Made by a program: the position numbers and the translations under genes
Shown: positions 1 through 64,000 of the stretch, one piece after another
How positions within the stretch are numbered: position 1 is the first letter of the stretch
How the letters are laid out: each line of letters starts with the position of its first letter
Notes under the pieces: model-generated
Databases searched by the model: none
What the model saw: only the letters and a program-made list of their open reading frames with translations
What the model was told of the DNA's origin: nothing
NCBI GenBank assembly: GCA_904387305.1
Contig: CAJFLB010000011.1
Coordinates: 10,156-74,155 of the forward strand
DNA: 64,000 nucleotides
DNA from: an uncultured Clostridia bacterium
GTDB lineage: Bacteria; Bacillota; Clostridia; TANB77; CAG-508
Direction: 5' to 3'

Positions 1-851
1 ATAAGAAGAATATAGAAGGCGTAACGGAAAAATATCTCCAACCTATATTAGAAGTATTAGATAGAAAAAATATAAAAGGGGTAAGGCTATTAAAACAAGG
101 TAATAGAGTAATGCTTTTAATAGATAAAAGTCAATTAAATAGTATGAACACAGATATATTACATGCTATGAATATGGTGTATCCCAATCATGTAGTTTGT
201 ATTGAGGATATAGAAAATCCATTTGATTACGAAGAATTATATGAAGATATACCATCAAAAAGAAATAAGAAAGTAAGACCGTATCAGATATTTAATGAAT
301 ACTGGACAACAGATATAAGTAGTTACAGAGAATACTATAAACGTTATCCATTTGCTGGAATAGAATTAGATACTAGAAAATTAGGCCCAGTTATGCAATT
401 AGGATATTTTTTAGAATTTGTAAATACATTACAAACGCAAAATCCATTAGAACAAGAAGAGAGAAAAATCAGAAAAGGTGTAGAGGTATATTCACCAGAA
501 ACTTTAAGAAGATATGATGAATATATTAAGCAAGGATGCCCTAATAAACAAGGAATAAGTCTTTGGCTAATATATAATGAAGCCATTCAAGATGATGTGT
601 CTAATGGATTAGAATTAAAAGGAGATCCTTATTTTAATAGAGAAGTTAGAATGTATTTTAATGCAGACAAGGGGATTACACGAAAACTTAGAATGGGACT
701 TTCACCAGAAAGAATGAAAATGAATGTAGATAATTATATTGCAAGTAAACAGCATAAAGCCAATGAAGAACATAGTATACAAGAGGATGATATATTTGAA
801 GCAGCTGAAATACCAGAAGCACCATCTACATCCAGAATACCAGAATTGTAA
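1..851 (+). CDS. hypothetical protein, 5'-truncated at window edge
   Basis: The frame of the 111..851 ORF stays open back to nt 3 (KKNIEGVTEKYLQPILEVLDRKNIKGVRLLKQGNRV before the first Met), so the gene starts upstream of the window. No recognisable motif. Confidence 0.5.
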   Translation, partial: KKNIEGVTEKYLQPILEVLDRKNIKGVRLLKQGNRVMLLIDKSQLNSMNTDILHAMNMVYPNHVVCIEDIENPFDYEELYEDIPSKRNKKVRPYQIFNEYWTTDISSYREYYKRYPFAGIELDTRKLGPVMQLGYFLEFVNTLQTQNPLEQEERKIRKGVEVYSPETLRRYDEYIKQGCPNKQGISLWLIYNEAIQDDVSNGLELKGDPYFNREVRMYFNADKGITRKLRMGLSPERMKMNVDNYIASKQHKANEEHSIQEDDIFEAAEIPEAPSTSRIPEL

Positions 852-876
852 TATAAAAAAGAAAGGAGAAGCATTT

Positions 877-1596
877 TTGGAGGAAATACGATTACAAAAA
901 TATCTAGCAGAAGCAGGAATTGCTTCAAGAAGAAAAGCAGAAGAACGTATCTTACAAGGAAAAGTTCAAGTAAATGGAAAAGTTGTAACAGAATTAGGAA
1001 CAAAAGTGCAACCTGGAAAAGATGAAGTGAAATATGAAAACAAAATTGTGCAAATAGAAAATAAGAAAATATATATTTTACTAAACAAACCAATTGGATA
1101 TGTAACCACTGTAAAAGATCAATTTGACCGTGATTCTGTTTTAGATTTAGTAAAAATAAAAGAAAGATTAGTACCAGTAGGAAGATTAGATATGTATACA
1201 TCAGGAGCTTTAATTCTTACAAATGATGGGGATTTTGTGTATAAAGTAACACACCCCAAACATGAAATTAACAAGACATATACAGTTACGTTAAAAGGAA
1301 TTATCAGTAAAGAAAATATAGAAAATTTAAGAACAGGTGTGGATATTGGAGGATATATTACAAAGCCTGCAAAGGTAAAGATATTAAAAACAGATGAAGA
1401 AAAACAGATAACAAGATTAGAAATTATCATACATGAAGGAAAAAATAGACAGGTAAGAAAGATGTGTGAAGCAATTGGACATAAAGTACTTGCCTTACAC
1501 AGAAGTGCGATTGCAGGCATTGGTGTGAAAGATATAGAACTCGGAAAATGGAGATATTTGTCGAAAGAAGAAGTGAAAAAAATATTACAAGACTAA
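877..1596 (+). CDS. rluB: pseudouridine synthase, RsuA/RluB family (S4 RNA-binding domain plus catalytic domain)
   Basis: N-terminus IRLQKYLAEAGIASRRKAEERILQGKVQVNGKVV is an S4 domain. GRLDMYTSGALILTNDG is the catalytic Asp motif. TTG start at 877, in frame with ORF 739..1596, follows RBS AAAGGAGAA (860-868). Confidence 0.85.
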   Translation: MEEIRLQKYLAEAGIASRRKAEERILQGKVQVNGKVVTELGTKVQPGKDEVKYENKIVQIENKKIYILLNKPIGYVTTVKDQFDRDSVLDLVKIKERLVPVGRLDMYTSGALILTNDGDFVYKVTHPKHEINKTYTVTLKGIISKENIENLRTGVDIGGYITKPAKVKILKTDEEKQITRLEIIIHEGKNRQVRKMCEAIGHKVLALHRSAIAGIGVKDIELGKWRYLSKEEVKKILQD

Positions 1597-1621
1597 AACA
1601 CAAGATTTACTTGTGTTTTTC
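1597..1621 (+). terminator. rho-independent terminator after rluB
   Basis: aacacaag-attta-cttgtgtt stem-loop followed by a T-run. Confidence 0.7.
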
Positions 1622-1864
1622 TACATTTTGTGATTTAATATATATAATTTTAATTTATATATTTTATTCTAAATTTTATCATAAATTTTAAAATCAAAAA
1701 AATTTCCAAAAGTAAGTTTAAAATTTGTTATGTGAGGAGGTGATAATGTCATTTATCAGTTTACATATAAAAACTATATTCAGTGTATTCACAATATCAA
1801 ACAAAAGGACTATTTAGATTTACAAGAAGAGAGTGAAAAATATAGTATTTTAATCGGAAATGAT

Positions 1865-2356
1865 TTGAATACAAGACTTAAAAACATTATTGAATATTTA
1901 TTTAAAGATAAAGAAAGAATTTGCTTTTTTCTTAATCGTTTTTTAGATTGTTATGAAAAAGTAGAAAAAGAAAAATTGGTATATATGGATTTTTATAAAG
2001 GAAAGAAAGGTATAAAAATTATATACAAGCATTCAAAAAAACAAATATTTTATGTAATTATGTATCAGCAAGAAATTTTTCTTGATTTATCATATATTGT
2101 TTTACAAGAATGTATAAAAATCATCCAGAATGCTAAACAAAAAAATGTTAAAAATATGATTATTATTCCTATTGTGATATATGTTAAAGAAAATGTATAT
2201 CCTTATGGAAAAGCAATGAAACGATGTTTTCAGATAACAACCTATGATAATCATATATTAGAATTAAAGTATAATTTAATGAATTTATCAAAATTTTCAA
2301 AACAACCTAAGATGAAAAATACTATATTAGAAGAGTTAATATATATAGAAAATTAA
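1865..2356 (+). CDS. Rpn/YhgA-like (PD-(D/E)XK, transposase_31-like) protein, probably catalytically degenerate
   Basis: The pattern LFKDKERICFFLNRFL ... IIYK ... YVIMYQQ ... MIIIPIVIYVKENVY parallels Rpn-family blocks (F.N.FL, DIIYK, LEFQ, PIVLYNG). The acidic catalytic positions are replaced. TTG start; the frame is open upstream to 1736. Confidence 0.35.
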   Translation: MNTRLKNIIEYLFKDKERICFFLNRFLDCYEKVEKEKLVYMDFYKGKKGIKIIYKHSKKQIFYVIMYQQEIFLDLSYIVLQECIKIIQNAKQKNVKNMIIIPIVIYVKENVYPYGKAMKRCFQITTYDNHILELKYNLMNLSKFSKQPKMKNTILEELIYIEN

Positions 2357-2372
2357 AATAGGATTTGAAGGT

Positions 2373-2410
2373 AATAGAGATGTGTTAAGACACCATCTCT
2401 ATTTATTTTA
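2373..2410 (+). terminator. rho-independent terminator
   Basis: aatagagatgtg / caccatctctatt stem followed by a T-rich tail. Confidence 0.6.
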
Positions 2411-2476
2411 CATAAAATATATTAATGACAAAATAAATGACAGAGGTATCAAAAGATTAGAAAGGAATGAAACTGC

Positions 2477-3244
2477 ATGAAAACCATATTAGAGATAAAA
2501 AATATTTGTAAAACCTATCAAAGTAAAGAAGGGGAAATTTTAGCGCTAGATAATATTTGTTTTAGAGTAAAAGAAGGAGAATTTGTATCTATTATAGGCC
2601 CTAGTGGTTGCGGAAAATCCACTCTACTATCTATCATTAGTGGGTTAGAAGAAAAAACAAAAGGAGAAATCTACATAGATAATAAAAAAGTAGAAGGCAT
2701 TTCAGAAGAAGTAGGATATATGTTACAAAAAGATTGTTTATTAGAATGGAGAAATATATGGAGTAATAGCATATTAGGACTAGAGCTAAAAGGGAAATTA
2801 GATGAAACAAGCAAAAAATATGTAGAAAATTTATTAAAAAAATATAATCTTTATGATTTTAAAGATAAATATCCATCTGAGCTATCTGGAGGAATGAGAC
2901 AAAGAGCAGCTTTAATTAGAACTTTAGCAACAAAACCAAAAATTTTGCTACTAGATGAAGCATTTTCAGCACTAGATTATCAAACAAGAATCATGGTAAC
3001 AAATGATATTTATTCTATATTAAGAAAAGAAAATATGACAGCAATTATTGTAACACATGACATTTCAGAAGCGATTAGTATGTCTGATAGAGTTGTGGTA
3101 TTAACCAAAAGACCAGGGAAAGTAAAAGATATTTATACAATTGATTTTGAGATTGAAAATAGGAATCCCATCAATGTAAGAGAAAGTCCTAAATTTAGTG
3201 GATATTTTAATACTCTATGGAAGGAGTTGGGAGTTGATGAATAA
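2477..3244 (+). CDS. ABC transporter ATP-binding protein (NitT/TauT, sulfonate/nitrate/HMP type)
   Basis: Walker A GPSGCGKST, signature LSGGMRQRA, Walker B ILLLDEAFSALD, H-loop VTHD. Confidence 0.9.
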   Translation: MKTILEIKNICKTYQSKEGEILALDNICFRVKEGEFVSIIGPSGCGKSTLLSIISGLEEKTKGEIYIDNKKVEGISEEVGYMLQKDCLLEWRNIWSNSILGLELKGKLDETSKKYVENLLKKYNLYDFKDKYPSELSGGMRQRAALIRTLATKPKILLLDEAFSALDYQTRIMVTNDIYSILRKENMTAIIVTHDISEAISMSDRVVVLTKRPGKVKDIYTIDFEIENRNPINVRESPKFSGYFNTLWKELGVDE

Positions 3245-4043
3245 TTCGTTATCACAGGAAAGAAAACAATATATCAAACATAATCGAAAAAGAAAAATAC
3301 TGGTATTTACAACACAGGTAGCAATACTAATTGGATTTTTGGCGATATGGGAAATATTAGCAGATATGAATGTGATAGATAGTTTTATCATGAGTCAGCC
3401 AAGTAGAATATGGGAAACACTAACTAACTTAGGTTCAAATGATTTGTTAATGCATATTAAAGTAACTGTATATGAGACAGTTGTTGGATTTTTGATAGGA
3501 ACCATTTTAGGAACAATCATTGCCATTATATTATGGTGGTCTAGATTTCTTTCAGATGTGTTAGAACCTTATTTAGTCGTATTAAATAGTCTACCGAAAG
3601 TTGCTTTAGGACCAGTGATTATCATTTGGGTAGGAGCAGGAACACCAGCCATTATTGTGATGGCAGTTGCGATTTCATTAGTTGTTACCATATTAGAAAA
3701 TTTAAATGGATTTATAAAAACAGATAAAGATTTAATTAAAATGGCAAAAACATTTAAAGCTACAAAATTACAAATATTAACGAAAATTGTTATACCAGCC
3801 AATATTTCTACTTTTATTAATTCTTTAAAAGTCAGTATAGGACTTTCTTTAGTAGGTGTCATCTCTGGAGAATTCTTAGTATCTAAAGCAGGTTTAGGAT
3901 ATTTGATTGTGTATGGTGGGCAAGTATTTAAATTAGATTTGGTTATGGCAAGTGTGATTATACTTGGTGTTGTAGCAGGATTAATGTATTTAGCTGTATT
4001 ATTGCTAGAAAAAATCATATTGAAATCTAAAAAATTTCAATAA
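3237..4043 (+). CDS. ABC transporter permease (NitT/TauT family, BPD_transp_1)
   Basis: Multi-TM protein whose ATG at 3237 overlaps the ATPase stop (ATGA coupling). Typical SsuC/TauC-like LPKVALGPVIIIWVG and EAA-like region. Confidence 0.85.
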   Translation: MNNSLSQERKQYIKHNRKRKILVFTTQVAILIGFLAIWEILADMNVIDSFIMSQPSRIWETLTNLGSNDLLMHIKVTVYETVVGFLIGTILGTIIAIILWWSRFLSDVLEPYLVVLNSLPKVALGPVIIIWVGAGTPAIIVMAVAISLVVTILENLNGFIKTDKDLIKMAKTFKATKLQILTKIVIPANISTFINSLKVSIGLSLVGVISGEFLVSKAGLGYLIVYGGQVFKLDLVMASVIILGVVAGLMYLAVLLLEKIILKSKKFQ

Positions 4044-4055
4044 TGCAAAATATGA

Positions 4056-4195
4056 AAAAGACATAATTCTATGAAAGAAAGTTACAGTTTAGCTCTTATA
4101 CATTTTTATTATTTTTTACACCTTGTGTGTTGCAAAATAATAAAAATGTATAAGAGTTAAACTGTAACAAAAAATTTAGAAATATGTCTTTTTTA
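4056..4195. repeat. about 140-bp near-perfect palindrome (long hairpin, also terminator-like)
   Basis: Left arm 4056-4115 (aaaagacataattctatgaaagaaagttacagtttagctcttatacatttttattatttt) is the reverse complement of 4134-4193. The element ends in a T-run. Confidence 0.8.
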
Positions 4196-4284
4196 TTTAT
4201 ATATAATTCTCAAAATGTGAAAAATGTGTTAAGATATAAATAACAAAATTTTAAGTGAATATAAAAGAGAGGGGAAAAACAGAT

Positions 4285-4494
4285 ATGAATAAATTAAGTA
4301 AAATATTATTGTTAGTAATTGTAATTTTGGTAATTGCATTAGGAATCATGACTTCTTCATATTTTAAAGTAAAAAAAGCTGCACAAGAAAATCTTAGTTT
4401 ATATTTAGAAGCTGAGAAAGAGATAATGCAATTAAATGAAGAAAATTTTAAATTACAAAATGGGAATATGGAAGAATCAGAAAATAATAAATAG
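4285..4494 (+). CDS. small membrane-anchored coiled-coil protein
   Basis: ATG at 4285 follows RBS AGAGAGGGG. N-terminal TM LSKILLLVIVILVIALGIM, then a charged helical tail. Confidence 0.5.
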   Translation: MNKLSKILLLVIVILVIALGIMTSSYFKVKKAAQENLSLYLEAEKEIMQLNEENFKLQNGNMEESENNK

Positions 4495-4607
4495 TTTTTT
4501 AGATTAAAGCAATCATATTTCTTTGATTTACATAAAATAAAACCTATAAAAGGCTTGTTTTTTTCGCAAATTATGGTAAAATATGTATAGTATGAAAAGG
4601 AGAAATT

Positions 4608-5717
4608 ATGTTATTACCAGTAAAATCATTAAAAGAAGTAAAAGATGAAATAAACGAGCAGTTAGGTGTGGCAAAAAAATTAAATCCGAAAAATGGATAT
4701 TATTTTTATGCTAATGGGAAAAGAGAATATAAAATGCTTGATACGAAAGTAGAGGCAACAATGTGTCGCAAAGATGACAATGGATTAATATCAGCATATT
4801 TTAAGTCTAAGAAAGGGTATAATTCTGATTTAAAAAATAATAAGAATTTTGCTAATCATTATGCAGAATATATAGCATACTTAATTTTAAAACAATTAGG
4901 AAAAAAAGTTTGCAAGGAAGAGTTAGGAGAAATCAAGATAAAAAATAAGTATAGTAATAAAGTCATAAATATAGAAGGTGTTTTAAGTCAGTATGAAGTC
5001 ACAGTGACAGAAAGTTTTATACCATTAATGACTATTGTAGAAAGTTATAAAGAAGCTTACCCTAAAAAATATAAAGAAATGATAACACGAGGTAAGACAG
5101 ATTCAGAAGATAATTATGTAAATATTGAAATTATATTAAAAACTTTAGAAGAATATTACAAAAAAAATAGACAAAGTGATAAAATTCCACAAATGCGAAA
5201 AGAATTTTTTGATATGTGTATGTTTGATATGATATTTGCCAATAGGGATAGAAGTGATGACAATTTTGGTGTAAAAGTGAATCAAGTAACAAATGAGATT
5301 AATTTTTATCCATTATTTGATAATGAACAAATTTTAGGAATGCAAGAAGAGAAAGCTGATATTGTAAGATATTTATCAAGTGAAAAAGAATATCAAAAAT
5401 TTAAAAAGGAGAATTTAACATCATGTATTGGTATACCAGGAAATCCAAAAAAAATAGAACCAACTACATTGTTAAAATATTTATTAGAACATTATTATGA
5501 GGAAACAATAGATTCATTAAATGATATAGGAAGATATACATATCAAGATTTGGAAGAAGTTTTAGAAGTGTGTCGAGGTTTATCTGAAGAACATAAAGCA
5601 TTTGCTAAAAAAATATATTTGGAAAGGCAACAGGAAATAAATAATACAATCAAAGATTTCGAGCAAAGAAAGAATGAGGAACATCCGAAACAAGGTGATG
5701 ATTCATTAGAATTATAA
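4608..5717 (+). CDS. HipA_C / PI3-4-kinase-like domain protein, paralogue of 6107..7156, with variant catalytic loop DRSDDN
   Basis: FKSKK, ANHYAEY, FANRDRSDDNFG (5241-5264) and YPLFDNEQILG align with the same blocks in the downstream paralogue and with the HipA catalytic loop D-x-H-x-x-N and Mg-binding Asp. RBS AAAGGAGAA. Confidence 0.6.
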   Translation: MLLPVKSLKEVKDEINEQLGVAKKLNPKNGYYFYANGKREYKMLDTKVEATMCRKDDNGLISAYFKSKKGYNSDLKNNKNFANHYAEYIAYLILKQLGKKVCKEELGEIKIKNKYSNKVINIEGVLSQYEVTVTESFIPLMTIVESYKEAYPKKYKEMITRGKTDSEDNYVNIEIILKTLEEYYKKNRQSDKIPQMRKEFFDMCMFDMIFANRDRSDDNFGVKVNQVTNEINFYPLFDNEQILGMQEEKADIVRYLSSEKEYQKFKKENLTSCIGIPGNPKKIEPTTLLKYLLEHYYEETIDSLNDIGRYTYQDLEEVLEVCRGLSEEHKAFAKKIYLERQQEINNTIKDFEQRKNEEHPKQGDDSLEL

Positions 5718-5733
5718 TAAAATGGGAGGATAA

Positions 5734-6105
5734 ATGGAGTACTTATATTTAAAATGGGTAGATTATAGAACAAATAAAAAATATTTAATAGGTGCATTAT
5801 TTAGGGATAAAGAAAAGAGAAAGTATTATTTTAAAATGAGTAGAAAACATGTGGAAAAAGCAATTCAAGAAAAAGTAATATCAGAAGCTTTATTACCCTT
5901 TTATGATTTAGATAAGATTTATGAAAGTGATGAAATTTTTGCCATTTTTAAAGTGAGATTACCTAAAATTGAAACATATTCTCAAGAGGAAATGAAAGAA
6001 TTATTAGAAGATTTAGAAATGGATGAATATGATGAGTTTGAGTATTTAAGGAAAACAAAGGGGATGTTGGTAACAGATAAATATATATTAGAAGAGGAGA
6101 AATAA
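5734..6105 (+). CDS. small HipS-like protein (resembles the HipA N-terminal subdomain)
   Basis: IGALFRDKEKRKYYFK ... LLPFYDL ... IFAIFKVRLPK ... YDEFEYLRKTKGMLVTDKYILEEE follows the HipA N-terminal/HipS pattern (G.L..-F.Y, LP, F..LLP, D.F.LL...G.D..GA). Its stop is 1 nt from the next start. RBS GGGAGGA. Confidence 0.45.
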   Translation: MEYLYLKWVDYRTNKKYLIGALFRDKEKRKYYFKMSRKHVEKAIQEKVISEALLPFYDLDKIYESDEIFAIFKVRLPKIETYSQEEMKELLEDLEMDEYDEFEYLRKTKGMLVTDKYILEEEK

Positions 6106-6106
6106 T

Positions 6107-7156
6107 ATGTTCGAATTTAGAAATATTGATGGATTTATACCATATAAGTTCGAAACAGTGGGAGAGTTAAAAGGAAAAAGATGGTATATAGATTCTAAAA
6201 AACGTAAAATGGGATTATTTAAGCCGAAAAGATATGAATTTAAAGACCAAAAGGTATTTTGTGCAAACCATTATGGAGAGTTTGTAGGAAATGCTTTAGC
6301 AAGGGAGGCAGACATACCAACTTGCAAAGCAGAATTAGCACATCTCAGTAAATATTATGCCAATATACATAAAGAAAGAAATCATGGAACACCAGAGGAA
6401 AAAGATGGTTGTATCATTTATAGTCAATTAGGAAAAGAAGATACACTAGAAGCAGGAAAAATTACAATAGAAAGTTTTAAAGAAAAATATAGAGAAGACT
6501 ATGAAAGAATTACAAAAGATGATAAACATAAAGGAGATGCCAATGATAATGTAGAATTAGTTCTTGCCTCTAGCATTTCTCGAGTAGCAGATTTTTACAG
6601 AAGGAAAGGGATTTATTCAGAAGAATTTATACAAGCCAAAATACAACAAACTAGAAAAAGATTCATAGAAATGATAGTATATGATTGTTTATATGGAAAC
6701 TATGATAGACATGATGAGAATTGGTCTATGCAAATCAAAGGAAATGAGAATATTGATTTATATCCATTATATGACAATGAAAGAGTATTAGGTCTTTATG
6801 AAAATCAAAATTTTATTGAAGATACATTAAGAAATCAAGAAGTGGAGAAGAAAACAGATGAAAACTTCTTCTCTAGGATGCATGTACCAGGAGAAACCAA
6901 GAAAAATTCAACATATAAAGAGATGTTAGAGTATTTGATGAATACATATCCACAAGAGACAAGAGAAATGTTACAAAAGATGTTAAGTAGACATACAGCT
7001 GAAAGTATAAGAAAACATTTAGAAAAATGTACGGGATTACCTAGCGTATATATTGATTTTGGAACGCAAATGTATACATATAGAGAGGCTTTTGCAAAAG
7101 AATTGTTAGAGCGTAATAAAAATATTGAATTATTAAAAGAAGGTCAAGAAAGATAG
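6107..7156 (+). CDS. HipA_C-like serine/threonine kinase lacking the HipA N-terminal domain (HipT-like)
   Basis: GLFKPK (ATP Lys), ANHYGEF, canonical catalytic loop GNYDRHDENWS (6704-6721), LYPLYDNERVLG (Mg-binding Asp). Translationally coupled to 5734..6105. Confidence 0.65.
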   Translation: MFEFRNIDGFIPYKFETVGELKGKRWYIDSKKRKMGLFKPKRYEFKDQKVFCANHYGEFVGNALAREADIPTCKAELAHLSKYYANIHKERNHGTPEEKDGCIIYSQLGKEDTLEAGKITIESFKEKYREDYERITKDDKHKGDANDNVELVLASSISRVADFYRRKGIYSEEFIQAKIQQTRKRFIEMIVYDCLYGNYDRHDENWSMQIKGNENIDLYPLYDNERVLGLYENQNFIEDTLRNQEVEKKTDENFFSRMHVPGETKKNSTYKEMLEYLMNTYPQETREMLQKMLSRHTAESIRKHLEKCTGLPSVYIDFGTQMYTYREAFAKELLERNKNIELLKEGQER

Positions 7157-7262
7157 AAGAATTGCTATATAACATAGTAATTCTTTTTTACATTATAAAA
7201 AAGTAAATTTCACACATCTTTATTATAAACATAAAATATATAAGAAAATAAGGAGGTGTGAA

Positions 7263-8282
7263 ATGAGTAAAAAAGGAAGAATTGTGCTAGTATTAGTAAT
7301 CTTAGTCATTGCCGTTGTTATTGCCGTTGTCATTATAAAAAGTCAAAAAGGAAATGGTAAAAATAATTTACAAACCATCAATGTTAGTGAGGTAACACGT
7401 TCTGTTTTTTATGCACCACAATATGTAGCAATCAATAATGGATACTTTAAAGAAAAAGGACTGGAAATTGAATTATCTACTGGTCAAGGTGCAGATGCAG
7501 TTATGACAAGTGTATTGGCTAATCAAGTAGAAATTGGATTTGCAGGTCCAGAAGCTTCTATATATGTATATAATGAAGGAAAAGAAGACTATACAGAAGT
7601 ATTTGCTCAATTAACAAAAAAAGATGGTTCTTTATTAGTTTCTAGAACAGAGGAAGAAAATTTTAGTTGGGAAAATTTAAAAGGCAAAACAGTCATTCCA
7701 GGAAGAAAAGGTGGAGTACCATATATGACATTAGAATATGTATTAAAAAAGAATGGAATTAATCCAGAAACAGATGTGGTATTAGATGACAGTATTAAAT
7801 TTGATTTAATGGCAGGTGCATTTGCAGCTGGAAATGCTGACTATGTAACGTTATTTGAACCAACAGCGTCTTTAACAGAGCAAGAAGGAAAAGGATATGT
7901 TGTGGCATCAGTTGGAGAAGAGGCAGGAGAAATACCATATACAGCGTATTTTGCTAAAAAAAGTTATATTGATGCAAATGAAGATATTATTCAAAGATTT
8001 ACAGACGCGATTTATGAAGGGCAAACTTGGGTGAAGGAACATACAGCAGAAGAGATTGCAACTGTTATACAAGACTTTTTCCCAGATACGAGTATTGAAA
8101 TGTTAACAGAGGCAATACAAACATATAAAGATATTGATGCATGGAATGAAACACCTGTATTAGAAGAAGAAAGTTTCAATAGACTTCAAGAAGTAATGAC
8201 CTTGGCTGGAGAATTAGAAAATGCAGCACCTTATGACAAAGTTGTTAATAATACGTATGCATTTAAAAGTATTGAAAATTAA
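7263..8282 (+). CDS. ABC transporter substrate-binding protein (NMT1/THI5-like, SsuA/ThiY type)
   Basis: N-terminal TM anchor, then VFYAPQYVAINNGYFKEKGLEIEL, typical of the NMT1/THI5 periplasmic-binding fold. Logical partner of 2477..4043. Confidence 0.8.
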   Translation: MSKKGRIVLVLVILVIAVVIAVVIIKSQKGNGKNNLQTINVSEVTRSVFYAPQYVAINNGYFKEKGLEIELSTGQGADAVMTSVLANQVEIGFAGPEASIYVYNEGKEDYTEVFAQLTKKDGSLLVSRTEEENFSWENLKGKTVIPGRKGGVPYMTLEYVLKKNGINPETDVVLDDSIKFDLMAGAFAAGNADYVTLFEPTASLTEQEGKGYVVASVGEEAGEIPYTAYFAKKSYIDANEDIIQRFTDAIYEGQTWVKEHTAEEIATVIQDFFPDTSIEMLTEAIQTYKDIDAWNETPVLEEESFNRLQEVMTLAGELENAAPYDKVVNNTYAFKSIEN

Positions 8283-8309
8283 TTTTTACTATTATGTAAA
8301 AAAAATCTA

Positions 8310-8338
8310 TTGACAAATAAAACTCATAATGTTATATT
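8310..8338 (+). promoter_or_regulatory. sigma-A type promoter for the XRE regulator
   Basis: TTGACA (8310-8315), 17-nt spacer with TG extension, TATATT (8333-8338). Confidence 0.5.
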
Positions 8339-8362
8339 TACCAATGAAGGAGAAGTGATAAT

Positions 8363-8695
8363 ATGAACATGGATTTTTCTAATATTGGTAAAAGAATACA
8401 AGCAACAAGAATGGAAAATAAAATTAGTCAAAAAGAAATGGGAGATTTCTTAGGAATATCTATGAATTATATAAGCAGATTAGAAAATGGAAAAACGAAA
8501 GTAGAATTAAAAACATTTATGAAAATATGCGATTTTTTAAATATTTCTATTTATGATATTCTAAACGAAAAAAGTGATCATATAATAAGATATATGGATA
8601 AAGAATTATATGAGTTAATTATTAAATGTAATTTAGAGAAACAAAGATTAATATGTAATATGGTAAAATTATTGATAAAAAACCAAGTGGTATAA
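8363..8695 (+). CDS. XRE-family helix-turn-helix transcriptional regulator
   Basis: ISQKEMGDFLGISMNYISRLENGKTKVELKTFMKICDFLNISIYDIL is a classic HTH_3 motif. Confidence 0.85.
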   Translation: MNMDFSNIGKRIQATRMENKISQKEMGDFLGISMNYISRLENGKTKVELKTFMKICDFLNISIYDILNEKSDHIIRYMDKELYELIIKCNLEKQRLICNMVKLLIKNQVV

Positions 8696-8710
8696 ATTGA
8701 AAATTCTGGA

Positions 8711-8737
8711 AAAAAGTCAAAAATTTGACTTTTTTTT
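8711..8737 (+). terminator. rho-independent terminator
   Basis: aagtcaaa-aa-tttgactt followed by a T-run. Confidence 0.7.
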
Positions 8738-8805
8738 AGATTTATAGTATACTATTTCGGTACTACTTTTTTTAAAATATAAAATATTTAAGGAGAAGGA
8801 TTACA

Positions 8806-10113
8806 ATGAAAAGTAAAATGAATATAAAAAGCATTTTTATCATGGCAATTATATCATTAGCTAGTTTGCTTTTTATAAATATCAGCTTAGCAGCCAATAC
8901 TGGAACAATCAACGTAGATGTTGCTAATTTAAGAGAGACAGCAGACGCTGAAAGTAAAATCTTGGAGCAAATTACTTTGAATCAAGAAGTCGAAATTGTA
9001 GGAGAAGAAGGTGACTGGTACCAAGTTACATACAACAAAATTACAGGATATGTAAGTAAAGAACTAGTTACGGTAAATTCAAACTCACAAACTACAGAAA
9101 GTAATAATCAAGTAAGTGAAAATATTACACAAGAAAACACTACAGTAGAAGTAAATACAACAGAAGAAGGTACTGAGACAAGCAGTACAGAAGAAATAAC
9201 ATTGGGAGAATATAAAATTTCAGAAAATACAAGACTAAAATTAATTCCATCAATTAATGCAACAGATGTGATAGAATTGAAAGCAGATGAAACAGTTACT
9301 GTCACAGAAATCATGAATGGATGGGCATGTGTAGAAACACAAACAACAAAAGGTTGGTTAAGAAAAGATAAATTGAAAAAAGACGAGCCAGTGGAGGAAT
9401 CAGTAGAAGAGGTACAAGAAGAACAACAAGAACCAGCTCAAGAAACACCAATCAAAACACAATATGTAAATTCTACAACTGTTAATGTAAGACAAGAAGC
9501 AAATACTTCTAGTACAATTGTAACGACTGTAGATTTGAATACAGAAGTTCAAGTTTATAGTGAAGAAAATGGCTGGAGCAAAGTAAAAGTAAATAATGTA
9601 GAAGGATATATTTCATCTTCATTATTATCAAATAGTAAACAAGAAACATCACGAAGCCAGAGTACTTCTAGAAGAACAAGTAGTACAAAAACAACCACAA
9701 AGGCAACAAGTCAAACAACAACACAAACAACAAATGTACCAGCATCTGGTAATGGCTCATCAATTGTAGCAACAGCAAAACAATATTTAGGATCTAAATA
9801 TACTTATGGAGGAAGCTCACCAAGTACAGGATTTGACTGTTCAGGATTTACTTCATATGTATTTAAACAACATGGAATATCTTTAAATAGAACTGCTGCA
9901 GCACAATATAGCAATGGAGTTGCTGTTAGTAGAGCAAACTTACAACCAGGTGACTTAGTTATGTTTGGAAAATCTGGAATTAATCATGTGGCAATATATA
10001 TCGGTGGAGGTCAGATTATTCATGCATCAACACCATCAACAGGAGTTAGAATCGATTCTTTAAGCACAGGATATTATAATAATAATTATGTAGGTGCAAG
10101 AAGAGTACTATAA
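8806..10113 (+). CDS. secreted cell-wall hydrolase: three SH3b domains plus a C-terminal NlpC/P60 (C40) peptidase
   Basis: Signal peptide, repeated VNVRE..A...S.I......V...GWYKV..N...GYV blocks, Ser/Thr-rich linker, and catalytic DCSGFTSYVF ... HVAIYIGGGQIIHA. Confidence 0.85.
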   Translation: MKSKMNIKSIFIMAIISLASLLFINISLAANTGTINVDVANLRETADAESKILEQITLNQEVEIVGEEGDWYQVTYNKITGYVSKELVTVNSNSQTTESNNQVSENITQENTTVEVNTTEEGTETSSTEEITLGEYKISENTRLKLIPSINATDVIELKADETVTVTEIMNGWACVETQTTKGWLRKDKLKKDEPVEESVEEVQEEQQEPAQETPIKTQYVNSTTVNVRQEANTSSTIVTTVDLNTEVQVYSEENGWSKVKVNNVEGYISSSLLSNSKQETSRSQSTSRRTSSTKTTTKATSQTTTQTTNVPASGNGSSIVATAKQYLGSKYTYGGSSPSTGFDCSGFTSYVFKQHGISLNRTAAAQYSNGVAVSRANLQPGDLVMFGKSGINHVAIYIGGGQIIHASTPSTGVRIDSLSTGYYNNNYVGARRVL

Positions 10114-12698
10114 TGATAATGAAATTGGAGGAGATAATATTAAAAGACCAATTGTCGTTATGGTTATAGGATATATCATTGGAATTATATGGGGGCTATA
10201 CTTTGATTTTAGTATAGTCCTTTTATATATCTTAATAACCTTTCTTTATGGTTTAAAAATATGTTTTAAAAACAAAAAACATAAAGAATTTCAAATTTTA
10301 TCTATCTATCGATATGTTCGATATATCAAATTAATTTTAACGAAACAAGTTATTTTTTTAATCGCTATTAGTTCTATTATTTCTAATACAATTCTCATAT
10401 TCCAAGAAAATCGATATGAAAATTTATATCTTGAAGAAAATATCATAGTAGAAGGGATTATTGTTAGTAATCAAGAAGAAAGAGAATATAAAAATCGATA
10501 TAAAGTAAAAGTATTAACAGTAAATGATTCTAATAAATATCAATCTACACAAATTTATATAGAAGTAAAAAAAGATATCCAATTTGAGTATGGTGACAAA
10601 GTACGATTGCAAGGAGAATTTCGAAAAGGAAGTGAACAAAGAAATACAGGTGGATTTGACTATCAACTATATTTAAAATCTATCAATATATATGGTACAT
10701 TAAAAGTCGAAAACTATCAAAAAATATCTTCGGACAATGTAAGTAAGATTGAAAAAAGTATTAATAAAATCAAGTTAACCATTACAAAAAATATTGAAAA
10801 AGTATTAAAAAAAGAGGAAGAACAAATTGTAAAAGGATTAATCTTAGGAGATACCACAGTTTTAGAAGAAGAGCTAAAAGAAAAATTTCAAATAGCGAAT
10901 ATTTCTCATGTTTTAGCAGTATCTGGTATGCATATTATTTATATCATTATTGGAATAGAAATGATTTTTAAGAAATGGTTAGGAAAAAGAAATGTGAAAT
11001 ATGTTGTTATCATAGGATTAGTATTCTATATGAGTATAACAGGTTTTACAAGTTCGATTGTAAGAGCAGGTATTATGGGAATCATGAGTATAGTAGCTTT
11101 TTTAGTGTATAGAAAAAACGATATTTGGACATCGATTGCCATTTCATTAGGAATCATATTAATACAAAATCCATATGCCATTACAGGTGTAGGATTACAA
11201 TTATCGTATTTAGGTACGATTGGGATTATCTTATTTAATAAAAATATAAAGCAATATTTGGATAATATAAAATGGATAAAAGATAATATCCAAATAAAAA
11301 GAAGTAAACGAATTTCTAAGATTGTAGAAAATTTAAAAGACATGGTATCTGTTACACTTTCAGCACAAATGCTGATTCTTCCTATCATGCTTTACCATTT
11401 TAATATGCTAGGAATCTATTTTGTGATAACCAATATTTTGGTAAGTAGTATTATTGGTCCAATTATGTTTTTAGCTATTATTTTTGTTTTTAGTTCATTT
11501 ATTCATTTACAAATTTCACAGTTTATTTCTATTTTTTTATCATTTGGTATTAAGTGCTTAATACAAATTTCTAATTTAGCCAATTTACCATTTTCAAAAA
11601 TATATGTTTCTACACCAAGCATTTTATTTATCATTATTTATTACATTATGATTTTGGCGGGGAATCAGATATACACGATTTATGTAAACAAATATTTAAA
11701 TAATACGAAAAGAAGAGTAAAAAATCTAATTGCACTTATGAAATATAGGTTATATGAAAAAAAGAAGAAGACGAGGAAAATATATCAGAAAATTTTAAAA
11801 GAAAGAAATGTAAAAGCATGTATTTTAAGAACGTACAAAGCAATTTTTTTAATAATTTTCTTGATAGGAATTTATCAATTTCCTAAAAATTTAGAAATTC
11901 ATTTTTTAGATGTAGGGCAAGGAGATTCTTGTTTTATTATAACACCAAATCATAAAACGATTTTAATTGATGGAGGGGGAAGTACTTCAAATACATTTGA
12001 TGTGGGAAAAGATACAGTAATACCGTATTTACTAGATAAAGGATATACAAAAATAGATTATATATTTATTTCCCATTTTGACCAAGATCATGTAGGTGGT
12101 ATATTGACTGTATTAAAAGAATTCAAGGTAGGGCAAATATTTATTAGTAAACAAGGAGAAGAAAGTGAAAATTATGAAACATTTTTAAATATTGCGGAAC
12201 AAAAACAATTAAAAGTACGAGAAGTAAAGATGGGTGACAAAATTACAATAGGAGATATTACTTTTCATATTTTGTGGCCAATAGAGAAACAAATAGAAGA
12301 AAATATATTAAATAATAATGCTATAGTTATGAAATTACAATATAAAAGTTTTAGCATGTTATTTACTGGTGATATAGAAGAAGTGGCAGAAAAGAAGATT
12401 TTAGATACATATAAAAATCATCTAGATATATTAAAATCTTCTGTCTTAAAAGTAGCCCACCATGGTTCTAAAAGTTCATCAACCAATGAATTCTTGGAAG
12501 CAGTAAATAGCAAGGTGGCTATTATTGGAGTAGGAGAAAATAATATGTTTGGACATCCAAACAATGCTGTTTTAGAAAGATTACAATCGTTTCGGCATGC
12601 AGATTTTTAGAACAGATGAAAACGGAGAAATTAGTATAAGTGTTAACCATAAAGGTAGGATTCATGTAAAGAAGTTTATAGAGAAATATAGCGACTAA
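10094..12698 (+). pseudogene. comEC: DNA internalization competence protein ComEC/Rec2 (competence domain plus metallo-beta-lactamase domain), with an apparent frameshift near 12590
   Basis: Polytopic competence domain and MBL motif FISHFDQDHVGG ... VAHHGS. The annotated frame stops at 12610, but the conserved C-terminus GMQIFRTDENGEISISVNHKGRIHV continues in another frame to the TAA at 12696-12698. The start is uncertain (GTG 10094, ATT 10139 after GGAGGAG, or ATG 10160). Confidence 0.75.
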
Positions 12699-12736
12699 AA
12701 ATAGTTGCAAAACATAAAAGAAGGGAGTATAATAAA

Positions 12737-12994
12737 ATAAGTAAATTAGAAAAAGAAATAGACAGACTAAAATCGAAACCAAAAGATTATACATATGAAG
12801 AAGCAAAAACATTATTAAATAAATTAGGATTTTATGAAAATAATAAAGGAAGAACTTCTGGTTCGAGAGTTGTGTTTATGAACAGAAATAATATAAAAAT
12901 AGAACTACATAAACCACATCCAAGCAATATTTTAAAGCCATATCAAGTACATAATTTGTTGAAAAAATTAAGTGAAATGGAGGAATTTAAATGA
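12737..12994 (+). CDS. hicA: HicA-family mRNA interferase toxin, no canonical start codon (ATA at the expected Met position)
   Basis: Translation (I)SKLEKEIDRLKSKPKDYTYEEAKTLLNKLGFYENNKGRTSGSRVVFMNRNNIKIELHKPHPSNILKPYQVHNLLKKL matches the HicA pattern (GS.V.F ... LHKPHP). RBS AAGGGAG at 12721-27. The stop overlaps the hicB start (ATGA). No ATG, GTG or TTG is in frame upstream. Confidence 0.6.
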   Translation: MSKLEKEIDRLKSKPKDYTYEEAKTLLNKLGFYENNKGRTSGSRVVFMNRNNIKIELHKPHPSNILKPYQVHNLLKKLSEMEEFK

Positions 12995-13332
12995 AAAATA
13001 TTATGAAATATAGAGGATATTGGGCAGAAATTAAATATAGTGATGAAGATGAATGTTTTTGTGGAGAAATAGAAGGATTAAAAAATGATAGTATCTCATT
13101 CGAAGGGGAAACAGTTAAAGAATTAAAGAAAGATTTCAAAGATGCCATAGACCATTATTTAAGTGTATGTAAAGCAAATAATTTAGAGCCTGAGAAACAA
13201 GCAAAAGGATCTTTGAATGTGAGATTAGGTGTAGAGCTTCATAACAAAGCCAAAATGAAATCAATTGAAAAAAATATTTCTATTAATGAATTGATAAAAC
13301 AAGCCGTTATTGCTTATTTAAAAGAAAATTAA
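12991..13332 (+). CDS. hicB: HicB-family antitoxin with C-terminal RHH-like DNA-binding region
   Basis: YRGYWAEIKYSDEDECFCGEIEGLKNDSISFEGETVKELKKDFKDAIDHYL, then SLNVRLGVELHNKA, typical of HicB. Confidence 0.8.
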   Translation: MKNIMKYRGYWAEIKYSDEDECFCGEIEGLKNDSISFEGETVKELKKDFKDAIDHYLSVCKANNLEPEKQAKGSLNVRLGVELHNKAKMKSIEKNISINELIKQAVIAYLKEN

Positions 13333-13456
13333 AAAATACAAGAAAATGTATAAAGGATAAAAAAAGGTAAATAATACTATAAAAGGTGAGAAAAGGTAGA
13401 ATTGATAATTATAAGGACTTTAAATCAATTTAATCTTTGGAAAGGACTGTAAGAAT

Positions 13457-14062
13457 ATGAAAAAAAGTATAATCATTTCAGCCATTATCGTATTATTTAT
13501 CTTAGGAACAGTGATTGGTGTTATTTTAATAAATAATTTTTCAGGTGAAAAAAAAGAAACAGAAATAGCAGAGCAAAATCAAGAAGAAATTTATGATGAA
13601 TGCACAGATGAATATGAGGAAATGGTACAAAGTAATACATTAGTAGAGGAGACAAGTTCAGAAGGAGAAAAAATATCTCCCAATTGTTCTATCATATTTA
13701 GAAGACATTATAATGATTGTGGACATACGATTGAACAATATTCTAGTATTCCAACAGAATTAGTTAATAAAACAGAAGAGGATTTACAAGAACAATATCA
13801 AGGGTGGACAATTGAAGAATTTTCACGAAATCAAATTATTTTATATAGAGATTTTGATAGTGAATGTGGAGAACATTATGTCTTAAGAGAAAAAGATGGA
13901 AAAGTGGTTGTATATCTAAAAACAGGAGATACAGAAGAATTAGTAGAGGAAACAGATATAGCAACTGAATTCTTGACAGAAACAGATAGAATTGAATTAC
14001 AAAATGGTATTGAAGCAAATGGGAGAGTGGAGTTAAATCAATTGATAGAGGATTATGAGTAA
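13457..14062 (+). CDS. BofC-like C-terminal domain protein (membrane-anchored, sporulation-associated)
   Basis: N-terminal TM. The block Y.DCGH ... YQGWTIEEFSRNQIILYRDFDSECGEHYVLREKDGKVVVY ... LQNGI follows the BofC_C pattern. Confidence 0.5.
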   Translation: MKKSIIISAIIVLFILGTVIGVILINNFSGEKKETEIAEQNQEEIYDECTDEYEEMVQSNTLVEETSSEGEKISPNCSIIFRRHYNDCGHTIEQYSSIPTELVNKTEEDLQEQYQGWTIEEFSRNQIILYRDFDSECGEHYVLREKDGKVVVYLKTGDTEELVEETDIATEFLTETDRIELQNGIEANGRVELNQLIEDYE

Positions 14063-14121
14063 ACGATAGGGACGTGTCAAATTGTTCAAAAATTGAACAA
14101 AAGGGACAGACCATCAAAAAA

Positions 14122-14152
14122 AGATAAAACGCCTTAACGGGCGTTTTCATCT
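14122..14152. terminator. bidirectional terminator between convergent genes
   Basis: gataaaacgcc-ttaac-gggcgttttcatc with A-run and T-run flanks. It overlaps the pgsA stop codon. Confidence 0.6.
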
Positions 14153-14748
14153 TTTTTTCTTTCTTTTCTCTCTTTTTTATCAATTGTAACTTCTTTATTC
14201 AAATCTTGCTTATCAATAAATCCTTTCTTATATACATCTTTAATATACATTAATAAAGAAAATACAGTAGCAAATAAAGCTAAATAGAATAACCACAAAT
14301 CTAAATTAGACCATATAGATGGTAATTCAAATTGATTAATTAATAATGAAAATACAATAGCAACATAGAAAAGGACGGTTGCTAATTTTCCATACCATTT
14401 GCTATATACCACCACATCTTTACCATAAAGGAAAGAAGCGCCTGCAATCATAATTAATTCTTTTAATAGTACAATTGCTAATATCCAAATAGGAATGATA
14501 TCTTTTAATGTCAAAGAAGCAATGGTAGCAATTTGTGTTAATTTATCTGCCAAAGGATCCATTAATTTTCCAAAATTAGATATTAAATTAAATTTCCTTG
14601 CAATAAATCCATCAGCAATATCTGTGATACCAGATACTGTGAAGAAGATAAAAGCAATGATATAATCTCCATTAAAAATACTTATTACAATAACTGGTAT
14701 TAATAAAAATCGAATAATTGTTAGTGCGTTTGGTACATGTTTTAACAT
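14134..14748 (-). CDS. pgsA: CDP-diacylglycerol--glycerol-3-phosphate 3-phosphatidyltransferase
   Basis: CDP-alcohol phosphatidyltransferase motif DGFIARKFNLISNFGKLMDPLADK, with PNALTIIRFLLIPV at the N-terminus. Confidence 0.85.
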   Translation of the reverse strand: MLKHVPNALTIIRFLLIPVIVISIFNGDYIIAFIFFTVSGITDIADGFIARKFNLISNFGKLMDPLADKLTQIATIASLTLKDIIPIWILAIVLLKELIMIAGASFLYGKDVVVYSKWYGKLATVLFYVAIVFSLLINQFELPSIWSNLDLWLFYLALFATVFSLLMYIKDVYKKGFIDKQDLNKEVTIDKKERKERKKDENAR

Positions 14749-14757
14749 AAAAATCTC

Positions 14758-17121
14758 CTATTTTACTTCAAATTTTAAATTTCCATCTACAAAATCAATA
14801 TTGACAGTTTGTCCGTCTAATAATTGTTGTCTTAAAATCATTTCAGATAGTTCATCTTCAACATATCTTTGGATAGCTCTTCTTAGTGGTCTAGCACCAA
14901 ATTTAATATCTGTTCCTTTTTCCAAGATATAGTTTTTAGCAGCTTCTGTCATATTCATTTTAATATCTTTGTCTGACAACGCTTTGACTGTATCATTTAA
15001 CATTAAATCAACGATTTGTAATAATTGTTCATTTGTTAATGGGTCAAAGGTAACAATTTCGTCAACTCTATTTAAGAACTCTGGTCTAAAGACATCTTTT
15101 AGACTATCCATAATTTTATTCTTATTTACCATAGAGTTTCCAAATCCAATAGAATTATTATTTAAGTTAGAACCTGCATTAGATGTCATAATGATAATCG
15201 TATTTGAGAAACTAACAGAATTTCCTTGACTATCTGTTAAGATTCCATCATCTAATACTTGTAATAAAATATTAAATACATCTGGATGTGCTTTTTCGAT
15301 TTCGTCAAGCAAAATGATAGAATATGGTTTTCTCTTTACCTTGTCAGTTAATTGTCCCGCATCATCATAACCAACATATCCTGGAGGTGCACCAATTAAT
15401 TTAGAAGTAGAGTGACTTTCCATATATTCTGACATGTCAATTCTAATAATAGAATCTTCAGAGCCAAACATTTCATAAGCTAAACTTTTGGCAAGTTCTG
15501 TTTTACCAACACCAGTAGGACCAACAAAGATAAATGAAGGTGGTCTCTTGGTTGATTTTAATCCTGCTCTATTTCTACGAATTGCTCTAGATACAGCACT
15601 TACGGCCTCATCTTGCCCGATAATTCTTTTATGAAGATTGGTTTCTAGGTTCAATAATTTTTGTGTTTCTGCTTCTGTAATTTTTTGTACAGGTATTTTT
15701 GTCCAGCTTTCAATAACATTGGCAATATCTTGAACTGTTATTTGTCTAGGCTTCATAGTTTCATTTAATTTATCAATTTGTTCAATTAATTGACATTCAC
15801 GTGTTTTTAAATCAGCTGCTTTTTGATAATCTTCTGTAGAATCAGCAGCAATCACTTCTTCTTTTTCAGCTTGAACTTGTTCTAATTCCTGTTTTAGTTT
15901 TTCTAAAGTAAATAATTCTTTGTTCTCTAAATTAATTCTTGAACAAGCTTCGTCTAAAATATCAATAGCTTTATCTGGTAAAAATCTATCATGAATATAT
16001 TTTTCAGACATAATAACTGCTTGCTTAATGACATCTAAAGAAATTTTTACTTTATGATATTCTTCATAATATTTTTTAATACCCTCCAAAATACCAATAG
16101 AATCATCAATATTTGGTTCTTCTACTAAAACTTGTTGGAATCTTCTTTCTAAAGCAGAATCTTTTTCAATATATTTTCTATATTCTTTTAAAGTGGTAGT
16201 ACCAATTAATTGGATTTCACCATTGGAAAGCGCTGGCTTTAAGATGTTAGCAGCATTCATAGAATGTTCACCATCACCAGCACCAATAATATTATGAATT
16301 TCATCAATTACTAGAATGATATTTCCATATTCTTTACATTCATCAATAATACCTTTCATTCTAGACTCAAATTGTCCTCTAAATTGTGTTCCTGCAATAA
16401 CAGCTGTCATATCTAAAAGATATACCTCTTTATTTAATAATTTTGCAGGTACATTTTGATTAGCAATTCGAATAGCCAATCCTTGAGCAATAGCTGTTTT
16501 ACCAACACCTGGCTCACCAATCAAGCAAGGATTATTTTTAGAACGTCTATTTAAGATTTGGATAATTCTTTTAATTTCATTGTCTCTTCCAATAACGATA
16601 TCTAATTCATTATTTTTTGCTTTTGTTGTCAAATTCGTACCATAGGTATCTAAAAACTTTTTCTTTTTATTTTGCTTGGTATTTTTCTTTTTTTCTACTT
16701 TTACTTTTTTTCTGCCATTATTTAGTTCTTGCTCATTATTACCATTATTATTATTTGAATTTCCAAACATATTAGAAAATAATGAACTTAATGGAATGGC
16801 TGCACCAGATACTTTACTAGAACCATCTCCATTGTCATCGACATTATTTTCAAATGTGATGGCACCATCAATATTTTCAATATCTTCTAAATTAATATTT
16901 TCAGCTAAATCCTTAAAAATGGTTTCAAATTGTTTTGTCATATCATTTAAATTTACATTATCTTTAGATAAAATTTCGTTTTGTCTATATAATACTTCAT
17001 TAGGGTTAATGCCTTTGGCTTTTGCACAATCATAGCAATATCCTTCTAAAGATTCTTTGCCATTTTCAATTTTTTTATAAAAAAGTATAGCTGGGTTTTT
17101 ATTACATTCTGAACATAACAT
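14758..17121 (-). CDS. clpE: ATP-dependent Clp protease ATP-binding subunit, ClpE-like (N-terminal Zn-ribbon, two AAA+ modules)
   Basis: CSECNKNPA ... CYDCA zinc ribbon. Walker A GEPGVGKTAIA and GPTGVGKTELA. UVR-like coiled coil between the two modules. Confidence 0.8.
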   Translation of the reverse strand: MLCSECNKNPAILFYKKIENGKESLEGYCYDCAKAKGINPNEVLYRQNEILSKDNVNLNDMTKQFETIFKDLAENINLEDIENIDGAITFENNVDDNGDGSSKVSGAAIPLSSLFSNMFGNSNNNNGNNEQELNNGRKKVKVEKKKNTKQNKKKKFLDTYGTNLTTKAKNNELDIVIGRDNEIKRIIQILNRRSKNNPCLIGEPGVGKTAIAQGLAIRIANQNVPAKLLNKEVYLLDMTAVIAGTQFRGQFESRMKGIIDECKEYGNIILVIDEIHNIIGAGDGEHSMNAANILKPALSNGEIQLIGTTTLKEYRKYIEKDSALERRFQQVLVEEPNIDDSIGILEGIKKYYEEYHKVKISLDVIKQAVIMSEKYIHDRFLPDKAIDILDEACSRINLENKELFTLEKLKQELEQVQAEKEEVIAADSTEDYQKAADLKTRECQLIEQIDKLNETMKPRQITVQDIANVIESWTKIPVQKITEAETQKLLNLETNLHKRIIGQDEAVSAVSRAIRRNRAGLKSTKRPPSFIFVGPTGVGKTELAKSLAYEMFGSEDSIIRIDMSEYMESHSTSKLIGAPPGYVGYDDAGQLTDKVKRKPYSIILLDEIEKAHPDVFNILLQVLDDGILTDSQGNSVSFSNTIIIMTSNAGSNLNNNSIGFGNSMVNKNKIMDSLKDVFRPEFLNRVDEIVTFDPLTNEQLLQIVDLMLNDTVKALSDKDIKMNMTEAAKNYILEKGTDIKFGARPLRRAIQRYVEDELSEMILRQQLLDGQTVNIDFVDGNLKFEVK

Positions 17122-17269
17122 ACTTTAAACTCCTCATTTCTATATAAATATACAATATATATCATACCCCAAATTCTACGAATAGTCAATAAATTTAATC
17201 ATATTCATGTTGAAATATTTATATAGAAATGCTATAATAAAATGAGATTTTAATATAAGAGGTATTCGT

Positions 17270-18127
17270 ATGAATGTAAATTTGCCAAAGAGGGCAAAAA
17301 TTAATGTTAAAGCTGTTATTATATATGCAATTTCCATAATTACGTGTGTAATAGCAATTATAATAGCGGGATTATCAATTTATTATGGAACTGATGAATT
17401 AGATAGATTAGTAGCAATTGGTGGTTCAAGTTTGACAAAGACGGAAGAGGAGTATCAATTGTTAGAAGCTAATTTTGAGGATATATTTCAAAATCAATTA
17501 GAAGAATATACGACAGACATAAATATAAAAAAAATAGATGAAGAAAGAGCGATAGTATATACATATTATACAAAAGATGAGGATAAAGAAAATAGTTATG
17601 ATATAAATTTAAATATTCCATATATTAATATTGATAATGAAATAATAGCAGCATATAATGAAGAAATTAAGCAGACTTATGAAGAAAAAGCAGAAAATAC
17701 ATTACAATCGGAAAATGGAAATATTATTTATACGCTTCAATATGAGGCAACAATAGAAAATGATATTTTGTCACTCATTATTAGATCTAATTTAAAAGAA
17801 GGATCAAGTGCACAAAGATTAATTATTCAAACATTTAATTATGATTTGAGAAATAATAAAGAAATAAGTTTAGAAGAACTAATACAACTAAAACAATTAA
17901 ATGTAAATGATGTACAAAACAGAATTGATGAGGAAATAAGAATAGAACACCAAAGAGTAGAAGATTTGAAGCGTTTAGGTTATCCAATTTTTGAAAGAAA
18001 TCCAGAAGACGACATGTACAAAATAGAAAATTCGCAAGACTTTTTTGTGAAGGATGGAAACATCTATATTATATATGCTTATGGAAATGAAAACATAACC
18101 AGTGAAATGGATTTAGTAATTGTATAA
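17270..18127 (+). CDS. membrane-anchored hypothetical protein (possibly DUF4163/DUF3298-like)
   Basis: N-terminal TM, then a soluble domain. Only a weak resemblance to RsiV-like folds. Confidence 0.4.
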   Translation: MNVNLPKRAKINVKAVIIYAISIITCVIAIIIAGLSIYYGTDELDRLVAIGGSSLTKTEEEYQLLEANFEDIFQNQLEEYTTDINIKKIDEERAIVYTYYTKDEDKENSYDINLNIPYINIDNEIIAAYNEEIKQTYEEKAENTLQSENGNIIYTLQYEATIENDILSLIIRSNLKEGSSAQRLIIQTFNYDLRNNKEISLEELIQLKQLNVNDVQNRIDEEIRIEHQRVEDLKRLGYPIFERNPEDDMYKIENSQDFFVKDGNIYIIYAYGNENITSEMDLVIV

Positions 18128-18500
18128 TTTTGTCCAATTGGGGACGTTTCTGTTTGGGACATTTAGGGATTTTGGGGACAGACTCATTTTTCCTTTTTTG
18201 AAGTTATAAAATCTAAAAATATAGAATATAACGTCATTACACAATTTTGTATAAGCTAAATTTTCATAGAAATTCTATAATAAAACTGTGGTTTTCTTGC
18301 ATTGTTACTTTTGATAAAAAGCAAAATGCAAAGAAAATCACAGTTTTATTAATAATTTCTAAACTCAAATTTAGATACGCAAAATCGTTTCATTTTTTAT
18401 ATTCTATATTTTTTTATCCCAAATTAAAAAAGGGAAAAATGAGTCTGTCCCCAAAATTCCTTAAAATGTCCCAAACAGAAACGTCCCCAATTGGACAAAA
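18127..18500. repeat. family A palindromic intergenic element, copy 1 (about 375 bp, MITE-like)
   Basis: Terminal arms ttttgtccaattggggacgtttctgtttgggacatttagggattttggggacagactcatttttcc (18127-) and their reverse complement (-18500). The interior is also an imperfect palindrome centred near 18310. Highly similar to 25925..26293. Confidence 0.85.
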
Positions 18501-18768
18501 ACATTCCAATGAACAAAAAAAGAGAGAAGCTGCGAAGCTTCTCTTTTGAAAATAAAAGGGGATGTTTTTTTATTTCAATCAGTATTGATTACTGATTATG
18601 ATTGTATTATAAATTGTAAATTTGTCCATTTTGTGAACTAGAAGTGAAAAAGAAGTAATTATTAAAACAATTTAAGGTTTTTATTGTAACAATAAAGCTT
18701 AGAAAATGTTTAATAAAAACATATCTAAGCTTCTGTTAAATTAAAGTTTTATTAATATTAAAGTTTAG

Positions 18769-20037
18769 CTAAGGTTGTTCTCCTAATCTAATTGTTAAAT
18801 CTTTTTGCTCACCATTTCTATTAACTGTAATCGTCATTTCATCACCAATATTATGTGAATTTTTAATCTCATTTAATTCATCCATTGTTTTAACATCTTT
18901 TCCATCTGCTTTTATAATAACATCACCAATTTTTATTCCACCTTTTTCAGCAGCTGAAAATGTTTCAACATTTTTTACATAAATACCTTCTACTAAATTA
19001 TTTTTCTCAGCGGTTTCAGCATTTAAATCCATTCCTGTAACACCAATATAAGGTCTTCTTACTTTACTATATTGAATTAATTGAGAAGTAATATCTGTTG
19101 TTGAGTTAATTGGTATAGCAAATCCCATACCTTCAACATCACTACCTGTTAATTTCAAGGTGTTAACACCAATGACTTTTCCTTCGCTATTTACTAAGGC
19201 ACCACCACTATTACCAGCATTGATAGCTGCATCTGTTTGGATTAAAGTATAGGTTTTTCCGTCTGTATCGGTAACTTCTCTGTTAACAGCACTAACAACA
19301 CCACAAGTAATTGTACTTTGTAATCCTAAAGGACTACCAACAGCCATTGCAAATTCTCCTACTTTAATAGAATCTGAATCAGCAAACTCTGCTTTTGTTA
19401 AACCAGTTGCATCGATTTTTATAACAGCTAAATCTGTTTCTGCATCAGTACCAACAATTTTTGCTTCATATTGCTTATCGTCATTAAATAATGAAACTGT
19501 AATTTTTGTAGCTTCTGATACTTGATAATATGCTTCTGCTTCACTAGAAGAAACAACATGGTTATTTGTTAAAATATATCCATCATCACTAATGATAATA
19601 CCTGAACCTGTTGCACTAGCAGTAGATGTTTGACTTCCTCCAAACATAGAAAACATAGATGTTACATTATATTCAATTTGAATACCAACAATTGATGGTA
19701 AAATTTTATTTGCTGCATATACAGCTGTATCAGAATAATTAGATAAAGAAACTTGATCAACATATCCACTTGATTGTGAACCAGAAGAACTATTAGATAA
19801 ATTAGAAGCTCCAGTTCCCATAATTTCATTTCTTATAGATGGAATACCAAAACAAGTACCTAATACAACTGCACAACCAACAACTCCACTGAAGAAGGGA
19901 ATAACAACATTTCTTCCGAAATTTGATTTCTTTTTAGGTTTGTTATCAATTTCATATACTGCTTTGTAATTATTTGGATTTGAAACAGTTTTAAATTTTG
20001 AATTATTTGTTTGATTTTCTTGATTATTGTTTTCCAT
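18769..20037 (-). CDS. htrA: HtrA/DegP-family serine protease (trypsin-like domain plus PDZ)
   Basis: Catalytic triad context ILTNNHVV, DLAVIKI, GNSGGALVN. C-terminal PDZ. N-terminal TM. Confidence 0.9.
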   Translation of the reverse strand: MENNNQENQTNNSKFKTVSNPNNYKAVYEIDNKPKKKSNFGRNVVIPFFSGVVGCAVVLGTCFGIPSIRNEIMGTGASNLSNSSSGSQSSGYVDQVSLSNYSDTAVYAANKILPSIVGIQIEYNVTSMFSMFGGSQTSTASATGSGIIISDDGYILTNNHVVSSSEAEAYYQVSEATKITVSLFNDDKQYEAKIVGTDAETDLAVIKIDATGLTKAEFADSDSIKVGEFAMAVGSPLGLQSTITCGVVSAVNREVTDTDGKTYTLIQTDAAINAGNSGGALVNSEGKVIGVNTLKLTGSDVEGMGFAIPINSTTDITSQLIQYSKVRRPYIGVTGMDLNAETAEKNNLVEGIYVKNVETFSAAEKGGIKIGDVIIKADGKDVKTMDELNEIKNSHNIGDEMTITVNRNGEQKDLTIRLGEQP

Positions 20038-20322
20038 ATATATTACCTCCTAATTTATATATATATTAACCTATTCTGAAGATATCATACAATATATTTG
20101 TGAATTTTATGTGACGGAAATAGGATTTTTTATAACTATTTTTCCTATAAATATTATATAAAATTTATAGAAAATAAGAAAGAATTCCAATGATTTTTAT
20201 TGAAAAAAATATAATAAAAAGATATAATATAAGAAAATTAACCTTGTTGTAACAAAAAATCAAGATAAAAATAACGTTGCACAGAAAAATAAATGATTTA
20301 GAGCAATAGGAGAAAAAGTAAA

Positions 20323-20850
20323 ATGAAAAAAAATAATCAAAAAGGTATTACGTTAGTTGTATTAACAATAACAATAATTATTCTAGTAATTTTAGCAGGA
20401 GTAACTATTTATACAGGGAAAGATTCTATTCAAAAAGCAAATTTAGAGGGGTTAAAAACCAATATGCTATTAATTGAAGCAAAATCAAAAGAATATTTAG
20501 AAAATGCAAGTTTTAAATTAGGTGTTAATCCTAACAGAGATACAATGTACAATGATGCAAAAGAAAATTTAAGTGGGGAAGATAAAGGAACAGCTGTTAC
20601 TGCAGATGATGGAATTGTGGAAAAGTTATTAAGTATTGGAATTAAACAAGAAGATATAGATAAGGGAAAAGTATATAAATTAACAACAGAAAATTTGGAA
20701 AAAATGGGAATTAATGATGTAAAGTCAAATGATGAAGAAGGATGGTACATTATTGTATATAATTTAGAAGAAACAACAGCTGAAATATACCATACAATAG
20801 GTTATCAAGAAAAATATTCCTTAACAGATATTGAACAAATAGAAATATAA
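20323..20850 (+). CDS. hypothetical protein with prepilin-like N-terminus
   Basis: MKKNNQKG/ITLVVLTITIIILVILAG resembles a class III (prepilin) signal, but the conserved Glu+5 is absent. Confidence 0.3.
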   Translation: MKKNNQKGITLVVLTITIIILVILAGVTIYTGKDSIQKANLEGLKTNMLLIEAKSKEYLENASFKLGVNPNRDTMYNDAKENLSGEDKGTAVTADDGIVEKLLSIGIKQEDIDKGKVYKLTTENLEKMGINDVKSNDEEGWYIIVYNLEETTAEIYHTIGYQEKYSLTDIEQIEI

Positions 20851-20918
20851 GATGCTTAACCTTTTTATATACAAAAAAATCTAAATAGGGAATAAAAGTG
20901 ATTTTTTAATAGGAAAGC

Positions 20919-21593
20919 ATGTATACTAAAATGAATGAAAGAAATAAGGAAAGAAGAGTGGAGACAATAAAAGAAAAAGAATTAGAACGACTAACCAATT
21001 TAAAGAAAATGGAAAAAGAACTTTATAATAAAGGATTTGAATATATTTGTGGAATAGATGAAGCAGGAAGAGGACCATTAGCTGGTCCTGTTGTTGTTGC
21101 AGGGGTAATTATGCCTAAAGACTCTATGATAGAAGGGGTAAACGACTCTAAAAAAGTTTCAGAAAAGAAACGAGAAAAGTTATATGACGTGATTTTAGAA
21201 GAAGCAATCAGCTATTCAGTTGCTATTGTCGGACAAGATGTTATAGATGATATCAATATTTTAAATGCAACCAAACAAGGTGTTACAAAAGTAGTAGAGG
21301 AATTAGAGGTAAAACCTAATTTAATATTAGTAGATGCACTAACACATATTAATACCAAAGGGATTCCTTATGATTCTATTATTAAAGGAGATGCTAAATG
21401 TTATAACATAGCAGCTGCATCGATTATTGCAAAAGTAACAAGGGATAGAATTATGCGTGAATGGGATGAAATCTATCCTCAATATGGTTTTATTAATCAT
21501 AAAGGATATGGGACAGCTAAACACATTGAAGCATTAAAAGAATATGGACCATGTCCAATCCATAGAAAGACATTTATTAAAAATTTTATATAG
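20919..21593 (+). CDS. rnhB: ribonuclease HII
   Basis: GIDEAGRGPLAGPVVVAG and the DSKK motif. The start could be a downstream Met. Confidence 0.9.
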   Translation: MYTKMNERNKERRVETIKEKELERLTNLKKMEKELYNKGFEYICGIDEAGRGPLAGPVVVAGVIMPKDSMIEGVNDSKKVSEKKREKLYDVILEEAISYSVAIVGQDVIDDINILNATKQGVTKVVEELEVKPNLILVDALTHINTKGIPYDSIIKGDAKCYNIAAASIIAKVTRDRIMREWDEIYPQYGFINHKGYGTAKHIEALKEYGPCPIHRKTFIKNFI

Positions 21594-21603
21594 AGGAGAG
21601 TAT

Positions 21604-22908
21604 ATGAACATTTTAGAAATTATAGAAAAAAAGAGAGATAAAAAAGAATTGTCAAAGGCGGAAATTGAATATTTTATTGAGGGATATACAAATGACCAAA
21701 TAGCAGATTATCAAGCTTCTGCACTAATCATGGCAATTTATTTAAATGGAATGACAAAACAAGAAACCACAGATTTGACGATTGCAATGGCAAACTCAGG
21801 AGAACAATTAGATTTATCAAGCTTAAACGAAGTGATTGTTGATAAACATTCAACAGGAGGCGTAGGAGACAAAGTATCACTAATCTTATTACCACTTGTT
21901 GCATCTTTAGGCGTACCAGTGGCAAAAATGTCTGGAAGAGGATTGGGATTTACAGGAGGAACAGTTGACAAATTAGAATCTATACCAGGATATCAAACAG
22001 GTATCAATATCCACAAATTTGTAGAAAATGTGGAAAAAGTAGGAATCAGTATGATTTCTCAAACGTTAAATTTAGCACCAGCAGATAAAAAAATATATAG
22101 TTTGAGAGATAGTATTTCTTGTGTAGAAAGTATTCCATTAATTGCTTCTAGTATTATGAGTAAAAAAATTGCAAGTGGTGCACAAAAAATTGTGCTAGAT
22201 GTTACTTGGGGTTCAGGGGCTTTTATGCAATCTAAAGAGAGAGCAGAAGAATTAGCAAGTGAAATGATTGAAATCGGAAAATTAGCCAATAGAGAAACCG
22301 TGTGTATACTTACAAATATGGATGAACCATTGGGATATGCGGTAGGAAATTCTTTAGAAGTGATAGAAGCTATTCAATTTTTAAAGGGTGACATGCCAGA
22401 AGATGTAAAAGAGGTAGTATTAGAATTAGGAGCTTATATGGTACAACTTGCAGGAAAAGGGGAAGACATTCAAGAAAATAAAGCAAGATTGTTAGAAAAT
22501 ATAGAAAACGGAAAAGGATATGAAAAATTCATACAATTAATAGAAAACCAGGGAGGAGATTCTTCATATATTAGAGATATTCATCTATTTCCAAAGGCAA
22601 ATTATATAGAAAAAATATATAGTCCAAAAGATGGATATATACAAAGTATGAATGCAAAAAAAATTGGAAAAATTGTCTGTGATTTAGGAGCAGGGAGAAT
22701 TCGAAAAGAAGATAGTATTGATAATGCAGTAGGGATTGTATTGAATAAGAAAGTTTCAGATAAAGTAAAGAAGGAAGAATTATTAGTTACAATATTTGCA
22801 AATTCAAAGGAAAAGCTAGAAGAAGCCAAAAAGAAACTAATAGAGGTTATACAAATAGAGAATACAGGAATAGAAAAGCCTAAAATGATATTAGAAATTA
22901 TGAAATAA
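21604..22908 (+). CDS. pdp: pyrimidine-nucleoside (thymidine) phosphorylase
   Basis: ILEIIEKKRDKKELSKAEIEYFIEGYT ... DKHSTGGVGDK ... SGRGLGFTGGT. ATG at 21604 follows RBS GAGGAGAG; the upstream part of the track ORF overlaps rnhB. Confidence 0.9.
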   Translation: MNILEIIEKKRDKKELSKAEIEYFIEGYTNDQIADYQASALIMAIYLNGMTKQETTDLTIAMANSGEQLDLSSLNEVIVDKHSTGGVGDKVSLILLPLVASLGVPVAKMSGRGLGFTGGTVDKLESIPGYQTGINIHKFVENVEKVGISMISQTLNLAPADKKIYSLRDSISCVESIPLIASSIMSKKIASGAQKIVLDVTWGSGAFMQSKERAEELASEMIEIGKLANRETVCILTNMDEPLGYAVGNSLEVIEAIQFLKGDMPEDVKEVVLELGAYMVQLAGKGEDIQENKARLLENIENGKGYEKFIQLIENQGGDSSYIRDIHLFPKANYIEKIYSPKDGYIQSMNAKKIGKIVCDLGAGRIRKEDSIDNAVGIVLNKKVSDKVKKEELLVTIFANSKEKLEEAKKKLIEVIQIENTGIEKPKMILEIMK

Positions 22909-23233
22909 TAGAAGGGATTAAATAGAAAAAATTATTAATAGATGCAATTTAATAGGATATAAAAAATAGAGAAAAAATCATGATTAGATAATGAAGGTCT
23001 AATCATGATTTCCATTTATGTGCTTTACCCAATCAGTTGTATATAAAATTTTTATTTAATTATAAATAAAAATAAAAATTTTACCGAAAACTATACAAAA
23101 AACAAGAAAATAGTGATATAATATAAATGTTAATACAAACTTTTAGAACTAAAGTAAATATTTAAATATATAGGGGAAATCATATATAAAATCAATAAAA
23201 AAATGGATTTTCTCATGTAATAAAAAGAAAGGA

Positions 23234-23395
23234 ATGAATGAAAACATGAAAAAAGAAAAAAAACAACAAGAAAAAGTAAAGAAAACAAAGAATTATGATA
23301 AGGGAAGAATTTTTGTAAAAATAATGGCTGGTATTTTGGCAGCATTAATGATACTTGCTACAGCTTCAACATTAATATATTCACTAATGATATAG
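23234..23395 (+). CDS. small Lys-rich membrane protein (DUF4044-like), not in the ORF track
   Basis: MNENMKKEKKQQEKVKKTKNYDKGRIFVKIMAGILAALMILATASTLIYSLMI. RBS AAGGAA. Lies directly upstream of cdaA. Confidence 0.45.
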   Translation: MNENMKKEKKQQEKVKKTKNYDKGRIFVKIMAGILAALMILATASTLIYSLMI

Positions 23396-23413
23396 TAAAA
23401 AAGAGGTAAAAAT

Positions 23414-24361
23414 ATGATAATTGATTTTGGAATGAATTGGGAAAATTTTTATACAGATAATATAGTAGGATACATAAAATCATTGCAAGAAAATCCTTCT
23501 GAATTGATTACATTAATCATCGACTTAGCAATTGTAATATTTTTAATATATTCTTTTTTAAAAATTGTAAAAGGATCTAGAGCATGGCAGTTAATAAAAG
23601 GAATTGTATTATTAATTGTAATTACTTGGCTTAGTGGATTATTCAATTTACAAATTTTAAATTGGATTTTAACAGGTATTATGAACTTAGGAGTTATTGC
23701 CATTATTGTTATATTCCAACCAGAATTAAGGAGAGGACTTGAACAATTAGGAACCAACAAATTTACAAAGTTCTTTGGAATTGATAAAGATTTAGCAACA
23801 AAAACAAAGGAAGATATTTATAAAATTGTTATTGCAGCAGTAGAATTGTCGAAAAGTAAAATAGGAGCCTTAATTGTTATAGAAAGAGACATAAAAATAC
23901 AAGATGTCATATCTAGTGGAATTCCAATGAATGCTGATGTATCACCACAGTTATTAGTAAATATCTTTGAGCCAAAAACGCCATTACATGATGGAGCAGT
24001 TATTATTTCAGGAAATAAAATAGCAGCTGCAGCATGTGTATTACCACTTGCAGATGATAATGATATAGCAAAAGAATTAGGAACAAGACATAGAGCAGCA
24101 ATTGGTATATCTAAAGAATCTGACAGCATTGTAGTTGTTGTTTCAGAAGAAACTGGAAAAATATCTATTGCAAAAGATGGAACATTGATTGCAGATGTAA
24201 GTGAAGATGCCTTGAAAAAAATATTAATTAGTAATGTGGTAACAAAGAGATTTGCAGTAGAAAAAAGAGAAAGAAGAAATAAAATAAAAGAAATAAGAGA
24301 AAAGTTACATAGGGAAAAGCAAGAAGAAACAGTAAACGAAAAGGAAGAAAAGAAAGAATAG
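23414..24361 (+). CDS. cdaA: diadenylate cyclase CdaA (three N-terminal TM helices plus DAC domain)
   Basis: DAC motifs TPLHDGAVII and GTRHRAAIGISKESDSIVVVVSEETG. Has a Lys/Glu-rich C-terminal tail. Confidence 0.9.
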   Translation: MIIDFGMNWENFYTDNIVGYIKSLQENPSELITLIIDLAIVIFLIYSFLKIVKGSRAWQLIKGIVLLIVITWLSGLFNLQILNWILTGIMNLGVIAIIVIFQPELRRGLEQLGTNKFTKFFGIDKDLATKTKEDIYKIVIAAVELSKSKIGALIVIERDIKIQDVISSGIPMNADVSPQLLVNIFEPKTPLHDGAVIISGNKIAAAACVLPLADDNDIAKELGTRHRAAIGISKESDSIVVVVSEETGKISIAKDGTLIADVSEDALKKILISNVVTKRFAVEKRERRNKIKEIREKLHREKQEETVNEKEEKKE

Positions 24362-24414
24362 AAAGTCGCTAATGTGCGACTTTTACTATTTATAAAAAGA
24401 AAGGAAATAAAATT

Positions 24415-25158
24415 GTGAGAAATATTAAATTAGTAATTGAATATGATGGAAAAGATTTTAACGGATGGCAAAAACAACCAACGAAATTAAATATTCAAGG
24501 AGAGATTGAAAGGGCTATTAAGCAAATAACAGGTGAAGAAGTGGACTTAACAGCATCAGGAAGAACTGATGCTGGTGTTCATGCTCTTGGACAAGTAGCT
24601 AACTTTAAAACAAATTCTAATATACCAATTGAAAAAATTCCAATAGCATTAAATTCAAACTTAAAAAAATCTATTGTTATAAAGTCAGCAGAAGAGGTGG
24701 AAGAGAGATTTCATAGTCGATTAAATTGCAAAAGAAAAACTTATCGATACATTATAAATAATTCAAAATATGGAACAGCAATTTATAGGAATCTAGAAAC
24801 GCATATACCAATGAAACTAGATATACAAAAAATGCAAGAAGCAGTAAAATATTTTGAAGGAGAACATAACTTTAAAGCATTTAAAGCAAGTGGGACAAGT
24901 AGTAAAAGTAGTGTAAGAACAATCTATAAAGCAGAAGTAATCGATGCAGGAAATGAAAAAATTTACATAGAATTAACAGGGAATGGTTTTTTATATAATA
25001 TGGTAAGAATCATTTCAGGAACACTTGTAGAAGTAGGATTAGGGAAAATAAAACCTAGTGAAATACAAACAATTATTGAATCTCAAAAAAGGGAAAACGC
25101 AGGAAAAACATTGCCTCCACAGGGACTATACTTAGTTAATGTAGAATATGAGAAATAA
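24415..25158 (+). CDS. truA: tRNA pseudouridine(38-40) synthase
   Basis: IEYDGKDFNGWQKQP ... ASGRTDAGVHALGQVANF. GTG start. Confidence 0.9.
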   Translation: MRNIKLVIEYDGKDFNGWQKQPTKLNIQGEIERAIKQITGEEVDLTASGRTDAGVHALGQVANFKTNSNIPIEKIPIALNSNLKKSIVIKSAEEVEERFHSRLNCKRKTYRYIINNSKYGTAIYRNLETHIPMKLDIQKMQEAVKYFEGEHNFKAFKASGTSSKSSVRTIYKAEVIDAGNEKIYIELTGNGFLYNMVRIISGTLVEVGLGKIKPSEIQTIIESQKRENAGKTLPPQGLYLVNVEYEK

Positions 25159-25278
25159 AATAATTCAAGTAAAAGTAAATTATCGTATGGTTACATTTAC
25201 TTAATGATTTTTTCATAATATGAACAAAGCAAATGGATTATGCATAAAATATAGTAAAAAGAAAAAAGGAGAAAGCAT

Positions 25279-25917
25279 ATGAATACAATTTTACTTATAT
25301 TTTTTGCAATACCATTAGCTGTTATTATATTTTCCATAGCTTTACAGAAAATATTGAAATGTCCATCATTAGTAGCAGGAATCATATTTGTAATAGGAAT
25401 TATCATTACATTTATTATAGGAAATTTAATCTTTTTAGCAGCAACATTGGTATACACATTTATTAGTTATATAACAGCATTGATTATCTGTTTACTAAGT
25501 AGATACAACAATCATGATAACGATAATAGTTGCTGTAGAAGAAATCGTTGTTGTAATAACAATAATAATGAAAATGACTTGCTAACCATAAGTAGCTGTT
25601 GCCAAAACAACGGAAATGGTGATTTATTGACAATCAATAGTAGTTGTGCAAATGGGAACAGCAATAATTTACTTACAATTAGTAGTAATAATAATAGAAA
25701 TGGTTGTTGTAATAATGACAACAATAATGGTTGTGGATGTGGAAATAATAATGGCATAAGCACAGCCAATACAATAAATGGTGTTATCAGAATTGTGGAT
25801 AGTAATGGAAATAGTTCTTGTAATAATGATGAAATAACAACTAGAATCAATGTAGTTCCTAATAATGCCAATAATGGTAGAACGGGATGTATTTGTGGAA
25901 GATATAGAAGAAGATGA
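25279..25917 (+). CDS. membrane protein with an Asn/Cys-rich repetitive C-terminal domain
   Basis: Three predicted TM helices, then NSCCRRNRCCNNNNNENDLLTISSCCQNNGNGDLLTINSSCANGNSNNLLTISSNNNRNGCCNNDNNNGCGCG, i.e. three degenerate 16-aa (48-bp) repeats. RBS AAGGAGAA. Confidence 0.55.
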   Translation: MNTILLIFFAIPLAVIIFSIALQKILKCPSLVAGIIFVIGIIITFIIGNLIFLAATLVYTFISYITALIICLLSRYNNHDNDNSCCRRNRCCNNNNNENDLLTISSCCQNNGNGDLLTINSSCANGNSNNLLTISSNNNRNGCCNNDNNNGCGCGNNNGISTANTINGVIRIVDSNGNSSCNNDEITTRINVVPNNANNGRTGCICGRYRRR

Positions 25918-25924
25918 TTTTGGG

Positions 25925-26293
25925 AGCAATTGGGGACGTTTCCCTTTGGACATTTTGAGGGAGTTGGGGACGGACTCATTTTTTCCTTTTCATATTGTGA
26001 TTTATCTAAAAAATATAGAATATAAAGTCATTACACAATTTTGTATAAGCTAAATTTTCATAGAAATTCTATAATAAAACTGTGATTTTTTTGCATTGTT
26101 ACTTTTGACAGAAAGCAAAATGCAAAGAAATCACAGTTTTATTAATAATTTCTAAATTCAAATTTAGATACGCAAAATCGTTTCATTTTTTTATATTCTA
26201 TATTTTTCATTTTAGTCAAATTCGAAAAAGGGAAAAATGAGCTCGACCTCAACTCCCTCAAAATGTCCAAAGGGAAACATCCCCAATTGTCCC
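25925..26293. repeat. family A palindromic intergenic element, copy 2
   Basis: gcaattggggacgtttccctttggacattttgagggagttggggacggactcatttttt and its reverse complement at 26226-26293. The interior is near-identical to copy 1. Confidence 0.85.
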
Positions 26294-26355
26294 ATTTTTT
26301 TATTGAATAGGAAACAATATGAAACTTTTGGATTTCACAATACAACGAGAACTTA

Positions 26356-26473
26356 AATATATATAGTTAAATTAGGAAGGTAGAGAAAAGTTCTCGCGAA
26401 GCGAGATTTGTCATTGTATAGGAAAAATCAAGTTTTTCCTATACAAGAACGTCGCTTCGCTCTAGTGATTGCA
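26356..26473. repeat. family B intergenic repeat, copy 1
   Basis: Module atatatagttaaattaggaaggtagagaaaagttctcgcgaagcgagatttgtc, hairpin tataggaaaaatcaagtttttcctata, and module gtcgcttcgctctagtgattgca. The modules recur at 34025-34176 and 38997-39063. Confidence 0.75.
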
Positions 26474-26529
26474 GGGTTGAAATTTTGTGGAATTTGTGGT
26501 AATATATATCATACGAAAAGGAGGAGAAG

Positions 26530-27384
26530 ATGTTAGAAATTATAGAAGATACAATAATAGATAGTGTAAGATTAATTCCTTTCTTATTTCTTACATATTT
26601 ATTAATGGAATATATAGAACATAAGACTAAAGAAAAAACAAAGGAAACCATAAAAAAATCGGGAAAATTTGGACCATTTTTTGGCGCATTACTTGGAATT
26701 GTTCCTCAATGTGGATTTTCTGTTTCTGCAACTAATTTATATGCAGCAAGAGTGATAACTTTAGGAACACTAATTGCAGTTTATTTATCAACATCTGACG
26801 AAATGTTGCCAATTTTCTTATCAGAAGGAGTAGCTATTGATGTTATTATAAAAATATTAGCTATTAAATTAATTATTGGTATGGTAGCAGGATTTTTAAT
26901 TGATTTAGTTATAAGTCTAAAGAATAAGGGCAAGAATGAAGAGGAAAAAATTATTGATTTATGTGAAAAAGAACATTGCCATTGTGAACACGGAATATGG
27001 AAATCTGCATTAAAACATACTGTCAATATATTTATATTTATATTTATTATAACATTTGTCATTAATTTAGCAATTTACTTTATTGGAGAAGAAACGATAG
27101 CTGGATTTATGCTAGATAGACCAATATTAGGACCAATTATATCTGGAATTATTGGATTAATTCCAAACTGTGCTTCATCAGTTATTATTACACAAATGTA
27201 TTTAGAAAATATCATATCTGTTGGTACAATGATTGCAGGCTTGTTAGTTGGGGCAGGTGTAGGACTAGCAGTTTTGTTTAGAACGAATAAAGGTATAAAA
27301 GAAAATATAAAAATTACAGTTTTATTATATGCAATAGGTGTTATATCTGGTATTATATTAGAATTGGTTGGATTGACAATTTAA
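26530..27384 (+). CDS. putative metal (Mn/As) transporter, ArsP_2 / DUF2899 family 10-TM protein
   Basis: IDSVRLIPFLFLTYLLMEYIEHK ... GALLGIVPQCGFSVSATNLYAARVITLGTLIAVYLSTSDEMLPI, with an internal duplication (LIPNCASSVIITQMY). Confidence 0.7.
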   Translation: MLEIIEDTIIDSVRLIPFLFLTYLLMEYIEHKTKEKTKETIKKSGKFGPFFGALLGIVPQCGFSVSATNLYAARVITLGTLIAVYLSTSDEMLPIFLSEGVAIDVIIKILAIKLIIGMVAGFLIDLVISLKNKGKNEEEKIIDLCEKEHCHCEHGIWKSALKHTVNIFIFIFIITFVINLAIYFIGEETIAGFMLDRPILGPIISGIIGLIPNCASSVIITQMYLENIISVGTMIAGLLVGAGVGLAVLFRTNKGIKENIKITVLLYAIGVISGIILELVGLTI

Positions 27385-27472
27385 AAAATATTTTTACCAA
27401 AATCGAATATTCGATGTAGGAACAAAATTTTCACAATTTAAAAGAAACTGAAATTTATTAATATCAAACCAG

Positions 27473-27505
27473 AAAGACTTACGAATGGTAATCGTAAGTC
27501 TTTTA
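27473..27505. terminator. bidirectional terminator
   Basis: aaagacttacga-atggtaa-tcgtaagtcttt. Confidence 0.7.
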
Positions 27506-27511
27506 AGCATT

Positions 27512-29839
27512 TTATTTTTTTTCATTTCTTTTGAAATTAATAACGACTGCATCATCATTATCAAATAAATATCTAGAATCTGTAGTATCTGTTTGAACCG
27601 GGTTGATTTCATCTCTTTCGTCTTTAAAATCTAAATTTTTTAAATCAAATTTCTTTTTTGTTGAAGTATCATCTTCTGTAGTAGTAGTAACACCATCAGA
27701 ATATTTACCAAAATCAAAAGTTTTAATTTTTTGTTTTTCTTTATATTTAGATTCCAAATAATTAAATCTACCAGGTCCAACCATTGGTTTCCCATTAAGA
27801 TCTTTTACTTTAAAAGCACATAATTTATTTGTAAGCATTGTCTGCAATTTACCAGCTGTGAAATAATTAACATATGCCCATTTTGCATCACCATATTTAG
27901 AACCATATTGTGTTTTTTCAGTATCGAAATCAACTTTGTAAGTCCATTCTCTGTGTTGGCCAAATTCTGATACCCACCATTCTAACTCATCTATAACAGC
28001 ATTTCCTGTAAATACTTTGTTTGCACAGTTTGATAAAATAGTATTTCTATAATTTTCTCTAGATTTTGGCGTTTCTAATTGTGCTAAGTTTTGAGCAGAG
28101 ATAATAGTTCCAACACGATATTTTCTATACATTGTAAAGATAGCTTCTGTTGCTTTACAAATAAAGTCAGGGAATTCATCAACATATAGAAAATTAGGAA
28201 CTCTTGAATTTTCCCCACCAGGTCTTCTTAAAACAGCATTTTGCATTGATATTAAGAAGAATAATCCAAATGCTTGATGTGTTGATGAACCTAAATCACC
28301 ACGTCTTGTGCATACAAATGTTATTTCTCCATCTGCCAAAGCTTTATCAAAATCAATATTATTAAATCGATTACATAAGATAGATTTAACACCAGGTAAT
28401 CTTAACAGATTATCTAATTGTGTAACCGCAGCATAAATATCTTTTTCAGTTTGCTCTCTAGCAGGTCCATTATTATAGAAACATTTTCTAAAATATGCAA
28501 GTTGTATAGAATATTTTTCTTTTAATTCTTCATCATGTGCTAATATCTCACACATTTTTTCTATTAATTCAAAGTTGGTGAACATTTTTAGCATATCTTC
28601 CATGTTAGGAAGAGCACCTTCATTCATTCTAGGATACATTTCTTTTAGTAAAATAGCTAAATTTTCAATTGCTTGAATAATAAAGTCTTCCCTATATGCA
28701 TCTTCTACTTCTTCATGAGCGCTATTATACATAGCTTTTAAAGCAGAAGAAATAGTAACGGCTATTTTTGAAGGATCATCATAAACAAAAGGATTTAATC
28801 CCATTGAGTTAGAATTTGATGGATCAATCATATTATATTTAAATCCATAATTATCACAAACTTGTGTCATATGGTCTATTAGCTCATAATCTGGAGACAT
28901 GATTTCCAATCCCAAATTTTTATATACATTTTCACCATTTAGTGGTCCTAAAATCATTTTTTTCATATAAGTATTATAAACTGCTTCTTTTCCTTCAGTA
29001 GGAGCAAGCATTTCTAATTTAAAGTTTTGATTTAGGTATTCATTATCATATGGTCGTTTCAAATGAGCAATACCTGTTTTTAAAGCTGTAAATCCCATTT
29101 CCTTAGAAACTTCTCTGAAAAAGAATTTTTTCTCAATATCTCTTGCAATCATTGGTTCAAATACTAAAGATGTTTTTCCTGTACCAGAACCTCCACATAC
29201 AAATAAAGATAAATATCTAGAAGCTTCCGGAATGGTAATAACTGTTCCATAATCATGATCTGTGCATAAGAAAACTTCGCAAGTATATATACCTTTATCC
29301 TTTTTAGGATCAGATAAATCAATACCAGGATAATCCCAAATAGAACGGATTTGATCTAAGTTGTCATTAATACCCAAATATAACCATTTAAATAATGGAA
29401 ATATAGTAACAAGTGGTAAATAAAGCGAAATACTAATAAATGCAGGCTTTACAATATCAGAAAAATCAGTGATTAATTCTACATAATTAGGGACAGATAG
29501 TAATAATAACCAAGCTCCCATATTTAGCCATTGAGTGAACATAGAAACGGCAATGATATATAATCCAATGACATATACATAGAATATGGCAACCTTTTTC
29601 ATGTTAGAAGTAGCAAATTCAGATTTACCTGAAAATAAGAATGCAAAAACTGGACATGCTAAAGCTAGAGTGTATTGTATAGGTCCCCAATAAGAATAGG
29701 ATACACCTGTAAATATCATAAGAAGCATTTCTACTAGTCTATCTACAGCTAAATATACAGTTAACAATGTTAAAATATATGTTGCAAATGTATTTCTATT
29801 GATATTCAATTTCTTTAAAAATTTATCGATTAGCTTCAT
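27512..29839 (-). CDS. membrane-anchored TraD/TraG/VirD4-like (type IV coupling protein-like) P-loop ATPase, orphan
   Basis: About five N-terminal TM helices. Walker A VCGGSGTGKTS, Walker B FLYVDEFPDF, TIISAQNLAQLE (T4CP SxQxxxQL-like), and an acidic/Thr-rich C-terminal tail. Confidence 0.55.
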   Translation of the reverse strand: MKLIDKFLKKLNINRNTFATYILTLLTVYLAVDRLVEMLLMIFTGVSYSYWGPIQYTLALACPVFAFLFSGKSEFATSNMKKVAIFYVYVIGLYIIAVSMFTQWLNMGAWLLLLSVPNYVELITDFSDIVKPAFISISLYLPLVTIFPLFKWLYLGINDNLDQIRSIWDYPGIDLSDPKKDKGIYTCEVFLCTDHDYGTVITIPEASRYLSLFVCGGSGTGKTSLVFEPMIARDIEKKFFFREVSKEMGFTALKTGIAHLKRPYDNEYLNQNFKLEMLAPTEGKEAVYNTYMKKMILGPLNGENVYKNLGLEIMSPDYELIDHMTQVCDNYGFKYNMIDPSNSNSMGLNPFVYDDPSKIAVTISSALKAMYNSAHEEVEDAYREDFIIQAIENLAILLKEMYPRMNEGALPNMEDMLKMFTNFELIEKMCEILAHDEELKEKYSIQLAYFRKCFYNNGPAREQTEKDIYAAVTQLDNLLRLPGVKSILCNRFNNIDFDKALADGEITFVCTRRGDLGSSTHQAFGLFFLISMQNAVLRRPGGENSRVPNFLYVDEFPDFICKATEAIFTMYRKYRVGTIISAQNLAQLETPKSRENYRNTILSNCANKVFTGNAVIDELEWWVSEFGQHREWTYKVDFDTEKTQYGSKYGDAKWAYVNYFTAGKLQTMLTNKLCAFKVKDLNGKPMVGPGRFNYLESKYKEKQKIKTFDFGKYSDGVTTTTEDDTSTKKKFDLKNLDFKDERDEINPVQTDTTDSRYLFDNDDAVVINFKRNEKK

Positions 29840-29959
29840 TTAAAATATCCTTTCAAAATTCATAATCATACATATATATTATCCTACAAAATAGCGAAAA
29901 AAACAAGACTTTTAGCGAAATTTATCTACTTTTTTATAGTGAAAGTCTAATAACTATAA

Positions 29960-30215
29960 AACACGAAACGCGAGGGAGGAAGTTTCTCCTTTGCAAGTTG
30001 GGTGATAAACACCCGACACATGGATAGCTACTATAGAGAACACAATCACTACTATGCGATTGGGAGAAAGCCGGAGAATACCAGGAGAATTCCAAATTGG
30101 AGTTGGAACCAAGCCAGATCGTGAGTATCACGAAACTGGCCAGGCCTTCAGTTTGACTCCAGAAAAACAGAAAACGTCACTATGCGGTGGCGTTTTCTAC
30201 TTTTCTGGGGTTAAA
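29960..30215. ncRNA. candidate structured RNA of unknown class (G+C-rich island), strand unresolved
   Basis: Local hairpins: GUUGGGUG-AUAAA-CACCCGAC (29996-30016), GCCAG-AU-CGUGA-GUA-UCACG-AAA-CUGGC (30112-30139), and ccagaaaaacagaaaacg...cgttttctacttttctgg (30159-30207). Tandem GGAGAAnnCC repeated three times (30061-30091). No credible ORF or RBS. Confidence 0.4.
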
Positions 30216-30224
30216 CATGAACAT

Positions 30225-30250
30225 TAAAAAAGGAACTAAGTTCCCTTTTT
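30225..30250. terminator. bidirectional terminator
   Basis: aaaaaaggaact-aa-gttccctttttc. Confidence 0.7.
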
Positions 30251-30418
30251 CTGTATGTGCTCTAATGTGATTAAAAGTAGAAATAAACATTTACGACATT
30301 TTGCTATTCTTTTTTTTATATTAAAATAGTAATTCAATTATCATAAAATGTGTAAAAGAGAGTATAAAAAAACATATAAGTGTATATATTATTATGAAAA
30401 AGGTGTGGGAGGAAAGCT

Positions 30419-30703
30419 ATGGAAGATGGATATATACAAGAGAACGAATTGGAAAATTTAGACGAAAGAGAAAAAGAAATAGAACTAATCAAAAATATTA
30501 TTCATACAAGGAGAGAGTTAAAAAATGTGGATAAAAATTTTGAATATGCACAAGATGATTTGGTAGATTATTATATTTATGAAATGAAGGCAAATCAAGC
30601 AAAATTAAATTATTTAATCAAAATGGCAAAAATGAAAGGAATCACAGTAGATATGATTAATGATATAAAATATAGACTTTCTAGTGATGAAGAAGTAGGA
30701 TAG
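30419..30703 (+). CDS. yaaL: YaaL-family protein (DUF2508)
   Basis: LIKNIIHTRRELKNVDKNFEYAQDDLVDYYIYEMKANQAKLNYLIKMAKMKG matches the DUF2508 pattern, and the gene precedes bofA as in Bacillus. Confidence 0.7.
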   Translation: MEDGYIQENELENLDEREKEIELIKNIIHTRRELKNVDKNFEYAQDDLVDYYIYEMKANQAKLNYLIKMAKMKGITVDMINDIKYRLSSDEEVG

Positions 30704-30922
30704 GTCTATTTGTCCAATTGATAGCATAATAATGAGTAAGAGGATATATATGTTATCAATTGGAGGAGAAGGTTGAAAAATAATTACAATTTTGGCTGTG
30801 CGCAGTGGCGAATTTCATTTAAAACGAGGTTACATATAAACATATGCTCCCTTGCCTTTTAAATAAAATTTTTCTTGCCAAAATTTAATTCTTTTCCAAC
30901 CAGAATGTGCCTTCCGAAAGGA

Positions 30923-31195
30923 ATGATTGCGGAAATGGATTTAAATATAGTTACATATTTGGCTTGTATTTGTTTTATATTTATCATTGGAAGAATTTTT
31001 ATTGTCCCACTAAAGAAGATATTAAAACTCATTATCAATTCAATATTTGGTGGGCTTATTATATATGTGATTAATTTAATAGGAGCTAATTTTGGGTTTC
31101 ATATAGGATTAAATATTGTGAATAGTATCATCATAGGATTATTGGGATTACCTGGAGCAGTATGTTTAATCGTTGTAAAATTATTAATAGCATAA
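30923..31195 (+). CDS. bofA: pro-sigma-K processing inhibitor BofA
   Basis: Two-TM protein with IFIVPLKKILKLIINSIFGGLIIYVINLIG ... IGLNIVNSIIIGLLGLPGAV. The start is uncertain (ATG 30923 or 30935; the track ORF starts at TTG 30875). Confidence 0.75.
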   Translation: MIAEMDLNIVTYLACICFIFIIGRIFIVPLKKILKLIINSIFGGLIIYVINLIGANFGFHIGLNIVNSIIIGLLGLPGAVCLIVVKLLIA

Positions 31196-31316
31196 TGTAA
31201 GATAAAAATATAGAATCTAATTTAAAGAAATATAACAAAACTTTTGATATTGTACTAACAAATGGAGAAAGTTTTAAAGAAGTTTTGAAAATAATAGATT
31301 TTTAAGTAAGAAAAAA

Positions 31317-31354
31317 TAAAAAGACAAAATCAATTTTTTGATTTTGTCTTTTTA
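31317..31354. terminator. bidirectional terminator between bofA and glmS
   Basis: aaaagacaaaatca-attttt-tgattttgtctttt. Confidence 0.75.
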
Positions 31355-31381
31355 GCTATTTATAAATATACTTTTCTTAAT

Positions 31382-33223
31382 TTATTCAACTGTAACAGAT
31401 TTTGCTAAGTTTCTTGGTTTATCAACATCTAATCCTTTTTCCTTTGAAATATAATATGATAATAATTGTAAAGGAATAATTGATAAGATTGGTGAGATAT
31501 ATGGGCTAGTTTTAGGAATTTCTAATACAATATCAAACATAGATTTATCAATTTTTTGATTTGTAACAATAAATGTTTTAGCTCCACGAGTGATAACTTC
31601 TTGAAGATTGCTAACAGTTTTTTCAACTAATGTTGGTTCTGTCATAATTCCTACAACGGTTACATCTTTTTCAATTAAAGCAATAGCACCATGTTTTAAT
31701 TCGCCGGCGGCATAACTTTCTGAGTGAATATATGAAATTTCTTTTAATTTTAAAGAACCTTCTTTAGCAACAGTTTCATCTATCCCTCTACCAATAAAGA
31801 AAACATCTTTTTCTTGATAAATTTCTTTTGCAAAATCTCTAATTTTATCTTCTAGTGTTAAACAATCCTCAATTTGTCTAGGTAAATCTAAAATTTCCTT
31901 TTTTAATTCATATAACATTTCAGAATTTTTTTCTAGTATTTCTGCAAAATAAATAGCTAATATAACAATTAAAACAACTTGTGAAGTATATGCTTTTGTA
32001 GAAGCGACTGCAATTTCTGGTCCTGCGTGTGTATAAATAGAATAATCTGCTTCTCTTGTAATAGAACTTCCTATAACATTGGAAATAGCAAGTGTTTTAG
32101 CACCTTTTTGTTTTGATAATTTTAATGCAGCAATCGTATCTGCGGTTTCTCCAGATTGAGAAATAAAGATACATAAAGTTTTATCATCAATTAATGGATC
32201 TCTATATCTAAATTCAGAAGCAATATCTACTTCAGTTGGAATTCTACAAAGTTTTTCGATAATATTTTTTCCTGCTAATCCAGCATGCATAGCTGTACCA
32301 CAAGCGACAATGTAGATTTTATTTAAACTTGATAAATATTCTTTTGTGAATTTTAATTCATCAAATTCACATTTTGAGTTTTGGCTAAACTTAGCTCCTA
32401 TGGTTTCACGAATAGCTGTTGGTTGTTCATGAATTTCTTTTAGCATAAAATCTTCATAACCATTTTTTTCACTGCTAGCAGCATCCCATTCAATACTTTG
32501 TGTCTTTTTGTCTACTTTATTTAAATCTTTATCATAAAATTCAGCAGAATCTCTTGATAAAAATACATATTCAAAATCATTTAAAAGATAGAAGTTTCTT
32601 GTAAATGATAAGATAGCAGGAATGTCTGAAGAAATATAATTTTCATCAATTCCTTTTCCAATAACTAAAGGACTATCTTTTCTAACAACAATCATATTGT
32701 TAGGAAAATCTTTACAAATAATTTCTAAAGCAAAACTTCCTTTTAAATCATTACAAGCATTTTTTACTGCTGTTAAAAATTTCATTTTTCCCGTTTCTTT
32801 TGATTCTTTTGTATAATAATAATGAATTAGATTTGGCACAATTTCTGTATCTGTATCAGAATAAAATTTATATCCATTATCTACTAAAAATTTCTTTAAT
32901 TCATTATAATTTTCAATAATACCATTATGAACAACACTAAATGATTTTGAATTATCTTGATGAGGGTGTGCATTTTCTTTAGATGGTTTTCCATGTGTTG
33001 CCCATCTTGTATGTGCAATACCAATCGTACCTTTTAAATCATCAATTCCTTTTATATCATATAAATTTTTTACTCTTCCTTTATCTTTCATAACAACCAA
33101 ACCTTCTGGTTCAATTGTTGAAATACCTGCAGAGTCATAACCTCTGTATTCCAATCTTAAAAGTCCATTGATTAAAATTGGACTTGCTTTTTGTTTTCCT
33201 ATATAACCTACAATTCCACACAT
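31382..33223 (-). CDS. glmS: glutamine--fructose-6-phosphate aminotransferase (isomerizing)
   Basis: The N-terminus MCGIVGYIG requires a start at 33223 after RBS GGAGGA. Two SIS domains; C-terminal KPRNLAKSVTVE. Confidence 0.95.
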   Translation of the reverse strand: MCGIVGYIGKQKASPILINGLLRLEYRGYDSAGISTIEPEGLVVMKDKGRVKNLYDIKGIDDLKGTIGIAHTRWATHGKPSKENAHPHQDNSKSFSVVHNGIIENYNELKKFLVDNGYKFYSDTDTEIVPNLIHYYYTKESKETGKMKFLTAVKNACNDLKGSFALEIICKDFPNNMIVVRKDSPLVIGKGIDENYISSDIPAILSFTRNFYLLNDFEYVFLSRDSAEFYDKDLNKVDKKTQSIEWDAASSEKNGYEDFMLKEIHEQPTAIRETIGAKFSQNSKCEFDELKFTKEYLSSLNKIYIVACGTAMHAGLAGKNIIEKLCRIPTEVDIASEFRYRDPLIDDKTLCIFISQSGETADTIAALKLSKQKGAKTLAISNVIGSSITREADYSIYTHAGPEIAVASTKAYTSQVVLIVILAIYFAEILEKNSEMLYELKKEILDLPRQIEDCLTLEDKIRDFAKEIYQEKDVFFIGRGIDETVAKEGSLKLKEISYIHSESYAAGELKHGAIALIEKDVTVVGIMTEPTLVEKTVSNLQEVITRGAKTFIVTNQKIDKSMFDIVLEIPKTSPYISPILSIIPLQLLSYYISKEKGLDVDKPRNLAKSVTVE

Positions 33224-33344
33224 AATATAAATCCTCCATTCATGCAATATTTAAAATTGCTTAATATTTATTTTTAATTATATATAAATTTATCTCTAAC
33301 TTATCAAAGAAAGAGATTGTTGGAATTAAAGGTATGCAAATAAA

Positions 33345-33495
33345 ACCTATATGTATTGACCTTTGTTACAGTATTGCTACTGCTCTTTAATCAATACTTA
33401 TGACCATAAGTGAAAGCCATCAGAGCATCCGCCGAATCTTTCGATAACTCTGAACCTCGTCAACACCCTCAAAAGAGTGTCCAGGCGCTATATAT
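33345..33495 (-). promoter_or_regulatory. glmS ribozyme (GlcN6P-dependent self-cleaving leader)
   Basis: The minus strand reads AUAUAUAGCGCCUGGACACUCUUUUGAGGGUGUUGACGAGGUUCAGAGUUAUCGAAAGAUUCGGCGGAUGCUCUGAUGG. This contains the conserved AGCGCC, GACGAGG, AUCGAA and UUCGGCGGAUGC blocks, directly upstream of glmS. Confidence 0.85.
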
Positions 33496-33626
33496 GAACG
33501 AAATATTGCCCTCCTTTCAAAATATTTTCTTGCATACTTTTAATTTACTGTTATTATATTACACTAAAATGGAAAAATAAGCAAGTCCTGGTTAAAAAAT
33601 TTTATTTTTCCAAAAAAGTATCAAAC

Positions 33627-33655
33627 TTGAAAAAGTAAGTAAAAGGTGATATAAT
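33627..33655 (+). promoter_or_regulatory. strong sigma-A promoter (extended -10) driving the 33.66-34.02 kb RNA
   Basis: TTGAAA (33627-32), 17-nt spacer ending TGa, TATAAT (33650-55). Confidence 0.6.
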
Positions 33656-33793
33656 ATAATATGTACAACCCAAAGCGGTTGTAGTACATTGAAAAATAGG
33701 TGCATTGCACCTCATATAAACTGAGGCTGTCTTTGGCCTATTTTTCTTTGTGCAACTAATGATTTAGCCTACAATAAAAAAGGAGGAAAAAGC

Positions 33794-33928
33794 ATGGCTA
33801 AAGAATTGAGAAGTTTACTTGAAATTATTGGCGAGGACGGAATTTTAGGACTGGATTCTATTGACGATCCAGCAGATTCCGAAGACTTCCAGAACCAGGA
33901 ATCCTGGGGAATAGAGTCAAGCCAGTAA
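33794..33928 (+). CDS. 44-aa acidic small ORF embedded in a structured RNA
   Basis: The perfect RBS AAAGGAGGAAAAAGC precedes the ATG. Product: MAKELRSLLEIIGEDGILGLDSIDDPADSEDFQNQESWGIESSQ. Codons are unusually G/C-ending for this genome. Not in the ORF track (below the length cutoff). Confidence 0.45.
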   Translation: MAKELRSLLEIIGEDGILGLDSIDDPADSEDFQNQESWGIESSQ

Positions 33929-33987
33929 CTGACTGGCAACTTGCTCATTCGCAGGTGCCAGTGCCTCAGTTTGTATGTGAAGAAAAA

Positions 33988-34021
33988 GCAAGTTGCCCCC
34001 ATTTGGGTAACTTGCTTTTTT
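33988..34021 (+). terminator. rho-independent terminator with an upstream competitor (anti-terminator) sequence
   Basis: gcaagttgccc-ccattt-gggtaacttgc plus a T-run. The 5' half is also perfectly complementary to ggcaacttgc at 33935-33944. Confidence 0.7.
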
Positions 34022-34024
34022 CTT

Positions 34025-34176
34025 ATGGTATAGGAAAAATCGCTTTTTCCTATACCATAAAAAACAACATTGCACAGAAAAATTGCATAGCAATTTTTCG
34101 CGTCGACAAATCTTTACGCTTTATATATAGTTAAATTAGAAAAGTAGAGAAAAGTTCTCGCGAAGCGAGATTTGTC
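34025..34176. repeat. family B intergenic repeat, copy 2 (rearranged modules)
   Basis: Hairpin atggtataggaaaaatcgctttttcctataccat, then an inverted partial module (cgtcgacaaatct), then atatatagttaaattagaaaagtagagaaaagttctcgcgaagcgagatttgtc, almost identical to 26356-26412. Confidence 0.75.
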
Positions 34177-34219
34177 CTTGTTCTAAAAAAGATTGAAAAT
34201 ATAAAACAGTTTATATATA

Positions 34220-35125
34220 ATGCAATTAGTTACAAAAAACAAAAATATGAAAGGTAATAAAAATATGGACATAGAATTTCAAGAATTTTTAAATAAAGAT
34301 ATTGGATATGGCAATACATTAAAAAATAAAAAAATGAAATTGTTAAATGAGATAAAAGAAAGTATCAAAAAAGACAAACAATTTCTTGAACAAGCAACGG
34401 ATATAGATTTCAAAAAATGGAAAAAGAAAATTGATTTTGATATATTTTCTAACATTATTGATGAATATATAGAAACGGAAAAAAAGAATCATACCGCAAT
34501 GCTAGAAGAAGGAAACTCTCAAATAGAAAAAATAGTGATAAGCTATTATGGAAATCCATATGTGACATTTATTTTATGCATTCAAGCAATTATCAATCAA
34601 AAGCAATTATTATTAGAAGCAGGAGAATTTATGCTATCTACTAATACTTTTATTATCAATATGATAAATCAAATATTACAAGAAAATCACCTTCCTAAAT
34701 TGCTGACACATTGTATAGAAATTGTAGAAGAAAAATCCATAATTGAAAAAGAAATAAAAACAATCATTATTGGTGCTACTCAAAACAAAGCAAAATATTT
34801 AGGAAAATATATTTACATACCATATAATAATTATATCATTTATTGTGTAGATGAAGAATTAGAAGAATTAAGTAACAGCATTTATGATTATGCCTTTAAT
34901 AATTTTTTTGAAGCAGAAGTTTTATTCGAAGAAGATATAGAAGAAGCCATCGAGATAATAAATCTTAAAAAAGATTGTATTGCAGTAATATTAACAAAAG
35001 ATATAAATTTACAAAATTTGTTTAAAGAAAGAATACAAAATAAATTATATATTAATGAAAATCCATTTGTAAAAGAAGAAATCAATATTCCTGTGAATTG
35101 TTTAGAAATTAAGAAAGAGAAGTAA
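34220..35125 (+). CDS. truncated, degenerate ProA/aldehyde-dehydrogenase-like protein (probable pseudoenzyme)
   Basis: [32 protein letters not shown] parallels ProA [48 protein letters not shown] ... LYINENPF parallels AI.HIN.YGS.HT.AI.T ... VYVNASTRF. The catalytic Cys region is missing. The start is uncertain (34220, 34247 or 34265). Confidence 0.4.
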   Translation: [301 protein letters not shown]

Positions 35126-35318
35126 AAAAGTGTTTCAAAATAATAAAGAGGGATTTGAGGAGGAAATTTAACAACAAAGTTCACTTTTTTTGTAATAAAT
35201 AAGACAAAAGGATTGAAAATATAAGAAAATTCATATATAATACAATTATTCAAAATGAGATTACATAAAAGAAAATAGGTAACCATAAAAGCCTAAATAT
35301 GAAATAAGGGGAATAGAC

Positions 35319-35837
35319 ATGAATGTACTAATTAATGAAACAAGAATTGAAAAAAGATTAGATGAAATGGCAAAAGAAATAGACAAAGATTACGAGGGAA
35401 AAGAAATTATTTTAGTTGGTATTCTAAAAGGTTCAGTTGTATTTATGGTAGAACTAGCTAAAAGATTAAAAAACAAAGTACAATTTGAATTTATAGAAGT
35501 ATCTAGTTATGAAGGAACAGAAAGCACAGGAAAAGTAAAGATTGTAAAAGACATTAAGAACAGTATTGAAGGAAAAGATGTGTTAATTATAGAAGATATT
35601 ATTGACACAGGAACAACTTTATCATTTTTAAAAGAGTATTTAAAATTAAAAAGACCAAATAGTTTAAAGATTGCAACTTTGCTTAGTAAACCATCAAGAA
35701 GAACAAAAGAATTAGAAGTAGAATATATTGGATTTAGAATAGAAGATAAGTTTGTAGTAGGATATGGTTTGGACTATAATCAAAATTATAGAAATCTACC
35801 ATATATTGGATATGTAGAAAGTGAAGATGAATTTTAA
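35319..35837 (+). CDS. hpt: hypoxanthine phosphoribosyltransferase
   Basis: PRPP-binding motif VLIIEDIIDTGTTL, with GYGLDYNQNYRNLPYIG at the C-terminus. Confidence 0.9.
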   Translation: MNVLINETRIEKRLDEMAKEIDKDYEGKEIILVGILKGSVVFMVELAKRLKNKVQFEFIEVSSYEGTESTGKVKIVKDIKNSIEGKDVLIIEDIIDTGTTLSFLKEYLKLKRPNSLKIATLLSKPSRRTKELEVEYIGFRIEDKFVVGYGLDYNQNYRNLPYIGYVESEDEF

Positions 35838-35985
35838 GAAAGGGGAAGTTTTCAAACTTCTCTTTTTTCTATTCAACAAAAAAATAAAGTTACACAGAAA
35901 AATTACTTTTTCATAGCCCACAAAATAAACAGGGAAATTGACTTTATGTAAAGTGAAGTGATATAATGGATAGTGAGGTGAAAAA

Positions 35986-38895
35986 ATGAAACGTTTAGAT
36001 GAAATATCAATTGAAGAAATGGAGAGAGTTTGTAGATTACAAATTTTGAAAACGGATCTTATATCTGTCATAAAACCAGAAAAAAGACAAGAAGTTCTTT
36101 CAAAGTACTCAAAATTTGAAAGACGTGAAAAACGTAAAAATCAGAATGACTATTTAAATGACGGTATATCAAGATTTTTAGTTGAAGGCGAAAAGAACAA
36201 TAAAAGTGAACGTGATATTGTTACACAATTTTTAATAGAAAATGAAGGAGCTGTTGATAAAGGAAATGTATTGTTAATTACTTTGAAAAAATATTTAAAC
36301 AGCAAAGATGCATTAAATGATAGAAATCATCCATTACACAACACATATATGAAAGAAAAGGAAAGAATTGAAGAAGCTTTAGGAAGAACAGAAGTGATGG
36401 CAGAAGATATTTTGAGAGATGAAGATATTGTTGTTTCTCGAGTGATAAAAAATTTAGAGGAAAAGTACTATTCAGTACAAGTGCTTATGAGTAAAGAAAT
36501 CGTAGATAAAATACCTTTGCCAGGTGAAAGAAAAAGAGAAAGAGAATCAAAAAAAGTAATCAATGCATTACCTAATAAAGCACTTTTAATAGCAGTATTA
36601 ATAGGAAATGAAAGTATGGCAGATAAAGACATATATAAAGTTCCAAATTTAGGACGAAATATTTTGGATACTACTTTAGAAAATGCGGTAGTAGAAGAAA
36701 TTATAACTCCTGGACTAATAGAAAAGTTTCAGAATAGTCTCAAAGAATATTCAACCAATTATATAACTAATGAAATTCAACCAGTTGTCAAGAAATCATT
36801 TGCAGGCATTGAAAAATACATAGATATGGATAAAATGTGTTTAACAGCATGTGTGGAAATCATTAAAGCATCAGAAAGTGGACAATTTATTTTTACAGAT
36901 GGAGAATGGGAAGAAAATAAAAAAGCGCATGAAAAAGATGCGTATTTAGGAGCGGAAGAATATTTATCAGATTATTATGCAGCGATAAAGGATAAGGAAG
37001 TAGAAGTTGTTTTTAACGGACAAAACTTTACAACAGAAGATATTAAGAGAGTAATGGTGAACTATATAGATGGAAGATATATGTCACGTCCTTTCGTAAC
37101 AAGTCTTATTGAATTAATTATGTTTGGTGATAAACAAGTATCAGATATTACAGAGAAACAATTGGAACGTATTAGAGAAGTTTTAATTGAAGGTAACGGG
37201 AATATGATAATAGAAGATTTAAAAAGAATGATAGAAAAAGGGTTATTAGATGAGACAACCGTTTTACAATTATATGAAAATAGAAAACTTAGTTTAAATG
37301 ACATTCACGAAGTAAAAGAAATGTTACATTTAGAAGATAAGATAACACCTAAATTTATCTTACAACAGTTGGATGAATTAATGACGATTGACAAAAAAGA
37401 TGATCAATATGAAAAAGAAACTATCAAAAGGTATATAGATTTATACAAAGAATTGTATTTAGAAGGAAAATCAGAAGAGGAGTTAGAAAAAGCAGGAAAA
37501 GCATTAATTGAGGAGATTGAAAAAGAACAACAAAAAGATGAAGAAAAAACAGAAGAGCAAAAGCAAGAAGGAATCTTACAAAATAAATTATTATCTGAAA
37601 AAACTTATGCAGTTTTGGCTTCTAAAGGAGTAGTAAAACCAGAAAATCTTATGCATATGTATCAAAAAGATGTTGTTCAATTGGAAACTTTACAACAATT
37701 GAAACAAGAAAATGTTTCTTTTGATAATTTAGATATAGAACAACAAATCATTGATAGTTATATGAAAATAAGAGAAGAAAAAAATCCAGATGACCAAAAA
37801 TTAAAGAAATATATTACTTTATATAAAACTTTACAATTAAAAGGACTATCAGAAAATGATAGAGCAGAAGGAGCAGATGAATTTATTGTTAAACTTGGTG
37901 ATAGAATAGAAACGGATATACAAGAAGGAAAACAAACAAGAGAATTTGGAGCAGAAGATAGAAGACAACTATATGAATTAGGTGCGATTCCAATTGATAC
38001 AGTGGTACTTTGGGGAGAAAAAGAAGAAATTATTGATTTATTAAAAAGTAAAACATTACTTCCCAAAGATATCAAAAAATTGTATCAAGATAGGAGAATC
38101 ATATTGCATGATTTTCAAGAAATTATGGAAGCACCAGATATAGAAGTGGGGCAAAAACTTCATCTAGTTAATACAGTATTTTCTAGTCATGAAGTTGCTG
38201 AGATAAGACAAGATTTAATGGCAAGGATAAAAGGACTAAAAAATACAGCCAGTTCAGAAAAGACAAAGGGAAAACAAAAAAGTGCAGATAAAAAAGAAGA
38301 AAATACAAATAAATATAATGATAGAAATCGATATATCTTTGACACAGCAGAAAGATATAATGCTTGGATAGAATCAGACGAAGATGTTAGGATGTCACTT
38401 TTTGATGATGGACATGTGGCATTCCAATTGCCAAATGTAAAAGATGGTATTGTTGTAATAGAAGAATTGTGGAAAACAAAAACTGTTGAAGAAGATGGCA
38501 TAAAAGAAAAACAATTAATAGACAAGTATGGAGCCAATGGATATGTATTGACAATAGAGGAATATGAAAAATATAAAGACAGATTTATAACAACAGATAA
38601 TAGAATAAAAAGATCAAAATTAATTGAACTTGTGCAGGAACTTCCTAGTTTAGAGGAAGAAGGAATTTTAAGAGAATTGCTTCATACAAAAAATAAATAT
38701 ACCATAGATGTCCAAACATTATTAGGAATACCAAAGAGTTTGGCAGGCGCGAGAACAGAAGGACAAAAAGAAAAAGCTCTAAAAACATTGGATGAGAGTA
38801 CAGAATATACTCCAGAGGAAAAGGAAAGAATAAGAAAAATACATACCATGTGGGAGCAAGTAAGAGAAAGCAGAGATCATTATAGAGAGCAATAG
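35986..38895 (+). CDS. large (969 aa) Lys/Glu-rich helical-repeat protein of unknown function
   Basis: Good RBS (GTGAGGTG). No enzymatic motif was seen. Internal repeats, e.g. IKRYIDLYKELYLEGKSEEELEKAG versus LKKYITLYKTLQLKGLSENDRAEGA. Confidence 0.5.
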   Translation: MKRLDEISIEEMERVCRLQILKTDLISVIKPEKRQEVLSKYSKFERREKRKNQNDYLNDGISRFLVEGEKNNKSERDIVTQFLIENEGAVDKGNVLLITLKKYLNSKDALNDRNHPLHNTYMKEKERIEEALGRTEVMAEDILRDEDIVVSRVIKNLEEKYYSVQVLMSKEIVDKIPLPGERKRERESKKVINALPNKALLIAVLIGNESMADKDIYKVPNLGRNILDTTLENAVVEEIITPGLIEKFQNSLKEYSTNYITNEIQPVVKKSFAGIEKYIDMDKMCLTACVEIIKASESGQFIFTDGEWEENKKAHEKDAYLGAEEYLSDYYAAIKDKEVEVVFNGQNFTTEDIKRVMVNYIDGRYMSRPFVTSLIELIMFGDKQVSDITEKQLERIREVLIEGNGNMIIEDLKRMIEKGLLDETTVLQLYENRKLSLNDIHEVKEMLHLEDKITPKFILQQLDELMTIDKKDDQYEKETIKRYIDLYKELYLEGKSEEELEKAGKALIEEIEKEQQKDEEKTEEQKQEGILQNKLLSEKTYAVLASKGVVKPENLMHMYQKDVVQLETLQQLKQENVSFDNLDIEQQIIDSYMKIREEKNPDDQKLKKYITLYKTLQLKGLSENDRAEGADEFIVKLGDRIETDIQEGKQTREFGAEDRRQLYELGAIPIDTVVLWGEKEEIIDLLKSKTLLPKDIKKLYQDRRIILHDFQEIMEAPDIEVGQKLHLVNTVFSSHEVAEIRQDLMARIKGLKNTASSEKTKGKQKSADKKEENTNKYNDRNRYIFDTAERYNAWIESDEDVRMSLFDDGHVAFQLPNVKDGIVVIEELWKTKTVEEDGIKEKQLIDKYGANGYVLTIEEYEKYKDRFITTDNRIKRSKLIELVQELPSLEEEGILRELLHTKNKYTIDVQTLLGIPKSLAGARTEGQKEKALKTLDESTEYTPEEKERIRKIHTMWEQVRESRDHYREQ

Positions 38896-38996
38896 GAAGC
38901 AAAGAAATTTCTATCAAGTATTTGGAAATTGTATTATTGTATGATATACTATACAAAAGAAAGACTTATGATTCAAATAGAAGATATAAGCCTTTC

Positions 38997-39160
38997 TTTT
39001 CATACAATAGGAAAGTTATCCTTTCCTATTGTATGAAAGTCGCTTTGCTCTGACGATTGCACACAAATTTTACTAACGTAAAATTTGGTGCACGAACAAT
39101 AACGCGGGCTTTAAAATGTTAAGAACAGAAAAAATATTAAAAAAAGCCCGCTATTGTTCT
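38997..39160. repeat. family B-related repeat, copy 3, plus two further long hairpins
   Basis: Hairpin ttttcatacaataggaaagttatcctttcctattgtatgaaa, module gtcgctttgctctgacgattgcaca, hairpin gcacacaaatttt...aaaatttggtgc, and hairpin gaacaataacgcgggcttt...aaagcccgctattgttc. Confidence 0.7.
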
Positions 39161-39243
39161 CATAAAGCATTTTACAATAAATGAACTTTGGGAGTAAATA
39201 CCGCTAATAGAGAATTTCAATAAAGACAAAGGAATGAAATGAA

Positions 39244-41103
39244 ATGTTTGATATAGAAGAAGAATTAAAAAAATTACCAGGAAAACCTGGTGTATATATT
39301 ATGCATGATAAAGATGATAACATTATCTATGTTGGAAAAGCGATTTCATTAAAAAACAGAGTTAGACAATATTTCCGAAAAACAAATAAAACCGCTAGAA
39401 TTGAAAAAATGGTTTCTTTAATTGACCATTTTGAATATATCGTGGTAGATAATGAGGCAGAAGCTTTAATTTTAGAATGTAATTTAATTAAAAAGAATAG
39501 GCCAAAATTTAATGTGTTATTAAAAGATGATAAAACTTATCCCTATATAAAAATTGATGTAAAATCAGAATATCCTGGAGTTTATTACACAAGAAGGGTG
39601 ATAAATGATGGCTCAAAATATTTTGGACCATATGCCAATCCAGGTGCAGCAAAAGAAATGTTAGATTTTATTAAAGAAAGATATAAAATTCATCAATGTA
39701 GAACGTTAAAAGAAAGAACAAGACCATGCTTAAATTATCATATAGGTAGATGTTTAGCACCATGTATGGGAAATGTAGATAAGGAAGAATATCGAAAACA
39801 AGTAGACGAAATCACTGATTTATTAGAAGGAAAAACAGATAAAGTTTTAAAAGATCTAGATTTACAAATGCAAGAAGCAGCTCAAAAGATGGAATATGAA
39901 AAAGCAGCCTATTTAAGAGATAGAAAACAAGCAATCGAAAGAGCTTCAGCAAAACAAAAAGTATCTAACATATCAGAAAATAGTATTGATGTTATCGGAA
40001 TTGCAAAATCAGATTTAGAAGTTTGTATAGAAATCTTTTTTGTAAGAGGAAGTAAAATGATAGGAAGAGAACAATATTTCTATAAAGACCTAAAAGATAT
40101 GGAAGATAAAGAAATTCTTTCAGGATTTATCAAACAATATTATTTTGACAATCCAAACATTCCTAGTAAAATTATGATGAGAGAAGAAATCGAAGATAAA
40201 GAAGCAATTGAAAGTTGGTTGTCCACAGAGTTAGGAAAAAAAGTGGAAATCAAATCACCTAAAAAGGGTGAAAAATTGAGATTTGTAGAAATGGCAGAAA
40301 ATAATGCAAAAGTAACGCTAGATAATAAAGAAAAAGATAAAAGTGAAATTTTATTAGAATTAAAAGAAGTATTAAAAATGGATATATTACCAAGAAAAAT
40401 TGAAACATTTGATATATCTAATATATCTGGAGAATATATGGTAGCTGGAATGTGTGTTATGCAAGATGGTGTTATTAAAAAGAATTTATCTAGAAGATTT
40501 AAAATAAAAACGGTTTATGGACAAGATGATCCAAAATGCATGGAAGAGGTTATAACCAGAAGATTAAGACATTCTGTCGAAAATCCAAATGGTGGATTTG
40601 GAAAACTTCCAGATGTCATATTTGCAGATGGTGGTATTACACAAATACATGCAACCAAACAAGCAATTGAAAATGTTTTGAATGAAGAAAAAGAAAAGAT
40701 TATACAAGAAGATATGACAGAGCAAGACAAAAAAGAAAAACTAGAAATGATGGAAAAAGAATTAGATATTAAAGTATTTGGCATGGTTAAAAATGATAAA
40801 CACCAAACAAGAGCTTTAATGGATGAAAACAGAAATGAACTAAAAATTTCAGAAAACTTAATGAAACTAATTACCAGATTTCAAGATACAGTTCATAACA
40901 CAGCTATTACTTATCATAGAAAATTAAGAGATAAAGAAATTACGAAATCAGAACTAGATGATATCAAAGGAATTGGTAAAGTCAAAAAACAAGCTTTATT
41001 AAAACAGTTTGGAAGTGTAGAAAAAATAAAACAAGCATCTATAGAAGAATTAATGAAAGTAAAAGGGATTACAAAAGAATTAGCAGAAAGATTAAAGCAA
41101 TAG
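39244..41103 (+). CDS. uvrC: excinuclease ABC subunit C
   Basis: GIY-YIG (PGVYIMHDKDDNIIYVGKA), UVR domain, endonuclease V-like domain and C-terminal HhH2. Confidence 0.95.
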   Translation: MFDIEEELKKLPGKPGVYIMHDKDDNIIYVGKAISLKNRVRQYFRKTNKTARIEKMVSLIDHFEYIVVDNEAEALILECNLIKKNRPKFNVLLKDDKTYPYIKIDVKSEYPGVYYTRRVINDGSKYFGPYANPGAAKEMLDFIKERYKIHQCRTLKERTRPCLNYHIGRCLAPCMGNVDKEEYRKQVDEITDLLEGKTDKVLKDLDLQMQEAAQKMEYEKAAYLRDRKQAIERASAKQKVSNISENSIDVIGIAKSDLEVCIEIFFVRGSKMIGREQYFYKDLKDMEDKEILSGFIKQYYFDNPNIPSKIMMREEIEDKEAIESWLSTELGKKVEIKSPKKGEKLRFVEMAENNAKVTLDNKEKDKSEILLELKEVLKMDILPRKIETFDISNISGEYMVAGMCVMQDGVIKKNLSRRFKIKTVYGQDDPKCMEEVITRRLRHSVENPNGGFGKLPDVIFADGGITQIHATKQAIENVLNEEKEKIIQEDMTEQDKKEKLEMMEKELDIKVFGMVKNDKHQTRALMDENRNELKISENLMKLITRFQDTVHNTAITYHRKLRDKEITKSELDDIKGIGKVKKQALLKQFGSVEKIKQASIEELMKVKGITKELAERLKQ

Positions 41104-41147
41104 AATGTGTGGATTTACCTATATTAAAAGATTTTATATAAAAAAAT

Positions 41148-41192
41148 GGGGAGGTGCCTCCCCGTGTGGACGTATTAGGTACGTCCTCTTTT
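41148..41192 (+). terminator. tandem hairpins terminating uvrC
   Basis: ggggaggtgcctcccc, then ggacgtattaggtacgtcc followed by tctttt. Confidence 0.6.
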
Positions 41193-41324
41193 AATTTTGC
41201 CATACACGGCGAATGATGGGTAGCGACTGGCTAACCCATAAATTACCCTGTGTGTCTGTATAATTTGGTAGAGAAGCCCTCCAACCAACAGACCAACAGG
41301 AATTAAAATAATTGCTTTTTTCAT
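41175..41324 (-). CDS. 49-aa small membrane protein with a basic C-terminus
   Basis: MKKAIILIPVGLLVGGLLYQIIQTHRVIYGLASRYPSFAVYGKIKRGRT. RBS AAAGGAGGA. Promoter TTGCTA-17-TATAGT upstream on the minus strand. More G+C-rich than the flanks. Confidence 0.5.
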   Translation of the reverse strand: MKKAIILIPVGLLVGGLLYQIIQTHRVIYGLASRYPSFAVYGKIKRGRT

Positions 41325-41465
41325 AAAGTAGTCCTCCTTTTCGTATAAAAAGCAATTTATAGAGAGTTTTCCCTGCATCGATACTAAAATACTATATCAC
41401 AAATTTTATAGTATAGCAATTGATTTTTTTAAATAAGTAAATATAAACTTATAACATCAAAAAAG

Positions 41466-41494
41466 TTGAAAAATTGCTGAATTTGTAGTATAAT
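41466..41494 (+). promoter_or_regulatory. consensus sigma-A promoter for the 72-aa membrane protein
   Basis: TTGAAA (41466-71), 17-nt spacer, TATAAT (41489-94). Confidence 0.6.
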
Positions 41495-41526
41495 TAAAGT
41501 ATCAATCAAAAGAGGAGGAGTATAAA

Positions 41527-41745
41527 ATGAGAGAAACAATGAAGCGGTTAATGATAGCACTTAGTTTAGGAGTGGCAACATATGTAATAGGAGTTGCCCT
41601 TCTGTTTCTCAATTACAACTGGGATGTTTTTATCCAGTTTGTAAAAGACTTTAACATCGAGGTCGGAATAACACTTGTTGTTCCAGCTCTGGTTGCAGGA
41701 TGGATTATGCGTGGACGGTGGCCTCGAAGAACAAAGAAGTCGTAA
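41527..41745 (+). CDS. 72-aa two-TM small membrane protein with a basic tail
   Basis: RBS AGAGGAGGAG. Product: MRETMKRLMIALSLGVATYVIGVALLFLNYNWDVFIQFVKDFNIEVGITLVVPALVAGWIMRGRWPRRTKKS. Confidence 0.55.
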   Translation: MRETMKRLMIALSLGVATYVIGVALLFLNYNWDVFIQFVKDFNIEVGITLVVPALVAGWIMRGRWPRRTKKS

Positions 41746-41854
41746 GACTTCGGGACTGTTGACAGGATATGCAAATATCTAGTCGATGGTCTTTTTTATA
41801 TATTAGGAATAATTAATTGAAGTAATGCATATACATATATTAGGAGGGATGGAT

Positions 41855-42067
41855 ATGCAAAATACAAATGAAGGGATTTTTATATGTACATATGATAGTG
41901 AAGTATTGAGAATGAGAGAGAAAGCAGAGAAAAATTGGAAGGACAAGTTATATACAAGTATAACAAGGCATAAATTTATGTCATTGGTTATATTAGCATT
42001 TATTATGTTGTCTAGCATAAATGCAATCATGATATATAATTTCTTTAAAATTTTACAAAACATTTGA
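41855..42067 (+). CDS. 70-aa tail-anchored hypothetical protein
   Basis: ATG at 41855 after RBS AGGAGGG. C-terminal TM FMSLVILAFIMLSSINAIMIY. Confidence 0.4.
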   Translation: MQNTNEGIFICTYDSEVLRMREKAEKNWKDKLYTSITRHKFMSLVILAFIMLSSINAIMIYNFFKILQNI

Positions 42068-42118
42068 ATTTATGAAAAAAAAGGAAGTATAATATGTAAC
42101 AAGGAAGGTGCTAAAAAT

Positions 42119-42274
42119 ATGAGTATAAAATATAATGTTATGATACAAAAAGAAGAAGAATGGTATGTAGCAAAATGTTTAGACAATAATGTTGCATCAC
42201 AAGGAAAAACAATAGAAGAAGCATTAAAAAATTTAAAAGAAGCATTAGAACTATATTTATATATAGAGAATTAG
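42119..42274 (+). CDS. small HicB-like / UPF0150-family antitoxin, orphan (not in the ORF track)
   Basis: MSIKYNVMIQKEEEWYVAKCLDNNVASQGKTIEEALKNLKEALELYL is the classic UPF0150 pattern (Y.v.i.ee.g.y.A.cp.l.g..sqG.T.EEAl.N.kEAi.l). RBS AAGGAAGGTG. Confidence 0.65.
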   Translation: MSIKYNVMIQKEEEWYVAKCLDNNVASQGKTIEEALKNLKEALELYLYIEN

Positions 42275-42400
42275 AAGAATTTTAAAAATATTTAAAATCG
42301 TAAAATTTTTAAATCGTTAAATACCCTTGGAAAAATCAAAAAAATATGATAAAATATAGCTATTCTAATAATAGGAGGAAGAGTAGTTTATTAATGCTAC

Positions 42401-43279
42401 TTGAAAAAAATTATGAAAATAGCAAATGAATGGAAAGATTATAAAATATTAGACATGGCAGATGGACAAAAATTAGAAAAATGGGGAAATGTCATTTTAT
42501 CTAGGCCAGACCCACAAATTATTTGGAAAAATAAAAGTTTTCCAAACAAGTGGAAAGAAATGAATGCTGTATATAATAGAAGTAAAACAGGAGGAGGTTC
42601 ATGGGAATTTAAGAAAAAGGTACCTTCTCAATGGCAAATTAAATACAAAAATTTAACATTCAATATTAAGCCAATGGGATTTAAGCATACAGGATTATTT
42701 CCTGAACAAGCAGTTAATTGGGATTGGATGATACAAAAAATTAAAAGTGAAAAAAGACAAATAAAAGTATTGAACCTATTTGCCTATACAGGAGGAGCAA
42801 CTGTTGCTTGTTTATCAGCAGGAGCTTCTGTATGTCATGTAGATAGTTCAAAAGGAATGACCACTTGGGCAAAAGAAAATGTAACATCTTCAAAATTACA
42901 AGATAGGTCAGTTCGATTTATTGTAGATGATGTTGTAAAATTTGTAAATCGAGAAATTAGAAGAGGAAATACTTATGATGCCATCATTATGGATCCACCA
43001 TCTTATGGTAGAGGCGCTAAAGGAGAGGTATGGCAATTTGAAAATAATATCTATGATTTAGTGGAATTATGTACAAAAGTATTATCAGATAATCCTTTAT
43101 TCTTTCTAATTAATTCCTATACAACAGGGATATCAAGTAAAGTGCTAGAAGATATTTTATATTTAACTGTATCAAAGAAATATAAAGGAAAAGTAGAATC
43201 TGGAGAAATTGGTCTTCCTATGGAAAATTCTAAGTTGGTTTTGCCTTGTGGAATTTATGGAAGATGGGAACTAGTTTAA
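42401..43279 (+). CDS. class I SAM-dependent methyltransferase (RlmI-like catalytic domain, no PUA)
   Basis: VLNLFAYTGGATVA (motif I), HVDSSK, IIMDPPSYGRG (motif IV). The start is uncertain (TTG 42401 or ATG 42413). Confidence 0.7.
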   Translation: MKKIMKIANEWKDYKILDMADGQKLEKWGNVILSRPDPQIIWKNKSFPNKWKEMNAVYNRSKTGGGSWEFKKKVPSQWQIKYKNLTFNIKPMGFKHTGLFPEQAVNWDWMIQKIKSEKRQIKVLNLFAYTGGATVACLSAGASVCHVDSSKGMTTWAKENVTSSKLQDRSVRFIVDDVVKFVNREIRRGNTYDAIIMDPPSYGRGAKGEVWQFENNIYDLVELCTKVLSDNPLFFLINSYTTGISSKVLEDILYLTVSKKYKGKVESGEIGLPMENSKLVLPCGIYGRWELV

Positions 43280-43281
43280 AA

Positions 43282-43390
43282 GATAATCAGTATCTTGCGT
43301 CGTTAAACATCATTTTAAATTTAATCGATGTGCAAAGAGCACACCTCTTAAATTTAAAACTCGTTTGCCTAGCAATATACTAATTCTTTT
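43282..43390. repeat. about 110-bp imperfect palindrome
   Basis: gataatcagtatcttgcgtcgttaaacatcattttaaatttaa pairs with ttaaatttaaaactcgtttgcctagcaatatactaattc around a gtgc-aaaga-gcac centre. Confidence 0.55.
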
Positions 43391-43439
43391 TTTTAACTAG
43401 TATTGTAGAAAAAATAGAGAAATTAGAAGAGGAATTTAA

Positions 43440-44141
43440 ATGAGCAAACTAAAAATCATATATGAAGATAATCACATAATTGTTGTTGAAAAAATACCCA
43501 ATATTCCTTCACAATCTGACAAAACTGGAGATATGGATATGCTAACACTTGTGAAGGAATATATAAAAGAAAAATACAATAAGCCAGGAAATGTATATTT
43601 GGGATTGGTGCATAGACTAGATAGACCTGTTGGCGGAGTTATGGTATTTGCAAAAACTTCAAAGGCAGCTTCGAGATTAAGTAATCAAGTAAGAGAAAAA
43701 GTGTTTAAAAAAGAATATTTAGCAGTTGTTGATGGAAAGATTGAAAATACAAAAGGAACCTTGGTTGATTATTTATATAAAGATGAAAGAAATAATATGA
43801 GCAGGGTGGTTCATAAAGAAAAGAAAAATGCTAAAGAAGCAAAATTAGATTATGAAGTTTTAAAATATAATGAAATAAAAGATTTATCTCTGGTAAAAAT
43901 AAATTTACATACAGGGAGACATCATCAAATTCGAGTACAATTGTCTCATTTTGGACATAGTATTTTTGGAGATCAAAAGTATGGAACGAGAGGAAAAGGA
44001 AAGCAAATTGCTTTATGGGCATATAAATTAACAATTGAACATCCAATAACAAAAGAGAGCATGGAATTTAAAGATTTACCAGAACCCATTGGGACATGGT
44101 GTATATTAAGAAATGAACAGAATATGATTGAAGAAATATAG
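43440..44141 (+). CDS. RluA-family pseudouridine synthase (no S4 domain)
   Basis: Catalytic motif HRLDRPVGGVMVFAKT, with TGRHHQIRVQL near the C-terminus. Confidence 0.85.
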   Translation: MSKLKIIYEDNHIIVVEKIPNIPSQSDKTGDMDMLTLVKEYIKEKYNKPGNVYLGLVHRLDRPVGGVMVFAKTSKAASRLSNQVREKVFKKEYLAVVDGKIENTKGTLVDYLYKDERNNMSRVVHKEKKNAKEAKLDYEVLKYNEIKDLSLVKINLHTGRHHQIRVQLSHFGHSIFGDQKYGTRGKGKQIALWAYKLTIEHPITKESMEFKDLPEPIGTWCILRNEQNMIEEI

Positions 44142-44338
44142 TTGAAAGTTAAGAATTCAACTATATTTTTATATTTTTAGGAAAAGTCACCCAAGACGTG
44201 TTTTTTATATTATCTAAAATTATTTTATAAAATAATTAGAAAGAAATTTTTGTAAAAGAAAATGAACGTTTTACAAAATAAAAGACATTTACAAATTATA
44301 GAGTGCTACAATCAAATTAGCAAGAAGAGGTGAAGAAA

Positions 44339-44956
44339 ATGATAGATACAATCTGCACATTCTTGACTAATAGAATCAGAAAAGAAATGCCAGAAATAGA
44401 TGATGAAAGAGCAGAGGTAATCAATTATGGATTACAAAATATAGTAGGAGAAATACCAAAAATCTTCTTATTATTCATTATTTCATTTATTCTGGGAATG
44501 TTAAAAGAAGTATTATTTATGTTTATTGTATTAACACCCTATAGAGGAGCATCAGGAGGATTTCATTTAAAAACACATCTAGGTTGTATCATAGGGACAA
44601 CTGTTTTCTATTGTGGAACAGTACTTCTTTCTCAACATGTTATATTAGAAGACATAACAAAATATATTTTAATAGGAATTAGTTGGATATTTGGAATGTT
44701 TATGATAAAACTTTATGCACCAGCAGATACAGAGAATGTTCCTATATTATCCAAAAACGATAGAAAAAAGAAACAAATAATAGCATATATAGCATATTCT
44801 ATAGGTCTTATTGCTGCTTTATTGATTCAAGATAATGTAATTTCTAATATAGTATTGTTTGGAAATCTTTTACAAACATTAACAATTACAAAATTGGCAT
44901 ATAGATTAACAAAAAATAAATATGGATATGAAGTGTATGGTGATGCTTCAGTTTAA
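44339..44956 (+). CDS. agrB: accessory gene regulator B (AgrD-processing membrane peptidase)
   Basis: Polytopic protein with VINYGLQNIVGEIPKIFLL ... TPYRGASGGFHLKTHLGCI (conserved H and C). ATG at 44339 follows AGAGGTG; the track ORF starts at GTG 44330. Confidence 0.85.
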   Translation: MIDTICTFLTNRIRKEMPEIDDERAEVINYGLQNIVGEIPKIFLLFIISFILGMLKEVLFMFIVLTPYRGASGGFHLKTHLGCIIGTTVFYCGTVLLSQHVILEDITKYILIGISWIFGMFMIKLYAPADTENVPILSKNDRKKKQIIAYIAYSIGLIAALLIQDNVISNIVLFGNLLQTLTITKLAYRLTKNKYGYEVYGDASV

Positions 44957-45017
44957 AAAAGTTTAAAAAACATATACCGGTGTGTTTTTAAAAATATATA
45001 GTAAGGGGGAATCTATT

Positions 45018-45137
45018 ATGTTCAAATTTTTATCTAAAGTAGCAGAAAAATATGCTAAAGTAACAAATACATCTTGTTTTGTTGCATGGGTTTTACATCA
45101 ACCTAAAATGCCAGAAAGCATGATAAAAAAAGACTAA
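45018..45137 (+). CDS. agrD: autoinducing-peptide precursor AgrD (39 aa, not in the ORF track)
   Basis: MFKFLSKVAEKYAKVTNTSCFVAWVLHQPKMPESMIKKD: amphipathic leader, a single Cys, and a charged Pro-containing recognition tail. RBS AAGGGGGA. Immediately downstream of agrB. Confidence 0.75.
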   Translation: MFKFLSKVAEKYAKVTNTSCFVAWVLHQPKMPESMIKKD

Positions 45138-45293
45138 TTACTTGGCAAAAATAGGACGAAAAATTATTTTTGCCATCCCATATATAACTTAAAAAGTTAT
45201 ATATTTACAATCCAATACAAGACAGCTTTTGAAAGCTGTTTTTCTTTTTGAATAAAAATAGATATGAAAAACTAATTCATATCTATTTTTGGA

Positions 45294-46640
45294 CTAATAA
45301 TATATTTCGATTTGTTGAGAAAAATATTTTTCGTTTTTAGTAGTATGTAAGTTTAAATTTTTACTTTTATTTAAAATTTTTCTGACTTCCCATAAACCTA
45401 ATCCAGTATGATTTTCTTTTCCAGTAAAACCTTTATTGAATATTTTTTCAGTATCGACATTTTTATCTTTATATGTGTTTTCTACGATGATGAGTTGTCT
45501 ATGATTTTTGGCGTCATCTCTAAAAATGATATTCACTAGTTTTTCTTTGCATTCACTACTTGCATCTATAGCATTATCTAAAAGAATACCTAAAACTCTG
45601 GTAAATTCATAAATCTTCATATTTAATTTGCTCAAATCAAGTAAAAGTGACATATTGACCTTTATTCCTTTTTCTTCAGCTTCATGATATTTTGTAGTTA
45701 ATAAACTATATACACCAGGATTATTAATTAGTTTAGGGTTTAGAACATATAAATTGTTTACTTTTTGACAATCATCTTCAAGTTGCACATAATATTTTTT
45801 TAATCCTTCTATATCATTGGTTTTTACATATCCACCAATAGTTGTTACAATATTATCAAAGTCGTGTTTAAAACCTCTTACGTTATCATGTAAAATACTT
45901 AACGTTTTATTATATTCTTCTGCATTTTGTAATTTTTGTGTTGTAGAAGCTAATTTCATGACTCTTGTTAGGCTATAGATACTTATTGCAAAATATGCTA
46001 ACATAGATAAGAAACTTAAAAAGGTTATAATCAAAGGAAGATTATCTATATAGTAAACAGTAATAACAGCTTCTATTAAAAGAGTGAATATACCAAATAT
46101 TAAATTAGCATAAATTATCTTTTTATTTTTTTTGTCAATTTCATCAAAGATTTTTAGAGAAAGATGTTTTTTTCTGAAAAATATATAAATTGCAAAAGCA
46201 ATGATGTATTGTAAAAAGACATAGGTTATTCTATATAAAGGTATTGTTGATAAAGAATCAAAAGAAATATTTGCTATAGCAAGATATGGATTCATTATAA
46301 ACATACCTATTAAGGCAAAAATTATGATTGGAATAATAAAAGCTATTATAGTTTTAAATACATTAGTTTTGAAAAGTAAGTGTATAAAGATAATCATAAA
46401 AGTATAATTAATAATTAAATTGAAAGGACTAGTTAGTAGAAAATTGCTCAAGATACTAATGATACTGATTACAGATATATACAATATTTTATTTTTATAA
46501 TTAGACTTAATGTCTAGAATAGATATAAAAAGAAACATGAGTAAAGTAGTTTCTATTATCGTAAACGGTATAGATAATATATTTATCAAGCATTCATTAG
46601 GCGTAGTTAACGCATTCCATATATTATTCAATAATTCCAT
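45294..46640 (-). CDS. agrC: AgrC-like sensor histidine kinase (HPK10, polytopic sensor plus GHKL ATPase)
   Basis: Six or seven TM helices. H-box region RGFKHDFDNIVTTIGGY. ATPase region LGILLDNAIDA ... GFTGKENHTGLGLWEV. Confidence 0.8.
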   Translation of the reverse strand: MELLNNIWNALTTPNECLINILSIPFTIIETTLLMFLFISILDIKSNYKNKILYISVISIISILSNFLLTSPFNLIINYTFMIIFIHLLFKTNVFKTIIAFIIPIIIFALIGMFIMNPYLAIANISFDSLSTIPLYRITYVFLQYIIAFAIYIFFRKKHLSLKIFDEIDKKNKKIIYANLIFGIFTLLIEAVITVYYIDNLPLIITFLSFLSMLAYFAISIYSLTRVMKLASTTQKLQNAEEYNKTLSILHDNVRGFKHDFDNIVTTIGGYVKTNDIEGLKKYYVQLEDDCQKVNNLYVLNPKLINNPGVYSLLTTKYHEAEEKGIKVNMSLLLDLSKLNMKIYEFTRVLGILLDNAIDASSECKEKLVNIIFRDDAKNHRQLIIVENTYKDKNVDTEKIFNKGFTGKENHTGLGLWEVRKILNKSKNLNLHTTKNEKYFSQQIEIYY

Positions 46641-47340
46641 GATTTTTTATAACCTCCATAAATTCCTTTTTATATTTAGGTCCAATACTACAAAATGTAT
46701 CATTATTAAAATACACAGTTAAAGCAACAGGATCCACATTTTTAATATTGTTTAAATTAACAATATAGGATTTGTGACATCTTACAAAATTATCAGGTAA
46801 CTTATCCTGAATTTTATTAAAAGAACTATAAGACTCATAATCACGAGAAGAGGTATGAAAATTTAATTTCATACCATCTCTTTTAATATATTGAATTTGC
46901 GTTTCATCTACAAGTGTGTTTTTATTATCAATTTTAATATATTTCTTTGGTAATCCATAAACATCATCGAAAAGCCTTTTTACTGTATCTTCTAATCTTT
47001 CATAAGTAATAGGCTTAGCTAAATAATCAAATGTTTTATATTTATAAGCCATCATAGCATATTCTAAATGACCCGTTGTAAATATAAGATAAACATCTTT
47101 ATTTTTCTTTCTAATTTCTTCAGCCAAATCTAAACCAGTTTTTTGAGATTTTAAATTAATATCTAAAAGTAAAACATCGATTTGATTTTCATTGTCAAAA
47201 CAAGCCAATAAATCTTCAAAGTTATTAAATTTGAAAGATACTTGACCTTCAAGATTATTTTTTGTAAATATATTTTCTAAAAGTTTTTCTAATCTATCTA
47301 AAATATTCACATTATCATCACAAATGACAAAATTTAACAT
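46624..47340 (-). CDS. agrA: LytTR-family response regulator (AgrA-like)
   Basis: Receiver domain (ICDDN ... LLDINL), and a LytTR domain ending FVRCHKSYIVNLNNI. Overlaps the kinase start. Confidence 0.85.
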   Translation of the reverse strand: MLNFVICDDNVNILDRLEKLLENIFTKNNLEGQVSFKFNNFEDLLACFDNENQIDVLLLDINLKSQKTGLDLAEEIRKKNKDVYLIFTTGHLEYAMMAYKYKTFDYLAKPITYERLEDTVKRLFDDVYGLPKKYIKIDNKNTLVDETQIQYIKRDGMKLNFHTSSRDYESYSSFNKIQDKLPDNFVRCHKSYIVNLNNIKNVDPVALTVYFNNDTFCSIGPKYKKEFMEVIKNHGIIE

Positions 47341-47703
47341 ATAGTATATCCTCCTTTTATTCGATAAAAAATAAGATGTTTTGACAACAAAAAAATAATT
47401 ACCTTATTTTTCCAGTAACAACAACAATATATTCTAAAAAAATCATCTTGTCAATACTCTTATAATAATTTTATATTGCAGATAAAAGCGTTAATACCAG
47501 TGGAAAGTGAAAGAGGAATGAAAAAGGTGATAAAAAATGAATTTACAGTAATTAGGAAATTTGATTTGGATGCACTATAAATATGAAACAAAATTTTAAA
47601 ATTTAATTTCATATTTATATTTTATAACAGACCTTGATGGCAAAGGAATAATTTAAAATATCATTCATACAATTAAACAAAAGAAAATAAGAGGAGGAAC
47701 ATA

Positions 47704-48522
47704 ATGCGTAATATGATAAAAAAACAACCAGTTAGAAATATAATGATAATGGTATTGCTTATAGCAATACTATCATTCACGATTATACAAAATCAGCAAG
47801 AAAAGCTTATAAATACGAATGTAGGCACAGTAAACACTAAAAAAATAGAATGGGGAATAAAAAGAAATGATAACCATGAACAACCAGATGTTGGAAGTGA
47901 AAATCGAAAAGTATTAGAAGAAAATAATGGAATAGCTTTAGGAAATAGTGAATCAAAAGCAATTTATTTGACATTTGATGAAGGATATGAAGCAGGTTAT
48001 ACGAGTCAAATCTTAGAGACACTAAAAGAGAATGATGTAAAGGCAACCTTTTTTCTAACAGCACATTATATTAATACACAAGAAGAATTAGTAAAACAAA
48101 TGATTGATGAAGGACATATCATAGGAAATCATACAGTCAATCATAAAAGCATGCCAAGTTTAACAGCAGAAGAAATAAAAAAAGAAGTAATGGATTTACA
48201 CCAAAGTGTATATGAAAAATTTGGATATGAAATGAAATATATAAGACCACCAAAAGGAGAGTTTAGTGAAAAAACACTACAAGTGACAAATTCATTAGGA
48301 TATAAAACTGTTATGTGGTCATTTGCTTATGAAGATTGGAATGAAGAAAAACAACCAGATGAAGAAAAAGCAAAAGAAAAGATATTAAAAAATCTTCATA
48401 ATGGAGAAATTATGCTATTACATGGAAATTCAAAAACAAATACAGATATTTTAGACAGTGTCATAAAAGAAGCAAAGAATATGGGATATGAATTCAAATC
48501 ATTAGATGAATTTGAAATGTGA
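47704..48522 (+). CDS. pdaA: polysaccharide deacetylase, PdaA-like (delta-lactam-biosynthetic de-N-acetylase)
   Basis: NodB motifs YLTFDEGYE and IIGNHTVNHKSM, LLH near the C-terminus. N-terminal TM/signal. Confidence 0.8.
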   Translation: MRNMIKKQPVRNIMIMVLLIAILSFTIIQNQQEKLINTNVGTVNTKKIEWGIKRNDNHEQPDVGSENRKVLEENNGIALGNSESKAIYLTFDEGYEAGYTSQILETLKENDVKATFFLTAHYINTQEELVKQMIDEGHIIGNHTVNHKSMPSLTAEEIKKEVMDLHQSVYEKFGYEMKYIRPPKGEFSEKTLQVTNSLGYKTVMWSFAYEDWNEEKQPDEEKAKEKILKNLHNGEIMLLHGNSKTNTDILDSVIKEAKNMGYEFKSLDEFEM

Positions 48523-48580
48523 TGGGTCCAAATGGACCTGGTCCCAATGGTCCCAATTTTAGAAAGGACAGATCATAAAC

Positions 48581-48859
48581 ATGAAAAAAAATAGAATGCG
48601 TAAATTAAATAAAATATTGGAAATTCCAGAAGAGGTGTATTCTGATGTTCCTAAAATTTCTCTAATAGGGTTTGACGAAATGATTATAGAAAATTATAAA
48701 GGAATTTTAGAATATGAGGAATTTTTTATAAGAATTAGTACATATAAGGGATTAATTAGTATTAATGGATATAATCTAAAGTTAGAGACTATGACTAATG
48801 ATGATATACGTGTAACAGGAAAAATTGAGAGTTTTGATTTTGAAAGAATAACAGATTAG
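48581..48859 (+). CDS. yqfC: sporulation protein YqfC
   Basis: LEIPEEVYSDVPKISLIGFDEMIIENYKGILEYEEFFIRIST..GLISINGYNLKLETM matches the YqfC/YabP fold pattern, and yqfD follows. Confidence 0.8.
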   Translation: MKKNRMRKLNKILEIPEEVYSDVPKISLIGFDEMIIENYKGILEYEEFFIRISTYKGLISINGYNLKLETMTNDDIRVTGKIESFDFERITD

Positions 48860-48875
48860 ATATAAGGAGAGATAC

Positions 48876-50060
48876 ATGATTATAAAAAAAATCATAAATT
48901 ATATATATGGATATTTAAGAATTGTCGTAGAAGGCTATTATATTGAAAGATTTATTAATATTTGTAGAAATCGAAATTATATGATGTGGAATATAAAAAA
49001 AGTAAATGATATAAACATAGCATTAAATATAGAAATAAAACATTTTAGAGAAATTTGTAAAATTGCGAAAAACACACAAAGTAAGATATCCATTAAATCC
49101 AAAAAAGGATTACCTTTCCTTATTAATAAATATAAGAAGAGAAAATTGTTTGCTCTATTTTTAATTTTGGTTCTTGGTATCATCTTTTTAAGCTCGAATT
49201 TTGTATGGAATATAGAAATCATAGAAGAAAATGGATTGGCAATTGAAAACATTATGGAAGATATTCAAGAAGCAGGACTAAAAATTGGAACATTAAAAAA
49301 CGACATAGACACAAAGGAAATTATTAATAAAGTAAGATTAGAAAGAGACGATATTGCATGGATAGGAATTGAATTAAAAGGAACCAATGCAATCGTTAGA
49401 TTAGTTAAAGCGGACGAAAAACCAGAAATTGTAGATGAAGATGAATACTGTAATATTGTTTCAAATAAAAATGGTGTCATTACCAAAATAAATGCACAAG
49501 ATGGAACAGCAAATGTAAAAGTAGGAGATACGGTAAGTGTTGGAGATGTATTAATTAATGGATGGATGGAAGGAAAATATACAGGAATTCGATATGTTCA
49601 TGCAAAAGGAGAAATAGAAGCAAGAGTTTGGTATACCATGAACAAGACAATTGAGTATAAAGCTACGGAAAAACAGTATACAGGAGATGTTGAAACAAAT
49701 TATGGAATAAAAATGAATAATTTTAAAATAAATTTTCCGAAAGGGGTTTCAAAATTTGAATTTTATGATACAATAGAGAATGAAAATAAAATTAAGTTAT
49801 TTTCTAACTTCTATTTGCCCATTTCCGTAGTAAAAACGACGTATCAACAATATGAAGAAATAGAAAAGACATATTCTGTTGAGGAAGCAAAAAATTTAGG
49901 TATACAAGAAATAGAAAAGGAATTGGAAAGCCAAATAGAAAATAAAGAAAACATTGTAAATAAAAATATAAATACTTATGAACATGAAAATAGTATTGAT
50001 ATTTATGTTACATATGAAGTGCTGGAGACGATAGGGACAAATGAAAAAATTGTGTTTTGA
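48876..50060 (+). CDS. yqfD: sporulation protein YqfD (stage IV)
   Basis: GYLRIVVEGYYIERFINICRNRN, central TM, correct size (394 aa) and synteny. Confidence 0.8.
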   Translation: MIIKKIINYIYGYLRIVVEGYYIERFINICRNRNYMMWNIKKVNDINIALNIEIKHFREICKIAKNTQSKISIKSKKGLPFLINKYKKRKLFALFLILVLGIIFLSSNFVWNIEIIEENGLAIENIMEDIQEAGLKIGTLKNDIDTKEIINKVRLERDDIAWIGIELKGTNAIVRLVKADEKPEIVDEDEYCNIVSNKNGVITKINAQDGTANVKVGDTVSVGDVLINGWMEGKYTGIRYVHAKGEIEARVWYTMNKTIEYKATEKQYTGDVETNYGIKMNNFKINFPKGVSKFEFYDTIENENKIKLFSNFYLPISVVKTTYQQYEEIEKTYSVEEAKNLGIQEIEKELESQIENKENIVNKNINTYEHENSIDIYVTYEVLETIGTNEKIVF

Positions 50061-50073
50061 AGGGATGATATAA

Positions 50074-51288
50074 ATGGAAGAAAAAAGTTTGAGAATCACA
50101 GGAACAGATAAAACATTTTTTAACAAAATTACAAAAACATTAACCAAAATGTTAATACCAACAAAAATTGGAATTAACGGCATGCTAATTTCAATAAAAA
50201 GAAATAGCTTATTAAAAGCGTTTGAAATATATGAAAATACTGGTGAAAATTATAACCAAAAAGAAGATGAAGAGAAATATGATGCAGCATATGAAAGTTA
50301 TTTAGAAGCATTAGATAAATATGTTATGGATTCTATATATAAAAAAGTAAAAAATAATACTGCATCAGATTTTGAAAAAGAAGCACTATCTAAATATTAT
50401 GAAGTAACCAGTTTAAAAGAAAATGAATATGTAGAATATAAACATAGAAAACAAAAATATTTATTAGAACTAGATAATGAAGGAGTTCAGCTATCTGGAA
50501 AAGAAAAATTAGTTGAAAGATATAATCAATTTTATGTTTCAAAAATGGATATGTTGTATAAAGGAATTTTAAAGAATTATTCAATAAAATTAGCAGATAC
50601 GATGAATACTTATGAGGCTTCAAAAGAATGGATATATACAAAAATATTCTATACATTAGAAGAATATATACAAAATATTCTGGCATTAAAAATAAGAATT
50701 GGAAATGATACGATTGCAAAAGATGTGATAAAAGAATATGAAAATTATGAAACATATACAGTAGGAAAATTAGACACAAAAGATAATATAGAGAAAAATG
50801 TATTATTATTAAGTATTAGTAGAAAATTGTTTACCCATAGTTTGCCATTAATTGTTGCAATACAATGTTATGAAAAAGTTTTAAAAGATGCAAGAATTTT
50901 AGTTCAAGACACAAAAATAGCTACAAAGAGAGAAAGAGCATATGGTATGTTAATTAATCTATTTGAAGACTATAACGTAAAATTATTATCTACAAAAGTA
51001 TATTGGGAAAATCCAAAAGATAGAGAAGAATTTAAAACTTTCTGGAATCAATATAAAGAAATATGTAAATTAAAAGAAACTAACTTTATTGAATATGTAA
51101 GACAAAAAGAAGTTTTATTTATCAAAAATGATATGAAAAAACTAAAAGAAGGCAATACAAAAACAGATTATAGTAAATTGATTACCTATTATAAAAGAAA
51201 ATTAATTGACTATGGTGCATTGAGAGAACTAAAAAATGCATATATATCAGAAGGAAAATATACAAAAAAATTAAAGGAAGTTGCATAG
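50074..51288 (+). CDS. hypothetical Lys/Tyr-rich protein (404 aa)
   Basis: Tightly packed between yqfD and ybeY (the ybeY ATG directly follows its stop). No recognisable motif. Confidence 0.5.
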   Translation: MEEKSLRITGTDKTFFNKITKTLTKMLIPTKIGINGMLISIKRNSLLKAFEIYENTGENYNQKEDEEKYDAAYESYLEALDKYVMDSIYKKVKNNTASDFEKEALSKYYEVTSLKENEYVEYKHRKQKYLLELDNEGVQLSGKEKLVERYNQFYVSKMDMLYKGILKNYSIKLADTMNTYEASKEWIYTKIFYTLEEYIQNILALKIRIGNDTIAKDVIKEYENYETYTVGKLDTKDNIEKNVLLLSISRKLFTHSLPLIVAIQCYEKVLKDARILVQDTKIATKRERAYGMLINLFEDYNVKLLSTKVYWENPKDREEFKTFWNQYKEICKLKETNFIEYVRQKEVLFIKNDMKKLKEGNTKTDYSKLITYYKRKLIDYGALRELKNAYISEGKYTKKLKEVA

Positions 51289-51765
51289 ATGGAAACATAT
51301 GAAATTATATATAAAGATATTGAAAAAGTAGAAAAGTGGGAAAATATTGTAAAAAAAGTTTTTGAAAAATGCTTTGAAGAAGAAGGATTGCAAGATTCGA
51401 AATTATATATAACTGTAACCTTTACAAATCCTGAAAATATACAAAGTATAAATAAAGAATATAGGAATATAGATAGACCAACAGATGTACTTTCATTTCC
51501 TATGTTTGAAAAAGAGGAATTAAATAAAAAAATACAAGAAAAAGAGTTTCAATATCAAGACATATTAGGAGATATTGTCATCTCTATACCAAAAGTAGAA
51601 GAGCAAGCAAAAGAATATGGACATAGTTTTGAAAGAGAATTAAGTTATATGTTGGTTCATGGATTTTATCATTTAATGGGATATGATCATATGGAAGAAG
51701 AAGATAAAAAAGAAATGCGCACAAAAGAAGAAAAAGTATTAGAAACATTGAATATATTGAGATAA
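51289..51765 (+). CDS. ybeY: rRNA maturation RNase YbeY
   Basis: Zn-binding motif HGFYHLMGYDH. DVLSFP upstream. Confidence 0.9.
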   Translation: METYEIIYKDIEKVEKWENIVKKVFEKCFEEEGLQDSKLYITVTFTNPENIQSINKEYRNIDRPTDVLSFPMFEKEELNKKIQEKEFQYQDILGDIVISIPKVEEQAKEYGHSFERELSYMLVHGFYHLMGYDHMEEEDKKEMRTKEEKVLETLNILR

Positions 51766-51788
51766 AAGAAAATAAGAAGGGAGAACAA

Positions 51789-52871
51789 ATGGAAAAAGGT
51801 GGAGTAAAAGTTTTAATTGCCATATTAGTTATTTTAATTATTGTAGCCGGTGGGGTATTAGCATATAAAATTACAAAAGATAAAAATAATACAGAAACGA
51901 TATCTGGTGAAGAAAATAAGGAAACGGTGGTAGCAGAAGAAGAGGAAAAAACTGTACAAATTTTTAGTGGAAATGATAGACCAATTGCAGTTATGATTGA
52001 TAATCACAGTGATGCTTGGCCACAAGCAGGATTAAATCAAGCATATATGGTATATGAAATCATTGTTGAAGGTGGAGAAACCAGATTAATGGCTTTATTT
52101 AAAGGTGCTGATTTAGATAAAATAGGACCAGTGAGAAGTGCCAGACATTATTTCATAGATTATGCAATGGAAAATGATGCAATATATGTACATTTTGGAC
52201 AAAGCCCACAAGCACAAAGTGATATTAAAAAATATGATATAGATGATATCAATGGTATAGCAGAAGATGGAACAACTTTCTGGAGAGTAAAAGATAAATA
52301 TGCACCACATAATGCAGTAACAAGTACAGAAAAATTATTAGAATCTGCAAAGAGCAAAAATTATAGAACAACATCTACTGAAGAAAGTGTGTTAAACTAT
52401 GTAACAGATGAAGTAAATTTAGAAGAGGGGCAAGTAGCAGATGCAGTTACAATACCACATTCAGATTTACAGACTGTAAGATATGAATATGATAAAGAAA
52501 ATAAAGTATATGTAAGATATGCAAGAGGAGAAGAACAAACAGATTGGGATACAGAAGAGCCTGTTACAACTAAAAATATTATCATTACTTTTTGTAATAA
52601 TTATACTTTATCAGATTCAGAAAACAAAGGTAGACAAGGTTTAAAAAATATAGGAACTTTTGATGGATATTATATTACAAATGGAAGAGCAATCCAAATT
52701 CAATGTATTAAAAATTCAAGAGAGGAAAAAACAATTTATCAAGATATGAATGGAAATGAAATTCAAGTAAATGATGGAAATACATTTGTAAATATATGTC
52801 CGACAAATGCGAATGTAGAAATTGAAGGAACAGAAGAAGTAACAGAAATAACCAATACAGTAAGTGAATAG
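51789..52871 (+). CDS. DUF3048 domain protein (YerB-like)
   Basis: RPIAVMIDNHSDAWPQAGLNQAYMVYEIIVEGGETRLMALF is the hallmark DUF3048 N-terminal block. N-terminal TM. Confidence 0.75.
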   Translation: MEKGGVKVLIAILVILIIVAGGVLAYKITKDKNNTETISGEENKETVVAEEEEKTVQIFSGNDRPIAVMIDNHSDAWPQAGLNQAYMVYEIIVEGGETRLMALFKGADLDKIGPVRSARHYFIDYAMENDAIYVHFGQSPQAQSDIKKYDIDDINGIAEDGTTFWRVKDKYAPHNAVTSTEKLLESAKSKNYRTTSTEESVLNYVTDEVNLEEGQVADAVTIPHSDLQTVRYEYDKENKVYVRYARGEEQTDWDTEEPVTTKNIIITFCNNYTLSDSENKGRQGLKNIGTFDGYYITNGRAIQIQCIKNSREEKTIYQDMNGNEIQVNDGNTFVNICPTNANVEIEGTEEVTEITNTVSE

Positions 52872-52888
52872 AAAGAAAGGACGTATGA

Positions 52889-53224
52889 ATGATGAATGTA
52901 TATGACACAGCCAATAGGTTAGCAGCAGAAATAAGACAATCAGAAGAATATGTGAATTATAAAATGGCAAGAGAAGCATTGGCTTTAAATCTTGACCTAA
53001 AAAAGAAGATAAGTGAATTTGAAGGAGCAAGGTATGATGCACAATTAACACAAATGCAAACAGGAAAAGAAGATATAGATAAAACAAATAAAATGAAGGA
53101 ATTATATGCAGAATTGATACAAATAGATGATGCAAAAAAATATTTTGATGCTGAAATGAAATTTAATATTTTATTGACAGATGTCAATAAAATTATTGGT
53201 GAAGCAGTAAGAGATGTTATGTAA
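52889..53224 (+). CDS. ylbF: YlbF/YmcA-family regulatory protein (UPF0342)
   Basis: VYDTANRLAAEIRQSEEYVNYKMAREAL ... typical YlbF helical pattern. Confidence 0.7.
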   Translation: MMNVYDTANRLAAEIRQSEEYVNYKMAREALALNLDLKKKISEFEGARYDAQLTQMQTGKEDIDKTNKMKELYAELIQIDDAKKYFDAEMKFNILLTDVNKIIGEAVRDVM

Positions 53225-53410
53225 TACAATATATTTAATATAATACATGGATATATAAGTTTAAAGCAAAGCTAATGTATGTAAGATGATATAAAATCTT
53301 ATATGTATTAGCTTTGTTTGAAATTAGAATAGTATATAATTCTGATAGTACATGTTTTTTTAAAGAAAAATTAACTTAAAGTCATGTATATAGAAGGGAA
53401 TGAATAAAAA

Positions 53411-54100
53411 ATGGAATTTGGAATCATTATTATTTTTTTAATTTGTATAATAGTTATTTTAAGAATCTTGTTTGGAAGTAGCAAAAAACAAATCGAGGAA
53501 ATTGCTAAAAATGAAACACTAGATGAGTTGGCAGAAAAATATCCAAGTAATGTAGAAATGTGTAAAGAATATTTAAAAATGTTACATAATGAAACAGTTA
53601 TCGTTGAAGAAGATAAAAATGCAACTAATTCACTATATATTGCAATATCTAATAAAATTATGATTGCAGATGTGAGGGGAAGTTTTACAAGAATACAAAC
53701 TATTGCACATGAATGTTTACATTCTATTCAGAATAGAAAAATATTAATATTTAATTTTATATATTCTAACATATATATCTTATATTTTATTATCATATCT
53801 ATCTTGAAACTATTTAACATACTTCCATATGAAATGATGTTTTTAGCAATTTTAATTATGGGAGGATTTATTTATTATTTTGTCAGAAGTTATTTAGAAA
53901 ATGATGCAATGATAAAAGCAAGATTTTTGGCTAAAGAATATATGGAAGACAAAAAAATATTTTCACAAGAAGAAATTAATAAAATTGTACATCATTTTGA
54001 TAAACTAAATGATATAGGCATAAGGTGTGTGAATTATACATTACTACTTAATATTGTTATTGAAATCCTTATTTTTTGTGTTATATGTATGATAAGATAA
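53411..54100 (+). CDS. membrane protein with an HExxH motif (putative Zn-metallopeptidase-like)
   Basis: IAHECLHSIQ between an N-terminal TM helix and several C-terminal TM helices. Confidence 0.4.
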   Translation: MEFGIIIIFLICIIVILRILFGSSKKQIEEIAKNETLDELAEKYPSNVEMCKEYLKMLHNETVIVEEDKNATNSLYIAISNKIMIADVRGSFTRIQTIAHECLHSIQNRKILIFNFIYSNIYILYFIIISILKLFNILPYEMMFLAILIMGGFIYYFVRSYLENDAMIKARFLAKEYMEDKKIFSQEEINKIVHHFDKLNDIGIRCVNYTLLLNIVIEILIFCVICMIR

Positions 54101-54134
54101 ATCTTGTTTATATTTAGCTTATGTGCAAGTCATA

Positions 54135-54301
54135 GTGATTCATAAACGATTTATTACTCGGCTCAATACAAGCATACAGAAAATCTAATTTTAAATAAAT
54201 GACACTCCCCAAAAGGATTTGGGTTCCTTCATTTATTTAAAATAAAATTTTCTAGTATGCTTTCCAATCACATTCGTAACAGATAGTTTATAAATCATAA
54301 C
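54135..54301. repeat. family C long imperfect palindrome, copy 1
   Basis: Left arm gtgattcataaacgatttattactcggctcaatacaagcatacagaaaatctaattttaaataaatga. Right arm tcatttatttaaaataaaattttctagtatgctttccaatcacattcgtaacagatagtttataaatcataac. Confidence 0.7.
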
Positions 54302-54434
54302 AACTTCTACAAGGAATGGTCCAAAACGAAATGTTTGAACAAGTAGTATAAAACCATAAAAAAATATTGCAATATTCAGTGTTTACATATATAATATAAA
54401 CATTGATATATCATGTTGAAAGGATGTTTAGAAA

Positions 54435-55004
54435 ATGAATAAAACAAAAAGAAAAATTTTTGAAACATCAATGAAATTGTTTGCTGAAAAGGGATATGAT
54501 GCTACAAGTATTGAAGAAATTACCGCAACAGTAGGTGTAGCAAAAGGAACTTTGTACTATCATTTTTCAAGTAAAGAAGAAATTTTTAATTTCTTAATTG
54601 AAGAAGGTATGAAACTATTACAAAATAGTATTGATATAAAAACAGCGAAATATGATAATTACATAGACAAGCTAAAAGCGATAGTTTTAATACAAATTAA
54701 GATTGTTATGAAATATGAAGATTTAATCACGATTCTACTAAGTCAATTTTGGGGAAATGAAGCAAGAAATCAAAAGTGTAAAAAACATGTTTATGATTAT
54801 ATCAATAAAATTGAAGAAATTGTCAAAGAAGGAATCGATAAAAAGCAAATAAAAAAAGGAAATCCAAAAGTTATTGCGTCTGAGATATATGGATTAATTT
54901 GTTCAACATTGGTATATAAATTGAGAAATGAAAAAGAAATTGATATTATGAAATTGTACAAGGATTTTGAAAATACAGTTATTGAAGGATTGATTGAAAA
55001 ATAA
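54435..55004 (+). CDS. TetR/AcrR-family transcriptional regulator
   Basis: KIFETSMKLFAEKGYDATSIEEITATVGVAKGTLYYHFSSKEEI. Confidence 0.9.
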   Translation: MNKTKRKIFETSMKLFAEKGYDATSIEEITATVGVAKGTLYYHFSSKEEIFNFLIEEGMKLLQNSIDIKTAKYDNYIDKLKAIVLIQIKIVMKYEDLITILLSQFWGNEARNQKCKKHVYDYINKIEEIVKEGIDKKQIKKGNPKVIASEIYGLICSTLVYKLRNEKEIDIMKLYKDFENTVIEGLIEK

Positions 55005-55056
55005 TGAACAGTTGAAAATAGTGAACGAATTTTCAACCAAGGAAAGGGGTTAAAAC

Positions 55057-56772
55057 ATGAGAGAGCCAATACATGATTTTGTGAAATTTACAGATTTGAG
55101 AGATATGTTAGAAAAGTCTGAAAAACTTTATGGGGATAAACCTGCTTATGTTTTTAAAACTGAGGAAGAAGGAAAATTTAGAGAAATTACACATAAAGAG
55201 TTTAGAGATGATGTAAAAGCATTAGGAACAAAATTTGTAAATATGGGATTAAGAGATAAAAGAATTGCCGTTATATCAGAAAATAGATATGAATGGGGAA
55301 TTGTTTATTTAGCAGCTGTTACTGGAACAGGAGTGATTGTTCCATTAGATAAATCTTTACCAGAAAATGAAATAGAAAGTCTAATGATTCGTTCAGAAGT
55401 AGAAGCGATTGTATATTCTCAAAAATATAATGACATTATGGACAGAATAAAAAAAGAAAAAAATACAAAAGTAAAATATTTCATTTCAATGGACTTAGAA
55501 AAAGAAGAGAATGGAATATATTCTGAATATGAATTGATAAGACAAGGAAAAGAATTATTAGAAGCAGGTAATAGGGAATTTTTAGATGCAAAAATCGATG
55601 CAGAAAACATGGCTATTATGCTATTTACATCAGGAACAACAGCTATGTCAAAAGCAGTTATGTTATCACATAAAAATATATGTGCCAACATAATGGATAT
55701 TACATCTGTTTTAAGAATATATGATACAGATAGATTCTTATCTTTTTTGCCATTGCATCACACATTTGAATGCACAACTGGATTTTTATATCCATTATCA
55801 AGAGGTTCTTCAATTGCATTTTGCGAAGGTATTAGGCATATAGCAGACAATTTAAAAGAATATAAAGCAAGTGTCATGGTATCAGTTCCAATTTTGTTTG
55901 AAGGAATGTATAAAAAAGTAATGAAAACAATTGAGAAAAAAGGCAAATTGAAAACAGTACAAAAAGGAATAAAAATTAGTCAATTTTTATTAAAATTTGG
56001 AATAGATATCAGAAAAAAATTATTTAAAGAAATTCATGACACATTAGGTGGAAATATAAGAATTTTTGTGGCAGGAGGAGCTGCTCTAGATCCAGAAACA
56101 GAAAAGGGATTTAATGAACTAGGATTTACATTATATCAAGGATATGGACTAACAGAAAGTTCACCAGTTATTTCTGTGGAAGACGATAAATATCAAAGAT
56201 TAGGTTCTATTGGAAAAGCTTTTCCAAGTTTAGATGTAAAAATAGAAGATCCTAATGAAGAGGGCGTTGGAGAATTGATGGTTAAAGGTCCATCTGTTAT
56301 GCTTGGATATTATAACAATGAAGAAGCAACAAAAGAAACTTTAACAGAAGATGGTTGGTTACATACAGGAGATTTAGCAAAAATAGACAAAGATGATTTT
56401 ATCTTTATTTCAGGAAGAAAGAAATTTGTGATTGTCTTAAAAAATGGAAAAAATATATATCCAGAAGAAATAGAAGCATTGATAAACAAAATTGAAGGGG
56501 TAAAAGAATCTTTTGTTTATGGAAAACCAGAAGATGATGGTGATTATAAAATATGTGCAAAAATTGTGTATGATGAAGATTTAGTTGAAGAAATTTTTGG
56601 AACAAAAAATCCAGAGGAATTGAAGGAAAAAATTTGGCAAGAAGTTAAAAAAATCAATAAGGCAATGCCTGCATATAAATATGTAAGAGAAATTAGTGTG
56701 ACAAATAAAGAATTAATTAAAACAACGACCCAAAAAGTAAAAAGATTTGAAGAAATAAAGACAGTTTTATAA
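55057..56772 (+). CDS. fadD: long-chain-fatty-acid--CoA ligase (AMP-binding enzyme)
   Basis: AMP-binding motif LFTSGTTAMSKAVMLSHKN, then YGLTESS, GWLHTGDL and GRKKFVIVLKNGKNIYPEEIE. Confidence 0.85.
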   Translation: MREPIHDFVKFTDLRDMLEKSEKLYGDKPAYVFKTEEEGKFREITHKEFRDDVKALGTKFVNMGLRDKRIAVISENRYEWGIVYLAAVTGTGVIVPLDKSLPENEIESLMIRSEVEAIVYSQKYNDIMDRIKKEKNTKVKYFISMDLEKEENGIYSEYELIRQGKELLEAGNREFLDAKIDAENMAIMLFTSGTTAMSKAVMLSHKNICANIMDITSVLRIYDTDRFLSFLPLHHTFECTTGFLYPLSRGSSIAFCEGIRHIADNLKEYKASVMVSVPILFEGMYKKVMKTIEKKGKLKTVQKGIKISQFLLKFGIDIRKKLFKEIHDTLGGNIRIFVAGGAALDPETEKGFNELGFTLYQGYGLTESSPVISVEDDKYQRLGSIGKAFPSLDVKIEDPNEEGVGELMVKGPSVMLGYYNNEEATKETLTEDGWLHTGDLAKIDKDDFIFISGRKKFVIVLKNGKNIYPEEIEALINKIEGVKESFVYGKPEDDGDYKICAKIVYDEDLVEEIFGTKNPEELKEKIWQEVKKINKAMPAYKYVREISVTNKELIKTTTQKVKRFEEIKTVL

Positions 56773-56887
56773 GAAGCTTAATCTTGTTGTATACGAAAAA
56801 AATCCATATTGGGCCAAGATAAAAGCAGAATTTTCATTCTGCTTAAATATTTTTTCTTACTATTCACAGATTTAAATAGAAACTAAT

Positions 56888-57076
56888 CAGAATGTTGATA
56901 TATAAATATTTTTAAAGTTTCTCGGCTACCCTTCATTATGTTTAACAAATTCTAACAATAAAGCCATAACAATACCCGGAAACAGGACCATTTATGGCTT
57001 TATCTTAAGAATTTGTAAAACAATTCCGGTCACATTCGAATTCTTTAAAAATATTTATTTATCAACATTCTATTGG
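56888..57076. repeat. family C long imperfect palindrome, copy 2
   Basis: Arms of about 85 bp (cagaatgttgatatataaatatttttaaagtttctcggct ... versus ... ccggtcacattcgaattctttaaaaatatttatttatcaacattctattgg). Shares the ctcggct / cacattcg submotifs with copy 1. Confidence 0.7.
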
Positions 57077-57336
57077 TTGTAAATTGTATTGAATAGAAAA
57101 ATCGCTTTTTCGTAAACAAATATAAATCTGGATTCACTTTTACAAATGCAAATGCTACGGAGAAAACAGAAAATGGGCAAAAATACGAAGAAATAGGAAA
57201 TGTTACAAAAATGTAATATTTTTGTAACAAAAACTTAAAAAAAAAATCTTCCGTTAGTATTGTAGTTTTTTGTAGGTTAATGTATAATTATAATTGTATA
57301 AAAAACATATGCTTAAGATAAAAGGAGGTAATTTAC

Positions 57337-58188
57337 ATGTCTAAATCTGGCATAGTAAATGTGAGAATGGTTATCACTGAGGAGAAAATATTATCAAATA
57401 TAGATAAAGTACATAAACTTATTAATCCAAAAAGTAAAAAACAAATTATACAATTGGAAGATGATTCTTATTTTAAAGATTTAATAGAATCAATTAAAAC
57501 ATATTTAATTGAATATCCAAAAAAGAAAAATTTTCCAATAAGTGTTTATAAGGCTGCTTATGAATTAGTGGAATATGCTACAAATCAATTTGAGGAAAAT
57601 ACAAAAAAAATTGAAGAATTAATTAGACAAAGAGAACAAAATATAGCTTTATCAGGAAGATTAAAAGAATTAATTGAGATTGTAGATAATAAAGAAAAAA
57701 ATTGGAAAGATCAAGTAAAAGACGCAGAAGAAGAATTTTCAGAAGATATTATAGAGACATTGAATATTGTTGGAAAATGCAAAGGAAAGAAATCTCAAAA
57801 CTATCAAGATGCTATGAAATTGTTAAATGCTAGAGTAACAAATCTTGAATCTAATTTACATATAGAAATTGATATGGAAAGAATAGAAGATAGATCAAAG
57901 GCATTAAGCTATATTGGAATTGAAATAGCAGACGCATTAAAATCTATTCCAGCACCAGCAGAAGAAAAAACACCATTAGTGGAACAAGAACAAGTACAGG
58001 CAGAACAAAAAGAGCAAGTAAATGTAGAACAACAACAATATGAACAAGAAGTAACCTTTGAAAAGAAACCAAGTCTATGGCAAAGATTTAAAAATAGTAA
58101 ACTTGTAAGAACAATTCGATATATTACAAAAATTAGAATTGTTATACAATATCCAGCATTGCCAGAAGGAAAAGGTTCAGATAATTAA
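57337..58188 (+). CDS. hypothetical protein (283 aa, Glu/Gln-rich)
   Basis: RBS AAAGGAGGT. No recognisable motif. Confidence 0.5.
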   Translation: MSKSGIVNVRMVITEEKILSNIDKVHKLINPKSKKQIIQLEDDSYFKDLIESIKTYLIEYPKKKNFPISVYKAAYELVEYATNQFEENTKKIEELIRQREQNIALSGRLKELIEIVDNKEKNWKDQVKDAEEEFSEDIIETLNIVGKCKGKKSQNYQDAMKLLNARVTNLESNLHIEIDMERIEDRSKALSYIGIEIADALKSIPAPAEEKTPLVEQEQVQAEQKEQVNVEQQQYEQEVTFEKKPSLWQRFKNSKLVRTIRYITKIRIVIQYPALPEGKGSDN

Positions 58189-58320
58189 TAAAGGAAATTC
58201 ATAAAAGGAGTTAGTTTTCAATCTAACTCCTTTAATAAGTATAAAATAGAATTATATTAAAGAAAAATAGAATTTTAAATGAATAATTAGCAAGAAATTA
58301 TAGGAATTTGAAAAAATGTC

Positions 58321-58349
58321 TTGACAACTAAATAAAAATAGTTTATACT
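58321..58349 (+). promoter_or_regulatory. sigma-A promoter for the tRNA pair
   Basis: TTGACA (58321-26), 17-nt spacer, TATACT (58344-49). Confidence 0.55.
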
Positions 58350-58370
58350 GTAACTTGCGTTAAGGAAAAC

Positions 58371-58447
58371 GCTCCCTTAGCTCAGTTGGTCAGAGCAACC
58401 GGCTCATAACCGGTGGGTCCAAGGTTCGAATCCTTGAGGGAGCACCA
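58371..58447 (+). tRNA. tRNA with a CAU anticodon (elongator type; acceptor stem resembles lysidine-modified tRNA-Ile2, otherwise tRNA-Met)
   Basis: Cloverleaf: acceptor GCUCCCU/AGGGAGC, D stem GCUC/GAGC, anticodon stem ACCGG/CCGGU with loop CUCAUAA, T stem CAAGG/CCUUG, encoded CCA. It lacks initiator features. C4 and C5 match Ile2-like acceptor stems. Confidence 0.85.
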
Positions 58448-58457
58448 TTATACATAT

Positions 58458-58772
58458 GGGTAGGTGGCCGAGTGGCTAAAGGCGGCAGACTGTGGTCTTT
58501 GGTTAATCAAAACCTAAACTTGCAGCTCATATAAGTGATTATATGATGAACACCGGGCTAATTCGGGGAACTCTTAACAGTTAGGCTGATGACAATCCCG
58601 AGCTAGGAAAGAAATTTCCGAGTGTAGAGACTTTATACCTGGTATCTTGAAAAAGATAAAGAGAAAGTCCAGACTACAAACATAATATATTTGGTTATGG
58701 TAGTGAAAACTATAGTAGTAAGAAATCTGTTCTCATTTGAGTACGAAGGTTCGAATCCTTCCCTGCCCACCA
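58458..58772 (+). tRNA. tRNA-Tyr(GUA) interrupted by a group I intron in the anticodon loop (exons 58458..58493 and 58723..58772)
   Basis: Joined exons give acceptor GGGUAGG/CCUGCCC, a long D loop AGUGGCUAAA, anticodon stem GCAGA/UCUGU with loop CU-GUA-AA, a long variable arm (CUCA-UU-UGAG), T arm GAAGG-UUCGAAU-CCUUC, discriminator A and CCA. Confidence 0.8.
58494..58722 (+). mobile_element. group I intron (229 nt, ORF-less), inserted between U35 and A36 of tRNA-Tyr
   Basis: The 5' exon ends in U and the intron ends in G. Core elements: P UAAUUCGGGGAAC (58559-71), Q AAUCCCGAGC (58594-603), R GUCCAGACUACAA (58667-79), S AACUAUAGUAGUAAG (58708-22). P4 pairs CGGG/CCCG; P7 pairs ACUAC/GUAGU. Confidence 0.75.
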
Positions 58773-58773
58773 T

Positions 58774-58803
58774 AAAATACAAGGAAACTTGTATTTTATT
58801 TTT
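58774..58803 (+). terminator. rho-independent terminator after the tRNA pair
   Basis: aaaatacaag-gaaa-cttgtatttt plus a T-run. Confidence 0.75.
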
Positions 58804-58846
58804 ATATAAAAAACAAACAAATGTTTTAAAAGAAAGGAAAGAGCCT

Positions 58847-59230
58847 ATGAATTTTGATACTAATAAAGAAAAAGGAAATTCGGGTTTAGGAATGGCAATA
58901 GCATATTTTACAACAAAAGGATATACGGTATCAATACCATTAAATGATACACAGGATTATGACTTAGTAATCGAAAAATGTAATAAATTATATACAGTGC
59001 AAGTAAAAGCAACAGGATGTAAAACAAAATATAATGTATATCAAGTAGCTTTAAAAAGCTGTGGCGGAACAAAAGGAAAGGAATATAAAACAGTAGTAAA
59101 CACAAATGTAGATTATATATTTATATTAGATGCTGAGCAAAAAATGTATTTAATTCCAAGGATAGAAATTGTAAATAAAAGTACAATTAATTTGGGGAAA
59201 AGAATGGAAACATATAGAGTGAATATTTAA
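58847..59230 (+). CDS. PD-(D/E)XK endonuclease (group I intron-associated, I-Ssp6803I-like family), free-standing
   Basis: MNFDTNKEKGNSGLGMAIAYFTTKGYTVSIPLNDTQDYDLVIEKCNKLYTVQVKATG carries D ... D/E-x-K spacing (DYDLVIE ... VQVK). ATG at 58847 after RBS AAAGGAAAGAG. The upstream part of track ORF 58691.. overlaps the tRNA exon and is spurious. Confidence 0.55.
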   Translation: MNFDTNKEKGNSGLGMAIAYFTTKGYTVSIPLNDTQDYDLVIEKCNKLYTVQVKATGCKTKYNVYQVALKSCGGTKGKEYKTVVNTNVDYIFILDAEQKMYLIPRIEIVNKSTINLGKRMETYRVNI

Positions 59231-59288
59231 AATATGGGAAGTAATTAATTATGAAGACATCTTTGATGAATTTGGCAAAAAATATGAC

Positions 59289-59708
59289 TTATAGCATATG
59301 CCATAAGTCATCAAAATCGTTCTTATCAATAATCTTCAAATCAAATGCTAATTGAATTTGATCTCTTCTTTTTTCATCATCATTGATATTTTGTAAGTAA
59401 TTTAATACCGCTTCTTTTCCACCTATATTAGAATAAATTTCTTGCATTTCTTCATTAGAGAATTTTCTTTTTTCATTAGTATGTCTATCTACCATAGTAA
59501 AACTTTTAGATAATTCATTATACATTGCAAGTTTAATCATTCGGTCATTTTCATTTTCTACTTCGCTTGTAAGAATTTTTACTGCTTGTTCCAAGTTTTC
59601 TACTTGCATAGGAGTTCTATATGTTTTATAAGCCATAAAAACACCAAATGAAACAGCCACTATTATAAGTATGATTAAAATAATTATTAGAATTTTAGTT
59701 TTGTTCAT
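59289..59708 (-). CDS. membrane-anchored hypothetical protein (139 aa)
   Basis: N-terminal TM ILIIILIILIIVAVSFGVFMA. Last gene of a three-gene minus-strand operon. Confidence 0.5.
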   Translation of the reverse strand: MNKTKILIIILIILIIVAVSFGVFMAYKTYRTPMQVENLEQAVKILTSEVENENDRMIKLAMYNELSKSFTMVDRHTNEKRKFSNEEMQEIYSNIGGKEAVLNYLQNINDDEKRRDQIQLAFDLKIIDKNDFDDLWHML

Positions 59709-60006
59709 TTTTATTTTCTCCTTTCATATTTTCTAATTTTTCATTTAACTTTTTTATCATATATTTATCATATTTATGAACTATAATTGCTATCAATAGG
59801 AAAAATATTGTATATACTCCGACATACCAAGGAAGAAAATAAAACAAATTATGAGGAATCATTTGTAATTCTAACAAAGGTATAATAGTATTATCTGTTA
59901 AAAGTGAAAACAATGTTATATGGATAATATAAGAAATTATTGTAAATAGTATTAAACCCACTATATAATAAATACTCAAGTTAAAAATTAATTTTCTTTT
60001 CTTCAT
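59695..60006 (-). CDS. small polytopic membrane protein (DUF3021-like partner of the LytTR protein)
   Basis: Two or three TM helices. Overlaps the downstream gene and abuts the LytTR gene. Confidence 0.45.
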   Translation of the reverse strand: MKKRKLIFNLSIYYIVGLILFTIISYIIHITLFSLLTDNTIIPLLELQMIPHNLFYFLPWYVGVYTIFFLLIAIIVHKYDKYMIKKLNEKLENMKGENKNEQN

Positions 60007-60008
60007 AA

Positions 60009-60473
60009 TTATATCATCCTTTCTTCTAAAATTTTCATAATTTGTCTAGTCCTTCTTCTTGAAACAACTTCTTCTGTTGAATCATCCAACTTGACAATTA
60101 TTCTTCCAACTTCACTTATATCAAATTTATCTATATGTTTGATATTTACAATGCAGCTTTTTGATATTCTTATAAAATTATTATCCATATTCTCTAACTC
60201 ATATAATTTACTTTTTATCTTATATGTTTCATTTTTAGTCCTACAATAATTAGACTTTTTATCACTATAAAATGCAACAATATCTATATATTTTATTTCT
60301 ATTAAATTATAATTTTTATCTGTTACTATTACTTTATCATGATTGAATTCATAATTGTTTAAGTATTCAATAAAATCGTATAAATCTTGATTATTATTTG
60401 AAAACTGTATTTCTATTATGACTTTGTCATTTTCTAAACTATTATTTATTTTTTTTACAATCTCAAATTTCAT
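60009..60473 (-). CDS. LytTR-family DNA-binding protein (no receiver domain)
   Basis: IKYIDIVAFYSDKKSNYCRT ... FIRISKSCIVNIKHIDKFD is a LytTR domain. Confidence 0.75.
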   Translation of the reverse strand: MKFEIVKKINNSLENDKVIIEIQFSNNNQDLYDFIEYLNNYEFNHDKVIVTDKNYNLIEIKYIDIVAFYSDKKSNYCRTKNETYKIKSKLYELENMDNNFIRISKSCIVNIKHIDKFDISEVGRIIVKLDDSTEEVVSRRRTRQIMKILEERMI

Positions 60474-60755
60474 AATTGTATATGTTACACAGTTTTAAAG
60501 CTGTAACAATATACCTCCTTTCATTATTTTTATCCATACTTTATTTCTGAAAAGATTATAAAACATACATTTTTAATTGACAATATTTATACTATAAGAG
60601 GCTTAATAAAATGATAAACGGCTTAAATAGAGTAAAAGTTTCAAACTAACAAAAAATAGAAACAAATGGAAACCAAAAACAGTAAAGAATTATTGAAATA
60701 AAAAAGAGTATATGATACCATTAACTTAAAGTAATCATAAAAGGAGTAAAAGGGT

Positions 60756-61475
60756 ATGTTTAGAAATAGAGGAGAGGTTCCTAATATTGATATAGGACAA
60801 GACAATGGAAATAGGGGATATGGAGTACCACATTATTCACACTATTGGAGGCATAGATATATTATTATACATTATGATAAAACTTTTATTGCCATGGAGT
60901 TAATTTCAGCTTTTCTTATCATTCTAATAGCAGTTGCGGTATATTTGTTTGCTTATCAAATTACATTTTATGATCCAATAGCAGAAATAAAGGAAACATT
61001 TTTAAACTTTCAATTGATTAGTATCCTTGCAACAGTTATCTTAGCCGCATTGATTACAATATTATCCAAACAAAAAGAAACAATCATAAAAGGGTTAAAA
61101 TTAGTAGGAATATTATCCTTATTAATTGTTTTTATTCATTTAGGATTAAAGATTTATTTGGACAGTCAATATAGTGAAGAAACATTTGGGGAATTTTATG
61201 AAATATATGAACAAGGAGATACAAATTCAAAAAGAGTAACGGTAGGATTATCTGGAATACAATATTTAGATGACAAAGAAGCATATATAGAAGATAGTGT
61301 AAATGCTTATACAAATTTCAAAATAAAAACAATATTATATATGGTCATATATTTCATAACCATATGTATCATATTCTATTTAGCACATAGGTTAGAAAAT
61401 ATAGAGGACAAGAAAGAAGAATTACATAAAGATGATGATATATTATTTGATGAGGAAGAAAATATAAAATTTTAA
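60756..61475 (+). CDS. hypothetical polytopic membrane protein (239 aa)
   Basis: RBS AAGGAG 9 nt upstream. Four predicted TM helices. Confidence 0.5.
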   Translation: MFRNRGEVPNIDIGQDNGNRGYGVPHYSHYWRHRYIIIHYDKTFIAMELISAFLIILIAVAVYLFAYQITFYDPIAEIKETFLNFQLISILATVILAALITILSKQKETIIKGLKLVGILSLLIVFIHLGLKIYLDSQYSEETFGEFYEIYEQGDTNSKRVTVGLSGIQYLDDKEAYIEDSVNAYTNFKIKTILYMVIYFITICIIFYLAHRLENIEDKKEELHKDDDILFDEEENIKF

Positions 61476-61527
61476 AAAAAGATAGTTATCTAGTTTAAGT
61501 TTTTAAATAGATAACTATCTTTTTTTT
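61475..61527. terminator. bidirectional terminator
   Basis: gatagttatcta ... tagataactatc, flanked by an A-run and a T-run. Confidence 0.7.
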
Positions 61528-61551
61528 ATTGTAAAAGACAACAAGATTTTT

Positions 61552-62061
61552 TTATAATTTATTGTAAAATGTATCTGCATAACTGTTTGATACTGTGGTC
61601 CCATCAGCCTTGTTAACAGATGAATAAGATTTGTACAATAATACAATTAATGAAATTAATGTTACATCAACAAGATAAGGACCTAAAAAGTAAAAAAATT
61701 GATCTATACTAGTATAGTAATTAACTACTTCTCTTATAACTTCACCTAAATTTGCTAGTAAGTTAATAAAATCATAAATGATTAACCAACCTATAGGAAT
61801 CATAGCGATAACAATTGTTTTTTTAGATGATTGTAACTTATGTTGTTTTAATCTATCAATAGATAATAGTACAAAAATAAAAGAAATGATTTCAAAAATA
61901 AGTCCAAAATCAAAAAGATTATATGCAAGAGCAATTAAATAAGTAATCCCACTAAGTGCAAAAATACCTATGCAAAACTTTAATAAACGAATAGCCTTGT
62001 CTACATATACTTCTTGAACATGTGCTTTATTTTTCATCTCAAGATTTTGATTATCAGTCAT
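61552..62061 (-). CDS. hypothetical membrane protein (169 aa)
   Basis: Four TM helices. RBS AAGGGGGA on the minus strand. Confidence 0.5.
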   Translation of the reverse strand: MTDNQNLEMKNKAHVQEVYVDKAIRLLKFCIGIFALSGITYLIALAYNLFDFGLIFEIISFIFVLLSIDRLKQHKLQSSKKTIVIAMIPIGWLIIYDFINLLANLGEVIREVVNYYTSIDQFFYFLGPYLVDVTLISLIVLLYKSYSSVNKADGTTVSNSYADTFYNKL

Positions 62062-62266
62062 AAAATAAATCCCCCTTAAAAATATTTTATATGAAATTAT
62101 AGAATATTACAACATAATAAATAAAATTAGGAAATTTATTTAATAAATAACCAAAAAGTAAAAATTGAACTTTTCCTCTTGAAAATCTATTGTTGAAAAA
62201 AGTCGAATATGCTAGAATATGATTAATGGATGTGTGAACTTAGAGAAAATTAAGGGGGGGAATGAT

Positions 62267-62836
62267 TTGGAAAATAAGCAAGTAGCAACAGTTAGAACAA
62301 TAACAGGAGAATTAATAGGTGGATTTATCCTTTATGGAATCGTATTTGGTATATTGTATAGTTTTATATATTCAGCAATAACCAATAGGATTTCAGAAGA
62401 TTCATTAATATTAACAGCTATTATAGCCATTATTTTTCAAGGAATAACAGTATTTTGTGTATGGAGATGTAGTATTGCCACTACTTTTAGAAAAAGATTA
62501 ATAGAAACAAATGATGTAAAAATAGTTATGAAAAACCTTATGATTTTTACTGTTATAATTTGTTTTTTAACTACATTGATGAATTTTGCACAAGTTAATG
62601 AAACAGTAGAGGATGCAATAAATTCAAATGCTAATGTAATGATGGCAGAATCTTATATGAAATATTTATATGATGATGAAGAAATTGCTCAATATGAAGC
62701 AGAAAAAGAAAAAATAGTTAATGAAACTAAAGGAAAATTATATGTTTATTTAGCTGTTTTGGAAATTGGTTTATTAGCTGTGTATTTAGGTGTAGTACCA
62801 TTACAAAAAAAGGCAATTTTAAAATATGCAGTATAA
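62267..62836 (+). CDS. hypothetical membrane protein
   Basis: TTG at 62267 lies 7 nt after AAGGGGGG; the track ORF starts at ATG 62219. Four TM helices. Confidence 0.45.
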   Translation: MENKQVATVRTITGELIGGFILYGIVFGILYSFIYSAITNRISEDSLILTAIIAIIFQGITVFCVWRCSIATTFRKRLIETNDVKIVMKNLMIFTVIICFLTTLMNFAQVNETVEDAINSNANVMMAESYMKYLYDDEEIAQYEAEKEKIVNETKGKLYVYLAVLEIGLLAVYLGVVPLQKKAILKYAV

Positions 62837-62855
62837 ATAGAAAGGAGAAAATAAG

Positions 62856-63125
62856 ATGACGATAGTATCTATAATAATATTAGTAGCGATGGGAATACTT
62901 TGTGCTTTTATACATAAAAATAAAGGATATTCTCCCATTGCTGGATTTTGTTGGGGTTTTTTCTTTTTTATAATAGGACTAATTATAGTTTTATTAGAAA
63001 GAAATAAAGGAGAACAGATAGAAGCAGATAAAGGAAAATTATCTATGACACAATGGTTATTAATCTTTTTAGGAGTGGGAATTGTGTTAATTATCATATT
63101 CTTTATTATAATGAATTTGATGTGA
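62856..63125 (+). CDS. small membrane protein (89 aa)
   Basis: RBS AAAGGAGAA. Three TM helices. Confidence 0.5.
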   Translation: MTIVSIIILVAMGILCAFIHKNKGYSPIAGFCWGFFFFIIGLIIVLLERNKGEQIEADKGKLSMTQWLLIFLGVGIVLIIIFFIIMNLM

Positions 63126-63129
63126 TAGA

Positions 63130-63167
63130 AAAAAAGCTGAGACTCTGGATAGAGTCTCAGCTTTTTG
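63130..63167. terminator. bidirectional terminator
   Basis: agctgagactc-tggata-gagtctcagct, flanked by an A-run and a T-run. Confidence 0.75.
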
Positions 63168-63168
63168 C

Positions 63169-63354
63169 TTACTCAGAATGCGTCTCTATGTAAGCCAAAG
63201 CTAGGTGAACAAAGAACACGATTACCGCTAAAACGGAAATAGCAGCTAATGATTCCGTTTCTAGGGGAATGTTCTGACACCAATTGAATAAAAGAAGTCC
63301 GATGAATGCTCCACATACAAAGGACAACGTCCGGACTAACGCTTTTTTTAACAT
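63169..63354 (-). CDS. 61-aa two-TM small membrane protein with a structured 5' leader
   Basis: RBS AAAAGGAGGT. Product: MLKKALVRTLSFVCGAFIGLLLFNWCQNIPLETESLAAISVLAVIVFFVHLALAYIETHSE. More G+C-rich than the flanks. Confidence 0.5.
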   Translation of the reverse strand: MLKKALVRTLSFVCGAFIGLLLFNWCQNIPLETESLAAISVLAVIVFFVHLALAYIETHSE

Positions 63355-63567
63355 AAAGCTAACCTCCTTTTTATTACTCGGAGGTTTGCACCTCCGAAAG
63401 TTTTACCTTTTCAAAGGTGCAACAAATGTTACTAAATTTATTATACAGCATTTACATAAAGAAATCAAATTTTGTATAAGTTGGATATCTAAAAATAAAG
63501 TAAATATTGCGAAAAGAATAAGAATGTAATATAATGAAACACATAAGAAAAATTAAAGGTGAGAAAT

Positions 63568-64000
63568 ATGAGACAGAAAATAAAATATATATTAGCAATC
63601 TTTATTTTTAGTATCATTATTATGCTAATAGATGTACATAATGGATATATTAAAGGACATGATACGGACTTTCATTTATCAACGATAACAGCGATTGTAG
63701 ACCAATTATCTTGGAATAACTTAACAGTACAAGAACCCTTAAAATATATAGGAAATGATTTAGGATATGGAACAAGATTTTTCTATCCTCCAATTCCACA
63801 TTTGACGGCAGCCTATATCACAAAAATATTAAGTATTTTTCATATTGGTAATGTTGCTATTGGAATGCGTATCACGCAATGGTTAACTTTTTTTGCTTCA
63901 GGTGTTACCTTTTATCTGTTAGGAGAGAAAATTTTCAAGAGCAAAAAAATAGCGATGCTATTATCTCTATTTTATATGGCAGCACCATATCATTTAGCAG
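63568..64000 (+). CDS. polytopic membrane protein, 3'-truncated at window edge (glycosyltransferase-39/YfhO-like topology)
   Basis: ATG at 63568 after AAAGGTGAG. MRQKIKYILAIFIFSIIIMLIDVHNGYIKGHDTDFHLS ... the frame runs to the end of the window. Not in the ORF track. Confidence 0.45.
   Translation, partial: MRQKIKYILAIFIFSIIIMLIDVHNGYIKGHDTDFHLSTITAIVDQLSWNNLTVQEPLKYIGNDLGYGTRFFYPPIPHLTAAYITKILSIFHIGNVAIGMRITQWLTFFASGVTFYLLGEKIFKSKKIAMLLSLFYMAAPYHLA

Follow-up and report, generated by a model that had tools for sequence, protein, structure and literature searches.

A tRNA-Tyr gene split by a group I intron in gut Clostridia, and a neighboring gene for a candidate homing endonuclease

The tRNA-Tyr locus

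The window (the whole stretch of DNA that was analysed) is 64,000 nt long. Coordinates are those of the window, and the features described are on the + strand. A tRNA-Met(CAU) gene at positions 58371–58447 (ARAGORN; Rfam tRNA, 73.3 bits) is followed at positions 58458–58772 by a segment read as a gene for tRNA-Tyr(GUA) with a group I intron inserted between U35 and A36, a reading supported by the comparisons given below. The 5′ exon (58458–58493) consists of the 5′ strand of the acceptor stem, the D arm, the 5′ strand of the anticodon stem and the loop residues C32, U33, G34 and U35. The 3′ exon (58723–58772) starts with A36, A37 and A38 and continues with the 3′ strand of the anticodon stem, a long variable arm, the T arm, the 3′ strand of the acceptor stem, A73 and CCA. 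The group I intron between them (58494–58722) is 229 nt long, has no open reading frame and ends in a G (omega G) at position 58722.

A promoter-like site lies upstream of the tRNA-Met/tRNA-Tyr pair at positions 58321–58349 (TTGACA, 17 nt, TATACT; 11 of 12 positions in a consensus scan). The same scan gave no further promoter-like site on the + strand before position 59205. The two tRNA genes are probably co-transcribed from this site. tRNA-Met precedes tRNA-Tyr in all of the intron-bearing loci L001–L013 whose sequence reaches it and in most intron-less loci.

Downstream of the 3′ exon, an A+U-rich hairpin, AAAAUACAAG-GAAA-CUUGUAUUUU, followed by a run of U residues, was read from the sequence at positions 58774–58803. 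It is likely to be a weak terminator of the tRNA operon and is kept in both HE-positive and HE-negative alleles. A terminator scan did not call this hairpin, whose stem has fewer than three G-C pairs. Beyond it is a free-standing open reading frame of 127 aa (58847–59230), a PD-(D/E)XK endonuclease gene of the I-Ssp6803I family (PF11645). It begins 74 nt past tRNA-Tyr and 125 nt past the 3′ end of the intron.

The joined exons (58458–58493 plus 58723–58772) form an 86-nt type II tRNA-Tyr(GTA) by ARAGORN, with the acceptor stem GGGTAGG/CCTGCCC, the anticodon loop CTGTAAA, a long variable arm, the discriminator A (A73) and an encoded CCA. The exon reconstruction in an earlier note on this DNA, to a complete type II tRNA-Tyr(GUA), is thus correct, and the possibility raised there that the joined exons might score as a non-tRNA is answered by the ARAGORN call of tRNA-Tyr(gta). 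When introns are allowed, ARAGORN also reports the gene from the raw region, as tRNA-Tyr i(37,229).

The exons fold into a perfect cloverleaf across at least 110 species. Compensatory changes affect five of the seven acceptor pairs and also occur in the D stem, the variable arm and the T stem. These changes have accumulated with the intron present and therefore point to selection for a working tRNA-Tyr.

Boundaries and detection of the intron

Intron-less orthologous loci are ordinary tRNA-Tyr genes, from which the group I intron is missing as a clean indel. Aligned to the window, L295, L359 and L268 match as far as position 58493 and again from position 58723, with no gap in the subject sequence. 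The intron-less allele boundaries bear out the previously noted insertion between U35 and A36. The host had been described as a low-GC Firmicute, and this also stands: the window has a G+C content of 27.4% and its relatives, among the matches listed, are uncultured Clostridia MAGs. G58722, at the intron end, is invariant in 114 of 114 homologues, and its position is set independently by the intron-less alleles. The U that precedes the 5′ splice site is invariant in the 114 homologues as well; both splice-site residues had been pointed out in the earlier note.

Default ARAGORN misses tRNA-Tyr and reports only tRNA-Met (58371–58447). The same tRNA-Met is the only match with Rfam at gathering thresholds, which gives no intron or tRNA-Tyr match. 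The concern that standard annotation could overlook the split gene was therefore justified. A search with the Rfam group I intron model (RF00028) had been proposed as a check. It yields a match in E-value mode, at positions 58490–58695, with 36.2 bits (E-value = 1.3e-7 on 601 nt), but none at the curated gathering score of 50; at that cut-off the outcome that the earlier note named as refuting, no RF00028 match, does arise. This threshold is reached by none of the 17 tRNA-Tyr intron homologues tested; a Nitrospira tRNA-Met intron (L145) gives 58.5 bits in the same run. We attribute the sub-threshold score to limited sensitivity of the model towards a short, A+U-rich subfamily and do not take it as evidence against the fold.

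Since tRNA finders and the Rfam threshold miss the gene, genomes and MAGs that carry it will seem to be without tRNA-Tyr. The group of gut Clostridia and Bacilli affected is large, and both inferences from codon usage and estimates of completeness can be distorted by this apparent absence. It should be noted that the tRNA-Tyr calls made by ARAGORN in phage contigs L073 and L117 were rejected as miscalls; the exons there read as tRNA-Thr(UGU), and the intron has an HNH open reading frame.

Secondary structure of the intron

The structure was counted on 114 distinct homologues, among the matches listed. In these, 96.6% of the cells are paired, vs 36%–42% when the 3′ partners are slid, and both partners have changed in 51 of the 94 pairs. 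Covariation scores 0.224, compared with 0.060 or less for the slid controls; none of 500 column shuffles reached the observed pairing or covariation. Covariation supports P1a, P2, P3, P5, P6, P8 and P9. RNAalifold independently gives the acceptor, D, anticodon and T stems together with P1, P1a, P2, P3, P4, P5, P6a, P8, P9a and P9b, an agreement that concerns nested helices. P7, R, S and the exon sequence GACTGT were fixed by the search pattern and their invariance carries no weight; covariation in P7 is uninformative for the same reason.

P1 (58490–58525) is formed by exon CUGU and intron GG (58490–58495) with the guide UUGCAG (58520–58525), and it has a wobble pair, U58493·G58522, at the 5′ splice site. 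The earlier note had left P1 open, remarking that GCAG at positions 58522–58525 can pair with exon CUGU (58490–58493). This is indeed the internal guide: all 114 homologues retain the U-A, G-C and U·G pairs. P1 encloses the hairpin P1a (58498–58504/58511–58518), where GC, AU, CG and UA pairs replace one another among homologues. The guide residues UU (58520–58521) may re-pair with AA (58723–58724) of the 3′ exon as P10.

P2 is a 7-bp hairpin (58528–58545) with a GNRA loop, GUGA, of which the G and the A are invariant among homologues; all seven pairs change on both sides. The 5′ strand of P3 is ACCGGG (58552–58557), with its partner at positions 58638–58643. Four of its six pairs are double-changed, and it was also found by RNAalifold. 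The segment at positions 58562–58602 contains P4 (58562–58568/58596–58602), J4/5 (AA), and P5 (58571–58573/58591–58593) and P5a (58578–58580/58586–58588), both enclosed by P4. These correspond to the elements P (AAUUCGGGGAAC) and Q (AAUCCCGAGC), which had been assigned correctly before. P4 is invariant in the 114 sequences although the search pattern left it free, and a P5 pair shows an exchange between U-A and C-G in 27 sequences. The P6/P6a hairpin (58603–58622) has a GAAA loop; five of its seven pairs are double-changed, including a change of G-C to A-U in 52 sequences.

The alignment to RF00028, which places R, S, P3, P4 and P6, leads to a revision of the previous R and S. The true R element is GUGUAGAGACU (58622–58632), which holds J6/7 and the 5′ strand of P7 (G58627, a bulged A58628 and GACU at positions 58629–58632); the 3′ strand of P3, CCUGGU (58638–58643), follows it. 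The true S element is AAGAGAAAGUCC (58659–58670), composed of J8/7 and the 3′ strand of P7, AGUCC (58666–58670). Both align to the RF00028 consensus, and in the structure map P7 is G(A)GACU/AGUCC. Between R and S is the P8 hairpin, AUCUU-GAAA-AAGAU (58644–58657), with three of five pairs double-changed and a loop that varies in length among homologues.

The pairing ACUAC/GUAGU, formerly taken to be P7, is a genuine helix, but it sits 3′ of P7 and is the closing helix of P9 (58673–58677/58715–58719). It changes from U-A to C-G in one homologue (L193) and from U-A to U·G in 12 sequences. The P9 domain (58673–58719) also includes P9a (58681–58685/58695–58699), with all five pairs changing on both sides, and P9b (58700–58704/58709–58713), with an invariant GAAA loop and four of five pairs changing on both sides. 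The string GUCCAGACUACA was rejected as a core element; it is the tail of S plus the 5′ strand of P9.

One might suppose that this is a dead tRNA-Tyr gene with a non-splicing insertion, tRNA-Tyr being supplied by another gene. The RF00028 score under the gathering score would fit such a gene, and the sequence covered was 64 kb of this genome and, for each related locus, a surrounding stretch of 15 kb or less. Yet exons and intron are under strong purifying selection with compensatory changes in at least 110 species, neither the U·G pair at the splice site nor the terminal G varies, and sister strains have an intron-less allele at the same locus, which marks it as the regular tRNA-Tyr locus. 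A dead gene is thus highly improbable.

Comparison with known tRNA introns

The tRNA-Tyr intron is of the compact tRNA-intron type and, by resemblance, putatively of subgroup IC3, exemplified by the introns in Azoarcus tRNA-Ile and Anabaena tRNA-Leu. IC3-like features are the GNRA sequence in L2, the invariant GAAA in L9b, the lack of P5abc and a conserved P5/P5a internal loop, UCUUAAC...GAUGA. The core strings AAUUCGG.GAA, AAUCC..GAGC, GUGUAGAGACU and AAGAGA.AGUCC are shared with the Azoarcus and Anabaena introns.

The likeness extends to the IC3 tRNA introns in general (Azoarcus Ile(CAU), Agrobacterium Arg(CCU), cyanobacterial/plastid Leu(UAA)). They and the tRNA-Tyr intron are about 200–250 nt long, are without open reading frames and are situated in the anticodon loop; in both, P1 involves anticodon-loop bases next to the anticodon stem, P2 and P9 have GNRA or GAAA loops and the P5abc extension is missing. 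The differences are in the host and the site. The host gene here is a type II tRNA, tRNA-Tyr(GUA), with the insertion at 35/36; in tRNA-Leu the site is 34/35, and the tRNA-Ile and tRNA-Arg introns are inserted 3′ of the anticodon. The carriers here belong to the Bacillota (uncultured gut Clostridia and Bacilli), and the RF00028 score is under threshold.

Phylogenetic distribution

A search pattern of R and S only was too general and detected introns in many other tRNAs and in viral contigs. The pattern used for the genome scan was R and S plus the exon sequence GACTGT, and all counts are lower bounds. With this pattern the intron was found in at least 110 species-level genomes, nearly all of them uncultured gut Clostridia or Bacilli. 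Intron length is 214–238 nt among the homologues listed. The earlier note had called a tRNA-Tyr insertion of this kind unusual. This applies to the literature: in the open-access full texts searched, group I introns are described neither for a bacterial tRNA-Tyr nor for tRNA genes of Bacillota. In nature the intron is not rare, as the number of genomes shows. Reviews list bacterial tRNA group I introns only in cyanobacteria and alpha-/beta-proteobacteria (PMC4033280). Tyr as isotype, 35/36 as insertion position and Bacillota as phylum are all new additions to the range of bacterial tRNA introns. The many natural variants of this compact ribozyme family may also serve work on structure and folding. 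A BLAST search of the locus against annotated phage records gave only short exon or core matches.

The intron is patchily distributed. On a flank-protein tree of 62 loci its presence requires at least 13 state changes, where the random expectation is 21. In the 3144 nt that lead up to the 5′ splice site, L183 and L284 have 98.7% identity, but only one of them has the intron.

Some properties of the locus would be expected if the intron had long resided in the tRNA-Tyr genes of this clade, passed on vertically and no longer mobile, the patchiness being the outcome of precise losses only and the endonuclease having no role. Such an origin has been proposed for the cyanobacterial/plastid tRNA-Leu intron. 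Intron-bearing loci have a common upstream synteny (an AMP-binding gene, a gene for a 283-aa protein that has no meaningful Pfam match, and tRNA-Met). The intron occurs in both Clostridia-type and Bacilli-type tRNA-Tyr genes, with 58%–62% intron identity between the types, which suggests age, and about half of the intron-bearing loci are without the endonuclease gene. On the other hand, the number of state changes on the 62-tip tree is near the random expectation, the intron distinguishes strains whose flanks are nearly identical, and the link to the endonuclease described below (p about 1e-15) is left unexplained. Purely vertical inheritance therefore seems improbable to us.

The downstream endonuclease gene

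The product of the open reading frame at positions 58847–59230 matches Pfam PF11645, the I-Ssp6803I family (PMC3424549), with 60.5 bits (cut-off 26.1). A profile of 13 homologues has a sole PDB match, 2OST (E-value = 4.4e-5), in which the region of the D...QVK motif aligns. The top two Foldseek matches are chains of 2OST (probability 1.00, TM 0.46), obtained with a low-confidence AlphaFold model (pLDDT 68). No family was matched in NCBIfam. By the PF11645 score and the 2OST similarity the product is a relative of the I-Ssp6803I family; the gene lies outside the intron, so it is not an intron-encoded member. As judged from its sequence, it is a candidate for a homing endonuclease that acts in trans.

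The endonuclease gene adjoins 51 of 99 intron-bearing loci (41 of the copies are intact) and three of 98 intron-less loci (one intact), the two sets being drawn from different collections, species representatives vs metagenome contigs. The Fisher test gives p = 1e-15 for any copy and p = 1.3e-13 for intact copies. Comparison of L183 with L279 and L323 shows the endonuclease cassette to be a discrete 481-nt indel, and in the same loci the intron and the endonuclease gene are separate clean indels. Internal deletions and remnants of the endonuclease gene are seen in L196, L246, L342 and L326, and such decay is what a homing cycle would lead one to expect. In phage contig L255, the cassette of an endonuclease homologue is situated inside the tRNA-Tyr anticodon loop, at most one base from the insertion site of the intron.

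Other loci are less easily accommodated. Intron-less L345 has an apparently intact endonuclease gene beside a tRNA-Tyr with an identical anticodon arm, and in phage contigs L256 and L258 an endonuclease homologue is beside an intron-less tRNA-Tyr. These are awkward if the enzyme cuts the intron-less tRNA-Tyr site and are possible counter-examples to intron immunity.

They would be accounted for if the intron splices and the endonuclease, as a selfish gene of its own, cuts at or near the place where it is inserted in the spacer downstream of tRNA-Tyr (intron-less homing), with the intron hitch-hiking by co-conversion from 125–350 bp away. Intron-less homing by free-standing endonucleases is established (PMC3984707). 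The cassette follows directly on a conserved inverted repeat in the spacer, CGAACAAAAGTTCG, and endonuclease homologues also stand free in phage tRNA arrays, beside e.g. tRNA-Ser(GCU). However, the repeat is intact in HE-positive as well as HE-negative alleles, and the insertion is thus not obviously protective of its carrier. Intact endonucleases are about 40 times more common beside intron-bearing alleles, whereas hitch-hiking predicts a weaker asymmetry. The only characterised member of the family targets a tRNA anticodon region (PMC3424549, PMC3984707), and the cassette in L255 is in the tRNA-Tyr anticodon loop. Taken as a whole, splicing with hitch-hiking by co-conversion appears rather unlikely.

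Proposed splicing and mobility

The tRNA-Tyr intron is predicted to be self-splicing. In P1, the exon residues CUGU are paired with the guide GCAG (58522–58525), and the wobble pair U58493·G58522 marks the 5′ splice site. P3–P8 and P4–P6 make up the catalytic core, with P7 as a pseudoknot. Docking is probable for two of the loops, GAAA in P9b and GNRA in P2, with P8 and the conserved internal loop of P5/P5a as their receptors. An external guanosine would attack after U58493. The guide residues UU would then pair with exon AA (P10), and attack by the freed 5′ exon after G58722 would restore the anticodon loop CUGUAAA.

The endonuclease encoded at positions 58847–59230 is the most likely driver of the intron's spread from strain to strain. 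The co-occurrence of the two elements suggests trans (“collaborative”) homing: the enzyme, on this proposal, would cut intron-less tRNA-Tyr in or near the anticodon-loop DNA, and repair of the cut would copy the intron and the endonuclease gene together. That the locus comprises a working tRNA-Tyr gene and an ORF-less self-splicing group I intron, with mobility likely to be via the downstream endonuclease, we consider a well-founded reading and quite probable. The more specific proposal, that gut Clostridia and Bacilli have a chromosomal collaborative homing pair in which a free-standing endonuclease cuts intron-less tRNA-Tyr anticodon-loop DNA, is put forward tentatively, with a chance that we would place slightly below even.

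Collaborative homing is described in phages as the pairing of an ORF-less intron with a free-standing endonuclease that cuts the insertion site. One example is psbA of cyanophage S-PM2 with F-CphI, and a second phage system is cited alongside (Zeng et al. 2009 and Bonocora and Shub 2009, as summarised in PMC3984707). F-CphI is an Endo VII-type enzyme (PMC6083498). Here too, intron and endonuclease gene are distinct indels with a tendency to co-occur. The setting is different, i.e. a bacterial chromosome, a tRNA gene and a PD-(D/E)XK enzyme here, and a phage, a protein gene and an Endo VII-type enzyme there. The target there is the insertion site, whereas here it is predicted from the co-occurrence and from the cassette in L255.

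The tRNA-fMet intron of Synechocystis PCC 6803 with I-Ssp6803I also consists of an anticodon-loop intron and a PF11645 endonuclease (2OST; PMC3424549). The endonuclease gene of the window differs in being outside both intron and tRNA, 74 nt downstream and behind a hairpin. Its product has 127 aa vs 150 aa, with about 25% identity, and the tRNA is Tyr here and fMet there. If collaborative homing does take place, the tRNA-Tyr locus may represent a living intermediate towards composite mobile introns, of which the tRNA-fMet intron of Synechocystis is one. Over 100 species would then show the homing cycle at all its stages: loci with both elements, loci in which the endonuclease has decayed beside the intron, loci that have the intron only and loci that have neither. 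A natural series for the study of mobility is formed by strains that have near-identical flanks and differ in the intron, by intact and decayed cassettes, and by intron-less alleles with remnants of the endonuclease gene. The series allows tests of cooperation between an ORF-less ribozyme and a free-standing endonuclease, and of the origin of composite mobile introns.

On the same reading, endonucleases of the I-Ssp6803I family would also be moving tRNA genes in phage tRNA arrays. One free-standing endonuclease of phages is SegB of T4, mentioned in PMC13096335. Like the homologues of the window enzyme in phage tRNA arrays, SegB is found among tRNA genes. The nuclease fold is different, and no intron is involved in the SegB case. 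SegB is a GIY-YIG homing endonuclease, and its gene is in the T4 tRNA gene cluster.

Identification of the split tRNA-Tyr gene

Inspection of the sequence at 58458–58772 bears out the description in the earlier note of a tRNA-Tyr(GUA) gene interrupted by a 229-nt group I intron. The exons, 58458–58493 and 58723–58772, join as proposed there into an 86-nt sequence that ARAGORN assigns to tRNA-Tyr(GTA), with a 7-bp acceptor stem, a long variable arm, a discriminator A and an encoded CCA. Intron-allowing ARAGORN also reports the gene from the raw sequence, as tRNA-Tyr i(37,229).

The warning that such a gene could escape annotation proved justified. Default ARAGORN over the whole window calls only tRNA-Met(CAU) at 58371–58447, and Rfam at curated thresholds shows no match at 58458–58772; it does find the tRNA-Met and, elsewhere in the window, a glmS ribozyme (33343–33500, minus strand, 87.6 bits, a full-length match). 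The tRNAscan-SE 2.0 paper mentions the fMet and Ile2 cases and describes the program as not designed to detect introns of this kind (PMC8450103). A search with RF00028, the Rfam group I intron model, as the note had suggested, does give a match at 58490–58695 (36.2 bits, E = 1.3e-7, 601 nt searched in E-value mode), but this is under the 50-bit gathering score. None of 17 tRNA-Tyr intron relatives tested reaches that score, whereas a Nitrospira tRNA-Met intron passes it in the same run.

Metagenome contigs were scanned for the joined exons (GGCTAAAGGCGGCAGACTGTAAATCTGTTCTC), which gave at least 120 loci. Many are intron-less versions of the chromosomal locus seen in the window (AMP-binding gene, 283-aa gene, tRNA-Met, tRNA-Tyr). 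In alignments of the window with three intron-less loci (L295, L359 and L268), identity reaches 58493 and resumes at 58723 with adjacent subject coordinates; thus the inserted segment is exactly 58494–58722. A U precedes 58494 and a G ends the intron at 58722, as group I splicing requires and as had been stated.

Structure of the intron

A full group I structure was mapped on the window. P1 (58490–58495 with 58520–58525) places U58493.G58522 at the 5′ splice site and includes the internal guide UUGCAG, of which the GCAG noticed earlier is a part; an extension hairpin, P1a, is formed by 58498–58504 with 58511–58518. These are followed by P2 (58528–58534 with 58539–58545, GNRA loop), P3 (58552–58557 with 58638–58643), P4 (58562–58568 with 58596–58602), P5 (58571–58573 with 58591–58593), P5a (58578–58580 with 58586–58588) and P6/P6a (58603–58622, GAAA loop). 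P7 pairs G58627 and 58629–58632 with 58666–58670, A58628 being bulged, and P8 pairs 58644–58648 with 58653–58657. P9 (58673–58677 with 58715–58719) encloses P9a (58681–58685 with 58695–58699) and P9b (58700–58704 with 58709–58713), the latter with an invariant GAAA loop. The intron ends in AA followed by the omega G, G58722. As read from the sequence, the guide UU at 58520–58521 could re-pair with exon AA at 58723–58724 to form P10.

The P and Q elements of the earlier note agree with this structure. Its R (GUCCAGACUACA) corresponds to the end of S plus the 5′ strand of P9, and its S (ACUAUAGUAGU) to the 3′ strands of P9b and P9. The helix it termed P7 is P9, but this helix is genuine, since a U-A to C-G exchange occurs in it in L193, a related locus.

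Pairing was counted over 114 distinct homologous sequences (alignment A2). Standard pairs occupy 96.6% of cells, compared with 36–42% when the 3′ partners are slid by 1–3 columns; 51 of 94 pairs change on both sides, as against 12–26 when slid, and the covariation score is 0.224 versus at most 0.060. The observed values were reached in none of 500 column shuffles. Both-side changes are found in P2 (7/7), P3 (4/6), P6/P6a (5/7), P8 (3/5), P9a (5/5) and P9b (4/5), and one P5 pair swaps between U-A and C-G in 27 sequences. Invariance of P7, R and S carries no weight, because the pattern used to collect genomes prescribes R, S and some of the exon; P4, which the pattern left free, is also invariant. 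RNAalifold, supplied with no structure, finds the acceptor, D, anticodon and T stems together with P1, P1a, P2, P3, P4, P5, P6a, P8, P9a and P9b. Folded by itself, the intron has a minimum-energy structure with z = -2.1, a modest value in line with expectation for a pseudoknotted A+U-rich RNA. The intron has every structural feature of group I that could be checked, save a score above the Rfam gathering score.

Distribution and use of the split gene

Related loci were first reached through an open reading frame downstream of tRNA-Tyr; each that includes upstream DNA has tRNA-Met and then tRNA-Tyr, with an intron of 221–229 nt at the same site. One genome per species was then scanned with the pattern GACTGT, N110–140, GTGTAGAGACT, N15–45, AAGAGAAAGTCC. 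This gave at least 119 loci, and at least 110 species-level loci (110 of the 119 listed) are tRNA-Tyr(GTA) with an intron of 214–238 nt at the window's position; counts from all three collection scans are lower bounds. Among the matches listed, introns are 58%–99% identical to that of the window (median 83%). The 80 record titles of L134–L213 are nearly all of uncultured gut Clostridia, e.g. Clostridium sp. CAG:567, CAG:575 and CAG:354, and include MAGs labelled Bacilli, Erysipelotrichaceae or Mycoplasma that carry a second, more divergent type, with the caveat that MAGs may be chimeric.

The same scan listed tRNA-Asn(GUU) introns (i38, 192–199 nt) in L195 (a Burkholderiaceae MAG), L219 and L249, a tRNA-Met(CAU) intron in L145 (a Nitrospira MAG; RF00028, 58.5 bits), and two putative ARAGORN "tRNA-Stop(tta) i40" calls in L155 (a Burkholderiaceae MAG) and L214.

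Two observations argue strongly that the intron would be spliced out. The cloverleaf formed by the exons stays perfect across at least 110 species, where compensatory changes affect 5 of 7 acceptor-stem pairs and the D, variable and T stems (A2), and the intron core and splice-site pairs are kept across the same species. In addition, the split gene sits at the regular tRNA-Tyr locus, as sister strains hold an intron-less allele there.

The flanking 283-aa protein was used to build a neighbour-joining tree of 31 loci with the intron and 31 without it; at least 13 changes are needed to account for intron presence on this tree, versus a mean of 20.9 for random labels. The intron-bearing L183 (Clostridium sp. 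CAG:354_28_25) and the intron-less L284, a human gut contig, have 98.7% identity along 3144 nt, a stretch that stops exactly at the 5′ splice site. In view of these tree changes and near-identical flanks, gain or loss of the intron has been frequent and recent.

A neighbouring endonuclease gene

Outside the region described in the earlier note, an open reading frame at 58847–59230 encodes 127 aa and matches PF11645 (PDDEXK_5) with 60.5 bits. This is the I-Ssp6803I family (PMC3424549). A profile of its homologues has PDB 2OST, the structure of I-Ssp6803I, as sole match (E = 4.4e-5), and Foldseek ranks 2OST first with a low-confidence model. There are more than 2000 homologues, the best 120 at 67%–92% identity.

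Association with the intron was assessed at loci with enough downstream DNA. A copy of any kind is found at 51 of 99 intron-bearing and 3 of 98 intron-less loci (Fisher p = 1e-15), and an intact copy at 41 and 1 (L345), respectively (p = 1.3e-13), the two sets differing in source (species representatives versus metagenome contigs). Copies beside intron-bearing genes usually lie 50–110 nt past the tRNA. The remaining intron-less cases, L342 and L326, are N-terminal remnants only, and L196 and L246 show internal deletions of the gene. Comparison of L183 with the loci L279 and L323 (about 87% identical) shows two clean indels, one being the intron (223 nt) and the other a 481-nt endonuclease cassette; between them lie the 3′ exon and a conserved spacer of about 60 nt.

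The spacer that separates the tRNA-Tyr hairpin from the start of the endonuclease gene contains a conserved element (58806–58846), also seen in the spacers of L183, L279 and L345. Its inverted repeat reads AAACAAATGTTT at 58815–58826 in the window and CGAACAAAAGTTCG in relatives. Alleles that lack the endonuclease gene have the element just as those that carry it do, and the cassette starts directly after the inverted repeat.

The 3′ flank of tRNA-Tyr is a variable region, as its gene content differs among relatives. Three minus-strand open reading frames at 59231–60632, including a LytTR-domain protein (60009–60473), are lacking in L150, the closest relative, in which the endonuclease gene is followed directly by sequence matching the window from 60633; others have unrelated genes, e.g. 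TnpV, HTH and YhcG-like in L011.

Possible mobility

The indels, remnants and deletions are what a homing cycle would be expected to leave. Collaborative homing of intron and endonuclease is a reasonable, if tentative, reading, the pair resembling the "collaborative" or trans homing of two phage systems (PMC3984707). An intact endonuclease beside an intron-less tRNA-Tyr in L345, and homologues beside intron-less tRNA-Tyr in the phage contigs L256 and L258, are possible points against it. The intron may instead hitch-hike on an endonuclease gene that homes independently, which seems rather unlikely. The spacer inverted repeat, directly followed by the cassette, could itself be the endonuclease target; a target in the anticodon loop is favoured because in L255, a phage contig, the cassette of a homologue sits within the tRNA-Tyr anticodon loop.

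This split tRNA-Tyr (L255, 2341–2932) carries an interruption of about 500 nt that lacks a group I core. Within it are a degenerate tRNA-Tyr-like sequence (2379–2463), a TATAAT box and the endonuclease open reading frame, whose stop codon overlaps CTGTAA of the tRNA-Tyr 3′ half; both junctions show CTGTA. In the viral contigs L253–L265, homologues (43%–59% identity, matching at 2501–2880 in each) are free in phage tRNA arrays. That of L256 comes after tRNA-Met and tRNA-Tyr, that of L258 is 7 nt ahead of tRNA-Tyr, and in eight contigs the homologue immediately precedes tRNA-Ser(GCU).

Relation to known introns

The intron of the tRNA-Tyr gene probably works like the compact bacterial tRNA introns; it is a candidate IC3 intron, resembling those of Azoarcus and Anabaena. 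In reviews, cyanobacteria and alpha- and beta-proteobacteria are the only bacteria listed as having group I introns in tRNA genes (PMC4033280), and no report of one in a bacterial tRNA-Tyr or in Bacillota tRNA genes was found in the open-access literature. The isotype (tRNA-Tyr), insertion position (35/36) and phylum (Bacillota) are therefore new. So is a free-standing endonuclease of this type: I-Ssp6803I is encoded within the Synechocystis tRNA-fMet intron, whereas that of the window is outside its intron. The insertion had been called unusual, which holds for the literature but not for nature, where at least 110 species carry it; the apparent rarity is thus an annotation artefact.

In phage tRNA arrays of the viral contigs L014–L133, tRNA genes of many isotypes are interrupted by group I introns that share this R/S core, e.g. 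in L083 (5698–5960 and 7694–7887), L038 (12982–13172 and 13592–13790), L023 (5435–5632), L025, L027 and L028. By ARAGORN -i, among the matches listed, Arg-UCU (about 20) and Leu-UAA (about 19) are followed by Phe, Thr, Asn, Lys and Ser. Nine such introns exceed the RF00028 gathering score in 14 loci tested. According to a 2014 review, all phage introns then known sat in protein-coding genes (PMC3984707). ARAGORN calls of "tRNA-Tyr" in L073 (3674–4332, minus strand) and L117 (2148–2809, minus strand) were rejected, as the exons read as tRNA-Thr(UGU); the intron in each belongs to the same family, measures about 580 nt and carries a 138-aa HNH-type open reading frame in the P5 region. ROOL RNA (305.7 bits), tmRNA and abiF RNA motifs adjoin phage arrays with intron-split tRNAs (L117, 3256–3875, minus strand; L073, 5530–5937, minus strand; and beside split tRNA-Arg in L025, L027 and L028).

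Follow-up and report, generated by a model that had tools for sequence, protein, structure and literature searches.

The open reading frame (ORF) at positions 58847-59230 of the window, the whole 64,000-nucleotide stretch of DNA from an uncultured Clostridia bacterium that was analysed, appears on balance from its sequence to be a free-standing gene for a homing-type endonuclease, and to belong to a subfamily of the I-Ssp6803I family that resides beside tRNA genes. Relatives of the predicted protein were found almost only beside or inside phage tRNA genes and therefore a selfish homing nuclease of tRNA loci is the most likely identity. This putative nuclease may be linked to the neighbouring intron, but the data show that intron and gene are not obligately coupled.

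Organization of the tRNA-Tyr locus

The features of the locus are as follows.

58321..58349, + strand: sigma-70-like promoter TTGACA-17-TATACT of the tRNA-Met/tRNA-Tyr operon (11/12 matches)
58371..58447, + strand: tRNA-Met(CAT), located before tRNA-Tyr in most of the related loci and also in the phage locus L091
58458..58493, + strand: 5' exon of tRNA-Tyr(GTA), ending at U35 in the anticodon loop (..GACTGT; ARAGORN)
58494..58722, + strand: ORF-less group I intron of 229 nt (Rfam Intron_gpI, covariation and ARAGORN)
58723..58772, + strand: 3' exon of tRNA-Tyr, AAATCTG...CCCACCA (ARAGORN and metagenome contigs)
58774..58803, + strand: AT-rich terminator-like hairpin AAAATACAAG-GAAA-CTTGTATTTT (stem-loop 58774-58797), then A and a run of five T (sequence and relatives)
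58834..58842, + strand: Shine-Dalgarno-like AAGGAAAGA, which contains AGGAAAG (sequence; relatives read AAAGGAG or GGAGG there)
58847..59230, + strand: putative PD-(D/E)XK endonuclease gene of the PDDEXK_5 / I-Ssp6803I family, free-standing tRNA-linked subfamily (profile, alignments, model and fold search)
59231..60632, - strand: variable segment right after the ORF, with genes for proteins of 139 aa, 103 aa and 154 aa (LytTR) (locus comparison)

With introns allowed, ARAGORN placed tRNA-Tyr (GUA anticodon) at 58458-58772 and an insert of 229 nt within it at 58494-58722. The 3' exon did not vary among 51 metagenome contigs, irrespective of whether intron and ORF were present. The ORF runs intact from the ATG at 58847 to the TAA at 59230 and encodes 127 residues, among them the peptides quoted in an earlier, sequence-only reading of this DNA. 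That reading had placed the endonuclease 75 nt past the tRNA; the gene is indeed free-standing and directly downstream, and the distance is 74 nt. Its start lies 125 nt past the end of the intron and beyond the terminator-like hairpin. The ribosome-binding site of its own that had been claimed for the ORF is seen as the Shine-Dalgarno-like AGGAAAG located 6-12 nt 5' of the ATG.

The terminator-like hairpin between tRNA-Tyr and the ORF is absent from the sequence-only reading, and with only 2 G-C pairs in its stem it escapes an automatic terminator scan. It was found to be conserved, with compensatory changes in the stem between species, and it accompanies the ORF even where other sequence replaces the upstream tRNA. 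The promoter at 58321..58349 is the sole promoter-like site upstream of the ORF on the + strand, and none was found between tRNA-Tyr and the ORF in the promoter scan.

The encoded protein

The 127-aa protein was observed to match Pfam PF11645 (PDDEXK_5) with 60.5 bits over residues 6-115 (cutoff 26.1; E 2.4e-16), a domain present in 120/120 homologues among the matches listed. A PDB search with the single sequence was too weak (best E only 0.39) and a profile of 29 relatives was therefore used, for which I-Ssp6803I (2OST) was the sole match (E 1.9e-4). While a shallow alignment (29 sequences, >=67% identity) gave an unusable AlphaFold model with a pLDDT of 56, the diverse alignment of 77 sequences used instead gave one with a pLDDT of 95.9. 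With this model, Foldseek placed chains A-D of 2OST at the top (E 2e-8 to 1.6e-7, TM 0.80/0.70, rmsd 2.7 Å), the first match after 2OST having an E of 1.5e-3. The predicted core is of the 2OST-type alpha-beta-beta-beta-alpha-beta, restriction-endonuclease-like arrangement. The proposal that this is a small PD-(D/E)XK protein of the I-Ssp6803I family is thus upheld by the HMM check against PF11645 and by the fold comparison, profile and fold searches leading only to 2OST.

The conserved signature in the alignment of relatives consists of P31, D34, D39 and Q52-V-K54. P31 and D39 were invariant and K54 was at least 90% conserved in 77 relatives (32-63% identity to the query), and Q52 was invariant in the 29 close relatives. 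In the alignment with 2OST, P31, D39 and Q52-V-K54 fall on PLGD..YDL and VQVK, and a P-D...(D/E/Q)-x-K putative catalytic signature is present in the protein. Searches with NCBIfam gave no match, and a Pfam search did not find an RNA-binding domain. PADLOC gave a weak match, labelled homing endonuclease.

I-Ssp6803I is encoded inside the Synechocystis tRNA-fMet group I intron and carries out site-specific cleavage of duplex DNA at a long pseudo-palindromic target as a tetramer (PMC3384342). Besides PF11645, the only significant PDB match and the aligned P..D..Q-x-K residues, the window protein shares with it the character of a small single-domain protein tied to a tRNA gene with an anticodon-loop group I intron. 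The two proteins differ in that they are only 26% identical, with 127 aa in the window and 151 aa in I-Ssp6803I, and they form distinct subfamilies; the PDDEXK_5 score is 60 bits for the window protein and 105 bits for intron-encoded phage members. In addition, the window gene lies outside the intron, after the tRNA and terminator, and the tRNA is tRNA-Tyr, not tRNA-fMet.

The group I intron in tRNA-Tyr

The insert in tRNA-Tyr is a genuine group I intron, as judged from its P/Q/R/S core, P1 guide pairing, terminal G and covariation. It is inserted after U35 (U35|A36; ACTGT|intron|AAATC). In the predicted P1, exon CUGU and a G pair with the internal guide UUGCAG, with a U-G wobble, and the last base of the intron is G. 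Rfam Intron_gpI (RF00028) gave 36.1 bits, against a gathering score of 50, with an E of 8e-8 in a local 361-nt scan where the P/Q/R/S elements were aligned; Rfam scans of a 2.5-kb stretch and of the whole window did not report the intron. As the intron falls below the gathering score, we relied on covariation in 54 homologous introns. Compensatory changes were observed in 27 of the 59 predicted pairs, which form helices P1-P9, and the splice-site U and terminal G were invariant in 53 of the 54 introns, L029 being the outlier. The intron looks functional and has all the elements of a self-splicing ribozyme. No + strand ORF of >=40 aa was found inside it, in agreement with the earlier statement that the intron itself is ORF-less.

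Relatives in phages

The closest homologues of the window protein are carried by phages. Homologues are overwhelmingly tied to tRNA genes, one subfamily being encoded in group I introns of phage tRNAs. Of 80 relatives in IMG/VR, 79 are located inside tRNA arrays, on the tRNA strand; these arrays belong to large phages, and the neighbour is mostly tRNA-Tyr or tRNA-Ser. Within 150 nt downstream of the phage ORF the tRNA was tRNA-Ser in 22 cases and tRNA-Tyr in 18, and within 150 nt upstream it was tRNA-Tyr in 6. Often only 0-10 nt separate the stop of the phage ORF from the start of the tRNA, sometimes the ORF overlaps with the tRNA gene, and the clades of phage ORFs track the isotype of the adjoining tRNA. 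The tRNA-adjacent placement was also found in the cultured phages SelmaRatti, Chester and BCP78. In phage L091 the order tRNA-Met, tRNA-Tyr, ORF is the same as in the window, and about 24 phage relatives adjoin uninterrupted tRNA-Tyr genes.

In a sister subfamily, PDDEXK_5 ORFs are encoded inside group I introns of phage tRNA-Asn, tRNA(UUA) and one other tRNA, and the tRNA-Asn introns are inserted after the same CUGU as the window intron. Furthermore, ORF-only inserts split phage tRNA genes in L090, L141, L131 and L165; in L090 a tRNA-Tyr is split in the CTGTA of the anticodon loop by an insert of tRNA-Tyr plus ORF. Some of the 'introns' above 150 nt that ARAGORN called in phage arrays were artefacts, and only cases checked by eye were kept. 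As examples of rejected calls, the 'tRNA-Glu' intron of L157/L158 is contradicted by an Rfam tRNA at 3377-3468, and the 'tRNA-Tyr' calls in L253 and L310 are really tRNA(UUA).

The window protein is 41-59% identical to free-standing relatives in tRNA arrays, against 28-40% to the intron-encoded subfamily. As it groups with the free-standing subfamily, the suggestion that the endonuclease has moved out of the intron is unsupported.

Relatives in bacterial genomes

The gene was observed to keep its position after tRNA-Tyr, under purifying selection, across 80 species of uncultured gut Clostridia. The ORF lies 57-120 nt past tRNA-Tyr in about 57 of the 80 bacterial loci and is intact in 73 of the 80 species, with dN/dS values of 0.08-0.1 in close pairs and a median of 0.24. 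Synteny is retained upstream (24 loci) and lost directly 3' of the ORF: the segment 59231..60632 is missing from the closest relatives (L007, L009 and L010), where conserved synteny stops at the 3' end of the ORF. In most loci the ORF diverges roughly in step with its flanks. The exception is L031/L035, where flanking proteins are 88-96% identical to those of the window and the intron differs at few positions whereas the ORF is only 68% identical, DNA identity dropping from about 90% to about 60% at a breakpoint inside the ORF. A single chromosomal position across a family-level clade, together with in-step divergence, would also be expected from ordinary vertical inheritance. Twelve loci were without tRNA-Tyr before the ORF; Rfam found nothing there and they are read as island insertions at the tRNA 3' end.

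Comparison of near-identical genomes supports the view of the gene as a discrete cassette that is mobile or in decay. L198 and L182/L191 differ in the presence or absence of a 422-nt block, made up of only the ribosome-binding site and ORF and located directly past the terminator, with clean junctions and flanks that are 99% and 90% identical. L202 compared with L171/L173/L186/L196 (98-99% identical) shows a 261-nt internal deletion between 12-nt repeats, the ORF is replaced by a different gene between L184 and L192/L209, and L178 holds an ORF remnant. No unambiguous gain of the ORF was identified among the presence/absence cases, which could all be losses.

Relationship between the ORF and the intron

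The sequence-only reading proposed a trans-acting or collaborative homing arrangement. In its obligate form, the enzyme would cut at the intron site of tRNA-Tyr, and the intron would give immunity and depend on the enzyme in trans for its spread and maintenance. We consider this plausible but weakened, and a possible explanation clearly less probable than a tRNA-locus homing endonuclease with a separable intron. It is favoured by the free-standing gene of a homing-endonuclease family situated next to a functional-looking, ORF-less intron whose host gene is highly conserved, by the sister-subfamily ORFs inside phage tRNA introns, including the tRNA-Asn introns after the same CUGU, and by the split anticodon loop of L090. 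It is also favoured by co-occurrence. In a tRNA-anchored metagenome sample, intron and intact ORF were found together more often than expected (11/15 vs 1/16, Fisher p 0.014), as were intron and ORF when remnants were included (20/6 vs 1/16, Fisher p 5e-6), these tests being uncorrected for host relatedness because upstream flanks are not shared. The survey of homologues suggested earlier thus gave co-occurrence with intron-bearing tRNA-Tyr in the metagenome sample, but in 5 bacterial species an intact gene under selection lies beside an uninterrupted tRNA-Tyr.

Among these five species, intact 127-aa ORFs were found in L016, L028 and L068, and the intron-less tRNA-Tyr of L028 shows 100% identity to the window tRNA in its spliced form. 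The dN/dS of ORFs from intron-less lineages against their nearest intron-bearing relatives was 0.10-0.21 over a dS of 0.55-1.1, equal to that of intron-bearing pairs (median 0.14), which argues against obligate collaboration. At 52 near-invariant positions, ORFs beside intron-less tRNA-Tyr do show a higher number of changes (mean 1.8 vs 0.54; Mann-Whitney p 0.008, n=5), for example G10R in L028, and T35I with a C-terminal truncation in L025, and this excess is a point for the obligate arrangement. Overall dN/dS therefore gives no sign of relaxed selection on these ORFs, which stand out solely by their number of changes at invariant positions.

The obligate tie is further weakened by the roughly 24 phage relatives adjoining intron-less tRNA-Tyr and by introns without the gene. 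At least 9 native loci with a deleted, missing or replaced ORF have kept the intron, and homologous ORF-less introns likewise interrupt phage tRNA-Tyr genes at U35|A36, no PDDEXK_5 gene being located close by. The gene is therefore not needed for maintenance of the intron, contrary to what had been proposed.

Proposed mechanism and other explanations

In the favoured reading, that of a homing endonuclease residing at tRNA loci, the gene would have no promoter of its own and would be expressed weakly, by transcription that runs past the terminator of the tRNA operon. Going by the family and by the insertion places of its relatives, the protein may cut both strands at a specific site within tRNA-Tyr, or close to it, in genomes without the cassette, and recombinational repair from a cassette-bearing copy would bring in the cassette with flanking DNA. 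The co-copied flanks may include the group I intron, about 125-350 bp away. The intron would be a second, separable selfish element in tRNA-Tyr and may interrupt the site of the enzyme, so protecting the carrier. Points against this reading are the lack of a promoter-like site for the ORF in the scan and, if the target does lie in tRNA-Tyr, the existence of intron-less carriers (5 bacterial species and about 24 phages), which would have to avoid cutting themselves.

An unlikely reading is a self/non-self module, where the nuclease would cut the anticodon-loop DNA of uninterrupted tRNA-Tyr genes in phage arrays or rival strains and the intron would act like methylation in restriction-modification, the chromosomal tRNA-Tyr being shielded because the ribozyme splits the site. 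If this were true, loss of the intron would be harmful while the nuclease is active, which would explain both the long retention of ORF-less introns and the odd substitutions beside intron-less tRNA-Tyr. PDDEXK_5 proteins would then be general tRNA-gene-targeting nucleases that shape phage tRNA arrays, including the nuclease-split tRNA genes.

Slightly less probable still is a domesticated nuclease of benefit to the host, either restriction-like against incoming uninterrupted tRNA-Tyr, with the intron shielding the chromosome, or used in recombination or repair. Long retention at one locus under purifying selection in many species would fit such a role, as would the tRNA-Tyr genes carried by phages of these habitats, the weak PADLOC match and the excess of changes at invariant sites in ORFs that lack a partner intron. 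Against it, however, the gene is often lost, deleted or replaced among near-identical strains, and further counter-arguments are the absence of partner defence genes, the unconserved downstream neighbourhood, the occurrence of the closest homologues in phages themselves and the existence of intron-less carriers.

Islands of several types were found inserted directly after tRNA-Tyr, which is a clear integration hotspot. The ORF might therefore be a passive relic, inactive cargo from a phage or island that once integrated at the 3' end of tRNA-Tyr, and its nearest relatives are indeed phage genes, with the gene order shared by L091 and truncated and deleted copies among the bacterial loci. We regard this as very unlikely, since purifying selection extends across the 73 intact copies. 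The ORF also stays beyond the island, on the chromosomal side, where one is inserted between tRNA and ORF (L010, L054, L071 and L180), and no second copy of the tRNA-Tyr 3' end was found elsewhere in the window; the island-cargo reading was rejected on these two grounds. The least probable explanation, in our view highly improbable, is an action on pre-tRNA as a tRNA endonuclease, processing factor or intron splicing helper: the tight co-orientation and occasional overlap of the family with tRNA genes would fit this, as would the ORF-split phage tRNA genes, which if functional would need removal of the insert at the RNA level, but against it stand the nature of the sole characterised family member, a DNA homing endonuclease whose structure was solved with bound DNA, the invariance of the DNase-type P..D..QxK signature and the lack of any RNA-binding domain in the Pfam search; moreover, the intron has the full set of self-splicing elements and occurs without the protein.

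Comparison with known systems and significance

Collaborative or trans homing has been described in phages. The free-standing F-CphI is paired with an ORF-less psbA intron in cyanophage S-PM2 (PMC3984707), and MobE with the nrdB intron and its defunct I-TevIII in T4 (PMC2790892, PMC6083498), co-conversion of both elements being the proposed outcome. The window case differs from both as it involves a bacterial chromosome and a tRNA gene, and a PD-(D/E)XK protein in place of Endo VII-like or HNH nucleases; in addition, carriers of the ORF without the intron and carriers of the intron without the ORF are both common here. Another parallel is SegB, a free-standing GIY-YIG homing endonuclease in the tRNA region of T4/T6, beside tRNA-Tyr in T6, which cuts within tRNA genes, drives preferential inheritance or amplification of the tRNA region and is frequently tRNA-associated across phages (PMC13096335). 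Phage relatives of the window protein are likewise placed in tRNA arrays, but the nuclease fold of SegB is unrelated and the window copy is chromosomal and bacterial.

The 'hypothetical proteins' of PHROG 5018 (T5-like phages, Thalassavirus and Tsarbombavirus) were found to be direct homologues in a similar position, the window protein scoring 89 bits to phrog_5018 and being 32-45% identical to the phage proteins listed. A report on Jug jumbo phages counts 80 stand-alone PDDEXK_5 genes as homing endonucleases (PMC12880540). In the portions of the literature available, none of the PHROG 5018 or Jug genes is reported beside an intron-bearing chromosomal tRNA-Tyr, and no discussion of their placement in tRNA arrays was found. 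Our literature search found no cleavage data for free-standing proteins of the PDDEXK_5 family.

Provided that the enzyme is active, the locus would represent a free-standing PD-(D/E)XK homing endonuclease on a bacterial chromosome paired with an ORF-less tRNA intron. This stage in the proposed birth of mobile introns has so far been described only in protein-coding genes of phages, and with nucleases of other families. The survey shows one family in three states, namely free-standing by an intron-less tRNA, free-standing by an intron-bearing tRNA, and inside tRNA introns. A likely function may also be assigned to the widespread PHROG 5018 phage proteins encoded immediately upstream of tRNA-Tyr and tRNA-Ser, an assignment that is topical given the recent finding that SegB, located beside tRNA-Tyr, drives escape from defences that cleave tRNA-Tyr.

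Locus organization and the group I intron

The endonuclease ORF lies 74 nt beyond the end of a split tRNA-Tyr gene.

Features of the locus in the window
58321-58349 (+): near-consensus promoter heading the tRNA-Met, tRNA-Tyr order
58371-58447 (+): tRNA-Met, from the tRNA search
58458-58772 (+): tRNA-Tyr(GTA), split after U35
58494-58722 (+): 229-nt insert in tRNA-Tyr, after U35
58774-58803 (+): AT-rich terminator-like hairpin and then a T run, between tRNA-Tyr and the ORF
5' of the ORF start (+): Shine-Dalgarno-like AGGAAAG stretch, from sequence
58847-59230 (+): endonuclease ORF, intact, 127 codons

The small PD-(D/E)XK gene with its own ribosome-binding site, described earlier from sequence alone as adjoining an intron-containing tRNA, was recovered with only its spacing (75 nt) corrected. 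The stretch of the window that separates the ORF from the terminator-like hairpin gave no promoter-like site, so that expression probably depends on read-through of the hairpin. Three genes at 59231-60632 (-), encoding proteins of 139 aa, 103 aa (membrane) and 154 aa (LytTR domain), have no counterpart in L007, L009 and L010, the closest relatives, in which a homologue of window 60633 onwards lies directly 3' of the ORF. Elsewhere, a glmS ribozyme/riboswitch was observed at 33343-33500 (-), with 87.6 bits against a gathering score of 37.

The insert scored 36 bits with the Rfam group I model, which is under the gathering score of 50, and a local scan gave an E-value of 8e-8 and aligned the classical elements P, Q, R and S. 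An alignment of 54 distinct homologues of the intron retains both the CUGU of the exon and the UUGCAG guide, and 53 of them have the terminal G. RNAalifold returned helices P1, P2, P3, P4, P5, P6, P8 and P9 from these introns, with two-sided changes preserving the pairing in 27 of 59 pairs. Judged from these elements and compensatory pairs, the insert is a genuine, ORF-less and structurally constrained group I intron.

Family and fold of the protein

The window protein matches Pfam PDDEXK_5 at 60.5 bits, well over threshold; no NCBIfam model matches it and PHROGs assigns it to phrog_5018, 'unknown function'. A single-sequence PDB search barely reached 2OST, the structure of I-Ssp6803I (E 0.39), while a profile of 29 relatives gave 2OST as its sole match (E 1.9e-4). 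The structure model built from 77 diverse relatives has a pLDDT of 95.9 (56 from a shallow alignment) and its best structural matches are the four I-Ssp6803I chains (E 2e-8, TM 0.80/0.70, 26% identity), followed far behind by MepB, the SPARDA nuclease domain, Hjc and EcoRV. The family proposed by the sequence-only reading is thus borne out, in sequence and in fold.

Relatives 32-63% identical to the window protein all share P31 and D39, and nearly all share K54; Q52 is invariant among close relatives. In the profile alignment these residues fall on the 2OST stretches PLGD..YDL and VQVK. The family comprises 1,194 clusters at 50% identity (E up to 1e-3), and NCBI labels one close homologue 'group I intron-associated PD-(D/E)XK endonuclease'. 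Some relatives, 220-290 aa long, carry a C-terminal extension after the nuclease domain (P0124, P0125, P0129, P0132, P0135, P0149, P0212, P0224, P0247 and P0270, and the 231-aa ORF of phage contig L091). A domain search of these extensions gave only sub-threshold helix-turn-helix or zinc-ribbon matches; by analogy with modular homing endonucleases, they may be added DNA-binding modules.

Bacterial relatives

With one genome per GTDB species, 129 relatives were found, and the best 80, all from uncultured gut Clostridia or Bacillota assemblies, were examined. In about 57 of these loci, the ORF follows a tRNA-Tyr at a distance of 57-120 nt, and this tRNA is interrupted at the same site by an intron of 201-247 nt. 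An uninterrupted tRNA-Tyr adjoins the ORF in five (L016, L025, L028, L068 and L085), that of L028 being identical to the spliced window tRNA. These loci are scattered amid intron-bearing relatives (L066, L072, L029, L013 and L041), which shows repeated loss or gain of the intron.

The ORF is intact in 73 of the best 80 species loci, with dN/dS of 0.08-0.1 in close pairs and a median of 0.24. Synteny 5' of the ORF is retained in 24 loci; the genes 3' of it are wholly unconserved. The flanking genes of L031 and L035 are 95% and 88% identical to those of the window at the amino-acid level and the intron differs at few positions, but the ORF identity is just 68%. DNA identity drops along the ORF from about 90% to about 60%, and this decay places a recombination breakpoint inside the gene.

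A metagenome search with the exact 50-nt tRNA-Tyr 3' exon yielded 51 contigs, in which all four combinations of intron and ORF were seen. Every locus with the native hairpin has the intron. The ORF is intact in about 13 of them, has lost 261 nt internally, between repeats of 12 nt, in four (contigs with 98-99% identity to an intact one), is a remnant in one and is cleanly missing as a 422-nt block in two, whose flanks are 99% and 90% identical. In L192 and L209 the cassette is replaced by a 260-aa ORF, 57-975 nt after tRNA-Tyr, which by eye resembles DinD/Bro-type proteins of mobile elements. Intron-less contigs are without the ORF, except L180, where it lies 9.8 kb off, past an island. Intron and ORF co-occur (Fisher p 0.014, or 5e-6 with remnants counted, kinship being ignored).

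In about a dozen bacterial loci, unrelated sequence ending in CACCA precedes the ORF and the same hairpin, and in four the gap between tRNA-Tyr and ORF is 1-10 kb; we read both as islands integrated at the tRNA 3' end. This end is an integration hotspot, with at least three island types beginning directly after CCA, and one 4.8-kb island block is 94-97% identical between different hosts. Where they adjoin the ORF, the islands end in short, conserved hairpins and then (C)ACCA, a form similar to tRNA acceptor minihelices; an Rfam search of these hairpins matched no family. These hotspot observations were made at L009 600-712, at L010 660-710, 1005-1140, 1476-1515 and 2882-2932, in L015, L021, L042, L051, L052, L055, L056, L064 and L083, and downstream of the tRNA in the metagenome contigs L167-L217.

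Phage relatives and phage tRNA introns

Of 172 relatives in IMG/VR the best 80 were examined for placement, and 79 of these belong to large-phage tRNA arrays, where they share the strand of the tRNAs. Within 150 nt 3' of the ORF, 22 relatives have a tRNA-Ser and 18 a tRNA-Tyr, with at most two for any other isotype; 5' of the ORF, Tyr is the most frequent. Often just 0-10 nt separate the ORF stop from the start of the tRNA, and ORF clades track the isotype of the adjoining tRNA. L091 has the gene order of the window (tRNA-Met, tRNA-Tyr, ORF). The same placement occurs in the cultured phages SelmaRatti (T5-like), Vibrio phage Chester and Bacillus phage BCP78, annotated as 'hypothetical protein'. 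One phage tRNA array bearing a PDDEXK_5 gene also holds a ROOL RNA (L160 5319-5947, 350 bits), and weak twister-P1-like matches were seen at L154 953-1023 and L160 25-95.

In some phage contigs a tRNA gene is divided by nothing but the ORF, within the anticodon loop or next to it. The acceptor stems and T arms of these genes are perfect, and the inserts of 406-507 nt are too short to fit a ribozyme and gave no match to Intron_gpI. The L090 insert also holds a second, complete tRNA-Tyr, and its ORF stops within CTGTAAATC of the 3' half. Either these tRNAs were killed by invasion of the endonuclease gene, or the inserts are removed from the RNA by an unexplained route.

A search of IMG/VR with the window intron core (GTGTAGAGACTTTA..AAGTCCAGAC) found 91 group I introns in viral contigs (L221-L311), and 67 of these interrupt tRNA genes: 24 are in Arg(TCT), 14 in Leu(TAA) and 9 in Asn(GTT) genes, with the rest in Tyr, Ser, tRNA(UUA) and other genes. 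Some of them, about 590-630 nt long, contain a PDDEXK_5 gene, whose product reaches 105 bits to the Pfam model and E 1.3e-8 to 2OST, the window protein being much less close. Exon CUGU precedes the tRNA-Asn introns, as in the window tRNA-Tyr.

Phage tRNA genes with PDDEXK_5 ORFs or tRNA-Tyr introns
Split by a PDDEXK_5 ORF: L090 2841-3432
L141/L144/L145/L146 about 2938-3465
L131 about 2931-3432
L165 about 2933-3448
PDDEXK_5-encoding introns, tRNA-Asn(GUU): L236 7294-7987; L305; L307 1672-2354
tRNA(UUA): L244 4807-5482; L280
one other tRNA: L255 11962-12663
ORF-less tRNA-Tyr introns: L231 about 3245-3495; L233; L242 about 1565-1835; L245 about 765-1040; L281 about 2940-3210
HNH-encoding tRNA-Tyr introns: L248 5960-6618; L277 1085-1746; L311 7787-8448

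The five ORF-less introns lie at U35|A36 of phage tRNA-Tyr, the site used in the window, and share 72-78% identity with the window intron, but no PDDEXK_5 gene lies close to any of them. Their sequence and site point to an exchange of the intron between phage and host. Other phage tRNA-Tyr introns, of 581-584 nt at positions 38/39 (TGTAA|AATCA, ARAGORN placement), encode HNH endonucleases, and therefore two different nuclease families are found in tRNA-Tyr introns. In L250 (730-1296) and L310 (7784-8452), the tRNA(UUA) gene whose intron contains an ORF in L244 and L280 is interrupted by only 188-190 nt of ORF-less intron, and an apparently N-terminally truncated PDDEXK_5 ORF lies just 5' of the tRNA. 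This comparison suggests that the gene either entered the intron or left it in a single lineage. Such tRNAs would read UAA and therefore may be suppressors.

Proposed homing of the cassette

The protein family and the homing concept are already known. Our literature search found no description of a group I intron in bacterial tRNA-Tyr, of the pairing of a tRNA intron with a PDDEXK_5 gene that stands free, or of the placement of this family in tRNA arrays. A 2014 review stated that no phage tRNA introns were known, all phage introns then being in protein-coding genes (PMC3984707).

The arrangement in the window formally equals the layout of collaborative homing (PMC3984707), which the sequence-only reading had proposed. 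The co-occurrence of intron and ORF, the insertion of relatives in anticodon loops and the more frequent alteration of invariant residues where the tRNA-Tyr next to the ORF has no intron (p 0.008, n=5) are hints in its favour. Against obligate coupling, intact ORFs beside identical uninterrupted tRNA-Tyr are equally constrained (dN/dS 0.10-0.21 against a median of 0.14), about two dozen phage relatives adjoin intron-less tRNA-Tyr and the intron is frequent without the ORF. These findings weaken obligate coupling, and we therefore consider strict collaborative homing unlikely. Maintenance of the intron by the ORF is likewise not upheld, the intron being common without it in native-hairpin contigs and in phage tRNA-Tyr genes. 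Exit of the endonuclease from the intron is not favoured because the window protein groups with the free-standing subfamily and not with the intron-encoded one.

On balance we lean towards a tRNA-locus homing cassette to which the intron is a separable neighbour. A free-standing homing endonuclease fits the family, catalytic signature, purifying selection, cassette-like presence and absence, decay and mosaicism, and the near-exclusive association of relatives with tRNA genes, including insertions in anticodon loops. SegB of T4/T6, a free-standing nuclease that cleaves inside tRNA genes and whose own gene adjoins tRNA-Tyr in T6, is a precedent, but from an unrelated nuclease family (PMC13096335). 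The predicted enzyme would cut alleles without the cassette, within tRNA-Tyr or close to it; in the repair, the cassette would be copied in along with neighbouring DNA, which could include the intron.
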